NCBI GenBank assembly: GCA_006844605.1
Contig: SPJN01000001.1
Location: 74,024-138,023 of the forward strand
DNA from: Hyphomicrobiales bacterium
GTDB lineage: Bacteria; Pseudomonadota; Alphaproteobacteria; SPJN01
Reading direction: 5' to 3'
Length of the DNA stretch: 64,000 nucleotides
Shown here one piece after another: positions 1 through 64,000 of the stretch; position 1 is the stretch's first letter; every line of letters starts with the position of its first letter. The position numbers and the translations under genes were made by a program. Under the pieces are notes generated by a model. It was not told the origin of the DNA. It saw nothing but the letters and a program-made list of their open reading frames with translations, and ran no database searches.

Positions 1-1
1 C

Positions 2-652
2 CCTGTCGAAGATGCCATTGCCGCCTATGATTGGGTGCTGGAGCAGGGCTTTGACCCCAGCCGTATCGGTATTGCCGGCGATAGCGCCGGTGGTGGCTTG
101 ACTTTTGCCACGCTTGCCAAAATCAGGGATACGGATCGGCCAATGCCTGCGGTGGCATTCGGCATTTCCCCGTGGACTGATTTGGCGTGTACGGGCAAGT
201 CACTGCGCACCAATGCCAAGGCTGACCCAATGTTTGATCCCGGCGCTATTCCGCGTGCGGTTGATTTCTATTTGCAGGGGGCTGATCCCTACGACCCTTA
301 TGCCTCACCGCTTTACGCAGATTTTGAAGGCTTTCCGCCGACCATGATCCATGTCGGCTCTTCTGAAATCCTGCTCGATGATGCGCGCCGCCTTGCCCAT
401 AATATGAAAGAGGCCGGCGTGATGGTTGAGCTGGAGGTCTGGCGCAACATGCCCCATGTCTGGCATGTGTTCGCACCGTTCCTGCCCGAATCCACACAGG
501 CCATCTCGCGCGGTGCTCGCTTCTTGTTGCGCCACATGGCAGAGGGGCGCGAGCGTCGCTCAGCCTCGATCACCTATTTGGAAAGTCATCGCGAAGCGCC
601 GATTTCACGCGCACCGCGTCGGCACGCCAAGATGTCCGGCGACAGCAAATAG
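2..652 (+). CDS. alpha/beta-hydrolase fold esterase/lipase (HSL family), 5'-truncated by window edge
   Basis: In frame 2 from base 2 the translation reads PVEDAIAAYDWVLEQG... with the GDSAGG nucleophile elbow (IAGDSAGGGL). A catalytic-His region (NMPHVWH) lies near the C-terminus. There is no start codon inside the window; the ORF track begins at an internal Met at 35. Confidence 0.7.
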   Translation, partial: PVEDAIAAYDWVLEQGFDPSRIGIAGDSAGGGLTFATLAKIRDTDRPMPAVAFGISPWTDLACTGKSLRTNAKADPMFDPGAIPRAVDFYLQGADPYDPYASPLYADFEGFPPTMIHVGSSEILLDDARRLAHNMKEAGVMVELEVWRNMPHVWHVFAPFLPESTQAISRGARFLLRHMAEGRERRSASITYLESHREAPISRAPRRHAKMSGDSK

Positions 653-682
653 CATCGCCAGCATTTAGGGGGCGCTGTCTAA

Positions 683-744
683 CTGAATGTGCGCTGTCTA
701 AAAGGGGCACTATCTGAATGTGCGCTGATTTAATGGGGGAGATC
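683..744. repeat. tandem direct repeat (~31-bp unit; CTGAATGTGCGCTG core at 683-696 and 714-727) upstream of glsB-like gene
   Basis: Seen directly: GCGCTGTCTAA-CTGAATGTGCGCTGTCTAAAAGGGGCACTAT-CTGAATGTGCGCTGATTTAATGGGGGAG. The 14-mer is exactly duplicated and ends 5 bp before the ATG at 749. Confidence 0.4.
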
Positions 745-748
745 TGTA

Positions 749-994
749 ATGGGTATTTTAAGCTGGATTTTGCTTGGCCTTGTGGCCGGAGCGTTGGCGA
801 AATGGATTATGCCGGGACGTGACCCCGGCGGCTGGATGATCACCATTGTCATTGGTATCGTTGGCGCAATGATCGGTGGCTTTGTTGCCGGGTTCTTCGG
901 CTTTGGCGGTGTTGATGGGTTCAACATCGGCTCGCTTGTTATTGCCGTTGGTGGTGCCTTGCTTCTTTTGTTTGCGTATCGCAAGCTGGCCTAG
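749..994 (+). CDS. GlsB/YeaQ/YmgE family stress-response membrane protein (transglycosylase-associated)
   Basis: An 81-aa Gly-rich double-TM peptide (WILLGLVAGALAKWIMPG...IVIGIVGAMIGGFVAGFFGF), typical of this family. A GGGGGAG Shine-Dalgarno sits 6 nt upstream. Confidence 0.8.
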   Translation: MGILSWILLGLVAGALAKWIMPGRDPGGWMITIVIGIVGAMIGGFVAGFFGFGGVDGFNIGSLVIAVGGALLLLFAYRKLA

Positions 995-1055
995 AATTAT
1001 ATTCCTATACACTTGATCGATCTGTTCTGGTCGGTCCCAGCAGGATTAGCGCCGC

Positions 1056-2576
1056 TTGGTCGTTCGCATTCGTACCGTTGCCTTTGAAGGCATCGCCATC
1101 AAACCTGTCGAAGTTCAGGTGCAGATCGCCAGCGGTCTGCCTGCCTTTACGCTTGTGGGGTTGGCCGACAAGGCCGTGACAGAGGCAAAGGAACGTGTCC
1201 GTTCTGCCATCACCGCGCTGGGCCTTGCGATGCCCGCCAAACGCATCACCGTTAATCTGGCCCCCGCCGATCTGCCCAAAGAAGGCAGCCATTATGATCT
1301 GCCGATTGTCTTGGGACTGATGGCTGCAATGGGGGCGATTGACCCGGTTGAGGTGCAAGGCCCGATCGTGATGGGCGAATTGGCCTTGGATGGCGCGCTT
1401 GCCCCTGTGCCTGGTGTGTTGCCTGCGGGTCTGTTTGCAGCAGAACACGACACAATGCTGATCTGTCCGGCTGAAAATGGTGCCGAGGCGCTGTGGGCCA
1501 GTCCTGATTTGCAGATCATCGCCGCCCCGTCATTGCGTGCGGTGATCGATCATCTTAGTGGACAAAACTCTTGTCCCTTGCCTGACCTGAAAGCAGGTTT
1601 GGACAAGGGGGAAGAGAATGGCCCGCTGGGCCTGCTTGATCTGAAAGACGTGAAGGGCCAGGAAACTGCCAAACGTGCGTTGGAGGTGGCAGCGGCAGGG
1701 TCCCACAATATGTTGATGGTTGGCCCGCCCGGTGCGGGCAAATCGATGTTGGCGGCGCGCCTGCCGTCGATCCTGCCGCCCCTGACCCCGCGCGAGGCAC
1801 TGGATCTTGCCATGGTCCGCTCCCTTGCCGGGGCCGAAGATGGCGCGGTAATGCGGGCGGCCCGTCCATTTCGCAACCCGCATCATTCGGCAAGCATGGC
1901 GGCATTAATTGGTGGCGGTCAACGCGCTCGTCCCGGCGAGGTATCGCTTGCCCATTGTGGTGTTTTGTTTTTGGACGAGTTGCCTGAATTTGCGCGCCCC
2001 GTTTTGGATGCCTTGCGGCAACCATTGGAATCGGCGCAGGCGGTGATTGCGCGCGCCAATCGGCATGTGACCTATCCCGCTGATGTGCAGTTGGTGGCGG
2101 CCATGAACCCCTGCCGTTGCGGTTATATGGGTGACCCGGCGCGCGCCTGTTCACGTGTGCCCCGCTGTGGCGAGGACTATCAGGCCAAGATTTCCGGCCC
2201 CCTGTTGGATCGTATCGATATCCGTATTGATGTGCCGCCGGTTCGTCCGCGTGATCTGGCGCTTCCCGAAGCAAAAGAAGGCAGCGCAGAGGTGCGCGCC
2301 CGTGTCATTGCCGCTCGTGATGCGCAAACCGAACGTTATAAAGACCTGCCGATCCGCAGTAACGCACAGGCTGATAATCAGGTGCTTAATGAACGTGGCG
2401 GGATAGCCCCCGATGCGATGGAATTGGCGTTGCAGGCAGCTGACAAATTTGCCCTGTCGGCACGCGGTTTTGTGCGCGTGTTACGGGTTGGGCGCACCAT
2501 CGCGGATCTTGATGCCAGCGAAGCGGTGCACAAAATCCATATGGGCGAGGCGTTGTCCCTGCGCCGCGCTGTTTAG
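1056..2576 (+). CDS. comM: YifB/ComM family Mg-chelatase-like AAA+ ATPase
   Basis: N-terminal Lon-protease-like domain, Walker A MVGPPGAGKSMLA, Walker B FLDELPEF and a C-terminal ChlI-like region. TTG at 1056 is the first start after an in-frame stop. Confidence 0.85.
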   Translation: MVVRIRTVAFEGIAIKPVEVQVQIASGLPAFTLVGLADKAVTEAKERVRSAITALGLAMPAKRITVNLAPADLPKEGSHYDLPIVLGLMAAMGAIDPVEVQGPIVMGELALDGALAPVPGVLPAGLFAAEHDTMLICPAENGAEALWASPDLQIIAAPSLRAVIDHLSGQNSCPLPDLKAGLDKGEENGPLGLLDLKDVKGQETAKRALEVAAAGSHNMLMVGPPGAGKSMLAARLPSILPPLTPREALDLAMVRSLAGAEDGAVMRAARPFRNPHHSASMAALIGGGQRARPGEVSLAHCGVLFLDELPEFARPVLDALRQPLESAQAVIARANRHVTYPADVQLVAAMNPCRCGYMGDPARACSRVPRCGEDYQAKISGPLLDRIDIRIDVPPVRPRDLALPEAKEGSAEVRARVIAARDAQTERYKDLPIRSNAQADNQVLNERGGIAPDAMELALQAADKFALSARGFVRVLRVGRTIADLDASEAVHKIHMGEALSLRRAV

Positions 2577-2633
2577 GCGGCCTGTTCCCCTGATCTTGCT
2601 TCTTGATTTCGCCATCATTGCGGGCGAGTGTCG

Positions 2634-4001
2634 ATGCAATTGCATTTAGAAACTGTTGTGAACCCTATGTCCGACCAGACGAGCCCCATCGTTCAGAGAA
2701 AATCAGTGTTGCAAGCGCTGCGCGTTTATTTTGAAGCGCCGGTCTTCACCATGATTCTGTTTGGTTTTGCCAGTGGCTTGCCGTTGGCGTTGACCGGATC
2801 AACTCTGCTGGGTTGGATGACAGAGGAAGGGGTCAGCCTGACCAGCATTGGTCTGTTTGCCTCTGTCGGGGTGCCATACTCGTTAAAGTTTTTGTGGTCC
2901 CCATTGATTGATGGTGTGCCACTACCGGTTATGACCCGTTTGTTTGGGCGGCGGCGCGGGTGGCTGATCACACTTCAGATATTGTTAATCGGGGCGATTG
3001 TGCTGTTGGGCATGAATGATCCGACATCCAGCCTGTTTGTCACGGCGGTGTTGGCGCTGGCGGTTTCAACATTGTCGGCCAGTCAGGACATCGTAATCGA
3101 TGCGTTCCGCATTGAAAGTCTTGATGAAGACCGCATGGCGGCAGGCGCGTCTGCCTATGTGTTCGGCTATCGGGCCGGGATGTTGTTGTCTGGCGCGGGG
3201 GCATTCGCGCTGGCTGAATTTTATAGCTGGCCGATGGCCTATTTCGTGATGGCGGCTGCATTGGGCGTGATGATCTTTGTCACCCTTTGGCGGCCTGAGC
3301 CTGCTGAAGTGCCTCCTGAAGATGCCGAGGGAGACGCGGCGGCAGGGCCTGCGGGCAGTATCGGGCATTTCATCAAACACAGCGTGATCGGCCCGTTTGC
3401 TGATTTCATGACCCGCCGACAATGGTGGCTGATCCTGCTGTTCATCATGTTCTATAAATTCGGCGATTCGTTGGCCGGCGTCATGACCACGCCTTTTTTG
3501 CTGACAATCGGGTTTGAAAAACTGGAAATTGTCGGGATCGTCAAAACATTCGGGTTTGCTGCCACGATGGCTGGATTTGCCCTTGGCGGGCCTTTGGCAG
3601 CAGGCATGGGGCTGGTGCGGGCATTGTGGATTGCCGGGGTTTTGCAAATGTTATCGAACTTAATGTTTGCAGTTCAGGCAGTTGCAGGCGCTGACCCCAC
3701 CATCCTGACAGCCACAATTGCCATAGAAAATTTGGCTGGCGGACTGGGGACAGCGGTTTTTGTCGCCTATATGTCAAGCCTGTGTCATATTTCTTACACA
3801 GCAACGCAATACGCCTTACTGTCATCCTTCATGGCGTTTGCCCGGACCCTCTTATCTTCCGGTGCAGGTGCGATGGCGGATTGGCTTGACTGGACGGGGT
3901 TCTTCTTGATGACGACCGTTGCAGCCTTGCCCGGATTTGTTTTCCTGTGGGTGATCACCCGCAAGCAGGATGCAAGTGTTGACAGCAACAGTCGGGCATA
4001 G
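2634..4001 (+). CDS. ampG: AmpG-family MFS muropeptide permease
   Basis: About 12-14 TM segments, an MFYKFGDSLAGVMTTPFLL signature and AmpG-like length. ATG at 2634 follows the GTG at 2628; the start is uncertain, with 2664 as an alternative. Confidence 0.7.
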   Translation: MQLHLETVVNPMSDQTSPIVQRKSVLQALRVYFEAPVFTMILFGFASGLPLALTGSTLLGWMTEEGVSLTSIGLFASVGVPYSLKFLWSPLIDGVPLPVMTRLFGRRRGWLITLQILLIGAIVLLGMNDPTSSLFVTAVLALAVSTLSASQDIVIDAFRIESLDEDRMAAGASAYVFGYRAGMLLSGAGAFALAEFYSWPMAYFVMAAALGVMIFVTLWRPEPAEVPPEDAEGDAAAGPAGSIGHFIKHSVIGPFADFMTRRQWWLILLFIMFYKFGDSLAGVMTTPFLLTIGFEKLEIVGIVKTFGFAATMAGFALGGPLAAGMGLVRALWIAGVLQMLSNLMFAVQAVAGADPTILTATIAIENLAGGLGTAVFVAYMSSLCHISYTATQYALLSSFMAFARTLLSSGAGAMADWLDWTGFFLMTTVAALPGFVFLWVITRKQDASVDSNSRA

Positions 4002-4068
4002 GCGAAACGGATCGTAACATGAATGACATATCGTTCGACCATACCATTCAAGCCATTGGACCTTGCAA

Positions 4069-4977
4069 ATGAGTGGTGATGACATGAACAAATTGACGAC
4101 CCCCGGTCGCTTGAGGCAGGAATTTTCCGGCGGGATCAAGGTTGACCAACGGAATCCGAAGGCCGCGCCGATTGAGGGACGCATACTGGCGAAGGCCGGT
4201 GACCTTGAAGTGCGCTTGGCTGAAACCGCCAGTGAAATACGTGCCTCGCAAGCGTTGCGTTACAAGGTTTTCTATAAGGAAATGTCCGCCAAGCCATCTG
4301 CCGATATGGCAGCGGTTGAACGTGACTTTGACGCTTTTGACGACGTGACAGATCATTTGTTGGTCATTGATCGGTCACGCACAGGCGATGATGCTGTGGT
4401 TGGCACCTATCGTTTGTTGCGGCAGGAAGTGGCGATGCGCAATGACGGGTTTTACAGCGTGTCTGAATTTGATATTGCGCATCTGTTGGAAAACGGATTG
4501 GGCAAGGTTGACGAGCGTAACACCCAGTTTCTTGAACTTGGTCGGTCTTGTGTGCGGGACGGGTATCGCAGCAATGCAACGATCCAGTTGTTGTGGCGCG
4601 GCATCACTGATTATGTCGTGCATCACAAAATCGGCTGCATGTTCGGTTGCGCCAGTCTTGAGGGGATTGACCCTGACAAGCTGGCAGTGCCGCTATCGTT
4701 CCTGCATCACAATTTTTCACCCGAACCGCGCTGGATGGTACGGGCCTTGCCTGATCTTTATGTGAATATGAACCGCATTCCCGCAGATCAACTTGATATG
4801 AAGGCAGCTTTGCGCGGCCTTGCTCCGCTGATCAAGGGCTATCTGCGGCTCGGTGCCTTTATCGGTGACGGCGCGGTTGTTGACCATCAATTCGGCACAA
4901 CAGACGTGGCAATTATTTTGCCGGTTGAGCGTATCTCAGACCGTTATGTCAAACGCTATGACAAGTCAGGCAGCTGA
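4069..4977 (+). CDS. olsB: GNAT-type N-acyltransferase, ornithine-lipid (lyso-OL) synthase OlsB-like
   Basis: About 300 aa with LEVRLAETASEIRASQALRYKVFYKEMSA at the N-terminus, as in OlsB and hemolysin-like N-acyl amino-acid synthases. The start (4069 vs 4084) is uncertain. Confidence 0.6.
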   Translation: MSGDDMNKLTTPGRLRQEFSGGIKVDQRNPKAAPIEGRILAKAGDLEVRLAETASEIRASQALRYKVFYKEMSAKPSADMAAVERDFDAFDDVTDHLLVIDRSRTGDDAVVGTYRLLRQEVAMRNDGFYSVSEFDIAHLLENGLGKVDERNTQFLELGRSCVRDGYRSNATIQLLWRGITDYVVHHKIGCMFGCASLEGIDPDKLAVPLSFLHHNFSPEPRWMVRALPDLYVNMNRIPADQLDMKAALRGLAPLIKGYLRLGAFIGDGAVVDHQFGTTDVAIILPVERISDRYVKRYDKSGS

Positions 4978-5011
4978 CGTCATCTGCATAACGTCAACCA
5001 CGTAATATCAA

Positions 5012-7660
5012 CTAATTGGCAAGTGGTGCCCGAACCGCGCGACGGCGGGGCACCAGCTTGTCGATCACAACCGCCAAGGCGGGCAGGGCGGTAACCGCGC
5101 CTACCATGTTCAGCACAAACATCACACAAAGCAGCAGGCCCATTTCTGCCTGAAATTGCAGGTCTGACCAGGCCCAGGCGATGACGCCCAATGCCAATGT
5201 CAGGGCGGTTGCAATCACGGCGCTGCCTGTTTCTGCAATAGATTGGCGATAGGCATCAACCACATCATGACCGCGCGACAGGTGATGTTGTAGGCGGTTA
5301 TAGATATAAAAGGCGTAGTCAACGCCGACGCCGACTGCCAATACCAGCACGGGCAGGGTGGCAACTGATAGACCAATGTCCATCACGCTCATAAACCAGT
5401 AGCCGGAAAAAGTTGCCCCGGTCAGTGGCAGGGTACAGCATATAGTGGCGCGCCAGTCACGATAGGTGACAGCGACGAGCAGAATGATCACGGCATAAAC
5501 GATAAGGAAGGCGCGAATTTCCTGCCGCTCAACCTCTTCATTCAGGGCGGCTTGAATACCGGCATTCCCCCCGGCCAGACGATAGCGGGCATAATCCATT
5601 GTTCCGCAATAGATCTGAATGTCCTTGATCAGTGGTTCAAGGTTAGTGCGCCCTTCGGCCCATTCACACATTTGGTTGATCGGCTCATGCGGGGGGCGCG
5701 CGTCGATTGAGCCGCGGCCCTGACGGTTGCCAAACTCATTGATGAAGATCACGACCCGTTCATGGGCGCAGAAATTATCAATCTGCTGCCCGCCCGGCAG
5801 GGTGGAATTCAGTACCACGTGATCAATGCAAAACCGTAACGTGGCGTTGGCAATTTGTGATTTGGCCTGTGCCGATATTGGTTGATGGCGTTGATACTGG
5901 TTCACCTCATCAATTACCCGTGACAAGGTGGTGTCCGCATGGTCAACCAGTGTCAGCGCCACAGGCACCATCCGGCAGGTGGGGTCAAGCAGTTGTCCGC
6001 CCAACCCCGCAGCATCAATAGTGCGGGCAATGTCGGCGGGGTCATCGGGCAGCATGTCCATGCCCCAATAGGCGCGCTGTGCGGCCGCAAGTTTTGTTGT
6101 GACGGCATCGGCGCGGGCGACCCCTTCAACAGTTGCCATTTTACTGCGGAAACGTTCAACTTTTTCAAGACCCGCCTTGGTGCGGCATTGCCCGTGGGGC
6201 AGTTCAACCGCGATGGCCAGCTTGTCTGTCCCGGCAGAAAACAGTGCCGCAATAGTGGTGGCATCCTGATTATAGCGATCTTCAGCATGTAGTTCAGGCG
6301 CGCCATGTTTGTCGTCACCGATTTGGCGGTCGCGGCTTTGCCAAACTGATGTGCCGATCACCAGCATGGTGATGAGCGTGACCAAAAATGCGTAACGCGG
6401 TTCCGCAACCCAGCCCAAACGCGCCAGCAATTGTTCGCGTTTGTGGCGGACCCGCGTGATGCGACTGCGATAGGCATGGCTGTAGGGCAGGTAGGAGCCG
6501 ATGATGGGTAGCAGCACCAGATTGGACAGGATCATAAAGCCCAGTCCGGTCATCGCAGCGATAGAGATATCGCGGATCAGCGGGATCGGCACCAACATCA
6601 AGGTGCCAAAGCCGATCAGGTCGGTCAGCAACGCCATCGACCCGGGGATCATCAATTGCCTGAAGCTGGCCCGTGCTGCCTCCAGCGGGGTGTGGCCCGA
6701 GCAGACGGATCGGCTAAGTCGATTGACCTGCTGCAATCCGTGCGAGATGCCGATAGCAAATAACAGGAACGGGATCAGCACACCCAGCGGATCAAACGTT
6801 ACCCCCGCCATTGCCAGCACGCCAACCTGCCACGTCACCGCAAGGCTTGAACAGAAGGTCGCCAACATGCCCAACCAGATCGAACGGGCAAAATAGATCA
6901 CAAACAGGAAGGTCATGATGGCCGATAGGGCGATAAATTGAATCACTTCCTGCGCATGTTCGGCAATCGCCCCGATACGTTTTGCAAAGCCGACAATAAG
7001 CACCTGTCTGCCATCGCGTTCAAAACGGGGGCGCAAATCTTGTTCTATCGCCTGATTCAGATTGGCAAAACCCGTACCATTGAGCTGGCTGTAAACGCGC
7101 ACCGTGATCAGGCTGGCATTGTTGTTGTCGCCGATCAAAAGACCTTCAAGATTGCCCCGTTCTGCACGCGCCTGCATGGCGGCAAGATCATCGGGGGTTA
7201 ACTCTGCCAGCGCACGCCCTTGCGGCACCAGCGGCGCAATCTCAAGCCCATCATCGCCCCAGACCTGTTCACCAACCGTGGGGGACAGAATTGATGTGAC
7301 AGTTTCCTGATGGATATAGGGCAGCGTGCGCACTGCTGCCTCCAACGCTGCCAATTCCTGCAAATACTCAGGGTCATAGATGCTTTGCCCTTCGCGTTGG
7401 GTCAGGGCGATGGCCAATTCGTCAGCTGGGGTCAGGTCATTGCCGTAATGGGCAAATGTTTTGATATAGGGGTGGGATTGCGGCAGTTGCTTGTCGAATT
7501 GCGAATCAAACTTGATGTCCGCCATGCCCCAAATGGCAATGCCGGTCAGGACAGTAAACAACAGCACTGTGATGGGGCGGCTGGCGAAAAAAAGCCCCTC
7601 AAACATGGTTATCAGGTTGGCCGGAAATGATCCGGCGCGTTGTCCTGTTTGATGTGCCAT
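5012..7660 (-). CDS. RND-superfamily exporter (MMPL/HpnN-like, two sterol-sensing-like TM bundles)
   Basis: An 880-aa protein with two periplasmic loops and two 5-6 TM clusters (the GxSxxxD region in LAVTWQ...), the MMPL/HpnN architecture. The ATG at 7660 gives MAHQTGQ; the 888-aa ORF in the track is probably a short N-terminal extension. Confidence 0.7.
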   Translation of the reverse strand: MAHQTGQRAGSFPANLITMFEGLFFASRPITVLLFTVLTGIAIWGMADIKFDSQFDKQLPQSHPYIKTFAHYGNDLTPADELAIALTQREGQSIYDPEYLQELAALEAAVRTLPYIHQETVTSILSPTVGEQVWGDDGLEIAPLVPQGRALAELTPDDLAAMQARAERGNLEGLLIGDNNNASLITVRVYSQLNGTGFANLNQAIEQDLRPRFERDGRQVLIVGFAKRIGAIAEHAQEVIQFIALSAIMTFLFVIYFARSIWLGMLATFCSSLAVTWQVGVLAMAGVTFDPLGVLIPFLLFAIGISHGLQQVNRLSRSVCSGHTPLEAARASFRQLMIPGSMALLTDLIGFGTLMLVPIPLIRDISIAAMTGLGFMILSNLVLLPIIGSYLPYSHAYRSRITRVRHKREQLLARLGWVAEPRYAFLVTLITMLVIGTSVWQSRDRQIGDDKHGAPELHAEDRYNQDATTIAALFSAGTDKLAIAVELPHGQCRTKAGLEKVERFRSKMATVEGVARADAVTTKLAAAQRAYWGMDMLPDDPADIARTIDAAGLGGQLLDPTCRMVPVALTLVDHADTTLSRVIDEVNQYQRHQPISAQAKSQIANATLRFCIDHVVLNSTLPGGQQIDNFCAHERVVIFINEFGNRQGRGSIDARPPHEPINQMCEWAEGRTNLEPLIKDIQIYCGTMDYARYRLAGGNAGIQAALNEEVERQEIRAFLIVYAVIILLVAVTYRDWRATICCTLPLTGATFSGYWFMSVMDIGLSVATLPVLVLAVGVGVDYAFYIYNRLQHHLSRGHDVVDAYRQSIAETGSAVIATALTLALGVIAWAWSDLQFQAEMGLLLCVMFVLNMVGAVTALPALAVVIDKLVPRRRAVRAPLAN

Positions 7661-7842
7661 TCGATAGCCCCAATTCACACTTGCGCGATTTCGTGCCGCG
7701 TTGTCCCGTTTCGATTGCAGTCTAAGTGCTTTTGATCATTTGGCAATCACTTGAAATCGGGTTGGCGATCAAATCGGTCATTCGCCGGACCGCCGTGTCC
7801 GTACCGACCCGGAACAGGTGGGAATGTTTCCGCCCCTAAAAG

Positions 7843-7858
7843 ATGACACAGGCGTCAT
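7843..7858. promoter_or_regulatory. inverted repeat ATGAC-N6-GTCAT (AAGATGAC-N6-GTCATTTT) in divergent promoter region
   Basis: Seen directly in the 254-bp intergenic region shared by the minus-strand RND gene and the plus-strand diiron gene. Confidence 0.3.
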
Positions 7859-7932
7859 TTTGTTCTTGAGAGTCGCAAGAGCGCGCGGCATGATCTGGCC
7901 ACCATTGGGCAACAAATGAGGGAGGCAGTTTT

Positions 7933-9036
7933 ATGACTGACCAGATTACCAAAGACGCAGCCTATAACGCGGTTGCGCCGGATGATTTCAAAAGCATGAT
8001 CGAAGTGGATCGGTACAATGACCGTTCTACACATTTCGACAAGATTATCACCGCAACGCATGATCATTTCTGGGATCCGCTGGACGAAAAATATATCGAC
8101 TTTAACGAGCCATTCGATATTGAAAACGAAATGATCCTGCCGATTGAGCTGGTGCCTGAGCTGCAAACAGAAATCGCAGACAAGCTGACGGACAAGCAGA
8201 AGATTGCCTTTGCCAATGAAAACGCTCGTTGGATGTTGTCTGCCATTTTGCATGGTGAGCAAGGCGCGATGAGCCTGTCTGCAAGCCTGTGCCATATCTT
8301 GCGCGATCCGGGCGCACAGGAATATGCCTCAAACCAGGCACGTGAAGAGGCACGCCATGTGTTGGGCTTCTCCCGTTATATCCAGTCACGTTGGGGCACG
8401 CCGCTGACATGTGGTCAGACCCTGGCTGATTTGCTGGAAGAAATGGTCAACGCACCGCAGGTTTACAAAAAGCTGGTCGGTATGCAGATGCTGGTTGAAG
8501 GTTTGGCAATGGGTGCCTTTGCAACCTTGTTCAATCACGCCAAAGACCCGCTATTGGTTAAGTTGACCCAGTTGGTCATGACTGATGAAGCGTTCCACCA
8601 CAAGTTTGGTAAAATCTGGGCGGACAAAACCATTCCGCATCTGGATACCAAGGAACATGAGATCATCGAAGACTGGGCCGCAAAATGCTTCCAGACTTTG
8701 CTGTTCAACCTGATCAATCCCGAACAGAAGAAAGAGATTTATGGTCAGTTCGGGCTGGATTGGGAATGGTGCATGGAAGTTATGGTCAAGGCTGCAACTG
8801 ATGAAGTGCGCCGCGAACATATGCAGGAATCAACTGATATTTTCCGCGTGTTGATCAAAACACTGCTGAATGCCGGGATCATCACTGATCGGACCAAGCC
8901 ATTCTATGCCATGTATGTGGATATGGATGAATTGGCCAAGGAAGGTGACGAAATGGTTGGTGACGCGATTGCCGAAGAAGGCATCAAGTTCCTGCAAACC
9001 ATCAACTTTTCTGAAAAGGCTGCCGCTGCTGAATAA
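7933..9036 (+). CDS. ferritin-like diiron-carboxylate protein (AurF/CmlI-type oxygenase-like)
   Basis: Candidate diiron ligand motifs are HGEQG (E), EEARH (ExxH), VEGLAMG (E) and DEAFHHKF (ExxH plus H), spaced as in AurF-like N-oxygenases. The protein is 367 aa and soluble. Confidence 0.5.
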   Translation: MTDQITKDAAYNAVAPDDFKSMIEVDRYNDRSTHFDKIITATHDHFWDPLDEKYIDFNEPFDIENEMILPIELVPELQTEIADKLTDKQKIAFANENARWMLSAILHGEQGAMSLSASLCHILRDPGAQEYASNQAREEARHVLGFSRYIQSRWGTPLTCGQTLADLLEEMVNAPQVYKKLVGMQMLVEGLAMGAFATLFNHAKDPLLVKLTQLVMTDEAFHHKFGKIWADKTIPHLDTKEHEIIEDWAAKCFQTLLFNLINPEQKKEIYGQFGLDWEWCMEVMVKAATDEVRREHMQESTDIFRVLIKTLLNAGIITDRTKPFYAMYVDMDELAKEGDEMVGDAIAEEGIKFLQTINFSEKAAAAE

Positions 9037-9062
9037 GCAGCCGTAGCTTCCAGAATAACAAA

Positions 9063-9100
9063 CCCCGCCCGTGCTGATGCGCTGGCGGGGTTTTCTTTTG
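9063..9100 (+). terminator. rho-independent terminator (CCCCGCC...GGCGGGG + TTTTCTTTTG)
   Basis: A GC hairpin at 9063-9090 followed by a T-run, 27 nt after the diiron gene stop. Confidence 0.6.
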
Positions 9101-9120
9101 ATTTGATTGTTCAGTGATGA

Positions 9121-9669
9121 TTAGAACAACCGATCAAGCAGGCCGCCATCTTTCTTGTCGTCATCATCTTCGCTGTCGTCATCACCCTCGTCTTCGCCAT
9201 CATCATCGTCACCCAGAACGGTGATGGTGATTTGGTCAGAGATGATTGCAGGCTTGTGCGGGATGTGATTGTGATCAGCCAGCAGTAACTGCAATGTGTG
9301 TTCGCCCGGCGCCAGTTCCAGTGTTGTTTGGGTCTGACCGCCGCCAAAATGCACCACATGGTCATCAGCGGGCAGGGCGTCTTTCATGTCGTCCTTACTG
9401 GGCGTGTCGCGATCGATCAACAGGTGATGATGCCCGGTGTTTTTCTTTTCAACACCGGCGGGGGCAACGCCCATGCCTTTCAGGCCGAACAGAACCGTAA
9501 CCGGTCCTTCAATTTCGTCGCCGTCAGCGGGTGAGATGATATAGACCTCAGCCTTGTCAGCCTTGGGCATTTTTTCCTTGTTGCCGCCATGATGGTCGGC
9601 AATGGCTGACGTGGCGATGCCGGCAATCCCGATGGCTGCGGCTGCGATTGACAGTGCGAGTTTGCGCAT
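9121..9669 (-). CDS. secreted His-rich hypothetical protein with polyacidic C-terminal tail
   Basis: Signal peptide MRKLALSIAAAAIGIAGIATSAIA and His clusters (DHHGGN, TGHHHLL, HNHIPH). The C-terminus is DDDDGEDEGDDDSEDDDDKKD. It may be a DUF4399-like periplasmic domain, but I am not certain. Confidence 0.55.
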   Translation of the reverse strand: MRKLALSIAAAAIGIAGIATSAIADHHGGNKEKMPKADKAEVYIISPADGDEIEGPVTVLFGLKGMGVAPAGVEKKNTGHHHLLIDRDTPSKDDMKDALPADDHVVHFGGGQTQTTLELAPGEHTLQLLLADHNHIPHKPAIISDQITITVLGDDDDGEDEGDDDSEDDDDKKDGGLLDRLF

Positions 9670-9751
9670 GGTCCTCTATCCTTCTATTAACCTGAATGGG
9701 AGTGAAGCCTGCCATGACCGCGCAGGCCGCACAAGTAAAAGGGCAAATTGA

Positions 9752-10246
9752 ATGATGGATGACCCATCACAGACAAATGTAGTGCGCGAACGGGACACCA
9801 CGCGCGCTGATGATATTCGGATGGGCGCGCAAATTCTGCTGCGCCAGTTCAATATTATTGCGGCAGCAGAGGTGACGTTGCCTGACGGGCGACGTGCTGA
9901 CCTGTTCGGCATCGACCCGAAGGGGCGCGTGACGATTGTTGAGATTAAATCAGGCGCAGCTGACTTTTTGTCTGATAACAAGTGGACGGACTATAAAGAC
10001 TGGTGCGATGACTTCTATTTCGCGGTCGATCCTGATTTTCCGCAGGACCTGTTGCCTGAAGCTGAAGGGCTGATCATTGCAGATCGCATGGGCGGCGAAA
10101 TCTTGCGCCCCGCAGCCCCTGCTGACCCAATCGCGGCAGCGCGCCGCAAAAAGCTGCTGATCCTGTATGCGCGCAAGGCAGCAGACCGGCTGGCGCGGTT
10201 GGAACGTCTGGTCGGGAAAATTATGTTGGATGACGAAGGCGCATAA
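9752..10246 (+). CDS. MmcB-family DNA repair protein (PD-(D/E)XK nuclease fold)
   Basis: 164 aa with TLPDGRRADLFGIDPKGRVTIVEIKSGAADF (D...EIK motif), resembling Caulobacter MmcB. Confidence 0.6.
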   Translation: MMDDPSQTNVVRERDTTRADDIRMGAQILLRQFNIIAAAEVTLPDGRRADLFGIDPKGRVTIVEIKSGAADFLSDNKWTDYKDWCDDFYFAVDPDFPQDLLPEAEGLIIADRMGGEILRPAAPADPIAAARRKKLLILYARKAADRLARLERLVGKIMLDDEGA

Positions 10247-10264
10247 CGCCGGGCCTAACAACAA

Positions 10265-10300
10265 AAAACCCCCGCCGACCGGCAGGGGTTACTTGTTCTT
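10265..10300. terminator. bidirectional hairpin terminator between convergent genes
   Basis: AAAAAACCCCCGCCGACCGGCAGGGGTTACTTGTTCTTTATT: a GC stem with a one-base bulge, flanked by an A-run and a T-rich tail. Confidence 0.45.
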
Positions 10301-10313
10301 TATTGCGTTTGGT

Positions 10314-10874
10314 TTAACGCGGTGACCGTTTGGCCAAAATCCGCTGCAAGGTACGACGATGCATGTTCAGACGACGTGCTGTTTCAGAAACATTGCGACC
10401 GCAAAGTTCATACACGCGTTGAATATGTTCCCACCGTACCCGGTCAGCTGACATGGGGTTTTCCGGCGGTTCGGGCAATTCATCACCCGTTACCATCAAG
10501 GCGGCTTCCACATCATCGGCATCTGCAGGCTTGGCAAGGTAATCAACCGCGCCGGCCTTCACCGCAGCAACTGCTGTTGGGATATTACCGTAACCTGTCA
10601 GCATGATGATGCGGGCATCATCGCGTGATTCGTGAAGCGCCCGGACAACATCAAGGCCGTTGCCATCTTCAAGGCGCAGGTCAACCACACCATAGGCGGT
10701 GGGTGTTTCCTTAATGATGGCCAAAGCTTCCTGAACACCTTCAGCCAGCTTTACATCAAATTGACGCTTTTCCATGGCGCGGCCAAGCCGTTCTCGCCAA
10801 GGCTTGTCATCATCGCAGATCAGCAATGTGCGATCGCCTTCAAATACTTCCGGCTCGTCATCAAGTTCGCTCAT
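10314..10874 (-). CDS. regA: redox-responsive two-component response regulator, RegA/ActR/PrrA family
   Basis: REC domain (LLICDDD...D...K) plus a C-terminal Fis-type HTH (ETARRLNMHRRTLQRILAKR), about 186 aa as in RegA/ActR. Confidence 0.85.
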   Translation of the reverse strand: MSELDDEPEVFEGDRTLLICDDDKPWRERLGRAMEKRQFDVKLAEGVQEALAIIKETPTAYGVVDLRLEDGNGLDVVRALHESRDDARIIMLTGYGNIPTAVAAVKAGAVDYLAKPADADDVEAALMVTGDELPEPPENPMSADRVRWEHIQRVYELCGRNVSETARRLNMHRRTLQRILAKRSPR

Positions 10875-10998
10875 CCCAGCGTCCTTTCCTTTTATTATGT
10901 CAGCCCCATGAGGTGATGAGTCGTGAATGACTCGAATTTCGTAGGGTCATACTACAAGTTTTGGCCCCATTGCCAATATTCTAAACGAAGTTTTGTTC

Positions 10999-12498
10999 CT
11001 AATCTTGTGCCGAACTGGTTTCTACCGTGTCATTGGGGCGCTGCGCCTCCAATAACTGGCGCGGCCAACTGGCGGCGACAACCGCGCCTTCATTCGCGCC
11101 ATTGGCAAAGCTGACCTCAGCCCCTGTGCGTTCCAGCAATGATTTGGCAATAAATACGCCCAAACCCATCCCCTGATGGCCGTCTTCGCCGGGGTTTTGT
11201 CCGCGCTTTTCAAAGTTTTCCTTGCGCCGGGTAGACACGTAAGGTTCGCCGATCTTGTCCAAAATATCAGGGGCAAAGCCGGGGCCGTCATCATTGATGC
11301 GCACTGTGATCTTCTGATCTGACCAGCTTAACAAAATCTCAACCCGGCTTTTGGCAAAGTCCACGGCGTTTTCGACAAAGTTGCCAAGCCCGTGAATTAT
11401 CTCAGGATGGCGGATGATATAGGGTTGTTCTTCTGACCCACGATCGGTAATGGCGGCCAATCCGCGCCGTTTGCCGCGATGGCCCAGCACCTTAACCTCA
11501 ACCACTTTGCCGCTTGTTTTATAGGGGGCGACCGCTTCATCCACGACGCCTTCAAACGCAGCGCGGGCAAAATGGATGTCTTCCTTGTCTGGCCGGTTCG
11601 AGAAATTGTTTAATATTTCCCGGCAGCGGGCCGCTTCTTCGGCAAGAATATCAAGATCATCTTGATATTCGGATTCTTCCAAATCGTGTGACAGCTCCCG
11701 CGCGATCAGGGTGATTGTGCCCAGCGGTGTGCCAAGCTCATGGGCGGCGGCGGCAGCCAAGCCACCAAGGGCAGACAGGCGTTGCTCCTTGGACAGGGCC
11801 AATTGTGTGGCGGCCAGCGCGTTGCGCATCTTGCGCGACTCCTCTGAAATTCGCCACGCATAAATGCCGATGAACAAACACCCAACAATGATCGCACCCC
11901 ACTGGGCGAATTGATAAAGGTCAGGCAGGGCAGGGCGGATCAACTCATCATGCCAGGGTAATGGTTGGTGATAGGCGGTCAGGAAGCTGACCATAATCAC
12001 CGTTAGGGACCCCAGCACCAATGTATTGGCGCGCCCCAAAATGGTGGCAGAAATGGTGACGGGGACCAAAAACAGCAGCATGAACGGATTTTCACTGCCC
12101 CCGGTTAAATAAAACAGGCCCGCCAACTGAATCGTGTCATAGGCAAGGAACAGCCCGGCCTGTCGTTCGGACAATCGCTTGGTTGCCGGATGCCGGACGG
12201 TGACGATGATGTTCAGCCACGCTGATACAGCGATAATGCCAAGGCACCACCAGATCGGCAGATCATAGCCCAGCCCAAAGTGAACCGCCGTAACCGTCAG
12301 GAATTGACCGATGATCGCAAACCACCGGATCACCACCAGCGTGCGCGACCTGATGCGCCCCTCGCGCTGTTTGGATATTGCCTTCGCAGCCAATCCGGCG
12401 GTGTGATCCGCAACGTGATTGCCCGCAATATTGGCGCTTATATTCGTACTTTGGTTCATCTGCCCTTTTGGGTCTTGCGGACCCTGCCACCTAGTCAT
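10999..12498 (-). CDS. regB: sensor histidine kinase RegB/ActS/PrrB family
   Basis: An N-terminal 6-TM domain, H-box AHELGTPL, and HATPase N/G boxes (NAVDF, DDGPGF, GMGLG). Confidence 0.8.
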   Translation of the reverse strand: MTRWQGPQDPKGQMNQSTNISANIAGNHVADHTAGLAAKAISKQREGRIRSRTLVVIRWFAIIGQFLTVTAVHFGLGYDLPIWWCLGIIAVSAWLNIIVTVRHPATKRLSERQAGLFLAYDTIQLAGLFYLTGGSENPFMLLFLVPVTISATILGRANTLVLGSLTVIMVSFLTAYHQPLPWHDELIRPALPDLYQFAQWGAIIVGCLFIGIYAWRISEESRKMRNALAATQLALSKEQRLSALGGLAAAAAHELGTPLGTITLIARELSHDLEESEYQDDLDILAEEAARCREILNNFSNRPDKEDIHFARAAFEGVVDEAVAPYKTSGKVVEVKVLGHRGKRRGLAAITDRGSEEQPYIIRHPEIIHGLGNFVENAVDFAKSRVEILLSWSDQKITVRINDDGPGFAPDILDKIGEPYVSTRRKENFEKRGQNPGEDGHQGMGLGVFIAKSLLERTGAEVSFANGANEGAVVAASWPRQLLEAQRPNDTVETSSAQD

Positions 12499-12501
12499 TC
12501 A

Positions 12502-12537
12502 GCCTGCACAGAAGTGTTGCCAACAGCCTGTGCAGGC
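12502..12537. promoter_or_regulatory. perfect 10-bp inverted repeat GCCTGCACAG-N16-CTGTGCAGGC immediately upstream of regB start
   Basis: Seen directly, 4 nt upstream of the regB ATG (minus strand). It could be an operator or a leader hairpin. Confidence 0.3.
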
Positions 12538-12668
12538 CATTAGACACAAGCCTATAGCGTATCGCGTCAAACTGACGCAATATAAAAACACCAAGCTGAT
12601 GGGAATTTTTATGGAAAAATAAGGCGTTGTGCCATTTTTACACAATGTAAAGGTTTTGTGTGGTGGGT

Positions 12669-13700
12669 TTACAGGTTTTGGCCTGCGGCGGCGGGGTGCA
12701 ATGGGCGTGTTTCACCGATTTTCATGACCCATAAATCATCATCGGCATAACCCTGGTCACGGCCCGACTTGATGAAACGCTCAGGCGGTTCAAACGGCGG
12801 TTCCGCAGTCAGAATCACAGTGCCCCAATGCATGCCGACAAGGCGGCGGGCACCCATATCAACGCCCATCCGTACTGCTTCTTCGGGTGTCGCGTGGGAG
12901 GCATGCATAATCTCGCGCGGGGCATAGGCACCGATGCCCAGCAATGCGGTATCAAACGGGCCGAAACGGGCACCGATTTCTTCAAACACCGGGCCATAGG
13001 CCGAATCGCCACCGAAAAACAGGCTTTGCTTTTCGCTTTCCATCTTGAACCCGGCCCACAGGGTGCGGTTGCGGTCATAGCCGCGCCGGTTCGACCAATG
13101 AACCACTGGCAACGCTGTGACGGTCACGCCCTGATGGGTGTGGGATTGTTCCCAATCAAGCTCAATAATCTTGGTATAGCCGCGCTCGCGAAACCATTTG
13201 CCCAATTTCAATGGTACGATGACCGTTGTGTGGGCCTTGTGGGGTAGTCGTCGAATGGTGGCGTCATCCAGATGGTCATAATGATTGTGCGAGACAATCA
13301 GCAAATCAATCACAGGCAGGTCACGCACCGGAATGCCGCTTTTGACATAACGCTTGGGGCCAAAGCCTGACGGACCGGCATAGGTGGACAAATAGGGGTC
13401 GGTCAGAATGTTCAAACCGTTCATCTTGATCAGAAACGCAGCATGGCCCAACCAGCACAGCAGATCGTCCCCTGTAGTTTGATCGAGCCTGTCCCATGTT
13501 GCCTTGGCCACTTCGCGCGGCAGCACATGGCCTTCGGGCACATCAACACCGGCGCGCTGCATCTTTGCCATTTCGCGGGAAAAGCGCAGAACAGTGCGGG
13601 CACGTGGGTTCCGCTTGGGGGAGCCTTTGGGATTGCGAAACTTCCCGTCGGGCAAATGATGCCAAGGCCGTTCGGGCTGGTCGTCGGATTGGTCTGCCAT
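12669..13700 (-). CDS. MBL-fold metallo-hydrolase (NAPE-PLD-like)
   Basis: HNHYDHLDD Zn-binding motif and a downstream GMHWGTV, about 340 aa. Confidence 0.7.
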   Translation of the reverse strand: MADQSDDQPERPWHHLPDGKFRNPKGSPKRNPRARTVLRFSREMAKMQRAGVDVPEGHVLPREVAKATWDRLDQTTGDDLLCWLGHAAFLIKMNGLNILTDPYLSTYAGPSGFGPKRYVKSGIPVRDLPVIDLLIVSHNHYDHLDDATIRRLPHKAHTTVIVPLKLGKWFRERGYTKIIELDWEQSHTHQGVTVTALPVVHWSNRRGYDRNRTLWAGFKMESEKQSLFFGGDSAYGPVFEEIGARFGPFDTALLGIGAYAPREIMHASHATPEEAVRMGVDMGARRLVGMHWGTVILTAEPPFEPPERFIKSGRDQGYADDDLWVMKIGETRPLHPAAAGQNL

Positions 13701-13714
13701 GAAAGGGTCTGTGC

Positions 13715-14281
13715 CTAATAGGTCGCGTTACGGGATTCAAGGAACCGCATGATGCCGCGTTGGCGCGATTCTTCGGCATGGGCAAGGGCGCTGCGGCCCG
13801 TATAATCGGTGTGATTAAGGTCGGCACCGGCATCCGCCAGCGTGCGGACAATGCGCAAATGTCCCTTGCGGACAGCCTTGATCATGGCGGTTTCACCGCG
13901 ATCATCTTCCTGATTGAAGTCGGCGCCCGCATCGATCAGTTGCTCGACAATATCAATATTGCCTTCATCGGCTGCGGCGATCATTGCCGTTTCACCGGTT
14001 TCTTTTGTGGTGGCATTCACATTGGCCCGATTTTGCAGCAGAAAATCGATCAGATAATAGCGGTTATGCTGCGCGGCCAGAACAATGGCAGGCACGCCAT
14101 CACCATCCCGTTGATTGACGGATGAGCCGTTCAAAACCTCATGTCTGGCAATGGCGAGATTGTTATCCAAAATCGCATCAATCAATTTGCTGCCGGGCAA
14201 GCCTTGCGCGGTTGCCGGGCCTACTTGCGCAAGCAGACCAAGCGCCAATACGGCAATTGCCCCGGAGATGCGGCTGATCAT
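13715..14281 (-). CDS. secreted ankyrin-repeat protein
   Basis: At least four ANK repeats (GxTAL/MIxAAxxGHxxIVxxLLxxGAD). Signal peptide MISRISGAIAVLALGLLAQVGPATAQG. The ORF could extend to 14320. Confidence 0.75.
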   Translation of the reverse strand: MISRISGAIAVLALGLLAQVGPATAQGLPGSKLIDAILDNNLAIARHEVLNGSSVNQRDGDGVPAIVLAAQHNRYYLIDFLLQNRANVNATTKETGETAMIAAADEGNIDIVEQLIDAGADFNQEDDRGETAMIKAVRKGHLRIVRTLADAGADLNHTDYTGRSALAHAEESRQRGIMRFLESRNATY

Positions 14282-14495
14282 AGTGTGTCGAATGTGCCAA
14301 AACTGCATGGTTATTCTCATCTAGCCAACGCCCGGATCGAAAGTCGATGGGCGGTTTATCATGTGTCTATAGCAAAGCTACGCCAGGTTTGCCAATGATC
14401 CCGGTTCCTATGTCGAATGTACCAAAAGGCCGCCTTTTCCCGCAATTGCCCGCGCGCTAGACTAATGGCGACTCAAATTCAATCGGGAGAAATCC

Positions 14496-15089
14496 ATGCG
14501 CCGCCTGTTGCTTATTCTGGCTGTTATTCTTGTTGCCCTTTTGGGCCTTTATGTGGCGACAATGCCGTCAAAGACGTCTGATAGCGCAAAAGGGGACGTG
14601 GGTGTATTGATTGGCGGTGATTTTTCATTGGTTAACCATCAGGGCCAACCGGTGCGCGCAGCTGATTATCAGGGCAAGCTGCTGCTGATCTATTTCGGGT
14701 TCACCTATTGCCCCGATGTGTGCCCGACGGAATTGCAAAAAATCTCTGCCGTATTGGATCAATTATCTGACAGGCAGCGCGCCGGGATCGTGCCATTGTT
14801 TGTTACGGTTGATCCAGAACGCGACACGGTTGAGCAGATGGCATTGTATCTCAGCAATTTTCACCCTGCTATTGTCGGTCTGACCGGCAGTGTTGCGCAG
14901 GTGAAGGAAGCGGCCAGCATGTACAAAATCTATATGCAGAAGGTTGAGGATGAAACGTCATCGGCCAGCTATACGATGGATCATTCAAATCTGGTCTATT
15001 TGATGGATGGCGATAATCATTACCTGAAGCATTTCACGGGCCGGGCGACAGTGACCGATATGCTTAAAGCCATAAAGGCTGCCTTGTGA
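14496..15089 (+). CDS. senC: SCO1/SenC family copper chaperone (thioredoxin fold)
   Basis: FGFTYCPDVCPTEL CxxxC motif, a conserved His (MDHS), an N-terminal TM anchor, 197 aa. Confidence 0.85.
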   Translation: MRRLLLILAVILVALLGLYVATMPSKTSDSAKGDVGVLIGGDFSLVNHQGQPVRAADYQGKLLLIYFGFTYCPDVCPTELQKISAVLDQLSDRQRAGIVPLFVTVDPERDTVEQMALYLSNFHPAIVGLTGSVAQVKEAASMYKIYMQKVEDETSSASYTMDHSNLVYLMDGDNHYLKHFTGRATVTDMLKAIKAAL

Positions 15090-15784
15090 GTGCGCTGACA
15101 AGGCGTCTTGATGGGGCGCTGATTCTAAAACCGACAAAGCGCGCCAAAAACCTGTCTATCAGAATTGATGCGGCGCAGCGCAAGGCGGTGATTATTGTAC
15201 CGCCCCGCGTGTCGGAACGTGCAGCCCGCAATTTTGCCAAAAAACATGCGGACTGGATTGCCGATCACCTTGATGCCTTGCCCCCGCGCGTCCCCTTTGC
15301 GCCGGGGCAGGTCATTCCTCTACGTGGCGACCCTTGTTTGTTGGTGCATCAGGCTGACCAGATGCGCTATCCCACCAAGCTGGAGGGGCAAAGCATTGTC
15401 ACGGGCGGTGATATTGACGCCTTTCCCGGGCGCATTGACCGTTATTTGCGGGCCGAAGCGCGCGCCGATATTGTGCCGCTGGTGCAGAAATTCGGCGAGG
15501 TGATGGGCTGCAAGCCGGGGCGCGTGTCGATCAAGGACACGAAATCCCGTTGGGGCAGTTGCACGCCGGGTCGTGACCTTTCATTCAGTTGGCGTTTAAT
15601 TCTCGCCCCGCCGCCTGTTCTGCGCTATGTGGTGGCCCATGAAGCTGCACATATGAAGCAGCTCAACCACTCGCCCCACTTTTGGGCAGAGGTTGACGCG
15701 CTGATGCCCGATTATGGGGCAGCGAAACAATGGCTCACCGACCGTGGCATGAGCCTTCATGCCTATGGCCGCGAGACAAAATAA
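15086..15784 (+). CDS. YgjP/DUF45-like (M48/WLM family) zinc metallo-hydrolase
   Basis: The HEAAHMKQLNHSPHFW HExxH motif lies near the C-terminus. The GTG start overlaps the senC stop (GTGA). Confidence 0.65.
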   Translation: MSALTRRLDGALILKPTKRAKNLSIRIDAAQRKAVIIVPPRVSERAARNFAKKHADWIADHLDALPPRVPFAPGQVIPLRGDPCLLVHQADQMRYPTKLEGQSIVTGGDIDAFPGRIDRYLRAEARADIVPLVQKFGEVMGCKPGRVSIKDTKSRWGSCTPGRDLSFSWRLILAPPPVLRYVVAHEAAHMKQLNHSPHFWAEVDALMPDYGAAKQWLTDRGMSLHAYGRETK

Positions 15785-15816
15785 GCCCGCACAAAACGGG
15801 CAATTGGGGACTAATT

Positions 15817-17022
15817 GTGAAAAAGCTGCCGGTCGATGGCCGTCTATATCCGTTCGCGCTTGCCGCCCTGATGTCATTGGGGCCGTTTGGCATCGATATG
15901 TATTTGCCGTCTTTGCCGGCGATGGCTGTCGATTTTAATTCTGATGCGGCGGGCCTGCAAATTTCACTGTCGTTGTTTATGGTGTGCTTTGGCGCGGGCC
16001 AGATTGTAACCGGGCCGCTTGCTGATCGTTATGGCCGCAAGATCGTTGCGATGGGCGGATTGGTTCTGTTCTGTGCGACAAGTTTTTTGGTGGCGCAGGC
16101 AACATCGCTTGAAACGCTTTATATCGCCCGTATGTTGCAGGGGCTTGCTGCATCATGTGGGCCGATTGCCAGTCGTGCCTTTGTGCGTGACAATTTTGAT
16201 GGCAGTCGGGCTGCGGCCATGTTCGGTTACCTTGGGGCCATCATGGCCATTGTGCCGATGCTTGCGCCCATCTTGGGCGGTCTTATGCAGGAATGGTGGG
16301 GCTGGCAGGCGACGTTCTGGTTCATGGGTGGGGCGGCCTTGTTGATTGCGATGGTCTATCTGTTGTTTGTTGAAGAAAGCCTGACAGCGGAAAACATGCA
16401 GCCCATTCGCCCCCTTGTCGTGTTGCGCAATTTTGGCGAGCTGCTGACAAATCGTTACTTCCTGAACAATGTACTTGTTGTCAGCCTGATGTTCGGCGGT
16501 CTGATGGCCTTTATCAATGGGTCAAGTTTCGTCATGCAGGATGTGTATGGCCTTAGCCCATTTGTCTATTCGCTGGTCTTTGGATTGAATGTTGTCGGGT
16601 TCATGACCGGGACGATCATGACCTCGCGCCTGTCAACCAGCTGGGGGTCGGAACGGTTGGTGCGCATCGGTATGACCAGCCTGTTTATCAGTGCCTTTGT
16701 GCAGATGATCCCGGTATTGTTGGATATGCAGTCGGTGCCCACGCTTGTTGTGGCGCAGTTCTTTGGGTCTGCCGGGTTTGGCCTGTGTAATGCACAGTTT
16801 TCAGCGCGCATCTTGCAACCTTTTCCGCGCATGGCGGGGACCGCTGCGGCCCTGTCGGGGACATTGCAATTGGGTGTGGCGGGGGCGATTTCCGCTATTC
16901 CGGGGTTCTTGTTTGATGGCACCGGGCACCCCTTTGCCTATGTGGTGGCAGGGTCCAGCATTGCAGGGGTGTTGATCTGGTACTTCACATTGCGTGGCCG
17001 CGCCGCGCCTGATGTGGGCTAA
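15817..17022 (+). CDS. MFS transporter, Bcr/CflA drug-resistance subfamily
   Basis: 12 TM segments, with GPFGIDMYLPSLPAMA and DRYGRK (MFS motif A). The GTG at 15817 avoids overlap with the upstream gene. Confidence 0.75.
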   Translation: MKKLPVDGRLYPFALAALMSLGPFGIDMYLPSLPAMAVDFNSDAAGLQISLSLFMVCFGAGQIVTGPLADRYGRKIVAMGGLVLFCATSFLVAQATSLETLYIARMLQGLAASCGPIASRAFVRDNFDGSRAAAMFGYLGAIMAIVPMLAPILGGLMQEWWGWQATFWFMGGAALLIAMVYLLFVEESLTAENMQPIRPLVVLRNFGELLTNRYFLNNVLVVSLMFGGLMAFINGSSFVMQDVYGLSPFVYSLVFGLNVVGFMTGTIMTSRLSTSWGSERLVRIGMTSLFISAFVQMIPVLLDMQSVPTLVVAQFFGSAGFGLCNAQFSARILQPFPRMAGTAAALSGTLQLGVAGAISAIPGFLFDGTGHPFAYVVAGSSIAGVLIWYFTLRGRAAPDVG

Positions 17023-17047
17023 CGTTCAAGAACCGCGCGACCGGGCC

Positions 17048-19030
17048 CTAGAAAATAGAATCGAAGATCGTGTCGAAGAAATCGCGCACGGGGCGATCCT
17101 GTTTTTCAAGCTGCGGTTTGGGTTTGCCATGATGGGCACCAAACATATAGTCACGCCAAATCAACGCCGGTGTGCCGCCGCCTGATACATTCTGCATCGG
17201 GCTGGCATCATCATTGCCGACCCAAACCCCGGTTACCAAATCACCTGAATAGCCAACGAACCATGCATCGCGTGCGTTTTGGCTGGTGCCGGTTTTGCCC
17301 GCCACATTTAGCCCATCGGGTTTGGCGCGTTTGCCCGTGCCCTGTTCTACGACACGTTCAAGCATGGCTGTCATGGTTTTGGCGGTGCTGGTTGACAGGA
17401 TTTTTTCACGATCAATCCCCTCACGCGTGTAAAGCACGCGGCCCCCCTCTGTGCGGATATCGATGATCCCATAGTGATGCACAGACCACCCGCCTGACGC
17501 AAAGACAGCATAGGCGCTTGTCAGTTCCGCAAGGCTGGTTTCCCCGGTGCCCAAGGCGACGGAAGGATGTGGGGGCAGGCGGCCTGTCATGCCCAAACGG
17601 CGGGCGGTTTCGATAACTTGCTGGCGACCTGACCGTTCAGAAACCTTCACCGCAATTGTGTTGATGGAGCGGGCAAGGGCGTCTTCAAGTGCCATCTCGC
17701 CATGATATTTGCCGTCATAATTGCGCGGTGACCAGCCATTTAGCACCAATGGTGTATCACGCATGATGGTTTTGGGGGATAGGCCATATTCAAGGGCGCG
17801 GGTATAGACAATTGGCTTGAAGGCGGAACCGGGTTGGCGTTGTGCCAGTGTTGCGCGGTTAAACTGGCTTGTGCGGTAATCGCGCCCGCCAACCATTGCT
17901 CGCACAGCGCCGCTGTGATCCATTGAGATCAACGCCCCCTGACCGATTTTGTGTTTCTTGCCCAACAGGTCCAACCAATGCGTTAATGTTCGGTCGGCCA
18001 AACTTTGCAGTGCCGGATCAAATGTTGTGGTGACAATCAGGTTCTGATTGGTGTGGCCCACATGTTGGGTTAACCGATCCAGCACCCAATCAATATAGTA
18101 ACGCGGTGTTTGGTCCGCCGCCCATTTGGTGGGGCGTGCAGGGCGGCCCTTGGCATTTTTGGCCTCTGCCGTGGTTAAATAGCCTGCTTCCACCATATTT
18201 TGCAGCACAGTGGCAGCGCGCGCCTGCGACCGTTTCAGATTGGCCGTCGGCGCATAGCGGCTGGGCGCTTTGAGCAAGCCAACCATCATGGCGGATTGTT
18301 GCAATGTCAGCTTGGTTGCGCTGTGGCCGAAATATTTCTTCGACGCGGCATCAATTCCGTATGTCCCGGCACCGAAATAAACCCGGTTCAGGTACAGCGT
18401 CAGAATTTCGTCCTTCGTAAAACGATATTCCAGCCACATGGCCAGCACCAGTTCCTGGGCCTTACGGGTAATGGTCTGATCAGGCGTCAAGAAGACGTTC
18501 TTGGCAAGCTGCTGCGTGATAGTTGAGCCGCCTTCGACAATCCGCCTGGCTTTCAAATTGGTCAGCATGGCACGGGCAAAGCCGATAGGGTCAAACCCGA
18601 AATGATGACGGAAGCGGCGGTCCTCGGTGGCCAGCAATGCCTGTTCCACATAGGCCGGCAGCTCATTGACCTGAACGGGTACACCATACAGGTCGCCACG
18701 GGTTGCCAAGGTGCCGCCGCGCGCATCAATCAGTGTGACTGTGGGGCTACGATCAACAATATTCAGCTGCCCCGTATCGGGCAGGCTGAAAAAGATAAAG
18801 GCGCCAAAGCCCAGCATCCCACCAACCAGCCACAGACCGGCGACGGTGCCCCAATATAGCGCGGCCTTGAAGATGTTGGTGGGCGGGGGTTTGCGCCCAT
18901 CACGTGTGGCCCGTTTGCGACGGGCCTTACGTTGTTCTTCCTGACGTGCCTTTTGTTGCTTTGTCAGATGCGCCCCACCTGCCTTGCGTGCCTTGGCATC
19001 GGGCTTTTTCGGTGGTGTGGGTTTGCGCAT
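17048..19030 (-). CDS. mrcA: class A penicillin-binding protein 1A (glycosyltransferase + transpeptidase)
   Basis: GT51 motifs (EDRRF, GGSTITQQ), a transpeptidase motif (KTGTSQ) and an N-terminal TM anchor after a Lys/Arg-rich cytoplasmic tail. Confidence 0.85.
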   Translation of the reverse strand: MRKPTPPKKPDAKARKAGGAHLTKQQKARQEEQRKARRKRATRDGRKPPPTNIFKAALYWGTVAGLWLVGGMLGFGAFIFFSLPDTGQLNIVDRSPTVTLIDARGGTLATRGDLYGVPVQVNELPAYVEQALLATEDRRFRHHFGFDPIGFARAMLTNLKARRIVEGGSTITQQLAKNVFLTPDQTITRKAQELVLAMWLEYRFTKDEILTLYLNRVYFGAGTYGIDAASKKYFGHSATKLTLQQSAMMVGLLKAPSRYAPTANLKRSQARAATVLQNMVEAGYLTTAEAKNAKGRPARPTKWAADQTPRYYIDWVLDRLTQHVGHTNQNLIVTTTFDPALQSLADRTLTHWLDLLGKKHKIGQGALISMDHSGAVRAMVGGRDYRTSQFNRATLAQRQPGSAFKPIVYTRALEYGLSPKTIMRDTPLVLNGWSPRNYDGKYHGEMALEDALARSINTIAVKVSERSGRQQVIETARRLGMTGRLPPHPSVALGTGETSLAELTSAYAVFASGGWSVHHYGIIDIRTEGGRVLYTREGIDREKILSTSTAKTMTAMLERVVEQGTGKRAKPDGLNVAGKTGTSQNARDAWFVGYSGDLVTGVWVGNDDASPMQNVSGGGTPALIWRDYMFGAHHGKPKPQLEKQDRPVRDFFDTIFDSIF

Positions 19031-19062
19031 CAATTCTTCCCGCGTTCGCGTTCAGCCCTAAG

Positions 19063-20010
19063 CTAGGCGCGCTTTGCCTCAATCGCATCCATAATGGCTG
19101 CGGCCGCATTGGTGCCGTCAAATCGCTCAAGCTCCTGAATGCCTGTGGGGGAGGTGACGTTGATTTCGGTCAACACATCACCGATCACATCAATCCCGGC
19201 AAAGATCAGACCCTGCTCTCGCAGTGACGGGCCGATGATCTCGCAAATTTCGCGATCACGCTTGGTCAGCTCAACCTTTTCGGCCCTGCCGCCGACATGC
19301 ATGTTGGAGCGGGAGTCCCCCTCGGCGGGCACGCGGTTGATGGCGCCAATCGGCTCCCCCTCCACAAGGATGACACGTTTGTCACCGGCGCGAACGGCGG
19401 GCAGATAGGCCTGAATGACATAATGTTCCCGCATCGTGTCGTGGAACATTTCCAGCAGGGAATTTAGGTTTTCGTCACCATCCTTGATGCGGAAAATGCC
19501 GGCGCCACCATTGCCGTAAAGCGGCTTGATGATGATGTCTTTATGTTCCTTGCGAAATTCTGCCACGGCGGCAGGGTCGCGTGTGATCAGGGTGGGGGGC
19601 ATAATCCCCTCAAACTCTGTCACGAACAGTTTTTCAGGGGCATTGCGAACAGACACCGGATCATTCACCACCAAGGTTTCGGGGTGGACACGCTCCAGCA
19701 AATGCGTGGTTGTAATATAGGCCATGTCAAACGGCGGGTCCTGCCGTAGCAGCACGCAGTCAAGCTGGGTCAACGGGCGTGTTTCCCGCACGCCCAACTG
19801 GGCGTGATTGCCCTTTTCACGCTTGAGCGTCAGCGCGTGACCCGAGGCAAAGACAATGCCATCTTTCATATAAAGATCATCGGGCAGATAATAGAATAGT
19901 TCATGCCCGCGATCCTGCGCCTCCAGCCCGAGGCGGAAGGTGGAATCACCATCAATATCAATGGCATCAATCGGGTCCATCTGGATGGCAACGCTCAATT
20001 GCTTGGGCAT
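19063..20010 (-). CDS. gshB: glutathione synthetase
   Basis: [25 protein letters not shown] matches the N-terminus of GshB, and an ATP-grasp C-terminus follows. ATG at 20010. Confidence 0.9.
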
Positions 20011-20126
20011 GTGCGTGTCCTTCGCTTTAGTCACTGGAAATTAGTGGATCAGTGGCATGATCCGCCCCATGACGCAAGCGTGATAGGGCGGCATTGGGGC
20101 GGAAGCTGGGGCCGGTTGTCCGGGAT

Positions 20127-20726
20127 TTACCGGCGCGGGTCGTTCTTCAGAACGACATGGCTGACGATCCTGACAACGCCTGATACTTGTTGGATCTGCC
20201 ATGTTGTGCGCTTCAACTCGGCATCTGATTGGGCAATACCCAACAGATAAACCACGCCATTGACCGTCTCAATCGTATAGTTGATATCGACGACATCGGG
20301 GTCGGTCAGCAGTCGCGCGCGGATTTTGGTGGTGATCCACGTGTCCTTGGCGCTGTCGAGCAGCGTGAAATCAGGATTGACCTCAATCTCGTTGATGACC
20401 TCCTGCACGCCTTCGATTGACCAGACAAGGCGGGCAGCTTTCACGCGGAATTCTGCCGTGTCTACCGCGCCGGTCAACAGGACACGGCCTTCATGAACTT
20501 CTGAGCTGACTTGCGCAAACAGGTCGATATTTTCATCAAGCAGGAGTGAGTTGATCTGTACCCCGATCAGTGAATCATCAACCGCATCACCGACTGACCG
20601 TTCCTGCGCAGCAGCCAGCCCTACGGTGGCAGCGCCGCCTACAATGGTTTCAACACAGCCTGTCAGGCTGCCGCCCATTAGGGCAATAAGCGCCATAGGG
20701 GCCAGAATTTGTGATGGTTTGCGCAT
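20127..20726 (-). CDS. dual BON-domain outer-membrane lipoprotein (DolP/YraP-like)
   Basis: Lipobox LTGC after the signal peptide, followed by two BON domains. A GGGAGG RBS is present. Confidence 0.7.
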   Translation of the reverse strand: MRKPSQILAPMALIALMGGSLTGCVETIVGGAATVGLAAAQERSVGDAVDDSLIGVQINSLLLDENIDLFAQVSSEVHEGRVLLTGAVDTAEFRVKAARLVWSIEGVQEVINEIEVNPDFTLLDSAKDTWITTKIRARLLTDPDVVDINYTIETVNGVVYLLGIAQSDAELKRTTWQIQQVSGVVRIVSHVVLKNDPRR

Positions 20727-20935
20727 GGAACCTCCCGAATCAACTGATGGGTGCAGTTTGTCGCCGGATTACGGCTCAATCAAGGCACTTGGTATGGCGA
20801 CAGACAAGGCAAATACTATGCTTTCGAGCCATGTTCAGGTGGGATTAGACGATCTGCCCGAAATTTGACATAAGTTGTGGGTATGAAGACGCAAAATCAG
20901 AAGGATGTGGCGTGCAAAACAGAACTGATCACAAA

Positions 20936-22600
20936 ATGACAGCGCGGGTGGCGATATTGACCGTGTGTGCCTTGGTTCTGGCTGCTTGCGGGGCGGATGG
21001 ACCGCGTGAAAAGCCGCCGATTGTCTATCGTGGTGATCAGGGAGGCTATCAACAGCCGACCCAAACCATGCCTGATCGCGGCCGCGAAGGCGCGGAAACA
21101 GATATTCCGCCGCCGGTGGATATGCGTACCGATGAATATGACACCGCCTATCTTTGGGGGCGTGATCGTGCAGCCGAAGAACAAAGCGGTGATGTGACCT
21201 ATCTGCCCGGTGCGCCAGGTGGCAGGCAGCATGATGGCGAAGGGCAACAACAAGGCTCGGCCAATTCATCCGGCTCCTCGGGCATGTATGATTTTGATTT
21301 TTCGGGTGTCGGCACGACCGGTACGAATGATGTGATGCTGCAGGGTGCCTCGCGCATTGCGATATTGGTGCCGTTAAGTGGCCCCCATGCCCATATTGGC
21401 AAGGCGCTTTATCGTGCAGCACAAATGGCATTGTTTGCGCATGGTGAACGCGGCGTGGTGTTGATGCCGCGTGATACGCAAGGGCGTCCGGATCAGGCTG
21501 CCCTGATGGTCCGTCAGGCAGCTGCCGATGGCGCTGATCTGATCCTTGGGCCGTTATTTTCTGAATCTGTCAGCGCCGCCGCACCTGAGGCCAAGCGGGC
21601 CGGCCTGTCCATGATTGCCTTTTCCAATAATCGCGATGTGGCACGGCCCGGCGTGTTTCTTTTGGGCTTTTTACCAGAACAACAAGTGACGCGTGTTGTG
21701 CGTTATGCCAGCGGGCAGGGTCTGTACCGCTTTGCCGGATTGTTCCCGGATACCAGCTATGGTCGCCGGGTCGCCTATGCCTTCCACGATGCTGTCAGCC
21801 GGTCAGGCAGTGCGGTTACACAGACCGAAGTATACTATCCCAGCGCCGAAGCGATGTTTGACCCGGTGCGGCGATTGACCAATTATGACGTACGGGTTGC
21901 CGCCTATAAACGCCAGGTCGCTGCGTTGGAAGCTGAAGACACGGCCTTTGCCCGTGCCGCGCTTGAACGGTTACAAGATCGTGAGGCGGTGGGTGATGTC
22001 GGGTTTGATGCAGTGCTGTTGCCCGCAGGGGGCACAAATCTTAAGTCACTTGCCCCCTTGCTGCCCTATTACGAAGTAAACCCCAAGGATGTGAAGTTTT
22101 TGGGTACGGGCCTTTGGGGCGAAGCGGGTGTCGGCCTTGAGCCTGCGTTGGTAGGCGGGTGGTATGCGGGGCCACCCCCCGCACATGAGGCCAGCTTTGC
22201 CGCGCGGTATGAGGCCGTGTTTGATAACAGACCCCCCCGTTTGGCAAGTTTGGGCTTTGACGCCATGTCACTTGCGGTGGCATTACATAAGGCTGATCCG
22301 ACCAGCACCAGTCGCCGTCGCTTTGCTGCCCGGTCAATCGCCCGCCCCCAAGGGTTCGCCGGGATGGATGGCATTTTCCGGTTTCATGACAATGGTTTGA
22401 ATGAGCGCGGCTTGGCGGTGATTGAGGTTTTGCCGACAGGGACCAAGGTGATTGACCCTGCGCCGACCCGTTTCATAATTTATGATGCGCAGTGGCAGCA
22501 AGACACGCCTGAGGCCCGCGCAAGGCAGCGCCTGACCCCACAACAGGATGAATATCAGCAGCCTTATTTCAATCCCGGCTTTGGTCGCGCCACACCCTAA
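20936..22600 (+). CDS. LpoA-like penicillin-binding protein activator lipoprotein (periplasmic-binding-protein type I fold C-domain)
   Basis: Lipobox LAACG and an LivK-like PBP-I fold (ILVPLSGPHAHIGKALYRAAQMAL). The gene is adjacent to the dolP-like and PBP1A genes, as in the enterobacterial yraM(lpoA)-yraP(dolP) locus. A GTG at 20912 is a possible alternative start. Confidence 0.55.
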   Translation: MTARVAILTVCALVLAACGADGPREKPPIVYRGDQGGYQQPTQTMPDRGREGAETDIPPPVDMRTDEYDTAYLWGRDRAAEEQSGDVTYLPGAPGGRQHDGEGQQQGSANSSGSSGMYDFDFSGVGTTGTNDVMLQGASRIAILVPLSGPHAHIGKALYRAAQMALFAHGERGVVLMPRDTQGRPDQAALMVRQAAADGADLILGPLFSESVSAAAPEAKRAGLSMIAFSNNRDVARPGVFLLGFLPEQQVTRVVRYASGQGLYRFAGLFPDTSYGRRVAYAFHDAVSRSGSAVTQTEVYYPSAEAMFDPVRRLTNYDVRVAAYKRQVAALEAEDTAFARAALERLQDREAVGDVGFDAVLLPAGGTNLKSLAPLLPYYEVNPKDVKFLGTGLWGEAGVGLEPALVGGWYAGPPPAHEASFAARYEAVFDNRPPRLASLGFDAMSLAVALHKADPTSTSRRRFAARSIARPQGFAGMDGIFRFHDNGLNERGLAVIEVLPTGTKVIDPAPTRFIIYDAQWQQDTPEARARQRLTPQQDEYQQPYFNPGFGRATP

Positions 22601-22618
22601 ACGGCGCTGCGGGATCGT

Positions 22619-24226
22619 TTAATGCTCGTCCAGTGCTGCCATCATGGCCGTGCGGGCGTCTTGGGCTGTTTTGATTTCAGATGCCTTGCGGGCGTCATCC
22701 CAATCAAGCTGCGCGGCCATCGCCGTGGCGGCTTCATCAAGGGCGCTGATCCCGCCATCAAGATCATACCATGCCCGGCCTGACCGTCTGACCCACCAGT
22801 CTTCCAATCGTTGCGCCCCTTCATGGGTCACTGCATAGCGTGCCTCATGCGCGGGGCCAAAGGGGGCACCGTCTGCTGTTGCAAGTGCCGCCGCAGCATG
22901 TGCGCCATAGCTTGTGGTCAGCTTGGTCGCCTGCGCCGATGAAAGGCCAAACTGTTGCGCAAGCGATGCTTCAAATTGGGCAAGGTCCGCAATATCGCCG
23001 CCGGGAAGGGGCAGCGTATCTGTGGGCGGTGTATCGCATGGGTGCCCCAACCGCTTTGCAATTTGATCGGCCAATCGTGCCGCCATTTTGCGATAGGCTG
23101 TCAGCTTCCCCCCCGCGATGGAGATCATGCCGTGCGGCCCTTCAAGAATTTCGTCTTTGCGGGAAATGTCTGATGGGGCCTTGCCTTCCTCTCCCAACAG
23201 GGGCCGGACGCCGGACCACAATCCGCAAACATCCGCTGGCGTCAGCTGATTGCCGCCAAACGTGTCATTGCCGCTTTCCAGTAAATAGGCGATATCGCTG
23301 AAAGTGATGGTGGGCCAGTAATCGGCATCTGCATAAAACGTATCGGTGGTGCCGAAATAGACGATATCCCCCTTGGGCACGACAAACACATTGCGGCCAT
23401 CGGGGCCGCGCATTGTTACTGTGTTGTTCAGTGGCAGGCGGCTGCGCGGCACGCAGGCATGAATGCCCTTGGTCAGAATCAGGCGTTTGGCGGCATCGGC
23501 GTCCTCAAGGCTGCGCAAGGCATCGACCCAAGGGCCGGCAGCATTGATTAACTGTTTGGCCTTAATGGTTGCGCCCAGCGTTTCGCCGGGCAGGGTGCTC
23601 TGCACCTCAAACCCTGTAATTGTGTTTTGTTCAATGATGGCCTTGGTGGCGCGGGCATAATTGACCGTTACCGCGCCGTGTAATGCTGCATCCTGCACAT
23701 TGGCAAGGGTCAGGCGCGCATCATCAGTCAGATATTCATAATAATGACAGGCCCCGGCAAAGCGGCCCGGCTTGATCGCTGGTTCAATTTCTTGCAATTG
23801 CGCAGCGCTGACCATGCGGTGACGTTCATTCTTGGCAACGCGCCCCAGCTTTTCAAAGGCAATAAGCCCGGCCTTGATGATCCATTGTTCCTTGCGGCTG
23901 CGGGCGGTTACCAGCATGGGGTTCACTCGCGCCAGATGCGGCGCAATCTGGCGCAAGGCTGCCCGTTCCCGTGACGCTTCGCGGACAACGCCGAAATCAC
24001 CCTGGGCAAGATAGCGCAAACCGCCATGCACCAACTTGGATGACCGGCTGGAGGTGCCGGCGGCGAAGTCGCTGGCCTCCACAAGGGCGCAGGTCAGCCC
24101 ACGCATTGCCACCTCACGCGCCAGACCGGCACCTGTTATGCCGCCGCCGATGATCAGAACGTCAAATGTTTCGGCCTCAAGACGATTGAATATTGCCTGT
24201 CTGTTGCGCAGGTCAAAACCTGTCAT
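22619..24226 (-). CDS. glpD: FAD-dependent glycerol-3-phosphate dehydrogenase
   Basis: Rossmann motif DVLIIGGGITGAGLAREVAMRGL. The 535-aa protein starts at MTGFDL; the 631-aa track ORF carries a basic N-terminal extension that is unlikely to be real. Confidence 0.85.
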   Translation of the reverse strand: MTGFDLRNRQAIFNRLEAETFDVLIIGGGITGAGLAREVAMRGLTCALVEASDFAAGTSSRSSKLVHGGLRYLAQGDFGVVREASRERAALRQIAPHLARVNPMLVTARSRKEQWIIKAGLIAFEKLGRVAKNERHRMVSAAQLQEIEPAIKPGRFAGACHYYEYLTDDARLTLANVQDAALHGAVTVNYARATKAIIEQNTITGFEVQSTLPGETLGATIKAKQLINAAGPWVDALRSLEDADAAKRLILTKGIHACVPRSRLPLNNTVTMRGPDGRNVFVVPKGDIVYFGTTDTFYADADYWPTITFSDIAYLLESGNDTFGGNQLTPADVCGLWSGVRPLLGEEGKAPSDISRKDEILEGPHGMISIAGGKLTAYRKMAARLADQIAKRLGHPCDTPPTDTLPLPGGDIADLAQFEASLAQQFGLSSAQATKLTTSYGAHAAAALATADGAPFGPAHEARYAVTHEGAQRLEDWWVRRSGRAWYDLDGGISALDEAATAMAAQLDWDDARKASEIKTAQDARTAMMAALDEH

Positions 24227-24383
24227 AAAGGGGCGCTCCTTGCGTAAAAGTTGCGCGATTGTGCCATAGACGGGAAGGGGGGTGCCATTGAAATTATGAT
24301 GTTTTCGTCCGTCACGATTGCCAATCGCCCAAAAAAGGCGGAGACTTCCTACTAGGGCATATACTCTAGGCACAAAGCGCGGG

Positions 24384-26894
24384 GAGGCGTTTATGGCACA
24401 TGTGTGGATGACCGTATTGGGGCTGATGGTTTTATTGACCGGGGCCGTTCTGGTGTTGCCCATCGCCAATCGCGTGCGCTTTCCCTTTACCGTGCTATTG
24501 GCCATCGTTGGCATGGGGGTCGGTTTCCTTGCCGAAGGTCTGGGTATCGCGGGGCACGTCGCCCAATTAACCCAAGATCATCATGGCAGCGGGTCCGCAT
24601 TTCGGGATGCCCTTATCGCCCTTGTCAGCCTTGATGTAACGTCAGAGGCGATCTTGTTTATCTTCCTTCCTGCCCTTGTGTTTGAAAGCGCCCTGTCGAT
24701 TGATGTGCGCCGCCTGATGGAAGATATTGGCCCGATCCTGTTTTTGGCAGCGTTGGGGTTGCTGGTGTCTACAGCGGTTATCGGGATTGTTCTAAATCAA
24801 TTCAGCGGCATGTCGCTGATTGCCTGCCTGTTGTTGGGGGCCATATGCTCTGCCACTGACCCGGTTGCGGTCGTGGCGATATTCAAAGAAGTAGGGGCAC
24901 CCAAGCGGCTTGCCATTTTGGTTGAAGGGGAAAGCCTGTTCAATGATGCAACAGCCATCGTTGTCTTTACCTTGTTGCTTGCCATGTTGACCGGTGAAGG
25001 TGGCATCAGTTTTCTGGGGGGGGTCGGCAGTTTCCTGAAGGTGTTTATCGGCGGCATCATCGTCGGGTTTGTGATGGCCCGCGTGTTCTGTGTGGTTATC
25101 GGACGGTTGAATGATTTTCCATTGGCGGCGATCACCCTGACGATCACGTTGGCCTATCTATCCTTTATCGCTGCGGAACATTATCTGCATGTGTCTGGTG
25201 TGATGGCATCGGTCACTGCCGCGCTGGTGGTCGGGTCAACCGGGCGCACCGCGATCAAGCCTGCAATTTTCCATTCCATGCATGACATATGGGAACAGTT
25301 GGGATTTTGGGCAAATGCTGTCATTTTCGTGTTGGTGGGCATTGCCGTGCCGCATTTGTTGGCAAAGGCTGATCCGCGCTTGTTCCTGATGGTTGGTGTG
25401 TTGATCGTCACCGCAACGATAATTCGTTCGCTGATCGTCTATGGATCGGTGCCTATGTTGGCGCGTTTGGGTGTGGCGCAAAAGGTCTCACAATCCTTCC
25501 AGACCGTTATGGTGTGGGGCGGTCTGCGCGGGGCGGTGTCGTTGGCATTGGCGCTGGCAGTGGTAGAAAACGAGTTGGTCCCTGAAGATGCGCGCACCTT
25601 TATTGCAGTGCTGGTCACGGGTTTTGTGTTGTTCACCCTGTTTACACAGGCCACGACGATCCGCCCGGTCATGAATAAGTTGGGGCTTGATAAACTCAGC
25701 CACGCGGATGAGGCATTGCGCAACCGCTCCGTCGGGTTTGCGGCTGACCGTATTCGCGGATCGGTGCAGGCATTTGGCGAAGCGCGTGGCCTGACGGAAG
25801 ATGAGATCAATGCCGCCTTTGACGAAGAAACAGGCTTCGAAGATAAGGCGTTTGAAGCCACTGTGACAGAGGATGAGTGGATTGTGGCAGGGCTGAAAGC
25901 CATGCTGTCACAGGAGCGGCGTGCCTATCTTGATGGGTTTGGTTCTGGGGCCATTTCCTCTACCGCCTTGCGTGAATTGTTGATGCGCGTTGATGATATT
26001 GCAGACGCGACCAAGGCAGGTGGGATTGAAGGGTACCGGAACGCCAGCGAGGCTGCGGTAGAGTTTGATCGCGGGTTCCGTGTTGGTCGGTGGTTGCAGC
26101 GCCGCTTTGGGGTCGATGCGGTTTTGGCCCGCGCCCTTGCCCTGCGGTTTGAGGTGCTGGACGCAATGGCAGCAGCACTGACTGCGCGCTCATCCGAAGA
26201 CAGCGCCGAAATGCGTGCGTTGGTCGGCGCACAGGGTGCTGAAAAAGCGACACAAGAATTGGCCGCCCGTACAAAAAGGGTTGAGCGGCGGTTAAACAAT
26301 ATCAAGCTGCTATATCCTGACTATGTTGAACGGGTCGAGGCACGCAATCTGCGCCTTGTCGCCCTGCGGTTGGAACAGGCTGATTATGACAGGTTGGCTG
26401 CGCAGTCCCTGATCGGGGCATCCGTTCATCAATCATTGGTGGATGAGCTGGCGGAAAAACGGCGGGCGCTTGATAAACTTCCGGCGCTGGATATTCATCT
26501 TGATGCCACGCTGTTGCTGCGTAAGGTGCCGCTATTTGCCAAGTTAACCGATAGTGAAATCGCGGCGGTTGCCAAATTGATGAAGCCGCGCCTGATGTTG
26601 CCCGATGAAACAATTTTCAAACGCGGTGATGTGGGTCGCGAGATGTTCTTTATCTCGCTTGGCGCGGTTGAGGTGCTGTTGCCGGGCCGATCGATTGAGT
26701 TGGGCTCGGGCAGCTATTTCGGTGAGATTGCCCTGTTTGAAGATCAGGAACGTAATGCGGATGTTAAGACATTAAGTTTTTGTGAGGTGCTGGCGCTATC
26801 CAGGGACGATCTTGACCGCCTACTTGCGACCAAGCCTGAGTTGCGCGATGAACTGCGCCGCGAAGTGGCGCGCAGGCTGGCGGAAAACCAATAA
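24384..26894 (+). CDS. CPA1 (NhaP-type) Na+/H+ antiporter fused to C-terminal cyclic-nucleotide-binding (CAP-ED) domain
   Basis: About 400 aa of 12-13 TM segments with an ATDPVAV motif, then a coiled-coil linker, then a cNMP-binding fold (FGEIALF, RNADVKT). Confidence 0.75.
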   Translation, partial: EAFMAHVWMTVLGLMVLLTGAVLVLPIANRVRFPFTVLLAIVGMGVGFLAEGLGIAGHVAQLTQDHHGSGSAFRDALIALVSLDVTSEAILFIFLPALVFESALSIDVRRLMEDIGPILFLAALGLLVSTAVIGIVLNQFSGMSLIACLLLGAICSATDPVAVVAIFKEVGAPKRLAILVEGESLFNDATAIVVFTLLLAMLTGEGGISFLGGVGSFLKVFIGGIIVGFVMARVFCVVIGRLNDFPLAAITLTITLAYLSFIAAEHYLHVSGVMASVTAALVVGSTGRTAIKPAIFHSMHDIWEQLGFWANAVIFVLVGIAVPHLLAKADPRLFLMVGVLIVTATIIRSLIVYGSVPMLARLGVAQKVSQSFQTVMVWGGLRGAVSLALALAVVENELVPEDARTFIAVLVTGFVLFTLFTQATTIRPVMNKLGLDKLSHADEALRNRSVGFAADRIRGSVQAFGEARGLTEDEINAAFDEETGFEDKAFEATVTEDEWIVAGLKAMLSQERRAYLDGFGSGAISSTALRELLMRVDDIADATKAGGIEGYRNASEAAVEFDRGFRVGRWLQRRFGVDAVLARALALRFEVLDAMAAALTARSSEDSAEMRALVGAQGAEKATQELAARTKRVERRLNNIKLLYPDYVERVEARNLRLVALRLEQADYDRLAAQSLIGASVHQSLVDELAEKRRALDKLPALDIHLDATLLLRKVPLFAKLTDSEIAAVAKLMKPRLMLPDETIFKRGDVGREMFFISLGAVEVLLPGRSIELGSGSYFGEIALFEDQERNADVKTLSFCEVLALSRDDLDRLLATKPELRDELRREVARRLAENQ

Positions 26895-26969
26895 GATTTT
26901 ACAGGCAAACAGGCCGCAGAATGTGCTAAATGTTAGGTATATATCAATTACCTTTCAGGGCCTGATTTT

Positions 26970-28019
26970 ATGAACCTGCCTGTTTCGTTTCGCCGTTTGA
27001 TGATTGCATCAACGCTTTTAGTGGTTTCTGCCGCGCCCATGGCTGTGGCGCAAGACACGCCCCTGTTGGTTGAGGTTGCTGCCGCAACCAACGCCGCCTT
27101 GACCGATCCGATTAAGGCACTGGGAACGTTAAAGCCGCGCGAGGCGGTGGATATCACTTCATCGGTTTCAGATAAGGTGCAGACAGTGCATGTGGCCGAT
27201 GGGGCCACTGTTGATGCGGGCGACCTGTTGGTCAGCCTTGAAAGTGCCGAGGAAAAGGCAGCTGTGCGTGCCGCTGCAGCCTTGGTTGAAGAACGCCGGC
27301 TGTCATATCGGCGGGCGCAGGATTTGGCAGAACGCAAGTCAGGCCCGCTGGCATTGGCCGAAGAACGCAGGGCAGCCTATGAACAGGCGGTGGCAGGGCT
27401 GGAAACAGCGCAGGCCCGCCTTGCTGATCGGCAGTTGCGCGCGCCATTTGCGGGGCAGTTGGGGTTCAAGCGTGTCAGCCCCGGTGCGCTGGTGCGCCCT
27501 GCGGATGTCATAATCTCCCTATGGGATACCCAAATGCTCTATCTGGACTTTACGGTGTCTGACCGTCATTTGGCCGCGCTGAAAAAGGGATTGTCGGTCA
27601 ATGCGACCGCAACGGCCTATCCTAAACGTGTATTTCAAGGGACGGTTGACCTTGTGAACCCGGCGGTTGATGCGTTGACCCGTGCGGTGACGGTGCGGGC
27701 ATTGCTTGACAACAGTGACGGCGCGCTGAAACCCGGCATGGCCCTGCAGGTGACCCTGAACAAGTCGCCGCGTGACGCCCTGATGATCCCTGAAGAAGCA
27801 TTGGTGCCATCCGATCAGGGGCAAAGGGTGTTCGTAATTGCGCCAACTGAACCGGGATTGGGAACAGTTTCGCAATCCATCGTTCAGTTGGGTGCGCGCC
27901 GACCCGGGAGTGTTGAAATTCTATCTGGCCTTGTGCCGGGTCAATTGGTTGTGACGCGCGGTACTTTACGTGTGCGCCCGGGCCAAACTGTCCGCTTCAA
28001 GGCGGAGGCTGCGCAGTGA
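26970..28019 (+). CDS. RND efflux periplasmic adaptor (membrane fusion protein)
   Basis: Signal peptide, coiled-coil hairpin and beta-barrel domains. The stop overlaps the start of the RND pump (GTGA). Confidence 0.85.
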   Translation: MNLPVSFRRLMIASTLLVVSAAPMAVAQDTPLLVEVAAATNAALTDPIKALGTLKPREAVDITSSVSDKVQTVHVADGATVDAGDLLVSLESAEEKAAVRAAAALVEERRLSYRRAQDLAERKSGPLALAEERRAAYEQAVAGLETAQARLADRQLRAPFAGQLGFKRVSPGALVRPADVIISLWDTQMLYLDFTVSDRHLAALKKGLSVNATATAYPKRVFQGTVDLVNPAVDALTRAVTVRALLDNSDGALKPGMALQVTLNKSPRDALMIPEEALVPSDQGQRVFVIAPTEPGLGTVSQSIVQLGARRPGSVEILSGLVPGQLVVTRGTLRVRPGQTVRFKAEAAQ

Positions 28020-31000
28020 TCCTATCTGACGTTTCTGTAAAGCGGCCTGTCTTCGCCGCTGTCTTAAGCCTGTTGATGGTGACATTCGGCACCATTTCGT
28101 TTGAGCGTCTTTCGTTGCGCGAATATCCTGATATTGACCCGCCCGTTGTGACGATTGATACGCGTTATCCCGGCGCGTCAGCTGAAATTGTAGATAACCG
28201 CATCACCGAAACGATTGAGGATCGGGTGTCAGGCATCAGCGGTGTGCGCTTCATCTCCTCGCAATCAAGTCCGGGCCGTTCACGCGTCACGATTGAGTTT
28301 GAGTTGGGCCGCGATGTTTCCGATGCGGCCAATGATATTCGTGATCGTGTCGGCGGTTTGCTCGACAACTTGCCCGATCAGGCCGAACCGCCAGAAGTTG
28401 AGAAAGCTGATGGCGATGATTCTGTCATGATGTGGATTCATCTGGTCAGTGACCGTCATGATCTGATGGACCTGACAGACTACGCGGAACGCCATTTGGT
28501 TGACCGGTTTTCCGCTATCAGCGGTGTGGCGCGCGCCCGCGTGTCGGGTGGCAAGGTGCCAGCCATGCGTATTTGGCTTGATAAGGTGGCGATGGCTGCG
28601 CGCGGTATCACCGCGCCGGATATTGAGGCGGCCTTGCTGCGTGAGAATATTGAACTTCCCGCAGGGCGTATTGAAACGCCGGGGCGGTTGATCGGCATGC
28701 GGCTTGAACGATCCTATAAAACGGTTGAAGATTTTCAGGCCCTTGTGATCCGTGAAGGCGCAGACGGGCATCTGGTACAATTGTCTGATGTCGCGCGCAT
28801 TGAACGGGCCCCGCGAGAGGAAAGAACGCTGTTTCGTGGCAATGGCGTGCCCATGGTTGGCATCGGTGTCGTCAGACAAAGCCAGTCAAACGCGTTGGAG
28901 GTTGCCTATAAAGTCCGCGCTGAGGTTGAGCGCCTGCGTAATGGCCTGCCTGAGGCGATGGACCTGAAGTTAAGCTATGACAAAACAATATTTGTCGAAG
29001 GGGCGGTTAAGGAAGTTTACAAAACGCTGGGTATTGCGATCATCTTTGTGATTGGCGTGATCTATCTGTTCTTGGGGTCGGTCCGCGCCATGATTGTGCC
29101 TGCTGTCACGGTGCCGGTGTCTTTGGTGGCAACCTTTACGGTGATTTATGCGCTGGGTTTTTCGATCAATCTGCTGACCTTGCTGGCGCTGGTGCTTGCC
29201 ATTGGTCTTGTGGTTGATGATGCGATTGTGGTGCTGGAAAATATAGTCCGCCGCATGAAGGAGGAGGGCGAGCCACCCTTGCGTGCCGCCTATCTTGGTG
29301 CGCGGCAGGTTGGGTTTGCTGTTGTGGCGACAACGCTTGTGCTTGTGTCGGTCTTTGTGCCGCTTGCCTTTTTGGAAGGTGATGTCGGGCGGCTGTTTAC
29401 TGAATTTGCGCTGACGATGGCAGTTGCGGTTGTCTTCTCGTCCATCACGGCGCTTAGTCTGTCTGCCATGCTGGCGTCGAAATTGTTGAAGCCCAGCAGT
29501 CATTCAACAATGGCATCACGCTTGGTCGATAACAGCTTTTCACGCCTGCAGGGTGCCTATCAGCGTGGCCTTGATACAAGCCTGCGCCATCCGTGGGTCG
29601 TGTTGATTGTCTTTGTCAGCTTGCTTGGTGGCACGGCGGCACTGTTCAACGCCTTGCCGCGTGAGTATGCCCCTGCAGAAGATCGCGGCATATTCTTTAT
29701 GTCGGTTAAGGGGCCTGAAGGGGCGACCTATGACTATATGAAGGCGTATGGGGATGAGATTGAGGAACGGCTGACCCCATTGATTGAGAACGGTGATATA
29801 AGCCGGTTATTGCTGCGCGTGCCGATTAGCTTTGGCAATCCAGAAAGTTTTAACTCCGCCGCTGCCATCGTCGTGCTGAATGATTTTGATAAACGACGTG
29901 ATGCCTTCACCATTATCGAGGATGTAAAGGCGCGGCTGCATGATTTAAGCGGTGTGCGCGTCTTCCCGTCTATGCGGCGTGCCTTTGGTAAGCGATCATC
30001 AAGCCCGGTGCAGTTTGTAATCGGGGGCGGTTCTTACGAAGAATTGGTCGTGTGGCGTGACATGATGTTGGCCGCTATCGCTGATCGTGACGGGCTTGGC
30101 GTTGTGGATGTGGATTCAGATTTCAAACAAACCCAACCGCAAATTCGGATAGATATAGATAAAACCCGGGCAGGTGATTTGGGTGTGCCTATCGGTGATG
30201 TGGGGGTGACCCTTGAAACCATGTTGTCCGGGCGCATTGCGGGCCGCTTCATAGAAAATGGTGAAGAATATGATGTGGTGATCGAGGGGGAGCGGGCGCA
30301 ACGTCAATCCCCCGCAGATGTCACCGATATTCATGTGCGGTCGCGGAACGATGGCCTGTTGGTGCCGCTTGATCAATTGATCAGCTTTGAAGAACAGGCA
30401 ACCTCGAACACCTTGCCGCGCTATAATCGGGTGCGAGCCATAACCATCACGGGCGATTTGGCAGAAGGGGTGCCCCTGGGCACCGCGCTGGATAATCTGG
30501 ATGAGTTGGCGCGCGAGATTTTGCCGGAGGCAGCCTCAATCGATTACAAGGGGGAAAGCCGGGATTTGCGTTATGATTCCGGTTCGCTCGACTTCGTATT
30601 GATTTTGGGGATTGTCATCGTCTTTTTGGTGTTGGCGGCACAATTTGAAAGTTTTGTGCATCCACTGGTCATCATGTTGACGGTGCCGCTGGCCATCGGC
30701 GGGGCGTTGTTGGGGATTTGGCTGACGGGCGGATCGCTTAACATTCAGACGCAAATTGGTTTGGTGATGCTGGTGGGGTTGGCGGCCAAAAACGGCATTT
30801 TGATCGTGGAATTCGCCAATCAGCTGCGCGGTCAGGGCCGGGCGTTTGATGACGCCATTCGGGAGGCGAGCCTGCTGCGCTTGCGGCCCATTATCATGAC
30901 CGGGATCACAACGGCTATCGGTGCTGTGCCGTTGATACTGGCCAGCGGGCCGGGATTTGAAATGCGGGCGGCGATTGGCGTGACAATCTTTTTCGGTGTG

Positions 31001-31135
31001 GTGATCGCCACATGCCTGACGATATTTGTGGTGCCTGTTGCCTATAAGATTTTGGCGCGTGGCACAAAAAGCGCCAGTGCCGTTGCCGACCAGCTGGCGG
31101 GGGAGTTGTCAGCCCCACAAGGCGGCGGCGAATGA
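28016..31135 (+). CDS. RND efflux permease (AcrB/HAE1 family)
   Basis: 1039 aa, 12 TM segments with two large periplasmic loops, and a conserved TM4 region (LLALVLAIGLVVDDAIVV). Confidence 0.9.
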   Translation: MILSDVSVKRPVFAAVLSLLMVTFGTISFERLSLREYPDIDPPVVTIDTRYPGASAEIVDNRITETIEDRVSGISGVRFISSQSSPGRSRVTIEFELGRDVSDAANDIRDRVGGLLDNLPDQAEPPEVEKADGDDSVMMWIHLVSDRHDLMDLTDYAERHLVDRFSAISGVARARVSGGKVPAMRIWLDKVAMAARGITAPDIEAALLRENIELPAGRIETPGRLIGMRLERSYKTVEDFQALVIREGADGHLVQLSDVARIERAPREERTLFRGNGVPMVGIGVVRQSQSNALEVAYKVRAEVERLRNGLPEAMDLKLSYDKTIFVEGAVKEVYKTLGIAIIFVIGVIYLFLGSVRAMIVPAVTVPVSLVATFTVIYALGFSINLLTLLALVLAIGLVVDDAIVVLENIVRRMKEEGEPPLRAAYLGARQVGFAVVATTLVLVSVFVPLAFLEGDVGRLFTEFALTMAVAVVFSSITALSLSAMLASKLLKPSSHSTMASRLVDNSFSRLQGAYQRGLDTSLRHPWVVLIVFVSLLGGTAALFNALPREYAPAEDRGIFFMSVKGPEGATYDYMKAYGDEIEERLTPLIENGDISRLLLRVPISFGNPESFNSAAAIVVLNDFDKRRDAFTIIEDVKARLHDLSGVRVFPSMRRAFGKRSSSPVQFVIGGGSYEELVVWRDMMLAAIADRDGLGVVDVDSDFKQTQPQIRIDIDKTRAGDLGVPIGDVGVTLETMLSGRIAGRFIENGEEYDVVIEGERAQRQSPADVTDIHVRSRNDGLLVPLDQLISFEEQATSNTLPRYNRVRAITITGDLAEGVPLGTALDNLDELAREILPEAASIDYKGESRDLRYDSGSLDFVLILGIVIVFLVLAAQFESFVHPLVIMLTVPLAIGGALLGIWLTGGSLNIQTQIGLVMLVGLAAKNGILIVEFANQLRGQGRAFDDAIREASLLRLRPIIMTGITTAIGAVPLILASGPGFEMRAAIGVTIFFGVVIATCLTIFVVPVAYKILARGTKSASAVADQLAGELSAPQGGGE

Positions 31136-32092
31136 ATGGGCGCGCCCTGCGCCAAGTTTAAGCGGTGGGGACACATCCTGCTTTAACATGCTGGCACCAT
31201 CCAAATCGCAAAAGTCAGCTTGGCTTGCCACGACAAAGGCAGGGGCCATGGCCCGTGATGTGCCGATCATGCAGCCGACCATCACCTTGAATTGTTGCGC
31301 CCTTGCGGCGTGAAGCAAGTGCAGCGCGGCGGTCAGGCCGCCTGTTTTATCCAGCTTGATATTCACAAATTGATAGCGGCCAACAAGCATCGGCAGGTCA
31401 TCAGCAGTTTTGCAGGCCTCGTCCGCTGCAAGCGGTATGGGGCAATCAATTGTGTCCAGCGCCGCATCTTGGCCTGCGGGCAGGGGTTGTTCTATCAGGC
31501 TGACCCGGTGCTTGGTTAATACAGGTATGATTTGCTGCAACAGGTCAGGCGTCCAACTTTCATTGGCATCGACAAACAGTTCTGCGGTTGGCAGGGCGTG
31601 GCGCACAGCGGCAAGCCTGTCGTCGATCAGCTCTGCGTTCAATTTGATTTTAACCAGATCATAGTCGCGCAGGGTGTTTGCGGCCCTTGCCATCTTTTCA
31701 GGCGTATCAATTGAAATTGTGTAATCCGCCCGCACCGGGTCGGTTGGCTCATCCAGTCCCAATATTTGCCAGATGCGCTTGCCTTCCTGTTTGCAGCGCA
31801 AATCCCACAGGGCGCAATCAAGCGCATTGCGCGCTGACCCGGCAGGCAACAGCTCAAGCAAATCATCATTACTGATCGTGCCGCTTTCGATTTGGGGACG
31901 GATAGCCGCCAGCTCCTGCAAGTCACCCGCTGGGCTGCGCCCCAAAAATGGTTTCGGCGTTGCCTCACCCCGGCCAATATGGCTGCCTTCTGAAAGTTCA
32001 ACACAGGTCAGCGCGACCTCGTCAAAGCCTTCGCGAGCCAGCACAAAGGGGACGGTCAGCTGTCGCTGGTCGGTATATGCGGTCAGTTTCAT
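31109..32092 (-). CDS. enolase-superfamily dipeptide epimerase (L-Ala-D/L-Glu epimerase-like)
   Basis: KxK (VKIKL) and the metal ligands D(FVDANE), E(IEQP) and D(AADE), with a second base in KLDKTGG. About 327 aa. Confidence 0.7.
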   Translation of the reverse strand: MKLTAYTDQRQLTVPFVLAREGFDEVALTCVELSEGSHIGRGEATPKPFLGRSPAGDLQELAAIRPQIESGTISNDDLLELLPAGSARNALDCALWDLRCKQEGKRIWQILGLDEPTDPVRADYTISIDTPEKMARAANTLRDYDLVKIKLNAELIDDRLAAVRHALPTAELFVDANESWTPDLLQQIIPVLTKHRVSLIEQPLPAGQDAALDTIDCPIPLAADEACKTADDLPMLVGRYQFVNIKLDKTGGLTAALHLLHAARAQQFKVMVGCMIGTSRAMAPAFVVASQADFCDLDGASMLKQDVSPPLKLGAGRAHSFAAALWG

Positions 32093-32183
32093 GGGCAAAC
32101 CATACTGAAATCAGATGATTCTGGGTATGGTTTCGCACGCCCTTTGGTGCCTGGCTTCTGAATTCGCAATTGGTGTGATTTAG

Positions 32184-32212
32184 TTGACAATGTATACTAT
32201 ATGCGTAAATAT
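32184..32212 (+). promoter_or_regulatory. candidate sigma70-type promoter (TTGACA-N16/17-TAAATAT) upstream of the SDR/sulfotransferase operon
   Basis: Seen directly: tagTTGACAatgtatactatatgcgTAAATAT, about 115 nt upstream of the ATG at 32326. Confidence 0.35.
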
Positions 32213-32325
32213 CCTGCCTAGATATTGCGAATAATGACAGTTTTGGGGTCGGAAATTGCCAACCTGCCGTGTGGGGTGGGGTGGTGATGGCCCAACAGGG
32301 TGGCAACAGGGCAGGGAATAATACA

Positions 32326-33093
32326 ATGACAAACGGACGTTTGGCCGGACGGGTTGGGCTTGTCACCGGTGCGGGGCAAGGTGTTGGTGCCGGTATTGCC
32401 AAGGCGCTGGTCGCCGACGGCGCTTCTGTGATGTTGGCTGGGCGCACCCTGTCAAAGGTTGAGGATCAGGCGGAGGCATTGGCCCGCGCAGGCGGCACGG
32501 TCACCGCCATGGCATGCGACGTCACTGATCGTGACGCATTGATTGCCGCTGTTGATACGACCGCCGGGCATTTCGGTAAGCTGGATATTTTGGTGAACAA
32601 TGCGCAGCAGGTGCCGCTTGGCCCCCTTCATAAACTTGATGACGATGCGGTTGAGGCAGGTTGGCAGTCAGGTCCAATGGCGGTTCTGCGGGCTATGCGT
32701 GCGGCATTACCCCATATGAAGGCAGCAGGCGGCGGGGCCATTGTTAATTTGGGATCATCGTCTGCATTTCGGTGGGATAATGGCGGCTATGGTGCCTATG
32801 GCGCCGTCAAGGAAGCGATCCGCCAACTGACGCGTGCAGCCGCAAGCGAATGGGGACGGTATGATATTCGCGCCAATGTGATCCTGCCGCTTGGCAACTC
32901 CCCCGGCATGGCAATGTGGAGCGAGCATAACCCTGACGAGGCTGCTGCCTTTGTCAAAACTGTGCCATTGGGCCGTGTCGGTGATTGTGAAGACGATATT
33001 GGCCGTGCCGTCGCGTGGCTGTGCAGTGACGAGGCAGGCTATGTCACCGGACAGTCAATCGGCCTTGATGGCGGTCAGGCACGCTTGGTCTAG
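32326..33093 (+). CDS. SDR-family oxidoreductase
   Basis: TGAGQGVGAGIA Rossmann motif and a YxxxK active site (YGAYGAVK). Confidence 0.8.
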   Translation: MTNGRLAGRVGLVTGAGQGVGAGIAKALVADGASVMLAGRTLSKVEDQAEALARAGGTVTAMACDVTDRDALIAAVDTTAGHFGKLDILVNNAQQVPLGPLHKLDDDAVEAGWQSGPMAVLRAMRAALPHMKAAGGGAIVNLGSSSAFRWDNGGYGAYGAVKEAIRQLTRAAASEWGRYDIRANVILPLGNSPGMAMWSEHNPDEAAAFVKTVPLGRVGDCEDDIGRAVAWLCSDEAGYVTGQSIGLDGGQARLV

Positions 33094-33101
33094 GGATAAT
33101 A

Positions 33102-34208
33102 ATGATGAACAAATCAATCGACGAGCAAGTCACCAGCGGCGCGGCATGGGCGCAATTCTGCGATGACCTGAAGGCGGTGGGTGACTTGCTGCTACAACCG
33201 GAAAATCCGCAGGATGCGTTTACGCAAGCCGAAGGGATGCGGTATCTGTCCCGCCTGACGCGGATGGGGCTTGAAAACTTTTTGGAATATCGCGACCCGC
33301 TGTTCCCGGTGTTTCGTCGTTCCTGTCATGAAACGATCAAGCTGGGTGGTGATAACCCGGACAATCATTATGCCAATGCGCAGATTGACGGATCGTTTGA
33401 CTACAAGATCACAGGGTCGCGCGGGTCTGTTCACTATTTGGGGATCGGAACCCAATCCGGCAATTACGGCAAGGACGGGACGTTGCAAACCATCGGCTTT
33501 ATCGATGCCGATAAGGATATTGCGATTAATGATGATGGCAGTTTTGAAATCATCGTGTCGCAAACAGAACAGCCGGGCAATTGGCTGAAGATGACAGACG
33601 GTACGGGCATGGTGCTGGTGCGCCAAACCTTTCATGATCGCGAAACAGAAACCCCTGCTGTGCTGACGATTGAACGGCTAAATGCAGAGGGTGAGGCCCC
33701 TGCACCCCTGTCGTCGCAACGTATCGCGCATGGGTTGATGGCGGCCAGCCGCTACGTGGCAGGCTCCGTCAAGTTGTTCTTGGAATGGAGCCATGAGTTC
33801 CGCACCTATGACCTCAACACGTTCAAAATGCTGGATCATAAACGCGCCCAGCGTGTCGGGGGCGATCCCAATATACGCTATTTTTATGGGTGGTATGATT
33901 TCGCAGATGATGAGGCATTGGTGATCACCACACCGCTGCCTGAATGTGATTACTGGAATATCCAATTGTGCAATTTTTGGATGGAAAGTTTTGATTATCG
34001 CTATCACCGGGTTCATCTGAACCACCACCTTGCGCAAAATGACGGCAAGACGGCTGAGGTTGTGGTGGCGCACAGGCAGCTGGATCACCCCAACGCCATC
34101 GAAACGGCAGGCCATAAGGAAGGCGTGTTGATGTGGCGCTGGATCGGCGCATCTGATCACCCTGTCCCGCAAGTGCGCAAGGTGAAGATAAGCGAGATTG
34201 CAGGATGA
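33102..34208 (+). CDS. conserved hypothetical protein, translationally coupled to sulfotransferase
   Basis: A 368-aa soluble protein with no recognisable catalytic motif by eye. Its stop overlaps the next start (ATGA at 34205-34208). Confidence 0.55.
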   Translation: MMNKSIDEQVTSGAAWAQFCDDLKAVGDLLLQPENPQDAFTQAEGMRYLSRLTRMGLENFLEYRDPLFPVFRRSCHETIKLGGDNPDNHYANAQIDGSFDYKITGSRGSVHYLGIGTQSGNYGKDGTLQTIGFIDADKDIAINDDGSFEIIVSQTEQPGNWLKMTDGTGMVLVRQTFHDRETETPAVLTIERLNAEGEAPAPLSSQRIAHGLMAASRYVAGSVKLFLEWSHEFRTYDLNTFKMLDHKRAQRVGGDPNIRYFYGWYDFADDEALVITTPLPECDYWNIQLCNFWMESFDYRYHRVHLNHHLAQNDGKTAEVVVAHRQLDHPNAIETAGHKEGVLMWRWIGASDHPVPQVRKVKISEIAG

Positions 34209-35383
34209 GCCGCATTCCCCTGGAACGTGATGCCCTGATGGCGGCGGCGGTGCAATCTGCCGGGCTGGACGATTTCGGCGATTTGTTTTTTATAGAGCCG
34301 TTGGATGTTTTGTTAAGCGCCCTCACAACCGAAGCTGATCTGAACGATGCGGCCCTGAAAGTGCGGCCCATGCAGTTGGTCAACAGTTTGGTCAATCGCC
34401 TGCGGACAGAGGATTACATCAAACGCCATCCGGAAATTTTGGATGAAGAAATTTTGGTCGATGCGGTAATTGTTGGTTTGCCGCGCACAGGCAGCACAAT
34501 GCTGCATCGCCTGTTGGCAGCTGATCCGGGCAATACCGCGATGCAGATGTGGGAAGGGGGGCAACCTGCGCCTTGGCCTGAAGAGGACTTGGGTACAGCA
34601 AAAGAGCTGGGGAATCCCATCGGCCGCCAGAAAATGGGCGAGAAGACCGCCGCCTATATTAATCAATCCAGCCCCGGCTTTGGTTCGATCCATGATGTGA
34701 ATGCCTATAGTCCAGAAGAAGAAATCCTGCTGCTGGAACATTGTTTCATGAGCTCAGTCCCTGAATCCGGTTTCTATATCCCCAGCTATACGGATTATCT
34801 AAAGGGCGCTGATCATTCGCGCGCCTATCAGGATTTGAAACGCTTTCTGCAATTCTTGCAATGGCAGCGCCCCGAACGGCGTGGCAAAAAATGGGTGCTG
34901 AAAACACCGCAGCATGTCCCGTTGGTTGATGTTGTGCTGAAGACGTTTCCCGGGGCCAAGATTGTCATGACCCATCGTGATCCGGTTGAAACCGTGCCCA
35001 GCTTTTGTTCGATGGTCGCGCATTATGCAGGGCCGTGGACCAATCACCTTGATGAAAAGGCGATCGGCAAATTGTGGGCCGATCGCTTGGCGTGGAACCT
35101 TGACCAGTTTATGCAGCAGCGTGATGCGCTGGGTGAGGCGCACTTTATCGATACTGACTACCGCAAGACCATCACTGATCCGCTTGGGGTGGCGCGTGAT
35201 CTGTACGCGCAGTTGGGCCGCACCGTCACCGCATCGGGTGCGGCGCAGATGAAAGAACATGCAGCGGCCAACAAGAAAAACAAACATGGCAAGCATCACT
35301 ATACCGCAGCGCAATTCGGGTTAAGTGACAGTGGCATTGCAGACCAGTTCGCTGCCTATCGTGGCCGATATATCAAAGGGTAA
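34205..35383 (+). CDS. PAPS-dependent sulfotransferase family protein
   Basis: 5'-PSB loop LPRTGSTMLHRLL and a downstream 3'-PB-like region. About 390 aa and cytoplasmic. Confidence 0.7.
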   Translation: MSRIPLERDALMAAAVQSAGLDDFGDLFFIEPLDVLLSALTTEADLNDAALKVRPMQLVNSLVNRLRTEDYIKRHPEILDEEILVDAVIVGLPRTGSTMLHRLLAADPGNTAMQMWEGGQPAPWPEEDLGTAKELGNPIGRQKMGEKTAAYINQSSPGFGSIHDVNAYSPEEEILLLEHCFMSSVPESGFYIPSYTDYLKGADHSRAYQDLKRFLQFLQWQRPERRGKKWVLKTPQHVPLVDVVLKTFPGAKIVMTHRDPVETVPSFCSMVAHYAGPWTNHLDEKAIGKLWADRLAWNLDQFMQQRDALGEAHFIDTDYRKTITDPLGVARDLYAQLGRTVTASGAAQMKEHAAANKKNKHGKHHYTAAQFGLSDSGIADQFAAYRGRYIKG

Positions 35384-35389
35384 TCACAA

Positions 35390-36172
35390 ATGTTGTTGAA
35401 AGATAAAGTTGTTCTGATCACAGGAATTGGCCCGGGCATGGGCCAGCACCTTGCCCGCATCGCTGCCGAAGAAGGCGCGAAAATCGCCATTTGCGCCCGC
35501 AACAAGGAACGGCTTGACGGTTATGCAGTTGATATCGCAAAGGCGGGCGGTGACGTGATTGCCATCCCGACAGATATTGCGGATGAAGGACAGGTTAGCC
35601 ATTTTGTGGACACCGCAGCACAGCATTATGGCCGTGTCGATGGGCTGGTGAACAGCGCCTATAAGCATGTGGGGTTTAAGCCGTTTGAGGATGCCGATCT
35701 GGATGTGTGGCGGGCCAGTATGGAAACCAATTTCTTTGGCACATTGTCTGTCACGCAGAAAGCGGTGCCCCATATGAAGGCGGCAGGCGGCGGGGCAATT
35801 GTGTCGGTCAACACAATGGCGAACCGGAAACCCATGGCGGGCGAGGGCGGCTATGCCAGTGCCAAGGCGGCAATGGCAGGCGCAACCCGTATGCTGGCCC
35901 AGGAGTTGGGGCAGTATAATATTCGCGTCAACTCAACCTTTATGGGGTGGTTATGGGGTCCTGGCGTGCAGGGATATGTTGCCCACACCGCCAAGGCACA
36001 AGGCGTTGACGAAGCGCAGATCATCAAGGGCATCACCCGCAATATCCCGCTGGGTGTGGTGCCGCCCGATGAAGAATGCGCCAAGACGGTTTTGATGTTC
36101 GTGTCGGACTATACAAAGATGGTCACCGGCGCGTCATTGGATGTGAATGGCGGCGAGTTTATGACGCCCTAA
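35390..36172 (+). CDS. SDR-family oxidoreductase
   Basis: ITGIGPGMGQHLA glycine motif and YASAKAAM (YxxxK). Confidence 0.85.
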   Translation: MLLKDKVVLITGIGPGMGQHLARIAAEEGAKIAICARNKERLDGYAVDIAKAGGDVIAIPTDIADEGQVSHFVDTAAQHYGRVDGLVNSAYKHVGFKPFEDADLDVWRASMETNFFGTLSVTQKAVPHMKAAGGGAIVSVNTMANRKPMAGEGGYASAKAAMAGATRMLAQELGQYNIRVNSTFMGWLWGPGVQGYVAHTAKAQGVDEAQIIKGITRNIPLGVVPPDEECAKTVLMFVSDYTKMVTGASLDVNGGEFMTP

Positions 36173-36197
36173 TTTTGGGTCGTGCAGGAGTTGAGCA

Positions 36198-36683
36198 ATG
36201 GCATTGGATCTTGAAGCAATTGAGCTGATTAAGCAGCTAAAGCACCGCTACTTTCGGTGTCTTGATATGGCCGACCATAATGAATTGGCCACAACATTGA
36301 CCGATGATGTGACGATTGATTATCAGGGCGGATCGTATCGTGCCCAATATGATAATCGTAGCGACTTTCTTGAATTTTTGGCTATGGCCTTTCATTCGCA
36401 GGCTGTGGCCCAGCATACCGCCCACCATCCTGAAATTGAGGTTGCTGCCGATGGCAAGACCGCGACGGGCAAATGGTATTTGCATGATATTTTCTGGGAT
36501 TTGAAATACCGCGTGAAAACATCAGGCGTTGCGCTTTACCAAGACAAATATGTCAAAACGGACGATGGCTGGAAAATCGCCCATTCAGGCTATACGCGGG
36601 TGTATGAGTTGGTTGAGAAGATTGAGGAAGACCCGCCCTTTACCGCCCGTCATTTGCAATCGGTGGGGCGGGTGCTGGATTAG
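36198..36683 (+). CDS. NTF2-like (SnoaL/ketosteroid-isomerase-like fold) protein
   Basis: 161 aa. The LIKQLKHRYFRCLDMAD N-terminus is typical of SnoaL-like/NTF2 family proteins. Confidence 0.55.
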   Translation: MALDLEAIELIKQLKHRYFRCLDMADHNELATTLTDDVTIDYQGGSYRAQYDNRSDFLEFLAMAFHSQAVAQHTAHHPEIEVAADGKTATGKWYLHDIFWDLKYRVKTSGVALYQDKYVKTDDGWKIAHSGYTRVYELVEKIEEDPPFTARHLQSVGRVLD

Positions 36684-37138
36684 TCTTTATCTTTGAAGGG
36701 TGTTTTGAAGGCACCTTTCAGGATTTTCCAGACGCCGCTGGCATTGGCAACGACGTTGCCATCGGCCAATAATTCACCTTGCACAAAAACCATCGACCCG
36801 CCGCGCGATACCTTGGTGGCAACCGCCTCCAGCACCATGCCTTCGGTAATCGCGCCAATGAAATTGGTAGTGAGCGAGACTGTGACCGCAGGCTGGTCAC
36901 CAATAAAGTGCCAGGCAGCAGCGCCCAAAGCCTCGTCCGCTATGGTCATGGTCAATCCACCATGAACGCGTGCGCCTGAATTAAGGTGACGCTCTTCGAT
37001 CTTCAGGCCAAACCAATGTTGCTGTGCGCCATCTGGCCCGTCTGTTATTTTGTGCCAAAACGGTCCGGCAATATCGCCGAAGGGGTCGTAATAATCGCCC
37101 TGTGCATAACCATCTGGCATAGTTGGTTGGTCGGTCAT
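36680..37138 (-). CDS. PaaI/YbgC-type hotdog-fold thioesterase
   Basis: 152 aa with HGGLTMTIADEALGAA, the hotdog-fold catalytic region. Confidence 0.7.
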   Translation of the reverse strand: MTDQPTMPDGYAQGDYYDPFGDIAGPFWHKITDGPDGAQQHWFGLKIEERHLNSGARVHGGLTMTIADEALGAAAWHFIGDQPAVTVSLTTNFIGAITEGMVLEAVATKVSRGGSMVFVQGELLADGNVVANASGVWKILKGAFKTPFKDKD

Positions 37139-37884
37139 GACTTGTGGGCCTCCGCAGCGATGTTCAGGAAGCTTGGCGGCTCCCCGCCCCCATGAACTTC
37201 AAGCGATGCGCCGCTGATATAGCTGGCCTGATCCGATGTCAGGAACAGGCAGGCCTGCGCGATATCTTCCGGTGTCGCCATACGCTTCATGGGCAGGGCC
37301 GCTTCAATTTTTCGGATACCCTCGTCGCCCGCGTAATGGTCATGGGCCGCTGGGGTCTTGATCAGGCCAGCAATGATGGCGTTGACGCGCACCTTGGGGG
37401 CCCACTCCATCCCCAATGATTGCGTCAGGTTCAGCAGGCCCGCCTTGGCCGCGCCATAGGCTGCGGTCCCGGGGCTGGGGCGCATGCCAGATACGCTGGC
37501 AATATTCACGATCGCGCCACCATCGGTCATGTGTTGATGGGCAGCCTGTGCCAAGTTCAACGGCGCAATCAGGTTCAGCTTGATAATGCTTTCAGAAAAC
37601 CGGGGGGATGCTGTGGCAGCATCCGCCGGGGGACTGCCCCCTGCATTGTTGATCAGAATGTCAAACCGGCCATCCTTCGTGGCAATGTCAGCGATCAATG
37701 TTGCCACCTGTTCCGGGTCGCGAATATCGGCGCTGATGAACTGTGCGGCGCTTTCATTGTCGGGGTTGTTGCGCCCGCAAGTCCAAACCGATGCGCCCGC
37801 AGCAAGATAGGCGTCAGCGATTGCCCTGCCCACGCCGCGCGTGCCGCCGGTGACCAGCACCGTTTTGCCGTTAAAGCCTGTCAT
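37135..37884 (-). CDS. SDR-family oxidoreductase
   Basis: VTGGTRGVGRAIA glycine motif and YGAAKAGL (YxxxK). Overlaps the thioesterase gene by 4 nt, so the two are probably an operon. Confidence 0.85.
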   Translation of the reverse strand: MTGFNGKTVLVTGGTRGVGRAIADAYLAAGASVWTCGRNNPDNESAAQFISADIRDPEQVATLIADIATKDGRFDILINNAGGSPPADAATASPRFSESIIKLNLIAPLNLAQAAHQHMTDGGAIVNIASVSGMRPSPGTAAYGAAKAGLLNLTQSLGMEWAPKVRVNAIIAGLIKTPAAHDHYAGDEGIRKIEAALPMKRMATPEDIAQACLFLTSDQASYISGASLEVHGGGEPPSFLNIAAEAHKS

Positions 37885-38030
37885 GACGTGCCTTCTTTTC
37901 CTGATTCATCTTGCAATTCTACGCAAACCACATAGAATATCGAGCAATAATTTGCCAAATGCGTAAAAAACTATCGTAATTATAACGCATATGGATGGTT
38001 TGGCCTGATTCTTCAGGCAGGGAGGAATAT

Positions 38031-39614
38031 GTGACCGAAACCGGGAAACCTGCGGGTCCGGCGCTTTTGCGCAAGACCATGCCGCAAATGTTGCGGCAGG
38101 CGGCGGCAACTTGGCCTGATCATATCGCAATTTTGGAAGATGGTGAAAGCCTGACCTATCAGGACTTGCTTGCGCAGGCGTCTGAGGTGGCTGCCGGCTT
38201 TGTCAGCGCGGGGCTGGATAAGGGTGACAGGTTTGCAATCTGGGCACCCAATTGCCGTGAATGGATTGTGACCGCGTTGGGTGGTTTGATGGCCGGGTGT
38301 GTGCTTATCCCGATCAATACGCGTTTCAAGGGGAGCGAGGCTGCCGATATTCTGGGCCGTGGCGGGGTGAAGGCCCTGTTCACGGTGAAGGGTTTTTTGG
38401 GGGCCGACTATCCCGCCATGTTGGATGGGTATGACCTGCCCACACTTGATTTAACGGTGCTGTTGCGCGGCGACAACGGGGCCAGTTGGGCCGGCTTTAT
38501 TGACAGTGTAATCGATGAAGATCGCGTCCGCGCCCATGAGCGTGAGGCCGCGCTGCGCCCAGAAGACGTGGCTGATATCTTGTTCACGTCGGGCACGACA
38601 GGCCAGCCCAAGGGGGCAATGACGGCGCATGGACAAAATGTGGCTGTGTTTGATGAATGGGCCAGTCTGATCAGCCTGCATGATCAGGATCGCTATTTGA
38701 TCGTCAATCCATTCTTTCACAGCTTCGGCTATAAGGCAGGCTGGTTTGCCTGCCTGTTAAAGGGGGCAACAGCCTTGCCCCATGCGGTGTTTGATGTGGA
38801 TCAGATATTGGATCGTATCGCCGCTGACAAGGTTACGGTGTTGCCGGGGCCGCCAACCATTTTCCAAAGCCTGATAAATCACGCCGGGTTGGCGGGGGCC
38901 GATATCAGCAGCCTGCGTGCCACGGTGACGGGCGCGGCGTCCATCCCTGTGCATTTGGTTGAACAGATGAAGCAGGTGCTGGGCTTTGACATTGTGTTAA
39001 CCGCCTACGGCCTGACTGAGGCGACGGGCACTGTCACCATGTGTCGACCCGAAGATGATTTTGAAACCATTGCCAACACGTCTGGCCGCGCCATTCCGTT
39101 TGTGGAGGTGAAATGCGTGGACGGGCAGGGCAATGCCGTGCCCGCGGATGAGGCAGGGGAAGTGCTGATCCGTGGTTATAATGTGATGCAGGGCTATCTT
39201 GATAATCAGGCCGCCACAGATGACGCGATCACAGATGATGGTTGGTTGAGGACCGGTGACATCGGCATTCTGGACGCGCACGGTTATTTGCGTATCACTG
39301 ACCGGGCGAAGGACATGTTCATTACCGGTGGGTTTAATTGTTATCCGGCTGAAATTGAAAACACATTATTGCGGCATGACGCTGTGGCTGACGCTGCGGT
39401 TATCAGCGCGCCTGACGACAGAATGGGTGAAGTTGCCCATGCCTTTATCGTGTTGAAGGCAGGGCAGGTGTTAGAGGCCAATGAGTTGATTGGCTGGGCA
39501 CGTCATGAGATGGCGAATTATAAAGTGCCGCGACTTGTCAGTTTTGTGGACGAGTTGCCGCGCAACGCTTCAGGAAAAGTACAGAAATTCAAATTACGGG
39601 ATTTGGCTGCATGA
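38031..39614 (+). CDS. AMP-dependent acyl-CoA synthetase/ligase (class I adenylate-forming)
   Basis: AMP-binding motifs FTSGTTGQPKG and YGLTE, and TGDIG with a C-terminal GKVQK. GTG at 38031 has a GGAGG 7 nt upstream. The stop overlaps the next start. Confidence 0.8.
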   Translation: MTETGKPAGPALLRKTMPQMLRQAAATWPDHIAILEDGESLTYQDLLAQASEVAAGFVSAGLDKGDRFAIWAPNCREWIVTALGGLMAGCVLIPINTRFKGSEAADILGRGGVKALFTVKGFLGADYPAMLDGYDLPTLDLTVLLRGDNGASWAGFIDSVIDEDRVRAHEREAALRPEDVADILFTSGTTGQPKGAMTAHGQNVAVFDEWASLISLHDQDRYLIVNPFFHSFGYKAGWFACLLKGATALPHAVFDVDQILDRIAADKVTVLPGPPTIFQSLINHAGLAGADISSLRATVTGAASIPVHLVEQMKQVLGFDIVLTAYGLTEATGTVTMCRPEDDFETIANTSGRAIPFVEVKCVDGQGNAVPADEAGEVLIRGYNVMQGYLDNQAATDDAITDDGWLRTGDIGILDAHGYLRITDRAKDMFITGGFNCYPAEIENTLLRHDAVADAAVISAPDDRMGEVAHAFIVLKAGQVLEANELIGWARHEMANYKVPRLVSFVDELPRNASGKVQKFKLRDLAA

Positions 39615-41410
39615 CAATATCACGCGAAGAAACGCAGGAAAAAATCAACCGCCAGATTTTTGGCGCGAGCAAGAACAAGCCCAGTCAAGCACATTGTGTG
39701 GCTGATCGTTATGAACAATGGGCAACCGAACGGCCCGATGTGCCCGCCGTACTTTATCAGGACCGGGTGTTAAGTTACGCGGACCTTGACGCGGCTGCCA
39801 ATCAGTTGGCTGTTGTGCTGCATAACAAGGGTGTGGAACGCGGTGATGTGGTGGCGTTCGGTATGGAGAACCGCCCAGAGTTTTATGTTGGGGTTTTGGC
39901 GCTGGCCAAATTGGGTGCTGTTGGGTCCCTGATCAATATTCAGCAGGTTGGCGATCGGCTGGTTTATTCGGTTGAAAAAGTAACGCCAAAACTTGTTCTG
40001 TTTGGCTCTGAATGTATTGCAAGTTTACAGGCCGCGTGGCCAACACCGACCGCGCCCGTATTGGTCTGGCAGGACCCTGAATCGCCACAAGATGCGGGCA
40101 GCTATGCCGAGGATATTACCGATGTTATCGCCGCAGCCGACCCGGGGGGCTATGACAAGTCATGGCGTGATGGATTGGTGGCGGGTGACATGTTCGTCTA
40201 TGTCTTCACGTCAGGCACGACAGGCTTCCCCAAGGCGGCAAAGCTGTCCCATGTGCGTTGGTTGAATACCGGCGATGGGATGAGCGCGCTTTTGGAATTT
40301 CGTCCAGATGACGTGTTCTATTGCACCTTGCCGCTTTACCATTCGGCGGGGCTGATGTCGTTAACGTCGATGTGTTTGGCGGTGGGCGGCACGATGGCGA
40401 TGCGGCGCAAATTCTCTGTCTCGCAATTCTGGGACGATATCCGCAAACATAACGTAACCGTGACGCAATATATTGGCGAGATGTGCCGTTATCTGATGGC
40501 ACAGCCGGAACAGGCTGATGATGCAGACAATCCGCTGCGCGCCATGATCGGTAGTTCCATCGGGATGGATATCTGGGCCGCGTTTAAGGAACGCTTTGCA
40601 GTTGACCAGATTTTTGAAGGGTGGGGGGCAACAGAAGCCAATACCGGCATGACCAATGTTGACGAAAAAATCGGTGCTGTTGGCCGTGTGCCCTTCAAGG
40701 AGATGAGCAATATTCGCCTCGTCCGTTTTGATGTCGAAGCGGACGATCACATCCGTGATGAAAATGGCTTCTTGATTGAGTGTGAGCCTGATCAGCCCGG
40801 TGAGGTTGTGGCACGTATCTTGGCGCTGCCCGATAGTGCTGCTGGACGGTTCGAAGGCTACACGGATGCGGAGGCGACTGAGGCAAAAATCCTGCGCAAT
40901 GTGTTTGAGGAAGGCGATGCCTATTTCCGTTCAGGTGATTTGATGAAGCGGGATGCGGATGATTATTTCTATTTCCTTGATCGCATCGGCGATACGTTCC
41001 GGTGGAAGTCGGAAAATGTGTCCACGATGGAAGTGGCAGAAGAATTGTCGGGCTTTGACGGTATTGCCTTTTGCAACTGTTATGGTGTGCGTGTGCCGGG
41101 CACCGAAGGGCGCGCGGGTATGGTGGCGCTGGGCCTGAAAGACGGGGCAAGTTTTGATGCTGTGGGCTTCTACAAATTTGCCAAGGAGCGTCTGGCCCAT
41201 TACGCCGTGCCGCTGTTTGTCCGCATTGCCGAGGAATTGGACATGACCTCCACGCTCAAGATGCGCAAAGTGGATTTTCAGCGGCAGGGGTATGACCCTG
41301 CGGCGATGGATGATCCGCTTTATGTGATTGATGATGCGGCAGGGGCTTATGTACCGCTGAATGATCAGGCGCTATCAAATGCAGGCTTGGCACCGTTTGA
41401 CGGGGACTGA
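39611..41410 (+). CDS. FATP/very-long-chain acyl-CoA synthetase-like ligase (bile-acid-CoA-ligase-related subfamily)
   Basis: FVYVFTSGTTGFPKAAKLSHVRW and YRSGDLMKRD are FATP/FadD6-like signatures. 599 aa. Confidence 0.75.
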   Translation: MTISREETQEKINRQIFGASKNKPSQAHCVADRYEQWATERPDVPAVLYQDRVLSYADLDAAANQLAVVLHNKGVERGDVVAFGMENRPEFYVGVLALAKLGAVGSLINIQQVGDRLVYSVEKVTPKLVLFGSECIASLQAAWPTPTAPVLVWQDPESPQDAGSYAEDITDVIAAADPGGYDKSWRDGLVAGDMFVYVFTSGTTGFPKAAKLSHVRWLNTGDGMSALLEFRPDDVFYCTLPLYHSAGLMSLTSMCLAVGGTMAMRRKFSVSQFWDDIRKHNVTVTQYIGEMCRYLMAQPEQADDADNPLRAMIGSSIGMDIWAAFKERFAVDQIFEGWGATEANTGMTNVDEKIGAVGRVPFKEMSNIRLVRFDVEADDHIRDENGFLIECEPDQPGEVVARILALPDSAAGRFEGYTDAEATEAKILRNVFEEGDAYFRSGDLMKRDADDYFYFLDRIGDTFRWKSENVSTMEVAEELSGFDGIAFCNCYGVRVPGTEGRAGMVALGLKDGASFDAVGFYKFAKERLAHYAVPLFVRIAEELDMTSTLKMRKVDFQRQGYDPAAMDDPLYVIDDAAGAYVPLNDQALSNAGLAPFDGD

Positions 41411-41443
41411 CCCTATCTGGCCACAAATGAATTCACACAAAGA

Positions 41444-41476
41444 AAAAGGCCGGTCGCAAGACCGGCCTTTCTAATT
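41444..41476. terminator. bidirectional rho-independent terminator (GGCCGGTC-gcaa-GACCGGCC flanked by A- and T-runs)
   Basis: Seen directly between convergent genes. Confidence 0.65.
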
Positions 41477-41494
41477 CTGTATGTCGGTTAGGTC

Positions 41495-42826
41495 TTAAAG
41501 ACCCAGACCGATCAGACCCAAAATGGTGTCGGGGCCGAAGCCTGCGCCACCACCGCTGGGTGACAGACCTTTAAGGTTGATCAGCATTGTGGTCGGGTCA
41601 GTGTTGCCACCAACGGCTTCCAGAATGGTGATCTCTGTCAGGCCTGATGCATCGCTAAGCGGTGCCAATAACGGCAGGCCAATTTCCAACAGGGCGTCGG
41701 AACCGGCTGCGCCGGGCTGACCGGAAACCCCAATGGCAACCAGTGATTCCAGATCAGGAATGCCTGAAGGGGCACCTGACGGTGCGCTACCTGCATCAAG
41801 GTTCAGCAATGCTGTGGCAGGATCAGTGTTGCCGTTAATCGCTTCCAGAACAGAAATGTTGACATTCTCGCCACCGTCAAACACCTGCAGGGCAGACGCC
41901 TGTACGATATTGTTCTTGGAACCACCAGCGGGGTCGTTACCAATCACAACATCGGCAAGTGAGCTTTGGTTGGCTGCAGATGCCGGATCACTTGAAAGAC
42001 CGGTCAGGCCCTGACCAACAGCAACCGCAATAACGGAACCATTGTCGCCAGAGGCACCACCGAAGCTCAAGCTACCATTTTGATCTGATGTGGCGTCGTC
42101 AGCTGCTGAGCTGGCCAAATCACCATCAAGGCCGTCTGCTGAACCATCATCATTAACGTCATCGCTGGCAATTGCATCGCCTGATGCGCTGGGATCGTCC
42201 AAGCTATCGTCACCGTCGCCGTCACCGGCTGCTGCAACATCGTCGCCTGAATCAGCGCCGTCTGTTGTGTCGTCACTGGCATCACCGAACAGATCATCGC
42301 CTGCATCGGTGTCGGTGCCGCCTGTTGTGTCGTCAGCGAACAGATCGTCGAACTCATCTGCGTCGTCAGCTTCTGCTGCCTCATCGGCGGCATCACCGGC
42401 GTCGGCCATGTCGTCGGCAACGTCATCATCGGCTGCATCTTCTGCAACCTGATCATCACCCGCGGCGTCATCACCGGTTTCGGCTGTTTCTTCTTCGTCA
42501 CCGAAAAGGTCTTCATCATCGGCGAACAAGTCTTCTTCTTCGTCTGATTCTTCAGCGAACAAGTCTTCTTCTTCGTCGGCACTTTCATCGTCGGTCATGA
42601 AGTCGGCGAAAAGATCATCTTCATCTTCCGCATCTTCGGTTTTACATTCGTCAGGAATATCCTGTTCCAGAAAACCAAGTGCTGCGGCGTCTTTATATTC
42701 GGCGCACTTGTCTTCTTGTGCTGCCATATCTTCCTGCGCGTCAACGAAGGAAGGGGCACCAATTGACAAGATGCCTGCGAATGCGATGGCGCTGATGCCA
42801 CCCAAAAGTTTGTGACGGATAGACAT
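41495..42826 (-). CDS. secreted polyacidic repeat protein (hypothetical)
   Basis: Signal peptide, about 250 aa of D/E-rich low complexity with repeated (E/D)DLF(A/G)D units, then a C-terminal Gly/Ser-rich region with two ~25-aa repeats (LEA(I/V)NGNTDP.T.L.NL). Confidence 0.6.
   Translation of the reverse strand: MSIRHKLLGGISAIAFAGILSIGAPSFVDAQEDMAAQEDKCAEYKDAAALGFLEQDIPDECKTEDAEDEDDLFADFMTDDESADEEEDLFAEESDEEEDLFADDEDLFGDEEETAETGDDAAGDDQVAEDAADDDVADDMADAGDAADEAAEADDADEFDDLFADDTTGGTDTDAGDDLFGDASDDTTDGADSGDDVAAAGDGDGDDSLDDPSASGDAIASDDVNDDGSADGLDGDLASSAADDATSDQNGSLSFGGASGDNGSVIAVAVGQGLTGLSSDPASAANQSSLADVVIGNDPAGGSKNNIVQASALQVFDGGENVNISVLEAINGNTDPATALLNLDAGSAPSGAPSGIPDLESLVAIGVSGQPGAAGSDALLEIGLPLLAPLSDASGLTEITILEAVGGNTDPTTMLINLKGLSPSGGGAGFGPDTILGLIGLGL
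42490..42600. repeat. intragenic 33-bp tandem repeats (GCGAACAAGTCTTCTTCTTCGTC at 42522 and 42555) encoding EEEDLFA units
   Basis: A 23-bp perfect direct repeat with 33-bp period, seen directly. Confidence 0.6.
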
Positions 42827-43054
42827 GATAACTCCACTTAATACGCGTAAACCCGCTGAGTGAGACGGATATTAAACCATTCTACTAATTGTGCTAGCCC
42901 CCAAAGCTACTGAATCGGCGTTATAGGCAATGTGGCGTTGCAAACATGTCCCATATTGGTCGGGATTACTAACAGACCGTTAATTCGGCCTTGATTTGCA
43001 GCGCCGGGTGCTATTCATTGTGCGTGAGGATGATTGTTTCAGAAGGAAATTCCT

Positions 43055-44437
43055 ATGCGTATTGCGTCTAAAGCGTCCTTTTCTAGGAAATTGATGGCTT
43101 CGACCGCACTGGTTGGTGCGTTAACCATTGGCATCATTGGGGGTGCCACGACTGCTCAAGCTGACGAAATGATGTCAGCGCAGGAGCGTGCTTCGCTTGA
43201 AGCGTCGCTAGAGCAGCAGCGTCTTGCCGCCCTTGCACAGCCCAGCAACATGCAAATTCAATTTGAACGTGCAATGACAGCCAAAAAATTGGGATACACG
43301 GATGAAGCGATCCGCGTTCTGTCAATGATGGTTGATCAGCAGCCCGGCCTTGCCCGTGCAGAGCTGGAATTGGCTGCTTTATACTACCAGTCAGGTGATT
43401 ACGAAAAAGCTAAGCCCCATTTTGAGGCTGCCGCCGCATCACCTAAAGCATCTGTTGAGCTTAAAGAGCGTATCGCTGTTTATCTTGAATCAATCGACAA
43501 CAAGCTGCGCCGGTCATTGACCACAGGCACATTGGTTGTCGGTGTGGGCTTCCAGACCAACGCCAATGGCGGTTCTGACGATTTCGCCAATACGGCCAAT
43601 ATCTCAGAAGTGGCTGAAGCTGACGACTTTAATCTGTTCGCGTCATTGGGCGTCAATCACAATCGTAAGGTTGGCGAATCAGACCGTACGGTTTGGGAAA
43701 ACAGCGGGAACCTGTATGGCTCCTTGCAGCTTGACGTTGATGAATTGAATCTGATGTATGCTGAAGTGTCATCAGGCCTGAAATTCGGTCTTGCTAATGA
43801 CAATCCCATGTCATTGAACATCAAGCCCTATGTGAAGCTTGGCTACCTGTTCCTTGAAGACACAACCTACCTGACGTCACCGTCAGCAGGTGCAGTCATG
43901 AACATGCAGCTTGGCGACAATATGGTTCTGGGCGTTGGTTACGACTTTACGCTTGAGATGTACAATAACAGCGACACGCGTACACGCGCCGAAGATCGTG
44001 ATGGCGATGACCATATGCTGACAGTCAGCCTGGGTATTGCTGCAACACAGCAGGATGTTTTGTCCTTCCAGCTGGATGCGGGCAAGAAATCAGCAGACAG
44101 GGATGAATGGTCATTTGATTCATTGGGCCTGTCAGCACGTTACTCACATAGCTTCGCTGAAGCCATCGTGCCGGGCACACTTGCCGGTACGTTAAGCCTT
44201 GGCGCGTCATATTACATGTCTGAATATGATGCCGCTGACCAAAATCTTACCGCAGTGGGTCTGGGCACGATTGTTCGTGAAGATGATCGTTTCGTTGTTG
44301 ACGCCGGTGCCGTGTTGCCGCTGTCAGACACAATGGGCATTTCAGTGGGCGCAAGCTACACCATGCAGGACTCAAACGTGTCCTTGTATGAATATGACAA
44401 TCTGCGTGTCTTGGCCGGGGTTGCATTCGCACTCTAA
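43055..44437 (+). CDS. outer-membrane protein with N-terminal TPR-like helical domain and C-terminal beta-barrel (DUF560/Slam-like, putative)
   Basis: Signal peptide, a helical TPR-like segment (AELELAALYYQSGDYEKAKPHFEAA), then about 300 aa of alternating amphipathic beta-strand pattern ending ...LAGVAFAL. An AGAAGGA RBS precedes the ATG at 43055. Confidence 0.5.
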   Translation: MRIASKASFSRKLMASTALVGALTIGIIGGATTAQADEMMSAQERASLEASLEQQRLAALAQPSNMQIQFERAMTAKKLGYTDEAIRVLSMMVDQQPGLARAELELAALYYQSGDYEKAKPHFEAAAASPKASVELKERIAVYLESIDNKLRRSLTTGTLVVGVGFQTNANGGSDDFANTANISEVAEADDFNLFASLGVNHNRKVGESDRTVWENSGNLYGSLQLDVDELNLMYAEVSSGLKFGLANDNPMSLNIKPYVKLGYLFLEDTTYLTSPSAGAVMNMQLGDNMVLGVGYDFTLEMYNNSDTRTRAEDRDGDDHMLTVSLGIAATQQDVLSFQLDAGKKSADRDEWSFDSLGLSARYSHSFAEAIVPGTLAGTLSLGASYYMSEYDAADQNLTAVGLGTIVREDDRFVVDAGAVLPLSDTMGISVGASYTMQDSNVSLYEYDNLRVLAGVAFAL

Positions 44438-44460
44438 GCTTTCACACAGCAGAACAAATA

Positions 44461-44495
44461 AAACCCCGGATCGGCTGATCCGGGGTTTTTCTTTT
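44461..44495. terminator. bidirectional rho-independent terminator (CCCCGGATC-ggct-GATCCGGGG + TTTTTCTTTTG)
   Basis: Seen directly between convergent genes. Confidence 0.7.
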
Positions 44496-44556
44496 GTCTG
44501 GTTCTTGTCTGCCCGGGCATGGCGCTGGGCCACACCCGGATAGTGAGGAGTTCGGC

Positions 44557-46059
44557 TTACTTCATTGTCGGAATGACAAAGCTGGCGCCATCGCGTGCTG
44601 AATGATCAGGCCAACGGGCCGTCACGGTCTTGACCTTGGTCCAGAATTTCACGCCCTCTGTCCCGTGTTGGTTGGTGTCGCCGAAGGCTGACCGTTTCCA
44701 CCCACCAAAGGAATGATAGGCAAGCGGTACCGGGATCGGCACATTGATGCCAACCATGCCAACATTCACCTTGGCGGCAAACGTGCGGGCCGCATCGCCA
44801 TCGCGAGTAAAGATCGCAACGCCGTTGCCATATTGATGGCGTGATGGCAGGGCAACGGCTTCTTCAAAATCATTGGCGCGCATGATTGACAGAACCGGGC
44901 CAAAAATCTCTTCCTTATAGATCGTCATGTCGGGTGTGACGTGATCGAACAGGCAACCGCCCATAAAGAAACCGTCTTCATGGCCTTGCAGTTTGAAGTC
45001 ACGGCCATCGACCAGCAGCTTTGCGCCTTCCTTGATGCCGATATCAACATAGTTCTTGATCTTGGCAAGGTGGGCTGCGGTCACGACCGGGCCAAAATCG
45101 GCATCCGGGTCGGTGGCTGTGCCAACGCGCAGGGCTTCAACGCGGGGGATCAGCTTTTCTACCAAGGCGTCAGCGGTTTCATCACCAACCGTTACGACCT
45201 GACTGATCGCCATGCAGCGTTCCCCGGCAGAGCCAAAGCCCGCACCGATCAGTGCGTCAGATACTTGGTCAAGATCGGCGTCAGGCATGATGATCGCGTG
45301 GTTCTTTGCGCCGCCCATTGCCTGCACACGCTTGCCGTTGGCCGCGCCGGTTGCATAGATGTATTCAGCGATGTCCGAGCTGCCGACAAAGCTGACCGCT
45401 TCAACCCGCGGATCGGTTAGAATTGTATCAACGGCTTCCTTGTCACCAACCACGATATTCAGCACGCCTTCGGGGGCGCCGGCTTCCAACATCAATTCGC
45501 CAAGGCGCAAGGGTAGTGATGGGTCACGTTCTGACGGTTTGCAAACAAATGTGTTGCCGCACGCTATGGCAACACCGAACATCCACATAGGGATCATGGC
45601 GGGGAAGTTGAACGGTGTGATGCCGGCGCAAACACCAAGGGGTTGGCGCATGGAATACATGTCGATGCCGGGGCCTGCACCTTCGGTGAACTCACCTTTT
45701 TGCAGGTGGGGGATACCGCAGGCAAATTCGATCACTTCGATGCCGCGTTGAATGTCGCCCTTTGAATCAGCGACGACCTTGCCATGTTCGCGTGACAGCA
45801 TTTCGGCCAGCGAGTCCATCTCGCGCTCGACCAATTCCTTGAACTTGAACATCACCCGCGCCCGTTTTTGCGGGTTGGTGGCGGCCCATTCAGGGAAGGC
45901 GGCCTGCGCAGCGGCGATGGCGTCCTGCACTTCTTCGGTTGCGGCAAGCGGTGCCTTGGCCTGCACTTCCCCGGTTGAGGGGTCATAGACGTCGTGGAAC
46001 CGGCCAGAGCGGCCTTCGACCACTTTACCGTTGATGAAATGGGTCAATGTTTTGGTCAT
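44557..46059 (-). CDS. mmsA: CoA-acylating methylmalonate-semialdehyde dehydrogenase
   Basis: ALDH family with catalytic Cys (FGSAGERCMA) and an N-terminus MTKTLTHFINGK typical of MmsA. The ATG at 46059 has a GGGAGA RBS. Confidence 0.85.
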   Translation of the reverse strand: MTKTLTHFINGKVVEGRSGRFHDVYDPSTGEVQAKAPLAATEEVQDAIAAAQAAFPEWAATNPQKRARVMFKFKELVEREMDSLAEMLSREHGKVVADSKGDIQRGIEVIEFACGIPHLQKGEFTEGAGPGIDMYSMRQPLGVCAGITPFNFPAMIPMWMFGVAIACGNTFVCKPSERDPSLPLRLGELMLEAGAPEGVLNIVVGDKEAVDTILTDPRVEAVSFVGSSDIAEYIYATGAANGKRVQAMGGAKNHAIIMPDADLDQVSDALIGAGFGSAGERCMAISQVVTVGDETADALVEKLIPRVEALRVGTATDPDADFGPVVTAAHLAKIKNYVDIGIKEGAKLLVDGRDFKLQGHEDGFFMGGCLFDHVTPDMTIYKEEIFGPVLSIMRANDFEEAVALPSRHQYGNGVAIFTRDGDAARTFAAKVNVGMVGINVPIPVPLAYHSFGGWKRSAFGDTNQHGTEGVKFWTKVKTVTARWPDHSARDGASFVIPTMK

Positions 46060-46138
46060 GCGGATCTCCCTTAAAATAGTTGCAGGCAGTCTATGCCCTG
46101 ATAAAACGCAATTAAAGATTGAATTTGACAATATTGAC

Positions 46139-46152
46139 TTGCATATTTGCAA
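46139..46152. promoter_or_regulatory. LysR-type T-N11-A box (TTGCA-TATT-TGCAA dyad)
   Basis: A perfect dyad in the mmsA/LysR divergent intergenic region. Confidence 0.45.
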
Positions 46153-46225
46153 TATAAACTGGTGTTAGGGGTGCTATGGCCAACAAAATTGGGAGGCTAT
46201 AGCCGACAAAAAGGAAGGGCTGGCA

Positions 46226-47109
46226 TGAATTGGGATGATATCCGCCTGTTTCTCGCGGTCAGCCGTGCGGGGTTGCTGAAAGATGCCGCCGCTCGCCTTG
46301 GCGTGGATGAGGCAACGTTGAGCCGCCGGATTAGAAGGTTGGAGCGGGACATGGACGCCCGCCTGTTTGAGCGGACGCGGCGCGGTCACCAGCTGACCAA
46401 ACAGGGGGAGGAATTGCTGGCCCATGCTGAGATTATGGAGCAGGCCGGTCTTGCCGCCGCAGAAACCGTGGCGGGCCAGCAAGGCGCGGTTGTCGGTACC
46501 GTCCGCCTGTCAGTGGCTGAGGGGTTTGGCTCCCGCTTTGTGGCACCGTCAATCAACAAACTGATGAAAGCCTATCCGGGGTTGGAGCTTGATTTGGTTG
46601 CGGGCACGGGGGTGTTGAGCCCATCCAAGCGGGAGGCTGACATCGCCGTGGGCCTGTCGCGGCCCCGTGGCGGGCAAATCTTTGTGCGGAAATTGACGGA
46701 TTATCGGTTGCGCCTTTATGGGGCGTCGTCCTTTTTCGCGCGCCATCATCTGGTGAAGGTACGTGACGACCTCGACGGTTTGCCCCTGATCGGTTATGTG
46801 GATGATCTGATTTTCGCGCCAGAACTGCGTTATACTGATGACGCCTTGCCGGGCCAGCGCCCGCAGTTACGGTCAACCTCTATCAATGCGCAATATGAAA
46901 TGGTGCGCACAGGCAACGGGTTGGCGATCCTGCCTGACTTTATGGTCAAGCCGGGGGACGGGCTGTTGCCGGTGCTGGAGGATGAGATCGTCGTGACGCG
47001 CAGTTTTTGGCTGTCGGTCCATCAGGACATTCGCACCTTGCCCCGCGTGCGTGCGGTGATCGATTTCCTTGATGGTTTGGTCAAGGGCGGAGCGGTCAAT
47101 CAGACCTGA
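46226..47109 (+). CDS. LysR-family transcriptional regulator (divergent from mmsA)
   Basis: An N-terminal wHTH (IRLFLAVSRAGLLKDAAARLGVDEATLSRRIRRLE) and a LysR substrate-binding domain. Confidence 0.85.
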
Positions 47110-47746
47110 ACATAAACCCGCATACCAGCCACGCGATCACCGCGCCGGCAAGTTGCGCCAGAATAAATCCGATGACATGGTCGGGGTTGATCCCGGCAAA
47201 AGTATCACTGAATGACCGGGCGATGGTCACGGCCGGATTGGCAAAACTGGTGGAGGCCGTGAACCAATAGCCTGCCGTGATGTACAGGCCAACCGCCATG
47301 GGGACCGCCTCGGGGCGCGCCCGCACGGTGCCGATTATGGTCAGCAACAACCCGAATGTGGCAACCCCTTCCGCAAACCATTGATTGGGACCTGTGCGTA
47401 GCTTGGTTGATTCCTGCAACAACGCCATGTCGAACATATAGTGGGCGGCAACAACGCCGATCAGCCCGCCGATGATCTGCACCCCGACATAGGCAATGGA
47501 ATCGCCTAACGGCATGTCCTTGCGCAGCCACATCACCAATGTCACGGCCGGGTTGAAATGTGCCCCTGACAACGCGCCGAATATGGTGATCAACACAAAC
47601 AAAATGGCGCCTGTGGCAATTGTATTCCCCAGCAGGGCAATGGCGTCATTACCGTTTGCCAGCGTCTCCCCCATAATGCCGGACCCGACCACGGTGGCCA
47701 GAAGCAGGGCGGTGCCGATCAATTCAGCGGAAAGTTTGCGGATCAT
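47096..47746 (-). CDS. aqpZ: aquaporin Z (MIP family)
   Basis: Two NPA boxes (HFNPAVT, FANPAVT). Start MIRKLSAELIGT. Confidence 0.85.
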   Translation of the reverse strand: MIRKLSAELIGTALLLATVVGSGIMGETLANGNDAIALLGNTIATGAILFVLITIFGALSGAHFNPAVTLVMWLRKDMPLGDSIAYVGVQIIGGLIGVVAAHYMFDMALLQESTKLRTGPNQWFAEGVATFGLLLTIIGTVRARPEAVPMAVGLYITAGYWFTASTSFANPAVTIARSFSDTFAGINPDHVIGFILAQLAGAVIAWLVCGFMFRSD

Positions 47747-47820
47747 GGTCGAAAGCTCCAGCGTGGTATTCAAGAAGACAATAGTCTAACGGTCTAGCTG
47801 TGAAATAAGACAGATTTGTT

Positions 47821-48675
47821 TCAGGGTCTCAGGGCGATGTTCAAACAGCCCACCTTGTGCAGCATGGTGTCACCACTTTCAAAGATGCGATCAGCCTCTG
47901 CAAACAGGGGGGGTAGCGGTTGCCACTGCGGCGGGGCCGTTGGTTCATGCGGCCAAATAAACGCGCCTTGGGAAAAGTGGCTTGCCAATTCTTGTTGGAA
48001 GGCGGCGATATCCTCGCCCAGTCGCGTCATGCCATAGGGCCAATATTCGATCAGCATCAGGCTGGCCTGTGCCAGCACATGTTTGCCGCCGCGAAACAAT
48101 AATGGTTCCGCCCCTTGAATGTCGCTTTTGATGCATAGGGGGCGGGGCAAACTGTCTATATCGCCTAGTAATTCATCCAAGGGCGCTGTGGGCACGGTGA
48201 TCAGGTCACGGGTCGCCTCAGCCATCAGGTCGTTGCTGGCTGACGGGGTATCTTTGTGCAGGCGGTGGTCGCCGAAATTATCCGGCGCGCGTTCAAAGCT
48301 GATGGTGCCGGTTTTGTCGCTGATGGCCTGATTGATTATGGTGACGGGCGGGCAATCATTATGGGCGATGTTGCGCGTTAACAGTTCGGCATTCAGGGGA
48401 TCAGCCTCAATCGCGATCAGGTGCCTGAACAGGCCCGATTTGGCCTGCGGGATCAGCGTCAGGCCGATATTGGCCCCAATGTCGATATAGGTGCCGCCGG
48501 GGTGCTGATTGCCAAACTGCGAAAACAATGCGGTCACATCTTCGCCCCAAATAGCCTTATCCTGATAGGTGCTAAAAACCACCTTGTCGGCGGGCAGCCC
48601 TTCGATACGGCCATTGCGCCCGTCTGCAATCGCGGTATTGTGAAGCCGATTTTGGTCGGAAGGAGAAAGAGGCAC
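47821..48675 (-). CDS. FkbM-family SAM-dependent methyltransferase
   Basis: GTYIDIGANIGLTLIP SAM-binding motif typical of the FkbM family. GTG start. Confidence 0.65.
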   Translation of the reverse strand: MPLSPSDQNRLHNTAIADGRNGRIEGLPADKVVFSTYQDKAIWGEDVTALFSQFGNQHPGGTYIDIGANIGLTLIPQAKSGLFRHLIAIEADPLNAELLTRNIAHNDCPPVTIINQAISDKTGTISFERAPDNFGDHRLHKDTPSASNDLMAEATRDLITVPTAPLDELLGDIDSLPRPLCIKSDIQGAEPLLFRGGKHVLAQASLMLIEYWPYGMTRLGEDIAAFQQELASHFSQGAFIWPHEPTAPPQWQPLPPLFAEADRIFESGDTMLHKVGCLNIALRP

Positions 48676-48747
48676 GTGCGCAAAACCCTGTTTATAAAGC
48701 GGGGGCGGGAAAGCCGTTCTGATAGCAGGCGAAGCCCGGTCAAGGCA

Positions 48748-49602
48748 ATGACCGGATTGGCCTTGCTGGTTTTTGGCATGTTGGCGGTTCTGCCCGTCAG
48801 GGCTGATGATGCATATATACCTGTGGTGTGGTCTTCTGTGGTGGCTGCACCGACTGAGGAGGCGCTGGATGAAAGCCTGTATCAGCCAATGCAGGTGACC
48901 TTACGCCATCGGCAAACCGGGGCGACCAAAAGCGCTGCTGACTGTTTCGATACTGCCGATTTGATTGAGCGCGGGTATCGCCCTGATGGTGATATGGCCC
49001 ATGATGATGTGATCAATGCCTATCTGTGTTTGGCGCGCCGGATCATTGCTGCGGCAGCCATACCGGAAACCAGCCATATGCGTGATGGGAGTGGCGTCGC
49101 ACCGCCGCTGCATGTTGATGATATGAAGCGTCTGCCCGCCATGCTTGGCCCGGGGGAAAGTTGTGCCTTGCGTGCAGTTGGTCATTTAACGGGCAATGAT
49201 TGGTATTCCGTTGCGCGGTTCTTCCACATCTATATGGCGGGGCAAAAAGATGACTATCGCGAGGAACGCAGCATCGTAACCGACCCGGCGGCTTTGACCG
49301 CGACCACATTGTTGGTCACTGCACAAGGCCCGGACCAGTTGACATTGACAACGGCTAATAGCCATACAGTGTTGCAGCGCCTGGGGTTTGGCGATGTGAA
49401 TGGCGATGGCATTGATGACATGCTGTTGTTGCGCATTCCAAAAACCGGTGTGCCGCAATTGGCGGTGCTGACAAAGGTGCGTGCGGAAAGCTTGATCAGC
49501 CCATTGAACCGCACTGATATATTTCTAGACTTTTCCTATAGCTGCCCGGAAGAGGCGGTGGCGCTTGTCGCCCGTGGTGCGGACAAGGAAGGGTGTGATT
49601 GA
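48748..49602 (+). CDS. secreted hypothetical protein with Ca-binding-like DVNGDGIDD motif
   Basis: Signal peptide MTGLALLVFGMLAVLPVRA, four Cys, and an FG-GAP/dockerin-like DxNGDGxxD loop. Start re-placed to avoid the antisense overlap with the FkbM gene. Confidence 0.5.
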   Translation: MTGLALLVFGMLAVLPVRADDAYIPVVWSSVVAAPTEEALDESLYQPMQVTLRHRQTGATKSAADCFDTADLIERGYRPDGDMAHDDVINAYLCLARRIIAAAAIPETSHMRDGSGVAPPLHVDDMKRLPAMLGPGESCALRAVGHLTGNDWYSVARFFHIYMAGQKDDYREERSIVTDPAALTATTLLVTAQGPDQLTLTTANSHTVLQRLGFGDVNGDGIDDMLLLRIPKTGVPQLAVLTKVRAESLISPLNRTDIFLDFSYSCPEEAVALVARGADKEGCD

Positions 49603-50402
49603 TGCGCTGGCTGTTCCTGACTTTGCTGATGATGCTATTGACGCCCACGGCCCACGCCTTTGTTAGTGAGGCATTGGTGCCTGCCCCGCATGATGGGCAG
49701 CGAGATATTGTCGCCAGCTTTAACGCGCCGTTTGAACCGCTGGTTGAGGCGGACGGGGTTGGCAGCGTGACTTTGGTGCGGGAAAGTTTGACCGGGGCGC
49801 AGCGCCTGCGTGTTGAAAGCTGCGCGGCGTTAATGGACGTCTATTATGACGGCACGTGGGAGGTTGAGGCACAGGAAACTGTTTATTATACCCCGTGGCT
49901 GATTGCCCGCTGTGTCGCGCTTGATCAACTGGCGAGCGCCGGTGCGGCGGCGTTGACGACACAAATCTCAGCGCTGGAACTCGACCCCGATGACTTGCCC
50001 GCCCATCTTGCACCGTTTGAAAATTGTCAGGACCGGATTGATCATATTCGCGCTGCCCTTGCCGGGGAAACGTTGGCCGATCGCCTTGGTGATGGCTGGG
50101 AAGAGGTCGTTGATGATGAGGTGCATGAGGATGACGCCCGGCTGATGAAGTTAAAAACCGCACAAGGACGGACCCTGAAGGTTGAGCTGCTGGGATCATA
50201 CGGGACTGAAACACCGGTTTGGCTGGTGCTTGTCACCCAGTCCGACGACATGGTTGGCAGTACAGTGATGGAGGTTTGGCCCCTAACAAAGGCAGCCGAT
50301 GACGACGGGGTGACCTATGTGCAGGGATTGGATTTGGTGCAGGCCGCCATGACCACATGCCCCAGTTTTCTGCCCCTGCTGCTGACCGATGAGTGCCCCT
50401 AA
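49599..50402 (+). CDS. secreted hypothetical protein (Cys-containing)
   Basis: Signal peptide MMRWLFLTLLMMLLTPTAHA. The ATGA overlap with the upstream gene indicates an operon. Confidence 0.5.
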   Translation: MMRWLFLTLLMMLLTPTAHAFVSEALVPAPHDGQRDIVASFNAPFEPLVEADGVGSVTLVRESLTGAQRLRVESCAALMDVYYDGTWEVEAQETVYYTPWLIARCVALDQLASAGAAALTTQISALELDPDDLPAHLAPFENCQDRIDHIRAALAGETLADRLGDGWEEVVDDEVHEDDARLMKLKTAQGRTLKVELLGSYGTETPVWLVLVTQSDDMVGSTVMEVWPLTKAADDDGVTYVQGLDLVQAAMTTCPSFLPLLLTDECP

Positions 50403-50487
50403 TTCGCGCCGTTCTGCGCCCTTGGCTTGACAAGGGCGGGTGTAGGGGGCACCTATCGCGCGACTTATATTTGCGGACACGCCCTTT

Positions 50488-51699
50488 ATGACCACCCAAG
50501 ACACAGGCCCGTTAGCAGCCTATCAAGCCCAATTGGATGCAGGCACATTGCGCCGCGACCCTGTTCAGGCCCATGTGGTTGATGCCTTGCAGGCGCTTGC
50601 CGACAGGATTATCGACACGGCTGCACAGGCACCCGCCAAAAAGGGCCTGGGCCGGTTATTTTCACGCAAAAACAAAACCGCAGCGGCACCGATTGACGGC
50701 ACGGTCGGCCTTTATGTTTATGGTGGGGTGGGGCGCGGCAAGTCCATGTTGATGGACATGTTCTTTGACACATTGCCCGATTTGCCGAGCCTGCCGAAAA
50801 AGCGCGTGCATTTTCATGAGTTCATGTTGGACGTTCACGCCCTGGTGCATGAATTCCGCAAGGCCAGCGCGACCGAGCGCGCCGAAAATTGGGGCATGCG
50901 GTGGCGCGGAACGGATGATCCCATTCCCCCGGTTGCAGCCCGTATCGCCAGTGAAGCCAAGGTTCTGTGCTTTGATGAATTGCAGGTGAACAATGTGGCT
51001 GATGCCATGATCATCTCGCGCCTGTTTGGTACCTTGCTTGAAGAAGGGGTGTGGACGATCTTCACCTCCAACCGGGTGCCGTCTGATTTGTATATCGGGG
51101 GGCATAATCGCCAATTGTTCCTGCCGTTCATCGCGACGCTGGAAAAGCGGTTGGACATTCTTGAGCTTGATAGCCCCACAGATTACCGCCTTGACCGCCT
51201 GAAGGGGGTTGAAACCTATCATGCGCCGTTGGATGACGGGGCCAAGGCCGCCGTTGATGCAGCATGGCGTGGCCTGACCGATCAGGACAGTGGTGACCCG
51301 CTGGAACTTGAGACACACGGCGATGGTGGGCGCACGGTCCATGTGCCATGCTCCGCCAAAGGCGTTGCGCGTTTCGGCTTTGCAGATTTATGCGCCCGCC
51401 CGGTCGGGTCAGCGGATTATCTGGCGATTGCCAACCGTCATCATACGGTTTTGATGGATAATATCCCGCTGTTAACACCTGAAAAGCGGAACGAGGCCAA
51501 GCGATTCGTGACCCTCATCGATGTGCTGTATGAGCATAATGTGAAGCTGATCTGTTCTGCTGCTGCGCCGCCCGAAAGCCTTTATCCCAAGGGTCATGGG
51601 GCGTTTGAGTTTGAGCGGACGGTGTCTCGACTGATGGAAATGCAGTCAGAGGACTATTTGGCCCGCGGTCATGGCGTGGCGGAGCCTGCGGAAGGCTGA
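50488..51699 (+). CDS. zapE: ZapE/AFG1-family ATPase
   Basis: Walker A YVYGGVGRGKSMLMD and Walker B VLCFDELQV. Its position upstream of mdh is conserved in alphaproteobacteria. Confidence 0.85.
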   Translation: MTTQDTGPLAAYQAQLDAGTLRRDPVQAHVVDALQALADRIIDTAAQAPAKKGLGRLFSRKNKTAAAPIDGTVGLYVYGGVGRGKSMLMDMFFDTLPDLPSLPKKRVHFHEFMLDVHALVHEFRKASATERAENWGMRWRGTDDPIPPVAARIASEAKVLCFDELQVNNVADAMIISRLFGTLLEEGVWTIFTSNRVPSDLYIGGHNRQLFLPFIATLEKRLDILELDSPTDYRLDRLKGVETYHAPLDDGAKAAVDAAWRGLTDQDSGDPLELETHGDGGRTVHVPCSAKGVARFGFADLCARPVGSADYLAIANRHHTVLMDNIPLLTPEKRNEAKRFVTLIDVLYEHNVKLICSAAAPPESLYPKGHGAFEFERTVSRLMEMQSEDYLARGHGVAEPAEG

Positions 51700-51799
51700 C
51701 CAAAGTCTAGTATTCCCGCCGGATCGCGACAGGAAAACCCCTTGCGTGTCCCCCCCAATTGGCGTAGGTCCGTGGCCACACTTCTGGTTCCAGTCCTAA

Positions 51800-52780
<981 letters not shown>

Positions 52781-52808
52781 GCTTAGCGCCACATAAAGTT
52801 CTGCAAGG

Positions 52809-52840
52809 CCCCGTCAGCACGCTGGCGGGGTTTTGTTTTG
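52809..52840 (+). terminator. rho-independent terminator after mdh
   Basis: CCCCGTCAGC...GCTGGCGGGG hairpin plus TTTTGTTTTG. Confidence 0.6.
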
Positions 52841-52951
52841 CCTGCGGCACTCTTGCGAGGTGCGCTTTATCCGTAACGGTTGATATTTGTTGTTGTTTGT
52901 GTAACACCTGTTTCGTATTAGCGGTCATATTGCGGCGTTGTGGAGGGTCAG

Positions 52952-53584
52952 GTGCCGAAATTCGTCAATCATGAGGAAAAGCGGCGGGAGCTGATTATTG
53001 AAGCCATGAATTTAGTGGCTTCAGAAGGCTATGAGGCCACCAGTATGCGCCGTATTGCCGGTGCCGCCGGGTGTACAACCGGAACATTAACGCATTATTT
53101 CCCTGACCGGGCGTCTATCCTTATCGCCATGCTACGCTATGTGCATGAGCAGGCGACCAAGCGAATGCAAGACTGCCTAGATGATGAAGCTGCACCGAAA
53201 GAACAGCTGACGGCTGTGCTGCGTGAAGCCTTGCCATTGCGTCCTGAAAGTTATCGTGAGTGGCGGGTTTGGCTGGCTTTTTGGGGAGCGGGCAACACAA
53301 ACCGTAAGCTGGTGGCCGAACATCAGGCGCGCTATCAGGAATGGCATCGCTTGCTGGAACAATTGGTAACAACCGTTATGTCAAAACAGTCTGGCGGGAA
53401 CCCAAAAACCGTTGCGTTGCACTTGATAGCGCTTGTTGATGGCTTTGGCATCCAAATTGCCATGACGGGCGGCTTCGAAAATGCGATTGCGAAGACCCTG
53501 ACCCGCGATTGCCTGTCGATCATGCAAAATGTGATTGCCGATTCGGTGTCGCCGGGGCGCGAATTTGGGGCCCCGGGGGCCTGA
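52952..53584 (+). CDS. TetR/AcrR-family transcriptional regulator
   Basis: HTH EGYEATSMRRIAGAAGCTTGTLTHYF. The GTG at 52952 has a GGAGGG RBS; 52940 is an alternative. Confidence 0.8.
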   Translation: MPKFVNHEEKRRELIIEAMNLVASEGYEATSMRRIAGAAGCTTGTLTHYFPDRASILIAMLRYVHEQATKRMQDCLDDEAAPKEQLTAVLREALPLRPESYREWRVWLAFWGAGNTNRKLVAEHQARYQEWHRLLEQLVTTVMSKQSGGNPKTVALHLIALVDGFGIQIAMTGGFENAIAKTLTRDCLSIMQNVIADSVSPGREFGAPGA

Positions 53585-53836
53585 CGTTTTGTCATAAAAG
53601 TCCATGATTGCCGCCATTTTCGCAACTGGTTCAAAAATTGACACTATTTTAACAAAACAGACGTTATAAAATTTGCATGGGTTTTTGCGGATGCTATAAC
53701 CGCGACTGTAAACATTCACTCCCGGTGTCGGGGTAGGTGGGGGCTGCAAAACGGTCGTTTTCGCCCATTATAGCCTGCCGCATCCGTCGCCATGTCTTAA
53801 ACGCCTTCCCATCAGTGGGCCAAAAGGGGCGCATCA

Positions 53837-55003
53837 ATGAATATCCATGAATATCAAGCCAAAGAGGTGCTGCGTGGCTTCGGCGTATCTGTTGCAACCG
53901 GTAAGGTTGCCTATACGCCCGACGAAGCGGTAGCCGCTGCGGAAAGTTTGAACAGTGCCGTCTATGTTGTGAAGGCACAAATCCATGCAGGTGGTCGCGG
54001 TAAAGGTGGCGGCGTCAAGGTTGTCAAAACCCTTGATGAAGTCCGTGCCGAAGCAGAACGCATGTTGGGCATGACGCTTGTCACGCACCAAACCGGCCCT
54101 GAGGGCAAGTTGGTTCGTAAGGTCTATGTTGAAGAAGGCACCGCCATTGCGCGTGAGCTTTACCTCAGCTTGTTGATCGACCGTGGCAACAGCCGCGTCA
54201 GCTTCATTGCGTCAACCGAAGGCGGTATGGACATTGAGGAAGTTGCGGCAAGCACTCCTGAAAAAATCCTGACCATCGACGTTGATCCCGCTGCCGGCAT
54301 TTCCGGTCATCATGGCCGCCGCATTGCCTATGCGCTGGGTTTGAAGGGCGATGAAGTGAAACAGGGCGTGAAGTTGATCACAGCGATCTACAACGCCTTT
54401 GTTGAAACCGATGCCAGCCTGATGGAAATCAATCCGTTGGTTGTGACCGAAGATGGCCAGCTGACCTGCCTTGATGCCAAGGTAAACTTTGATGGCAACT
54501 CATTGTTCCGTCATCCTGATCTGGTTGACTTGCGCGACCCTGATGAGGAAGACCCCGCAGAACGTGAAGCTGCCAAGCATGACCTTGCCTATATCAAGCT
54601 GGACGGCCAAATCGGCTGCATGGTGAACGGTGCCGGTCTTGCGATGGCAACCATGGACATCATCAAGCTGTATGGCGGCGAACCTGCCAACTTCCTTGAT
54701 GTCGGTGGCGGTGCCACGAAGGAAAAAGTGACAGAGGCGTTCAAGATCATTCTGTCTGATCCGAATGTGGAAGCCATTTTGGTGAATATCTTTGGTGGGA
54801 TCATGCGCTGTGACGTGATTGCAGAAGGCGTTGTCGCCGCTGCGCGCGAAGTCAGCCTGTCAGTGCCCTTGGTTGTCCGTCTTGCGGGGACCAATGTGGA
54901 CCTTGGCAAAAAGATCCTTGAAGAATCCGGTCTGCCCATCGTGTCAGCCGATGATTTGAACGACGCGGCTGAAAAAGTCGTCAAAGCCCAGAAGGAGGCC
55001 TGA
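53837..55003 (+). CDS. sucC: succinyl-CoA synthetase beta subunit
   Basis: [13 protein letters not shown]-terminus and an ATP-grasp domain; unmistakable. Confidence 0.95.
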
Positions 55004-55006
55004 TCC

Positions 55007-55882
55007 ATGTCAGTTCTCGTTAATAAAGACACGAAAGTTATCTGTCAGGGCTTTACCGGCTCGCAAGGGACATTCCACACCGAACAGGCCATTGCCTATG
55101 GCACCAAAATGGTTGGTGGTGTGACGCCCGGCAAGGGTGGTTCTGAACATTTGGGTCTGCCCGTGTATGACACGGTTGCAGGTGCCGTTGAAAACACCGG
55201 CGCAACCGCGTCTGTGGTTTATGTGCCGCCCCCCTTTGCTGCTGACGCCATTTTGGAAGCCATCGCGGCTGAGCTGGAATTGGTTGTTTGCATTACCGAA
55301 GGTGTGCCGGTTATGGACATGGTGAAGGTGAAGCGGGCGCTGTCCGGATCCAACACCCGTCTTGTTGGCCCCAACTGCCCCGGCGTGATCACGCCTGATG
55401 AATGCAAGATCGGCATTATGCCCGGTCACATTCACAAGCGCGGCAATGTCGGTATCGTTTCCCGTTCAGGCACCTTGACCTATGAAGCTGTGGCACAGAC
55501 CACCGCTGCCGGTCTTGGCCAATCAACCTGTATCGGTATTGGCGGTGACCCGGTGAACGGCACCAATTTCATTGATTGCCTAGATATGTTCCTGGGCGAT
55601 GATGAAACCGAAAGCATCATCATGATCGGTGAAATCGGTGGGTCAGCTGAAGAAGAAGCTGCCGAATTCCTGAAGCAGTCCAAGGTGAAGAAGCCGGTTG
55701 TTGGCTTTATCGCCGGGACAACGGCCCCTCCTGGTCGGACAATGGGCCATGCTGGTGCCATTGTGTCCGGCGGCAAGGGCGGTGCTGATGGCAAGATTGA
55801 TGCGATGAAGTCGGCCGGTATTACCGTGTCTGCCTCTCCCGCCTCATTGGGCACCACATTGGTTGACGTCCTCAAGGGCTGA
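55007..55882 (+). CDS. sucD: succinyl-CoA synthetase alpha subunit
   Basis: Phospho-His loop SRSGTLTYE and CoA-binding GFTGSQG. Confidence 0.95.
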
Positions 55883-55896
55883 ACCTTTGCGACTTT

Positions 55897-55935
55897 GGTC
55901 GGGTAAACCGCTGGAATTGCTTGCGGATTTACCTG
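55897..55935 (+). promoter_or_regulatory. hairpin (GGTAAACCGC-loop-GCGGATTTACC) in sucD-sucA spacer, possible partial terminator/processing site
   Basis: Seen directly 15 nt after the sucD stop. No strong U-run follows, so read-through into sucA is likely. Confidence 0.3.
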
Positions 55936-56085
55936 TCCTTTGTCACAGTTGAACTTACATATGTGTCGAGGCGGTTTCGGTCGTCTCGCCACGCTTCTGC
56001 AATGTGTCAAATCCGATAAAGACATGGCCGCATAGAAAGAATGCGGATCATATAGGCGGATTTGCAATCGAAGTGGACGAAGACC

Positions 56086-59085
56086 ATGGCAGCAGGCGGT
56101 GCAGATAAAAACGCATCTCAAGGACCGGACGATGAGAACGGCCCCGTCGGAAACGATGTGATGGAGGCGACCTCATTCCTATTCGGTGCCAACGCACCTT
56201 TCGTTGAGGATTTATACGCCCGCTATTGCGATAATCCGGCCAGCGTTGATCAAAGCTGGGCGGATTTTTTTTCGTCGCTTGATGACGATCCCAAGGCAGT
56301 TTTGAAAGAGGCAAAGGGCGCCAGTTGGCAGCGCCCTGATTGGCCCCCCGTTGCGAATGGCGAGTTGGTTTCTGCCCTTGATGGCAATTGGACTGCGCTT
56401 GAGGCTGAATTGGGTGACAAGATTGAGGCCCGCGCCAAAGCCGGTGGCGGCTCTATCTCGCAAGAAGAAGTGCGCGAAGCCACATTGGATTCTGTGCGCG
56501 CCATCATGATGATCCGCGCCTATCGTATTCGTGGTCATTTGATTGCTGAACTTGACCCCCTGCGCTTGGATGAAGCCCCGTGGCATACCGAGCTGGACCC
56601 CAAAACCTATGGTTTCGACAAGGATGATTGGGACCGCCCGATCTTTCTGGATTTCGTGCTTGGTCTTGAAACCGCAACCATTCGTGAAATCATGTATGTG
56701 GTCCGCAAAACCTATTGCGGTGCCATCGGTGTGGAATTCATGCACATTTCTGACCCTGAGCAGAAGGCATGGATCCAGCACAAAATTGAAGGCATGGACA
56801 AGGATGTTGAATTTACCCAGAACGGTAAAAAGGCCATCCTGAACAAGTTGATCGAGGCTGAAAGCTTCGAAAAATTCCTGAACGTCAAATATACCGGTAC
56901 CAAGCGTTTCGGCCTTGATGGTGGCGAGGCGCTGATCCCCGCAATGGAAGCGATCATTAAAACCGGTGGTCAAAACGGCGTGAAGGAAATCATTCTGGGC
57001 ATGCCCCATCGTGGCCGCCTGAATGTGCTGGCCAATGTTTTGCAAAAACCCTATCGCGCGATCTTCCATGAGTTTCGCGGCGGCTCCTCCACCCCTGATC
57101 AGGTGCAGGGTTCCGGCGATGTGAAATATCATTTGGGCAGTTCTGCCGATCGTGAGTTTGACGGCAATGAAGTGCATATGTCATTGACCGCCAACCCCTC
57201 CCATCTTGAGGCTGTGGACCCGGTCGTCTTGGGCAAGGTCCGTGCCAAGCAGGCGCAGCGCGGTGATGCGACCCGTCAGGAAGTGTTGCCGCTGTTGTTG
57301 CATGGTGATGCGGCCTTTGCCGGGCAGGGCATTGTGGCGGAATGTTTTGGTCTGTCGGGGCTGAAAGGCCATCGGACCGGCGGCACGATCCATATTGTTG
57401 TGAACAATCAAATCGGCTTTACCACCAGCCCGATTTATTCGCGGTCGTCTCCTTATCCGTCGGACGTGGCAAAGATTGTGCAGGCCCCCATCTTCCATGT
57501 GAATGGTGATGACCCCGAAGCGGTGACCCATGTTGCCAAGATTGCAACTGAATTCCGCCAGAAGTTTGGCTGGGACGTTGTGATCGACATGTTCTGTTAT
57601 CGCCGTCATGGTCATAACGAAGGGGACGAGCCCAGCTTTACCCAACCAATCATGTATAAAAGGATTGGCGGCCACGAAACCGTGCGCAATCTGTATGCCC
57701 AACGTCTTGTTGACGAAGGCACGATGACGGCGCAGGAAGTTCAAGAGATGGGCGACGATTTCTGGTCCATGCTGGAACAGGAATTTGAAGCCGGTGACAA
57801 TTTCAAGGCCAACAAGGCTGACTGGCTTGATGGCCGTTGGTCTGGCCTTGGCCTGCCGGACGATGATGACCGTCGCGGCAAAACCGGTGTTGCCCTTGAT
57901 AAATTGAAATTGGTCGGCGAACAGCTGGTTCGCATCCCTGACGATTTCAACGCCCATAAAACGATTAAGCGCCTGATGAAGCAAAAGGCTGCGATGTTCG
58001 AATCTGGTGAAGGGTTCGACTGGGCAACGGCTGAGGCATTGGCCTTTGGCAGCCTGTTGAAAGAAGGCTTCCCCGTGCGGCTGTCCGGTCAGGATTCAGG
58101 GCGCGGCACGTTCAGTCAGCGCCATTCGGTTTTGGTCGATCAGATGACCGAAGAACGTTACGAGCCGTTGAACAATATCAAGGACGGTCAGGCCAAGTAT
58201 GAAGTGATCGATTCCATGCTGTCCGAAGCTGCCGTTCTTGGCTTTGAATATGGCTATTCACTGGCGGAACCGAATGCCCTTGTGTTGTGGGAGGCGCAGT
58301 TCGGTGACTTTGCCAATGGCGCACAGGTGATCATTGATCAATTCGTTGCCGGTGGTGAGATTAAGTGGTTGCGCATGTCCGGTTTGGTCATGCTGTTGCC
58401 GCATGGCTATGAAGGGCAGGGGCCTGAACATAGCTCCGCCAAGCCGGAACGTTATCTGCAAATGTGCGCCGAAGATAATATGCAGGTCGCCAATGTGACG
58501 ACCCCGGCAAACTATTTTCATATCTTGCGTCGCCAGATCCATCGTCAGTTCCGTAAACCGTTGGTGTTGATGACGCCGAAAAGCCTGCTGCGTCACAAGC
58601 TGGCCAAGTCTCGTTTGGAAGAAATGGGCCCCGGCACAACATTCCATCGTCTGTTGTGGGATGATGCAGAAATGTATCCCGGCTCCTCTGTCCAGATGAA
58701 ACCGGATGATGAGATCAAGCGTGTCGTGCTGTGTTCGGGCAAGGTCTATTACGACCTGTTTGAGGAGCGTGAGGCACGCGGGATTGACAATATCCAAATC
58801 CAGCGTATCGAACAGCTATACCCGTTCCCCTACAAGTCACTGATTGACGAACTGAAACGCTTCCCCAATGCGGATGTGGTTTGGTGTCAGGAAGAGCCTA
58901 AGAATATGGGCTACTGGTTCTTTGTCGATCCGTTGATCGAATGGTGCCTTGAAAAGGCAGAGGCGAAAGTGAACCGCCCCGCCTATGCCGGACGGCCCGC
59001 TGCCGCGTCGCCTGCAACGGGGTTGATGTCGAAACATATTGCACAGCAAAAGTCGTTAATCGACGACGCGCTGACGCTTGATTGA
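56086..59085 (+). CDS. sucA: 2-oxoglutarate dehydrogenase E1 component
   Basis: ThDP-dependent E1o (GDAAFAGQG, HGYEGQGPEHSS). ATG at 56086; the track ORF starts at a TTG at 56062. Confidence 0.9.
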   Translation: MAAGGADKNASQGPDDENGPVGNDVMEATSFLFGANAPFVEDLYARYCDNPASVDQSWADFFSSLDDDPKAVLKEAKGASWQRPDWPPVANGELVSALDGNWTALEAELGDKIEARAKAGGGSISQEEVREATLDSVRAIMMIRAYRIRGHLIAELDPLRLDEAPWHTELDPKTYGFDKDDWDRPIFLDFVLGLETATIREIMYVVRKTYCGAIGVEFMHISDPEQKAWIQHKIEGMDKDVEFTQNGKKAILNKLIEAESFEKFLNVKYTGTKRFGLDGGEALIPAMEAIIKTGGQNGVKEIILGMPHRGRLNVLANVLQKPYRAIFHEFRGGSSTPDQVQGSGDVKYHLGSSADREFDGNEVHMSLTANPSHLEAVDPVVLGKVRAKQAQRGDATRQEVLPLLLHGDAAFAGQGIVAECFGLSGLKGHRTGGTIHIVVNNQIGFTTSPIYSRSSPYPSDVAKIVQAPIFHVNGDDPEAVTHVAKIATEFRQKFGWDVVIDMFCYRRHGHNEGDEPSFTQPIMYKRIGGHETVRNLYAQRLVDEGTMTAQEVQEMGDDFWSMLEQEFEAGDNFKANKADWLDGRWSGLGLPDDDDRRGKTGVALDKLKLVGEQLVRIPDDFNAHKTIKRLMKQKAAMFESGEGFDWATAEALAFGSLLKEGFPVRLSGQDSGRGTFSQRHSVLVDQMTEERYEPLNNIKDGQAKYEVIDSMLSEAAVLGFEYGYSLAEPNALVLWEAQFGDFANGAQVIIDQFVAGGEIKWLRMSGLVMLLPHGYEGQGPEHSSAKPERYLQMCAEDNMQVANVTTPANYFHILRRQIHRQFRKPLVLMTPKSLLRHKLAKSRLEEMGPGTTFHRLLWDDAEMYPGSSVQMKPDDEIKRVVLCSGKVYYDLFEEREARGIDNIQIQRIEQLYPFPYKSLIDELKRFPNADVVWCQEEPKNMGYWFFVDPLIEWCLEKAEAKVNRPAYAGRPAAASPATGLMSKHIAQQKSLIDDALTLD

Positions 59086-59149
59086 TTGAATTTTTAGTTG
59101 ATGGTTGGCGCCGTCAAAGACCGCGCCGCGATCCGGGAAGGAAAATGAA

Positions 59150-60367
59150 ATGGCCGTTGAAATTCGAGTGCCAACCCTGGGTGAATCGGTAACCGAAGCG
59201 ACCGTGGGCCAATGGTTCAAGGCCGTTGGCGATGCCGTCAAAGCGGACGAGCCGATTTGCGAGCTTGAGACCGATAAGGTCACGCTAGAAGTGCCCGCGC
59301 CGTCATCCGGTGTGCTGGTTGAAATTCTTGCCGGTGAAGACGACACGGTAGAGCCTGATGCCTTGTTGGGCATGATTGATGAAACCGCCAGCGCCGCAGC
59401 TGGTAGTTCATCAAGTGCGAAGCCTGCTGCTGATCCTGCCCCCGCTGCTGCGCCCACTGCCGCTGCCGCATCGGATGGCCCCAGTAAGCCTGCTGATGCG
59501 CCCCATGCCCCATCTGTGCAGCGTGTTGCTGCCGAAGGCGGTATCGATGCCAATCAGATTTCAGGCACAGGCCCCGGTGGTCGTGTAACCAAGGGTGATG
59601 CGCTGAACGCCTTGGCCGGCAAGGCTGCCGCTCCCGCTGCAGCAGAAACCGCGCCGCGTGAGGCAGGTCCGCGCGAAGAACGGGTAAAGATGACCCGTCT
59701 GCGTCAGACCATTGCGCGTCGTTTGAAAGAGGCGCAGAACTCTGCAGCCATGTTGACCACCTTTAACGAGGTGGATATGGGCAATGTGATGGCCCTGCGC
59801 AATGACTATAAGGCTGAGTTTGAGAAGAAGCACGGTGTGCGCCTTGGCTTTATGAGTTTCTTTGTGAAGGCTTGCGTGCAGGCATTGAAAGAAATTCCGG
59901 CAGTGAATGCTGAAATTGATGGCAATGAACTCGTCTACAAAAATTACTATGATATCGGTATGGCCGTTGGCACGCCGCAGGGGCTTGTGGTGCCTGTCGT
60001 GCGCGATACGGACGAAAAAAGCTTTGCCGGGATCGAAAAGGAAATCGGTGCGCTTGGTAAGAAGGCCCGTGATGGCAAGCTAAGCATGGCTGATTTGCAG
60101 GGCGCGACATTCACCATTTCCAATGGCGGTGTGTACGGCTCGCTTATGTCCACGCCGATTTTGAATGCGCCGCAGTCAGGTATTCTTGGTCTGCACAAGA
60201 TTCAGGAACGGCCTATGGTGGTTGAGGGCGAGATCAAGATCCGTCCGATGATGTATCTGGCCTTGTCCTATGACCATCGTATCATTGACGGGCGGGAGGC
60301 TGTGACCTTCCTGGTGCGTGTCAAAGAAAATATTGAATCGCCCGAGCGGCTATTGATTGACCTATAA
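59150..60367 (+). CDS. sucB: dihydrolipoyllysine-residue succinyltransferase (E2o)
   Basis: Lipoyl domain (ETDKVTLEV), an Ala/Pro linker, a PSBD, and a catalytic DHRIIDG. Confidence 0.9.
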
Positions 60368-60385
60368 GTTCAAGGTGACAGGGTT

Positions 60386-61795
60386 ATGAGTGACGAACAA
60401 TTTGATGTGGTCATCATCGGTGCCGGTCCCGGCGGCTATGTGGCAGCTATTCGCGCGGCCCAACTGGGGCTGAAGGTTGCTTGCGTTGAAAAACGTGACA
60501 CGTTGGGCGGCACCTGCCTGAATGTTGGTTGCATCCCGTCAAAGGCATTGCTGCACGCAACTGAATTGCTGGAAACAGCCCAACATCAGTTTGCATCGTT
60601 CGGCATCAAGACAGGCAAGGTCAGTGTAGATCTGCCCCAGATGATGCAGCACAAATCCGACACCGTTACCGGGCTGACTGACGGCATTGGCTTTCTGTTC
60701 AAGAAAAACAAAGTCACGTCAGTTTTCGGCACTGCTAAAATTGATGCACCGGGGCAGGTTTCTGTCACGCTGAATGATGGCGGCGCACAGGTTTTGAAGG
60801 CCAAGAATATCGTTATCGCCACGGGGTCTGAGCCTGCCTCCATCCCCGGTGTTGAAATTGACGAAGAACGTATCGTCAGTTCCACCGGCGCGCTTGAGCT
60901 ATCGTCCATCCCGAAAAAAATGGTGATGATCGGCGCAGGCGTCATTGGCCTTGAAATGGGATCGGTCTGGGCGCGGCTTGGGACCGAAGTGACGGTTGTA
61001 GAGTTTTTGGATCGTATTACCCCCGGTATGGACGGGGAAATTTCCAAACAGTTCCAGCGCACGTTGAAAAAACAAGGCATGACCTTCCACCTGTCTACAA
61101 AAGTGACGGGCGTTGAAAAGCTGAAAACAAAACTGAAAGTCGATGTTGAACCTGTCGCCGGTGGTGACGGGCAAAGCCTTGATGCCGATGTGGTGTTGGT
61201 TGCTGTTGGCCGCCGTCCGTTTACCGATGGGCTTGGCTTGGACACTGTTGGTGTGACCGTTGATGAACGCGGTATGATCCCGACCGATGCGCATTTCAAA
61301 ACCAATATTGACGGCATTTATGCCATTGGTGATGTGATTACCGGCCCCATGTTGGCCCATAAGGCCGAAGATGAAGGCGTCGCCATCGCCGAACATTTGG
61401 CCGGAAAGTGGAGCCATGTGAATTATGATGCGATCCCGTCAGTGGTTTACACGCATCCCGAAGTTGCCTCAGTCGGTATGACGGAAGAGCTATTGAAAGA
61501 GGCCGGCATCGCCTATAACAAGGGCAAATTCCCCTTTACCGCCAATGCGCGTGCGAAATCACATCTCGACACAGAAGGCTTCGTAAAGATTCTGGCGTCA
61601 AAAGAGACCGACCGTGTCTTGGGTGTCCATATGATTGGTCCCGGCGTGGGTGAATTGATTGGTGAGGCTGTCGTGGCGATGGAACTGGGCGCAAGCGCAG
61701 AAGATATCGCCCGGACCTGTCATGCCCATCCCACCATGTCAGAGGCGGTCAAGGAAGCGGCACTAGGCGTTGACGGGCGTATCATTCACGCGTGA
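60386..61795 (+). CDS. lpdA: dihydrolipoyl dehydrogenase (E3)
   Basis: [13 protein letters not shown] redox-active disulfide and a C-terminal HAHPTMSE. Confidence 0.9.
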
Positions 61796-61828
61796 TACTT
61801 CTGCAATCACAATTGCAGGAGCATAATC

Positions 61829-62332
61829 ATGTCGGATGAACAGGACGAACTGAACGAACCTATCGGCGGAAATACCCCTGTCGATGTGGCGGCAACCAAA
61901 TTGCATCCGCCCAAGGCGTTGCTGACATGGATTGTCGTGGCGGTCGTGTTGGATTTCTTTTTGCCATTGGCAACCTTTGCGTCAGAACTACGCTGGGTCG
62001 GTTTTTGTTTGGTTGGGGTTGCATTGGGCCTGTTCGCATGGTCGCTACAAACCTTCAAGCGTGTTGGCACGGATGTGAAAACAACGACGCCTGCTGATAA
62101 TTTGGCTTCTGACGGTCCCTATGGGATCAGCCGCAATCCGATTTATCTGGCGATGATCACCCTTGGTGTCGGGCTTGGTCTTTTGCTGGGCAATATGTGG
62201 CTGTTGATCGGGGCGATTGTGTTCTATGGGCTGATTACCAAATTGGTGATAGAGCCTGAGGAGGCCTATATGGAACGGGCTTTTGGTGACAAATACATCA
62301 CCTATCGCTGTCGGGTGCGTCGCTGGGTTTAA
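61829..62332 (+). CDS. ICMT/PEMT-like membrane methyltransferase family protein
   Basis: A 4-TM protein with RNPIYLAMI and an EE..L..FG..Y motif, typical of isoprenylcysteine carboxyl methyltransferase-like enzymes. Confidence 0.55.
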   Translation: MSDEQDELNEPIGGNTPVDVAATKLHPPKALLTWIVVAVVLDFFLPLATFASELRWVGFCLVGVALGLFAWSLQTFKRVGTDVKTTTPADNLASDGPYGISRNPIYLAMITLGVGLGLLLGNMWLLIGAIVFYGLITKLVIEPEEAYMERAFGDKYITYRCRVRRWV

Positions 62333-62370
62333 TGTTGTTGGGTTTAGTGCCGTTTCGGCTGTTTGATCAG

Positions 62371-63348
62371 TCAAGATTTGGCGCGCGGGTGTGCTGCCTT
62401 GTAATGGCGCATGACATCACTGTCGGCAACTTCTGTATAACGCTGCGTGGTGCTTAATTGCGCATGGCCCAACAGATCCTGAATCGTTCGTAAATCGCCA
62501 CCATCTGCCAGCAAGTGCGTGGCAAAGCTGTGGCGTAGGGCATGGGGGGTGGTGCTGTCGGGCAGGCCCAATGCATAGCGCAATGTGCTGATGATTTCCT
62601 GTGCCTGACGGGGGTGCAGATTGCCGCCCCTGATGCCACGAAACAGCGGCTGATCGGGCGTTAGAATATGGGGACACAGATCACGATACGTATCTATCGC
62701 TTCTGCGACGATGGGCAGGACAGGGACCAACCGTTCCTTGTTGCCCTTCCCCATGATCGTCAGCGGCCCGGGCATTGATCCGCGTGGTGCGGCCCCTTCG
62801 GTCAGCGCCAACGCTTCTGACAGGCGCAACCCACAGCCATACAGCAATGTGATCAGGGCCACATCGCGGGCCTGAACCCAGCGGCGCTTGTCTTGTTTGC
62901 CAGCCTGATCGATCATGGCGGCTGCGCCCTCGACAGAGACGGGCTTGGGCACTGCATGGGGCAGCTTGGGGCCGCGCACACGGCTTATCGCCCCGTTATC
63001 GACCAACCCCTCGCCCTCAAGCCAGCGATGCAGGGTGCGCAGGGCACTTAACGCGCGGGCAAGGCTTGTGCTGCTTAACCCATCCTTGCGGCGCACAGCC
63101 AAAAAGGCGCGGAAGTCGGCAACCATCAATGACTGCAACGTGGCGATAGCCACAGGTTCGCCACGGTGGTCATTCACAAAGCGGATAAAGGGGATGACGT
63201 CCCGCACATAGGCATTAAGCGTGTGGGGTGACAGGCGGCGTTCGGCCCGCAAATGATGGTGCCAGCGCCCCAATGCGGTCAGCAAGTCTTCGCCAAGCGG
63301 CAGGCCCTGATAGGGGTTCGCCAATCTGTCTAGGGTAGATCTAGCCAT
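62371..63348 (-). CDS. xerC: tyrosine site-specific recombinase XerC (chromosome dimer resolution)
   Basis: RHSFATHLL...LGH...Y catalytic RHRY tetrad and a phage-integrase N-terminal SAM-like domain. It sits immediately downstream of a DUF484-like gene, as in yigA-xerC. Confidence 0.75.
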   Translation of the reverse strand: MARSTLDRLANPYQGLPLGEDLLTALGRWHHHLRAERRLSPHTLNAYVRDVIPFIRFVNDHRGEPVAIATLQSLMVADFRAFLAVRRKDGLSSTSLARALSALRTLHRWLEGEGLVDNGAISRVRGPKLPHAVPKPVSVEGAAAMIDQAGKQDKRRWVQARDVALITLLYGCGLRLSEALALTEGAAPRGSMPGPLTIMGKGNKERLVPVLPIVAEAIDTYRDLCPHILTPDQPLFRGIRGGNLHPRQAQEIISTLRYALGLPDSTTPHALRHSFATHLLADGGDLRTIQDLLGHAQLSTTQRYTEVADSDVMRHYKAAHPRAKS

Positions 63349-63974
63349 AGCCGCAGCATACGCACTAATGCGTCGCCAAGAAACTCAATTAGATCAGTGC
63401 CCATGCCCGGCTGGAATGTCCCGGCCTGCCCACTGCCGAAAGCCAGCAAACCTGCGGGCGCACCACCTGTTTGGGTTAGGCGCACCAGCGCATCTGATTG
63501 TACCATTGGCGCGGCGGGGCCGTAGATCAAATCACGGGCCATAGGGTCGGGGAACAGGGCGGCGTTGACCCCTTCGCCCATCATTTGGTCGATGGTGCCG
63601 GGGGGGATGACAAACACGCCCTTGGTCGCTTCGCGCGGCAGGACATTGTCTTCGCCTTCCATCGAAATGGACACCACATCTGTGTCCATAATTTCCGGCC
63701 ATTCTCCGGTGACGACCTCTAACAACTGACCAAGGCCTTTGGCCTCCATCAGGCGCAGCACAGCCAGATGCGTCCGCTCTGTCACGTTCATATTGTTGCG
63801 CGCATTGTCCAGCAGGTCAGCTTTCTGCATCTCCAACATAGACATGTCGAACTTGATGCGTTTCAGCAGCCGTGCCTGAAAGTCGATGATTTCATCATCG
63901 TCCTGAAACCGTTCAGGGATAGGATCTTGATCGTCGCTCATGCTCACAGGATGGACTGCCCTGTTTTGGCCCAA
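63330..63974 (-). CDS. DUF484-like (GAF-fold) protein upstream of xerC
   Basis: About 205-214 aa, with a GAF-like C-terminal region and synteny with xerC. The start is either TTG at 63974 or ATG at 63941. Confidence 0.5.
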   Translation of the reverse strand: MGQNRAVHPVSMSDDQDPIPERFQDDDEIIDFQARLLKRIKFDMSMLEMQKADLLDNARNNMNVTERTHLAVLRLMEAKGLGQLLEVVTGEWPEIMDTDVVSISMEGEDNVLPREATKGVFVIPPGTIDQMMGEGVNAALFPDPMARDLIYGPAAPMVQSDALVRLTQTGGAPAGLLAFGSGQAGTFQPGMGTDLIEFLGDALVRMLRLWLDLP

Positions 63975-64000
63975 TCATCCAAAAAGGCGGCAAGCCCCTT

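Follow-up and report, generated by a model that had tools for sequence, protein, structure and literature searches.

The 64,000-nucleotide stretch of DNA analysed here (the window) contains a genuine and very rare gene encoding a signal-peptide-bearing, extremely acidic and probably disordered protein, and in five of the five loci compared, all of them metagenomic, this gene is divergently adjacent to a gene encoding an outer-membrane protein (OMP) with a TPR domain and a β-barrel. Profile comparisons identify the partner as a remote homologue of the Slam/DUF560 pores of type 11 secretion (T11SS), a recently defined system. The acidic protein may represent a new type of cargo for a divergent T11SS-like pore and act as an extracellular polyanion, a proposal to which we give slightly less than an even chance. 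The features described below are collected in Table 1.

Table 1. Features of the divergent gene pair, with positions in the window.
Feature	Position	Strand	Basis or remark
Polyacidic-protein CDS, 443 aa, stop codon included	41495..42826	-	ORF list, orthologues, codon-position constraint, RBS
Signal peptide, residues 1-30, MSIRHKLLGGISAIAFAGILSIGAPSFVDA/QE	42737..42826	-	Type I by inspection and conservation
Segment bracketed by Cys41 and Cys61, CAEYKDAAALGFLEQDIPDEC	42644..42706	-	Cys conservation pattern
Polyacidic disorder-type region, residues 63-250, with six (D/E)(D/E)LF(A/G)(D/E) motifs	42077..42640	-	Composition, charge-hydropathy, AF2
33-bp in-frame duplication, copies 42519-42553 and 42552-42586	42519..42586	-	Repeat search; encodes ...EEEDLFAEE / ...EEEDLFADD
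C-terminal G/S/L/N-rich β-type region, residues 251-419	41570..42076	-	Charge-hydropathy, alignments
C-terminal repeat unit 1, residues 280-351, ...SLADVVIGNDP...ISVLEAINGNTDPATALLNLDAGSAPSG	41774..41989	-	Protein self-alignment and DNA repeat
C-terminal repeat unit 2, residues 353-426, ...SLVAIGVSGQP...ITILEAVGGNTDPTTMLINLKGLSPSG	41549..41770	-	Protein self-alignment and DNA repeat
G/L-rich uncharged tail, residues 420-443, GLSPSGGGAGFGPDTILGLIGLGL	41498..41569	-	Overlaps end of repeat unit 2
Intrinsic-terminator-like hairpin, 13-bp stem then T run	41443..41472	-	Just past the acidic-gene stop codon
Divergent intergenic region of the acidic and partner genes	42827..43054	.	Orthologue alignment
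Partner gene, 460-aa OMP: signal peptide, TPR domain, 14-strand β-barrel	43055..44437	+	Pfam, hhalign, AF2, orthologue alignment
Periplasmic TPR-type helical domain, model residues 49-158 (TTG numbering)	43178..43507	+	AF2 pLDDT about 80-88; Pfam TPR
Partner 14-strand β-barrel, model residues 161-466	43514..44431	+	
Bidirectional terminator-like hairpin between partner and convergent aldehyde dehydrogenase gene	44460..44489	.	Hairpin scan

The acidic protein gene and its signal peptide

The original prediction placed a polyacidic open reading frame at 41495-42826, and a frame of 443 residues lies exactly there on the minus strand. Orthologues were found at four other metagenomic or MAG loci (L002, L005, L006 and L007), and divergence at the third codon position was approximately twice that at positions one and two in all three protein regions. 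The ATG is preceded by a GGAG ribosome binding site, and hairpins equivalent to that past the stop codon follow the genes of L002 and L005. No sign of a foreign origin was seen, since the GC content of the gene (54.7%) is close to that of the window (55.2%). A scan of the whole window with Rfam revealed no RNA family, and nothing in 41380-44560 matched in a scan for σ70-type promoters. Neither Pfam nor NCBIfam matched the protein; at E ≤ 10 Pfam returned no family for four members, and for the C-terminal fragment of the window protein only DUF3682 (E 2.5).

Four parts make up the protein, namely a Sec-type signal peptide, an acidic region of the disorder type, a foldable C-terminal region and a G/L-rich tail. 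The original prediction had called the protein secreted; the signal peptide was recognized by inspection from an n-region containing R4, H5 and K6, a hydrophobic core and a VDA/QE cleavage site. The -3/-1 pattern of that site is kept in all members of the family; M1 to G10 and the A-Q-E cleavage region are unchanged among three close orthologues, and the sites of the distant clade read VSA/QE and VEA/QD. There is no lipobox, the first cysteine being residue 41. The segment between Cys41 and Cys61 is a possible disulfide loop, both residues being present in the window protein, L002 and P0006 and lost together in L005. Residues 32-61 were the only weakly helical part of an AF2 model of the whole protein which, at a pLDDT of 35 from an alignment of three sequences, is uninformative.

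The acidic tract and its DNA repeats

Residues 63-250 (188 residues) contain 33.5% D, 11.2% E, 18.6% A and 9.0% G, or 72% DEAG, and carry a net charge of about -84 with 45% D+E and no K or R. Counted from the signal-peptide cleavage site the tract measures 229 residues at 69% DEAG, and over this range of about 190-230 residues D+E amounts to 41-45%. The earlier description of a disordered stretch of 250 residues made almost exclusively of D, E, A and G is supported as to polyacidity and predicted disorder and overstated both length and purity. The net charge of the mature protein is about -107. In the charge-hydropathy plot the acidic stretch falls far on the disordered side, with a mean net charge of 0.45 against a boundary of -0.07, and AF2 gave the region a pLDDT below 50 without secondary structure. 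All family members have a tract of 197-263 residues from the cleavage site with a net charge of -72 to -96; the sequence is poorly conserved although length and charge are comparable. The six LF motifs of the window protein begin at residues 71, 88, 99, 106, 161 and 178, and in the distant clade they are few (2-3) and degenerate. The window protein has a single Dx[DN]xDG motif and L006 a single GGxGxD motif, neither of which is kept across members.

The tract is of low complexity as protein and not as DNA, since the D codons of the gene are divided between GAT (40) and GAC (41). Exact 23-mers spaced 33 bp apart lie at 42522-42544 and 42555-42577, as the original prediction reported, within an in-frame duplication whose two copies of 33-35 nucleotides are 83-85% identical. 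Of the 33-bp tandem repeats that had been described, the duplication with its exact core stands; there are two copies only, and Tandem Repeats Finder returned just a 21-bp unit present twice (score 54) and a 6-bp unit present 3.3 times, with no 33-bp row. The pair holds two of the six DLF motifs.

From these repeats the gene had been suggested to encode a contingency-type surface protein, subject by slippage to variation in length or phase and possibly to assembly collapse. The exact 23-bp copy within the duplication would suit such a protein, as would the differences between orthologous species in tract length and in the number of DLF units of the N-terminal cluster (4, 3 and 2). The suggestion is nevertheless largely refuted, and we consider it extremely improbable. 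The repeat has only two copies and barely registers in its Tandem Repeats Finder score, mixed codon use leaves the DNA non-repetitive, and slippage could not switch the gene off because the unit is a multiple of three. The exact protein is present on four contigs, the window is matched at 100% identity over 1,892 bp by an independent assembly from Logan, and the copies of L002 and L003, which come from different runs, are identical across the repeat region (first 196 residues). Slippage and phase variation are thus not supported, as the available same-population sequences, little as there is of them, show no variation; the length variability that was claimed holds between species, where the number of units differs, and not within a population. 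Collapse of the assembly is implausible for a 66-bp feature that a second assembly reproduces. No homogeneous tandem array able to shift the frame or to vary among close strains was found with Tandem Repeats Finder, in the assemblies or between L002 and L003.

The duplicated C-terminal domain

Residues 251-419 plot as folded in the charge-hydropathy analysis and are the best-conserved part of the family. Self-alignment revealed a duplication of approximately 73 residues (280-351 versus 353-426) with a local score of 92, compared with 34.5±6.5 for 500 shuffled sequences (z = 8.9). A DNA repeat pair at 41573-41625 and 41798-41850 (74% identity, 225 bp apart), which encodes LEAVGGNTDPTTMLINL and LEAINGNTDPATALLNL, is part of this protein duplication. 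Such a second pair at about 75% identity had been foreseen, with starts that were off by about 6-9 nucleotides; the internally duplicated domain of the folded type had not been described. By eye the region contains about 8-9 short segments of alternating hydrophobicity with G/N/D/P turns between them, and the AF2 model (pLDDT 35, three-sequence alignment) has no more than a few strands, all short, at residues 292-344. The tail that follows has a similar form in P0006 and L007; L002 and L005 are without it, and there the terminator comes directly after the stop codon.

An exhaustive phmmer search with the C-terminal part against 1.84 billion proteins found only two representative clusters. The C-terminal 194 residues gave no match in a word-indexed homology search, which missed the query protein itself as well, and the C-terminal alignment, used as a profile against the PDB, returned only a chance match (E 0.47). 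The canonical 8-strand cargo barrel (TbpBBD or lipoprotein C) was not detected by sequence, either with Pfam at E ≤ 10 or with the PDB profile.

The conservation of this region and its duplicated segments of alternating hydrophobicity with G/N/D/P turns would also be in accord with a different role, in which the C-terminal repeats are the exported functional part and form a surface β-solenoid, an amyloid-like fibre or an adhesin, the acidic tract serving as an "entropic bristle" that keeps them soluble and unfolded in the periplasm. The logic of the gene pair would then be like that of dedicated amyloid exporters such as FapF/FapC. We judge this role very unlikely: the repeat units number only two, comparison by sequence showed no resemblance to known fibre subunits such as those of curli and Fap, and the retention of the tract charge in all members suggests more than a disposable pro-region.

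The partner outer-membrane protein

The partner gene, which was not mentioned in the original prediction, is the most specific clue to function. The mechanically called frame opens at a TTG at 43034, and the conserved ATG at 43055 was set by orthologue alignment. Pfam TPR_14 matched the product at 27 bits (cut-off 23.5). TPR_Slam (24.1 bits, E 5e-5; cut-off 35.2) and SlipAM (DUF560, PF04575; 14.8 bits, E 0.022; cut-off 22) fell below threshold, as they did for the orthologues. Comparison by hhalign with the DUF560 proteins P0004 and P0007 gave 99.3% (E 6.8e-21, 367 columns) for the whole protein, 97.1% (E 7.6e-11, 267 columns) for the barrel only and 96.5% (E 8e-10) for the TPR domain only, and phmmer connected the partner with P0004 at E 4e-4. 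P0004 served as a bona fide DUF560 reference, its match to PF04575 scoring 55 bits and extending across the full model. At the level of profiles, then, the partner is a remote homologue of the Slam/DUF560 pores. A search of the PDB copy turned up no Slam structure for a direct comparison of folds.

The C-terminal half of the DUF2860 model (PF11059, cut-off 22.9 bits) was matched by the partner orthologues P0002 (26.4 bits), P0003 (27.1 bits) and the OMP of L007 (22.9 bits), and had no match in the window OMP at E ≤ 0.1. For DUF2860, which includes Cj0561c of Campylobacter jejuni, 14 strands are predicted (PMC9581022). This family differs from the present pair in that neither a TPR domain nor a paired acidic protein has been described for it, and its function is essentially unknown. 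With Foldseek the best full-length matches of the partner were BcsC (E 1.4e-14) and PelB, with TM-scores to BcsC of 0.32-0.38, and the best structural matches of the barrel were CymA and OmpG. The barrel is acidic (net -19 to -27) and the TPR domain near neutral, and no electrostatic complementarity between the -107 protein and the pore was obvious. The gene beside P0007 (L008, 2709-3701), which by eye resembled a possible canonical cargo, had no Pfam or PDB match and no hhalign similarity to the acidic family, and it stands as a lead only.

Pairing of the two genes

The loci come from uncultured Alphaproteobacteria and fall into two clades, between which identity is 35-45% for the acidic protein and 38% for the OMP. 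Neighbouring genes differ by clade (ALDH/LysR/MIP versus glyoxalase/sulfur-transport/FecCD-TBDR, a glyoxalase gene adjoining the OMP gene in L006 and L007), and the pair is the only unit common to both neighbourhoods. Exhaustive searching with HMMER across 1.84 billion representatives turned up no acidic-family copy without an OMP neighbour. Metagenome scans by protein pattern and by the 24-nucleotide conserved leader gave no match, and a genome scan added one further locus only. The leaders of both genes are highly conserved in the alignment of the intergenic region, which contains a conserved 23-nucleotide motif, GTTGCAAACATGTCCCATATTGG, at 42937-42959. One copy of the motif is present in the window, where chance would give 0.01, and L002 and L005 have two copies each. 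Co-regulation of the two genes is likely in view of this motif in their shared intergenic region.

Adjacency could be meaningless for export if the OMP were a porin or a TPR-porin like PgaA, BcsC or PelB and the acidic protein acted independently or took another route. BcsC and PelB do share the layout of TPR domain and barrel with the partner, the SlipAM match is below the Pfam threshold, and the loci sampled are few. The TM-scores to BcsC are poor, however, and no glycosyltransferase or synthase genes were found within about 8 kb in the window, nor in L002, L005 or L006. Neither the 16-18-strand barrel nor the synthase or modification genes that mark the locus of an exopolysaccharide TPR-porin were found. 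Moreover, the pair alone is common to two clades, and the acidic family was never found elsewhere. Adjacency of no significance for export is on this evidence quite unlikely.

Proposed export by a T11SS-like pore

In the proposed two-gene secretion module the acidic protein would be carried across the inner membrane by Sec and cut by signal peptidase I after VDA30. The mature chain, with a charge of about -107, would be largely unfolded and so remain translocation-competent in the periplasm, and the partner, with its TPR domain and 14-strand barrel, would move it across the outer membrane. The duplicated C-terminal region of approximately 170 residues may serve as a recognition and folding domain, as does the C-terminal barrel of known T11SS cargo, and the LF motifs with their acidic flanks may be short linear motifs that engage the TPR domain of the pore or bring about self-association. 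Outside the cell the polyanionic tract would act as a non-specific cation sink or condensate-former, with Ca2+/Mg2+/Fe3+, polyamines and cationic peptides as candidate ligands, analogous to the anionic region of LbpB.

The acidic protein is the best candidate for a cargo of the pore because it is paired with a Slam-like gene in every locus, and genes adjoining Slam have repeatedly proved to be cargo (PMC5449769, PMC12282271). Its order of signal peptide, disordered N-terminal part and β-type C-terminal part suggests a cargo-like layout, T11SS cargo architectures with a "disordered N-terminus" sharing that general order (PMC12282271). Slam translocates its substrates in the unfolded state and recognizes a specificity motif at their C-terminus (PMC9090332). 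Like the established T11SS OMPs (DUF560, PF04575; Slam1/2, NilB, HrpB and TepS), the partner combines a signal peptide, a periplasmic TPR domain and a 14-strand barrel, with profile-level homology over both domains, and like their cargo the candidate is encoded adjacently, carries a Sec signal and joins a variable or disordered N-terminal part to a conserved β-type C-terminal part.

Several observations weigh against export. The partner is below the Pfam cut-offs for SlipAM and TPR_Slam, by which it differs from those OMPs, and its orthologues pass instead that of the poorly characterized DUF2860. Verified T11SS cargo all have a C-terminal 8-strand barrel, whereas none was detected in the candidate by Pfam or PDB sequence search, and the candidate is not a lipoprotein. 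The family shows no similarity to the gene beside P0007, little can be learned from the AF2 model of the acidic protein, complementarity with the pore is not obvious, the loci number five, all metagenomic, and the LF motifs degenerate in the distant clade. The pair also differs from the known systems in that it comes from uncultured Alphaproteobacteria rather than host-associated Beta- or Gammaproteobacteria. The specific form of the proposal, that a divergent type 11-like pore exports a disordered polyanion of approximately 40 kDa and charge -107 that lacks the 8-strand barrel and is recognized through the 2 x 73-residue repeats, TPR-bound LF motifs or both, is tentative and in our view rather doubtful.

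The marine T11SS OMPs of "cluster 3" from Rhodobacteraceae and Roseobacteraceae (Grossman et al. 2025, PMC12282271) offer a further comparison. They too are alphaproteobacterial, and they are reported mostly to lack canonical cargo nearby, a gap that the present pair could fill, and to be accompanied by genes for glyoxalase (PMC12282271), which also adjoin the OMP gene in L006 and L007; in contrast, the DUF1194/vWA and thymidylate synthase genes typical of that cluster were not seen in the present loci.

The acidic protein could instead reside in the periplasm and work there with the OMP, either as a cation buffer or Donnan polyanion feeding the 14-strand channel or as a regulator or plug docking its LF motifs on the TPR domain. 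A type I signal peptide without a lipobox assures periplasmic delivery only, the canonical T11SS targeting barrel was not detected, the barrel's best structural matches are substrate channels, TPR domains often take short acidic or hydrophobic peptides as ligands, and strict pairing suits any kind of partnership. Set against these points, the partner is homologous to DUF560 secretion pores over both domains, a disordered chain of 40 kDa and charge -107 would be unusual in the periplasm and exposed to proteases there, and a simple buffer leaves the conserved, duplicated C-terminal domain without an obvious role. A periplasmic function appears unlikely.

Proposed function of the polyanion

The acidic protein may act as an extracellular polyanion that sequesters cations, Ca2+ or metal sequestration having been suggested in the original prediction. 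With eukaryotic and bacterial polyacidic cation binders of the calsequestrin type and Asp-rich biomineralization proteins the acidic protein shares a very high D/E content and predicted disorder, and low-affinity, high-capacity cation binding is plausible by this analogy; the resemblance is compositional only, there being no homology to these proteins and no conserved RTX or EF-hand motifs. LbpB, the Slam-dependent lactoferrin-binding protein B of Neisseria and Moraxella, likewise has a low-complexity, D/E-rich and largely disordered region, which traps cationic peptides and forms condensates (PMC3896470, PMC11022072). LbpB, however, is a lipoprotein with a specific ligand and two TbpB-like lobes of handle-and-barrel architecture, and its anionic tract is inserted into the C-lobe, whereas in the acidic protein it makes up approximately half of a non-lipoprotein and lies N-terminal to the only region of the folded type. 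Neither TbpB-like domains (Pfam) nor sequence similarity to LbpB were found in the acidic protein.

Should the link to secretion fail, the protein would be no more than a rare acidic orphan of the periplasm and of modest interest. If the export proposal is correct in its specific form, the pair would define a new class of T11SS cargo and a new mode of recognition, and the acidic protein would be a free-living counterpart of the LbpB sink for cations and cationic peptides, possibly acting via condensates. As a strictly paired, disordered and polyanionic candidate it offers a two-gene test case for whether divergent pores secrete and what they recognize, and it would extend the idea of a secreted polyanion sink from host-adapted pathogens to environmental bacteria.

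Identification and distribution of the acidic gene

The open reading frame encoding the acidic protein is preceded by a GGAG ribosome-binding site a few bases 5' of the ATG and followed by a strong terminator-like hairpin, and its GC content of 54.7% compares with 55.2% for the window. An exhaustive HMMER search of 1.84 billion representative proteins with the C-terminal 194 residues matched just two clusters, P0005 and P0006, with identities of 67% and 45%. Four related loci emerged from look-ups of genomic context and from a genome scan: L002 (with fragments L003 and L004) and L005, which form a close clade with the window, and the more distant L006 and L007. The source of L007 is a metagenome-assembled genome annotated "Alphaproteobacteria bacterium", and the protein encoded by the neighbouring partner gene of the window is also on record from an alphaproteobacterial metagenome-assembled genome. 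Every copy of the acidic gene is either annotated as hypothetical or left unnamed, and no member has a Pfam, NCBIfam or PDB sequence match. The family is an unannotated orphan.

Divergence between the window gene and those of L002 and L005 is 0.46-0.68 at third codon positions and 0.20-0.31 at positions 1 and 2. This approximately 2-fold excess is alike in the N-terminal, acidic and C-terminal parts, indicating protein-coding constraint along the entire frame. Several alternative-frame ORFs of 120-173 residues overlap the acidic tract (42067-42600, both strands) and are a trap for annotation; they are not conserved as proteins and are by-products of the low-complexity run of GA(T/C) and GC(N) codons.

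Features of the acidic gene, its product and the divergent partner gene
Feature	Position	Strand	Remarks
Acidic gene	41495-42826	-	ORF of 443 aa
Terminator-like hairpin	41443-41472		3' of the acidic gene's stop codon
Sec type I signal peptide (predicted)	residues 1-30		MSIRHKLLGG...VDA, cleaved before QE
Segment bracketed by Cys...Cys	residues 41-61
Polyacidic tract	residues 63-250		D 33.5%, E 11.2%, A 18.6%, G 9.0%; net charge about -84
G/S/L/N-rich region	residues 251-419		Folded side of charge-hydropathy plot
G/L-rich uncharged tail	residues 420-443; 41498-41569
Conserved 23-nt motif, GTTGCAANCNTGTCCCATANTGG	42937-42959		Between the divergent genes; one copy, 0.01 expected by chance
23-nt motif in relatives	L002 2867-2889, 2917-2939; L005 1847-1869, 1966-1988
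Partner gene	43055-44437	+	Divergent from acidic gene; conserved ATG start

Domain organization of the acidic protein

The predicted signal peptide contains no lipobox, and the N-terminal start is near-invariant across the three close orthologues. Both Cys41 and Cys61 are present in four members and both are gone in L005 (acidic gene 398-1735), a joint pattern that fits a disulfide pair. The mature protein has a net charge of about -107 and only 5 basic residues. With a mean net charge of 0.45, compared with a charge-hydropathy boundary at -0.07, the polyacidic tract is of the disordered type, and the AF2 model shows no secondary structure there. An almost exclusive D/E/A/G composition, as originally described, is roughly right for this tract but overstated. 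Family-wide the tract sequence is poorly conserved and rich in indels; its character is conserved, at 197-263 residues, net charge -72 to -96 and 0-3 basic residues when counted from the signal-peptide cleavage site. Six (D/E)(D/E)LF(A/G)(D/E) motifs lie within the tract of the window protein, and acid-flanked hydrophobic-Phe motifs occur in all members (6, 5, 6, 2-3 and 2-3).

The G/S/L/N-rich region is the best-conserved part of the protein, and the C-terminal region contains a significant internal duplication of ~73 residues (280-351 versus 353-426, z = 8.9 against shuffles). The G/L/P-rich tail reads GLSPSGGGAGFGPDTILGLIGLGL in the window and GLALGAGLAPVLGPLGAAIP at the C-termini of L006 and L007; L002 and L005 have no such tail, and there the terminator directly follows the stop codon. 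As far as we know, the tail is unlike PEP-CTERM and GlyGly-CTERM sorting signals, since terminal basic residues are absent. To the extent that sequence analysis can show, the original description of a secreted, polyacidic and disordered protein is supported.

Repeats and sequence variation

An exact 23-bp copy is present at 42522 and 42555, as predicted. It is the core of a single 33-bp in-frame duplication, the copies of which are 83-85% identical and encode ...EEEDLFAEE and ...EEEDLFADD. Tandem Repeats Finder reported solely a 21-bp x2 row (score 54) and a 6-bp x3.3 row, and thus the 33-bp feature is not the tandem array proposed. A second intragenic pair is real (41573-41625 versus 41798-41850, 74% identity, 225 bp apart). 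The N-terminal cluster contains 4 DLF units in the window, 3 in L002 and 2 in L005, and tract length differs too, indicating that the region evolves by in-frame indels between species. No within-population variation was seen: the identical protein was found on 4 contigs, the independent Logan contig L001 matches the window at 100% identity across 1,892 bp, and L002 and L003, from separate runs, agree in their first 196 residues. Slippage or phase variation is therefore not upheld, and an in-frame 33-bp unit that is present twice has no capacity for on/off switching. The 66-bp feature is likewise too short for the assembly collapse that had been anticipated.

The divergent partner is a Slam-like outer-membrane protein

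The acidic gene and a gene encoding a protein with a signal peptide, TPR repeats and a 14-strand β-barrel are divergent neighbours in all five loci, with between-clade identities of 38% for the outer-membrane protein and 35-45% for the acidic protein. The mechanical ORF of the partner starts at TTG 43034, and the NCBI protein P0001 (447 aa) begins 20 codons further in; orthologue alignment and the conserved ribosome-binding site GAAGGAAATTCCTATG place the start at ATG 43055, giving 460 aa. Pfam returned generic TPR matches above cut-off, with TPR_Slam (E 5e-5) and SlipAM/DUF560 (E 0.022) below it; orthologues reach the cut-off for DUF2860. A profile of the five clade proteins was compared with P0004, which matches the full-length PF04575 model at 55 bits, and P0007. 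The profiles matched with 99.3% probability (E 6.8e-21, 367 columns), and the barrel (97.1%, E 7.6e-11) and TPR (96.5%, E 8e-10) profiles also matched separately. These results indicate that the partner is remotely related to Slam/DUF560 type 11 secretion system (T11SS) pores, alike in architecture although a non-member by Pfam's own threshold. A search of the PDB copy found no Slam structure for direct comparison.

Adjoining the P0007 gene, L008 2709-3701 encodes a 330-residue protein with a signal peptide and no Pfam or PDB match. Its G/F/A-rich C-terminus resembles by eye a small β-barrel cargo domain, and it could be a further unrecognised type of T11SS cargo.

Intergenic region and gene neighbourhood

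In the window clade the leaders of both genes are near-invariant at the nucleotide level. Near-invariance at 42774-42856 extends ~15 codons into the acidic gene, synonymous sites included; blastn alignment of the gene is restricted to this segment (89% over 83 nt), and elsewhere close orthologues are 49-61% identical as proteins. The pattern suggests that translation initiation constrains this region or that a regulatory element, of RNA or DNA, lies there. The 23-nt motif, with no exact match in L006 or L007, might serve both genes as an operator or promoter element.

In the window clade, one flank of the pair carries aldehyde dehydrogenase, LysR and MIP genes, and the gene content of the other flank is variable. 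Two tandem AMP-binding (acyl-CoA ligase-type) genes (37995-41410), with a 4-nt overlap (ATGA at 39611-39614), sit directly upstream of the acidic gene's terminator. Further out, the flanking genes include several short-chain dehydrogenases, a sulfotransferase (34205-35383) and an FkbM-type methyltransferase (47821-48675). The AMP-binding and outer flanking genes are not conserved beside the pair in other loci, and no polysaccharide-synthesis genes accompany it in the loci inspected. In the distant clade (L006 7506-8198, 11400-16872; L007 2716-3450) a glyoxalase-family gene lies on the outer-membrane protein side. The acidic gene side carries a sulfur-transport pair, a FecCD/Peripla_BP_2/ABC transporter and a TonB-dependent receptor, all at a distance of ~6 kb or less. 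These transport genes hint at a link to metal uptake, although no such link surrounds the window copy.

Proposed export of the acidic protein

Genes adjoining Slam-type pores have repeatedly proved to encode cargo (PMC5449769, PMC12282271). Substrates of Slam are translocated in an unfolded state and are recognised by a specificity motif at the C-terminus (PMC9090332). Among known cargo architectures is one in which a long, disordered N-terminal stretch precedes a C-terminal β domain (PMC12282271). In the Slam cargo LbpB, a low-complexity anionic region sequesters cationic peptides, in M. bovis via condensates (PMC3896470, PMC11022072). The acidic protein has a signal peptide, a disordered polyanion and a conserved β-type C-terminal domain, in that order, and is always encoded beside a Slam-like pore. 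This layout and pairing fit export through the neighbouring pore, after which the protein would act as an extracellular or surface polyanion. The C-terminal repeats would be the targeting element, and the LF motifs might dock to the TPR or serve as 'stickers' for self-association. The analysis establishes the gene with its layout and charge, the pairing, and the partner's homology and fold class; passage through the partner, targeting by the repeats, the part played by the LF motifs and the identity of the bound cations are inferred. The hypothesis is specific and is drawn entirely from genomic inference.

A serious rival to export is that the acidic protein works in the periplasm, whether as partner, plug or buffer of the 14-strand channel. 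The 8-strand cargo barrel that defines T11SS cargo was undetected by sequence, and the AF2 model (pLDDT 35) is too low in confidence to judge a barrel by structure. The sub-cut-off DUF560 score of the partner counts against a T11SS reading. The pore carries negative charge of its own (barrel net -19 to -27, TPR close to neutral), leaving no simple charge complementarity with the acidic protein. No conserved Ca2+-binding motifs occur across the family, and the sample is five loci, all metagenomic. For these reasons the periplasmic alternative stays a serious one beside export.

Marine alphaproteobacterial T11SS pores are reported without recognisable cargo and with co-occurring glyoxalase genes (PMC12282271), which makes the present pairing notable; L006 and L007 share with the marine cluster 3 loci a glyoxalase gene adjoining the outer-membrane protein (PMC12282271). 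As far as the searched literature shows, an acidic gene paired with a divergent T11SS-like pore is undescribed. If exported as proposed, the acidic protein would make this a T11SS-like system with a non-canonical cargo.
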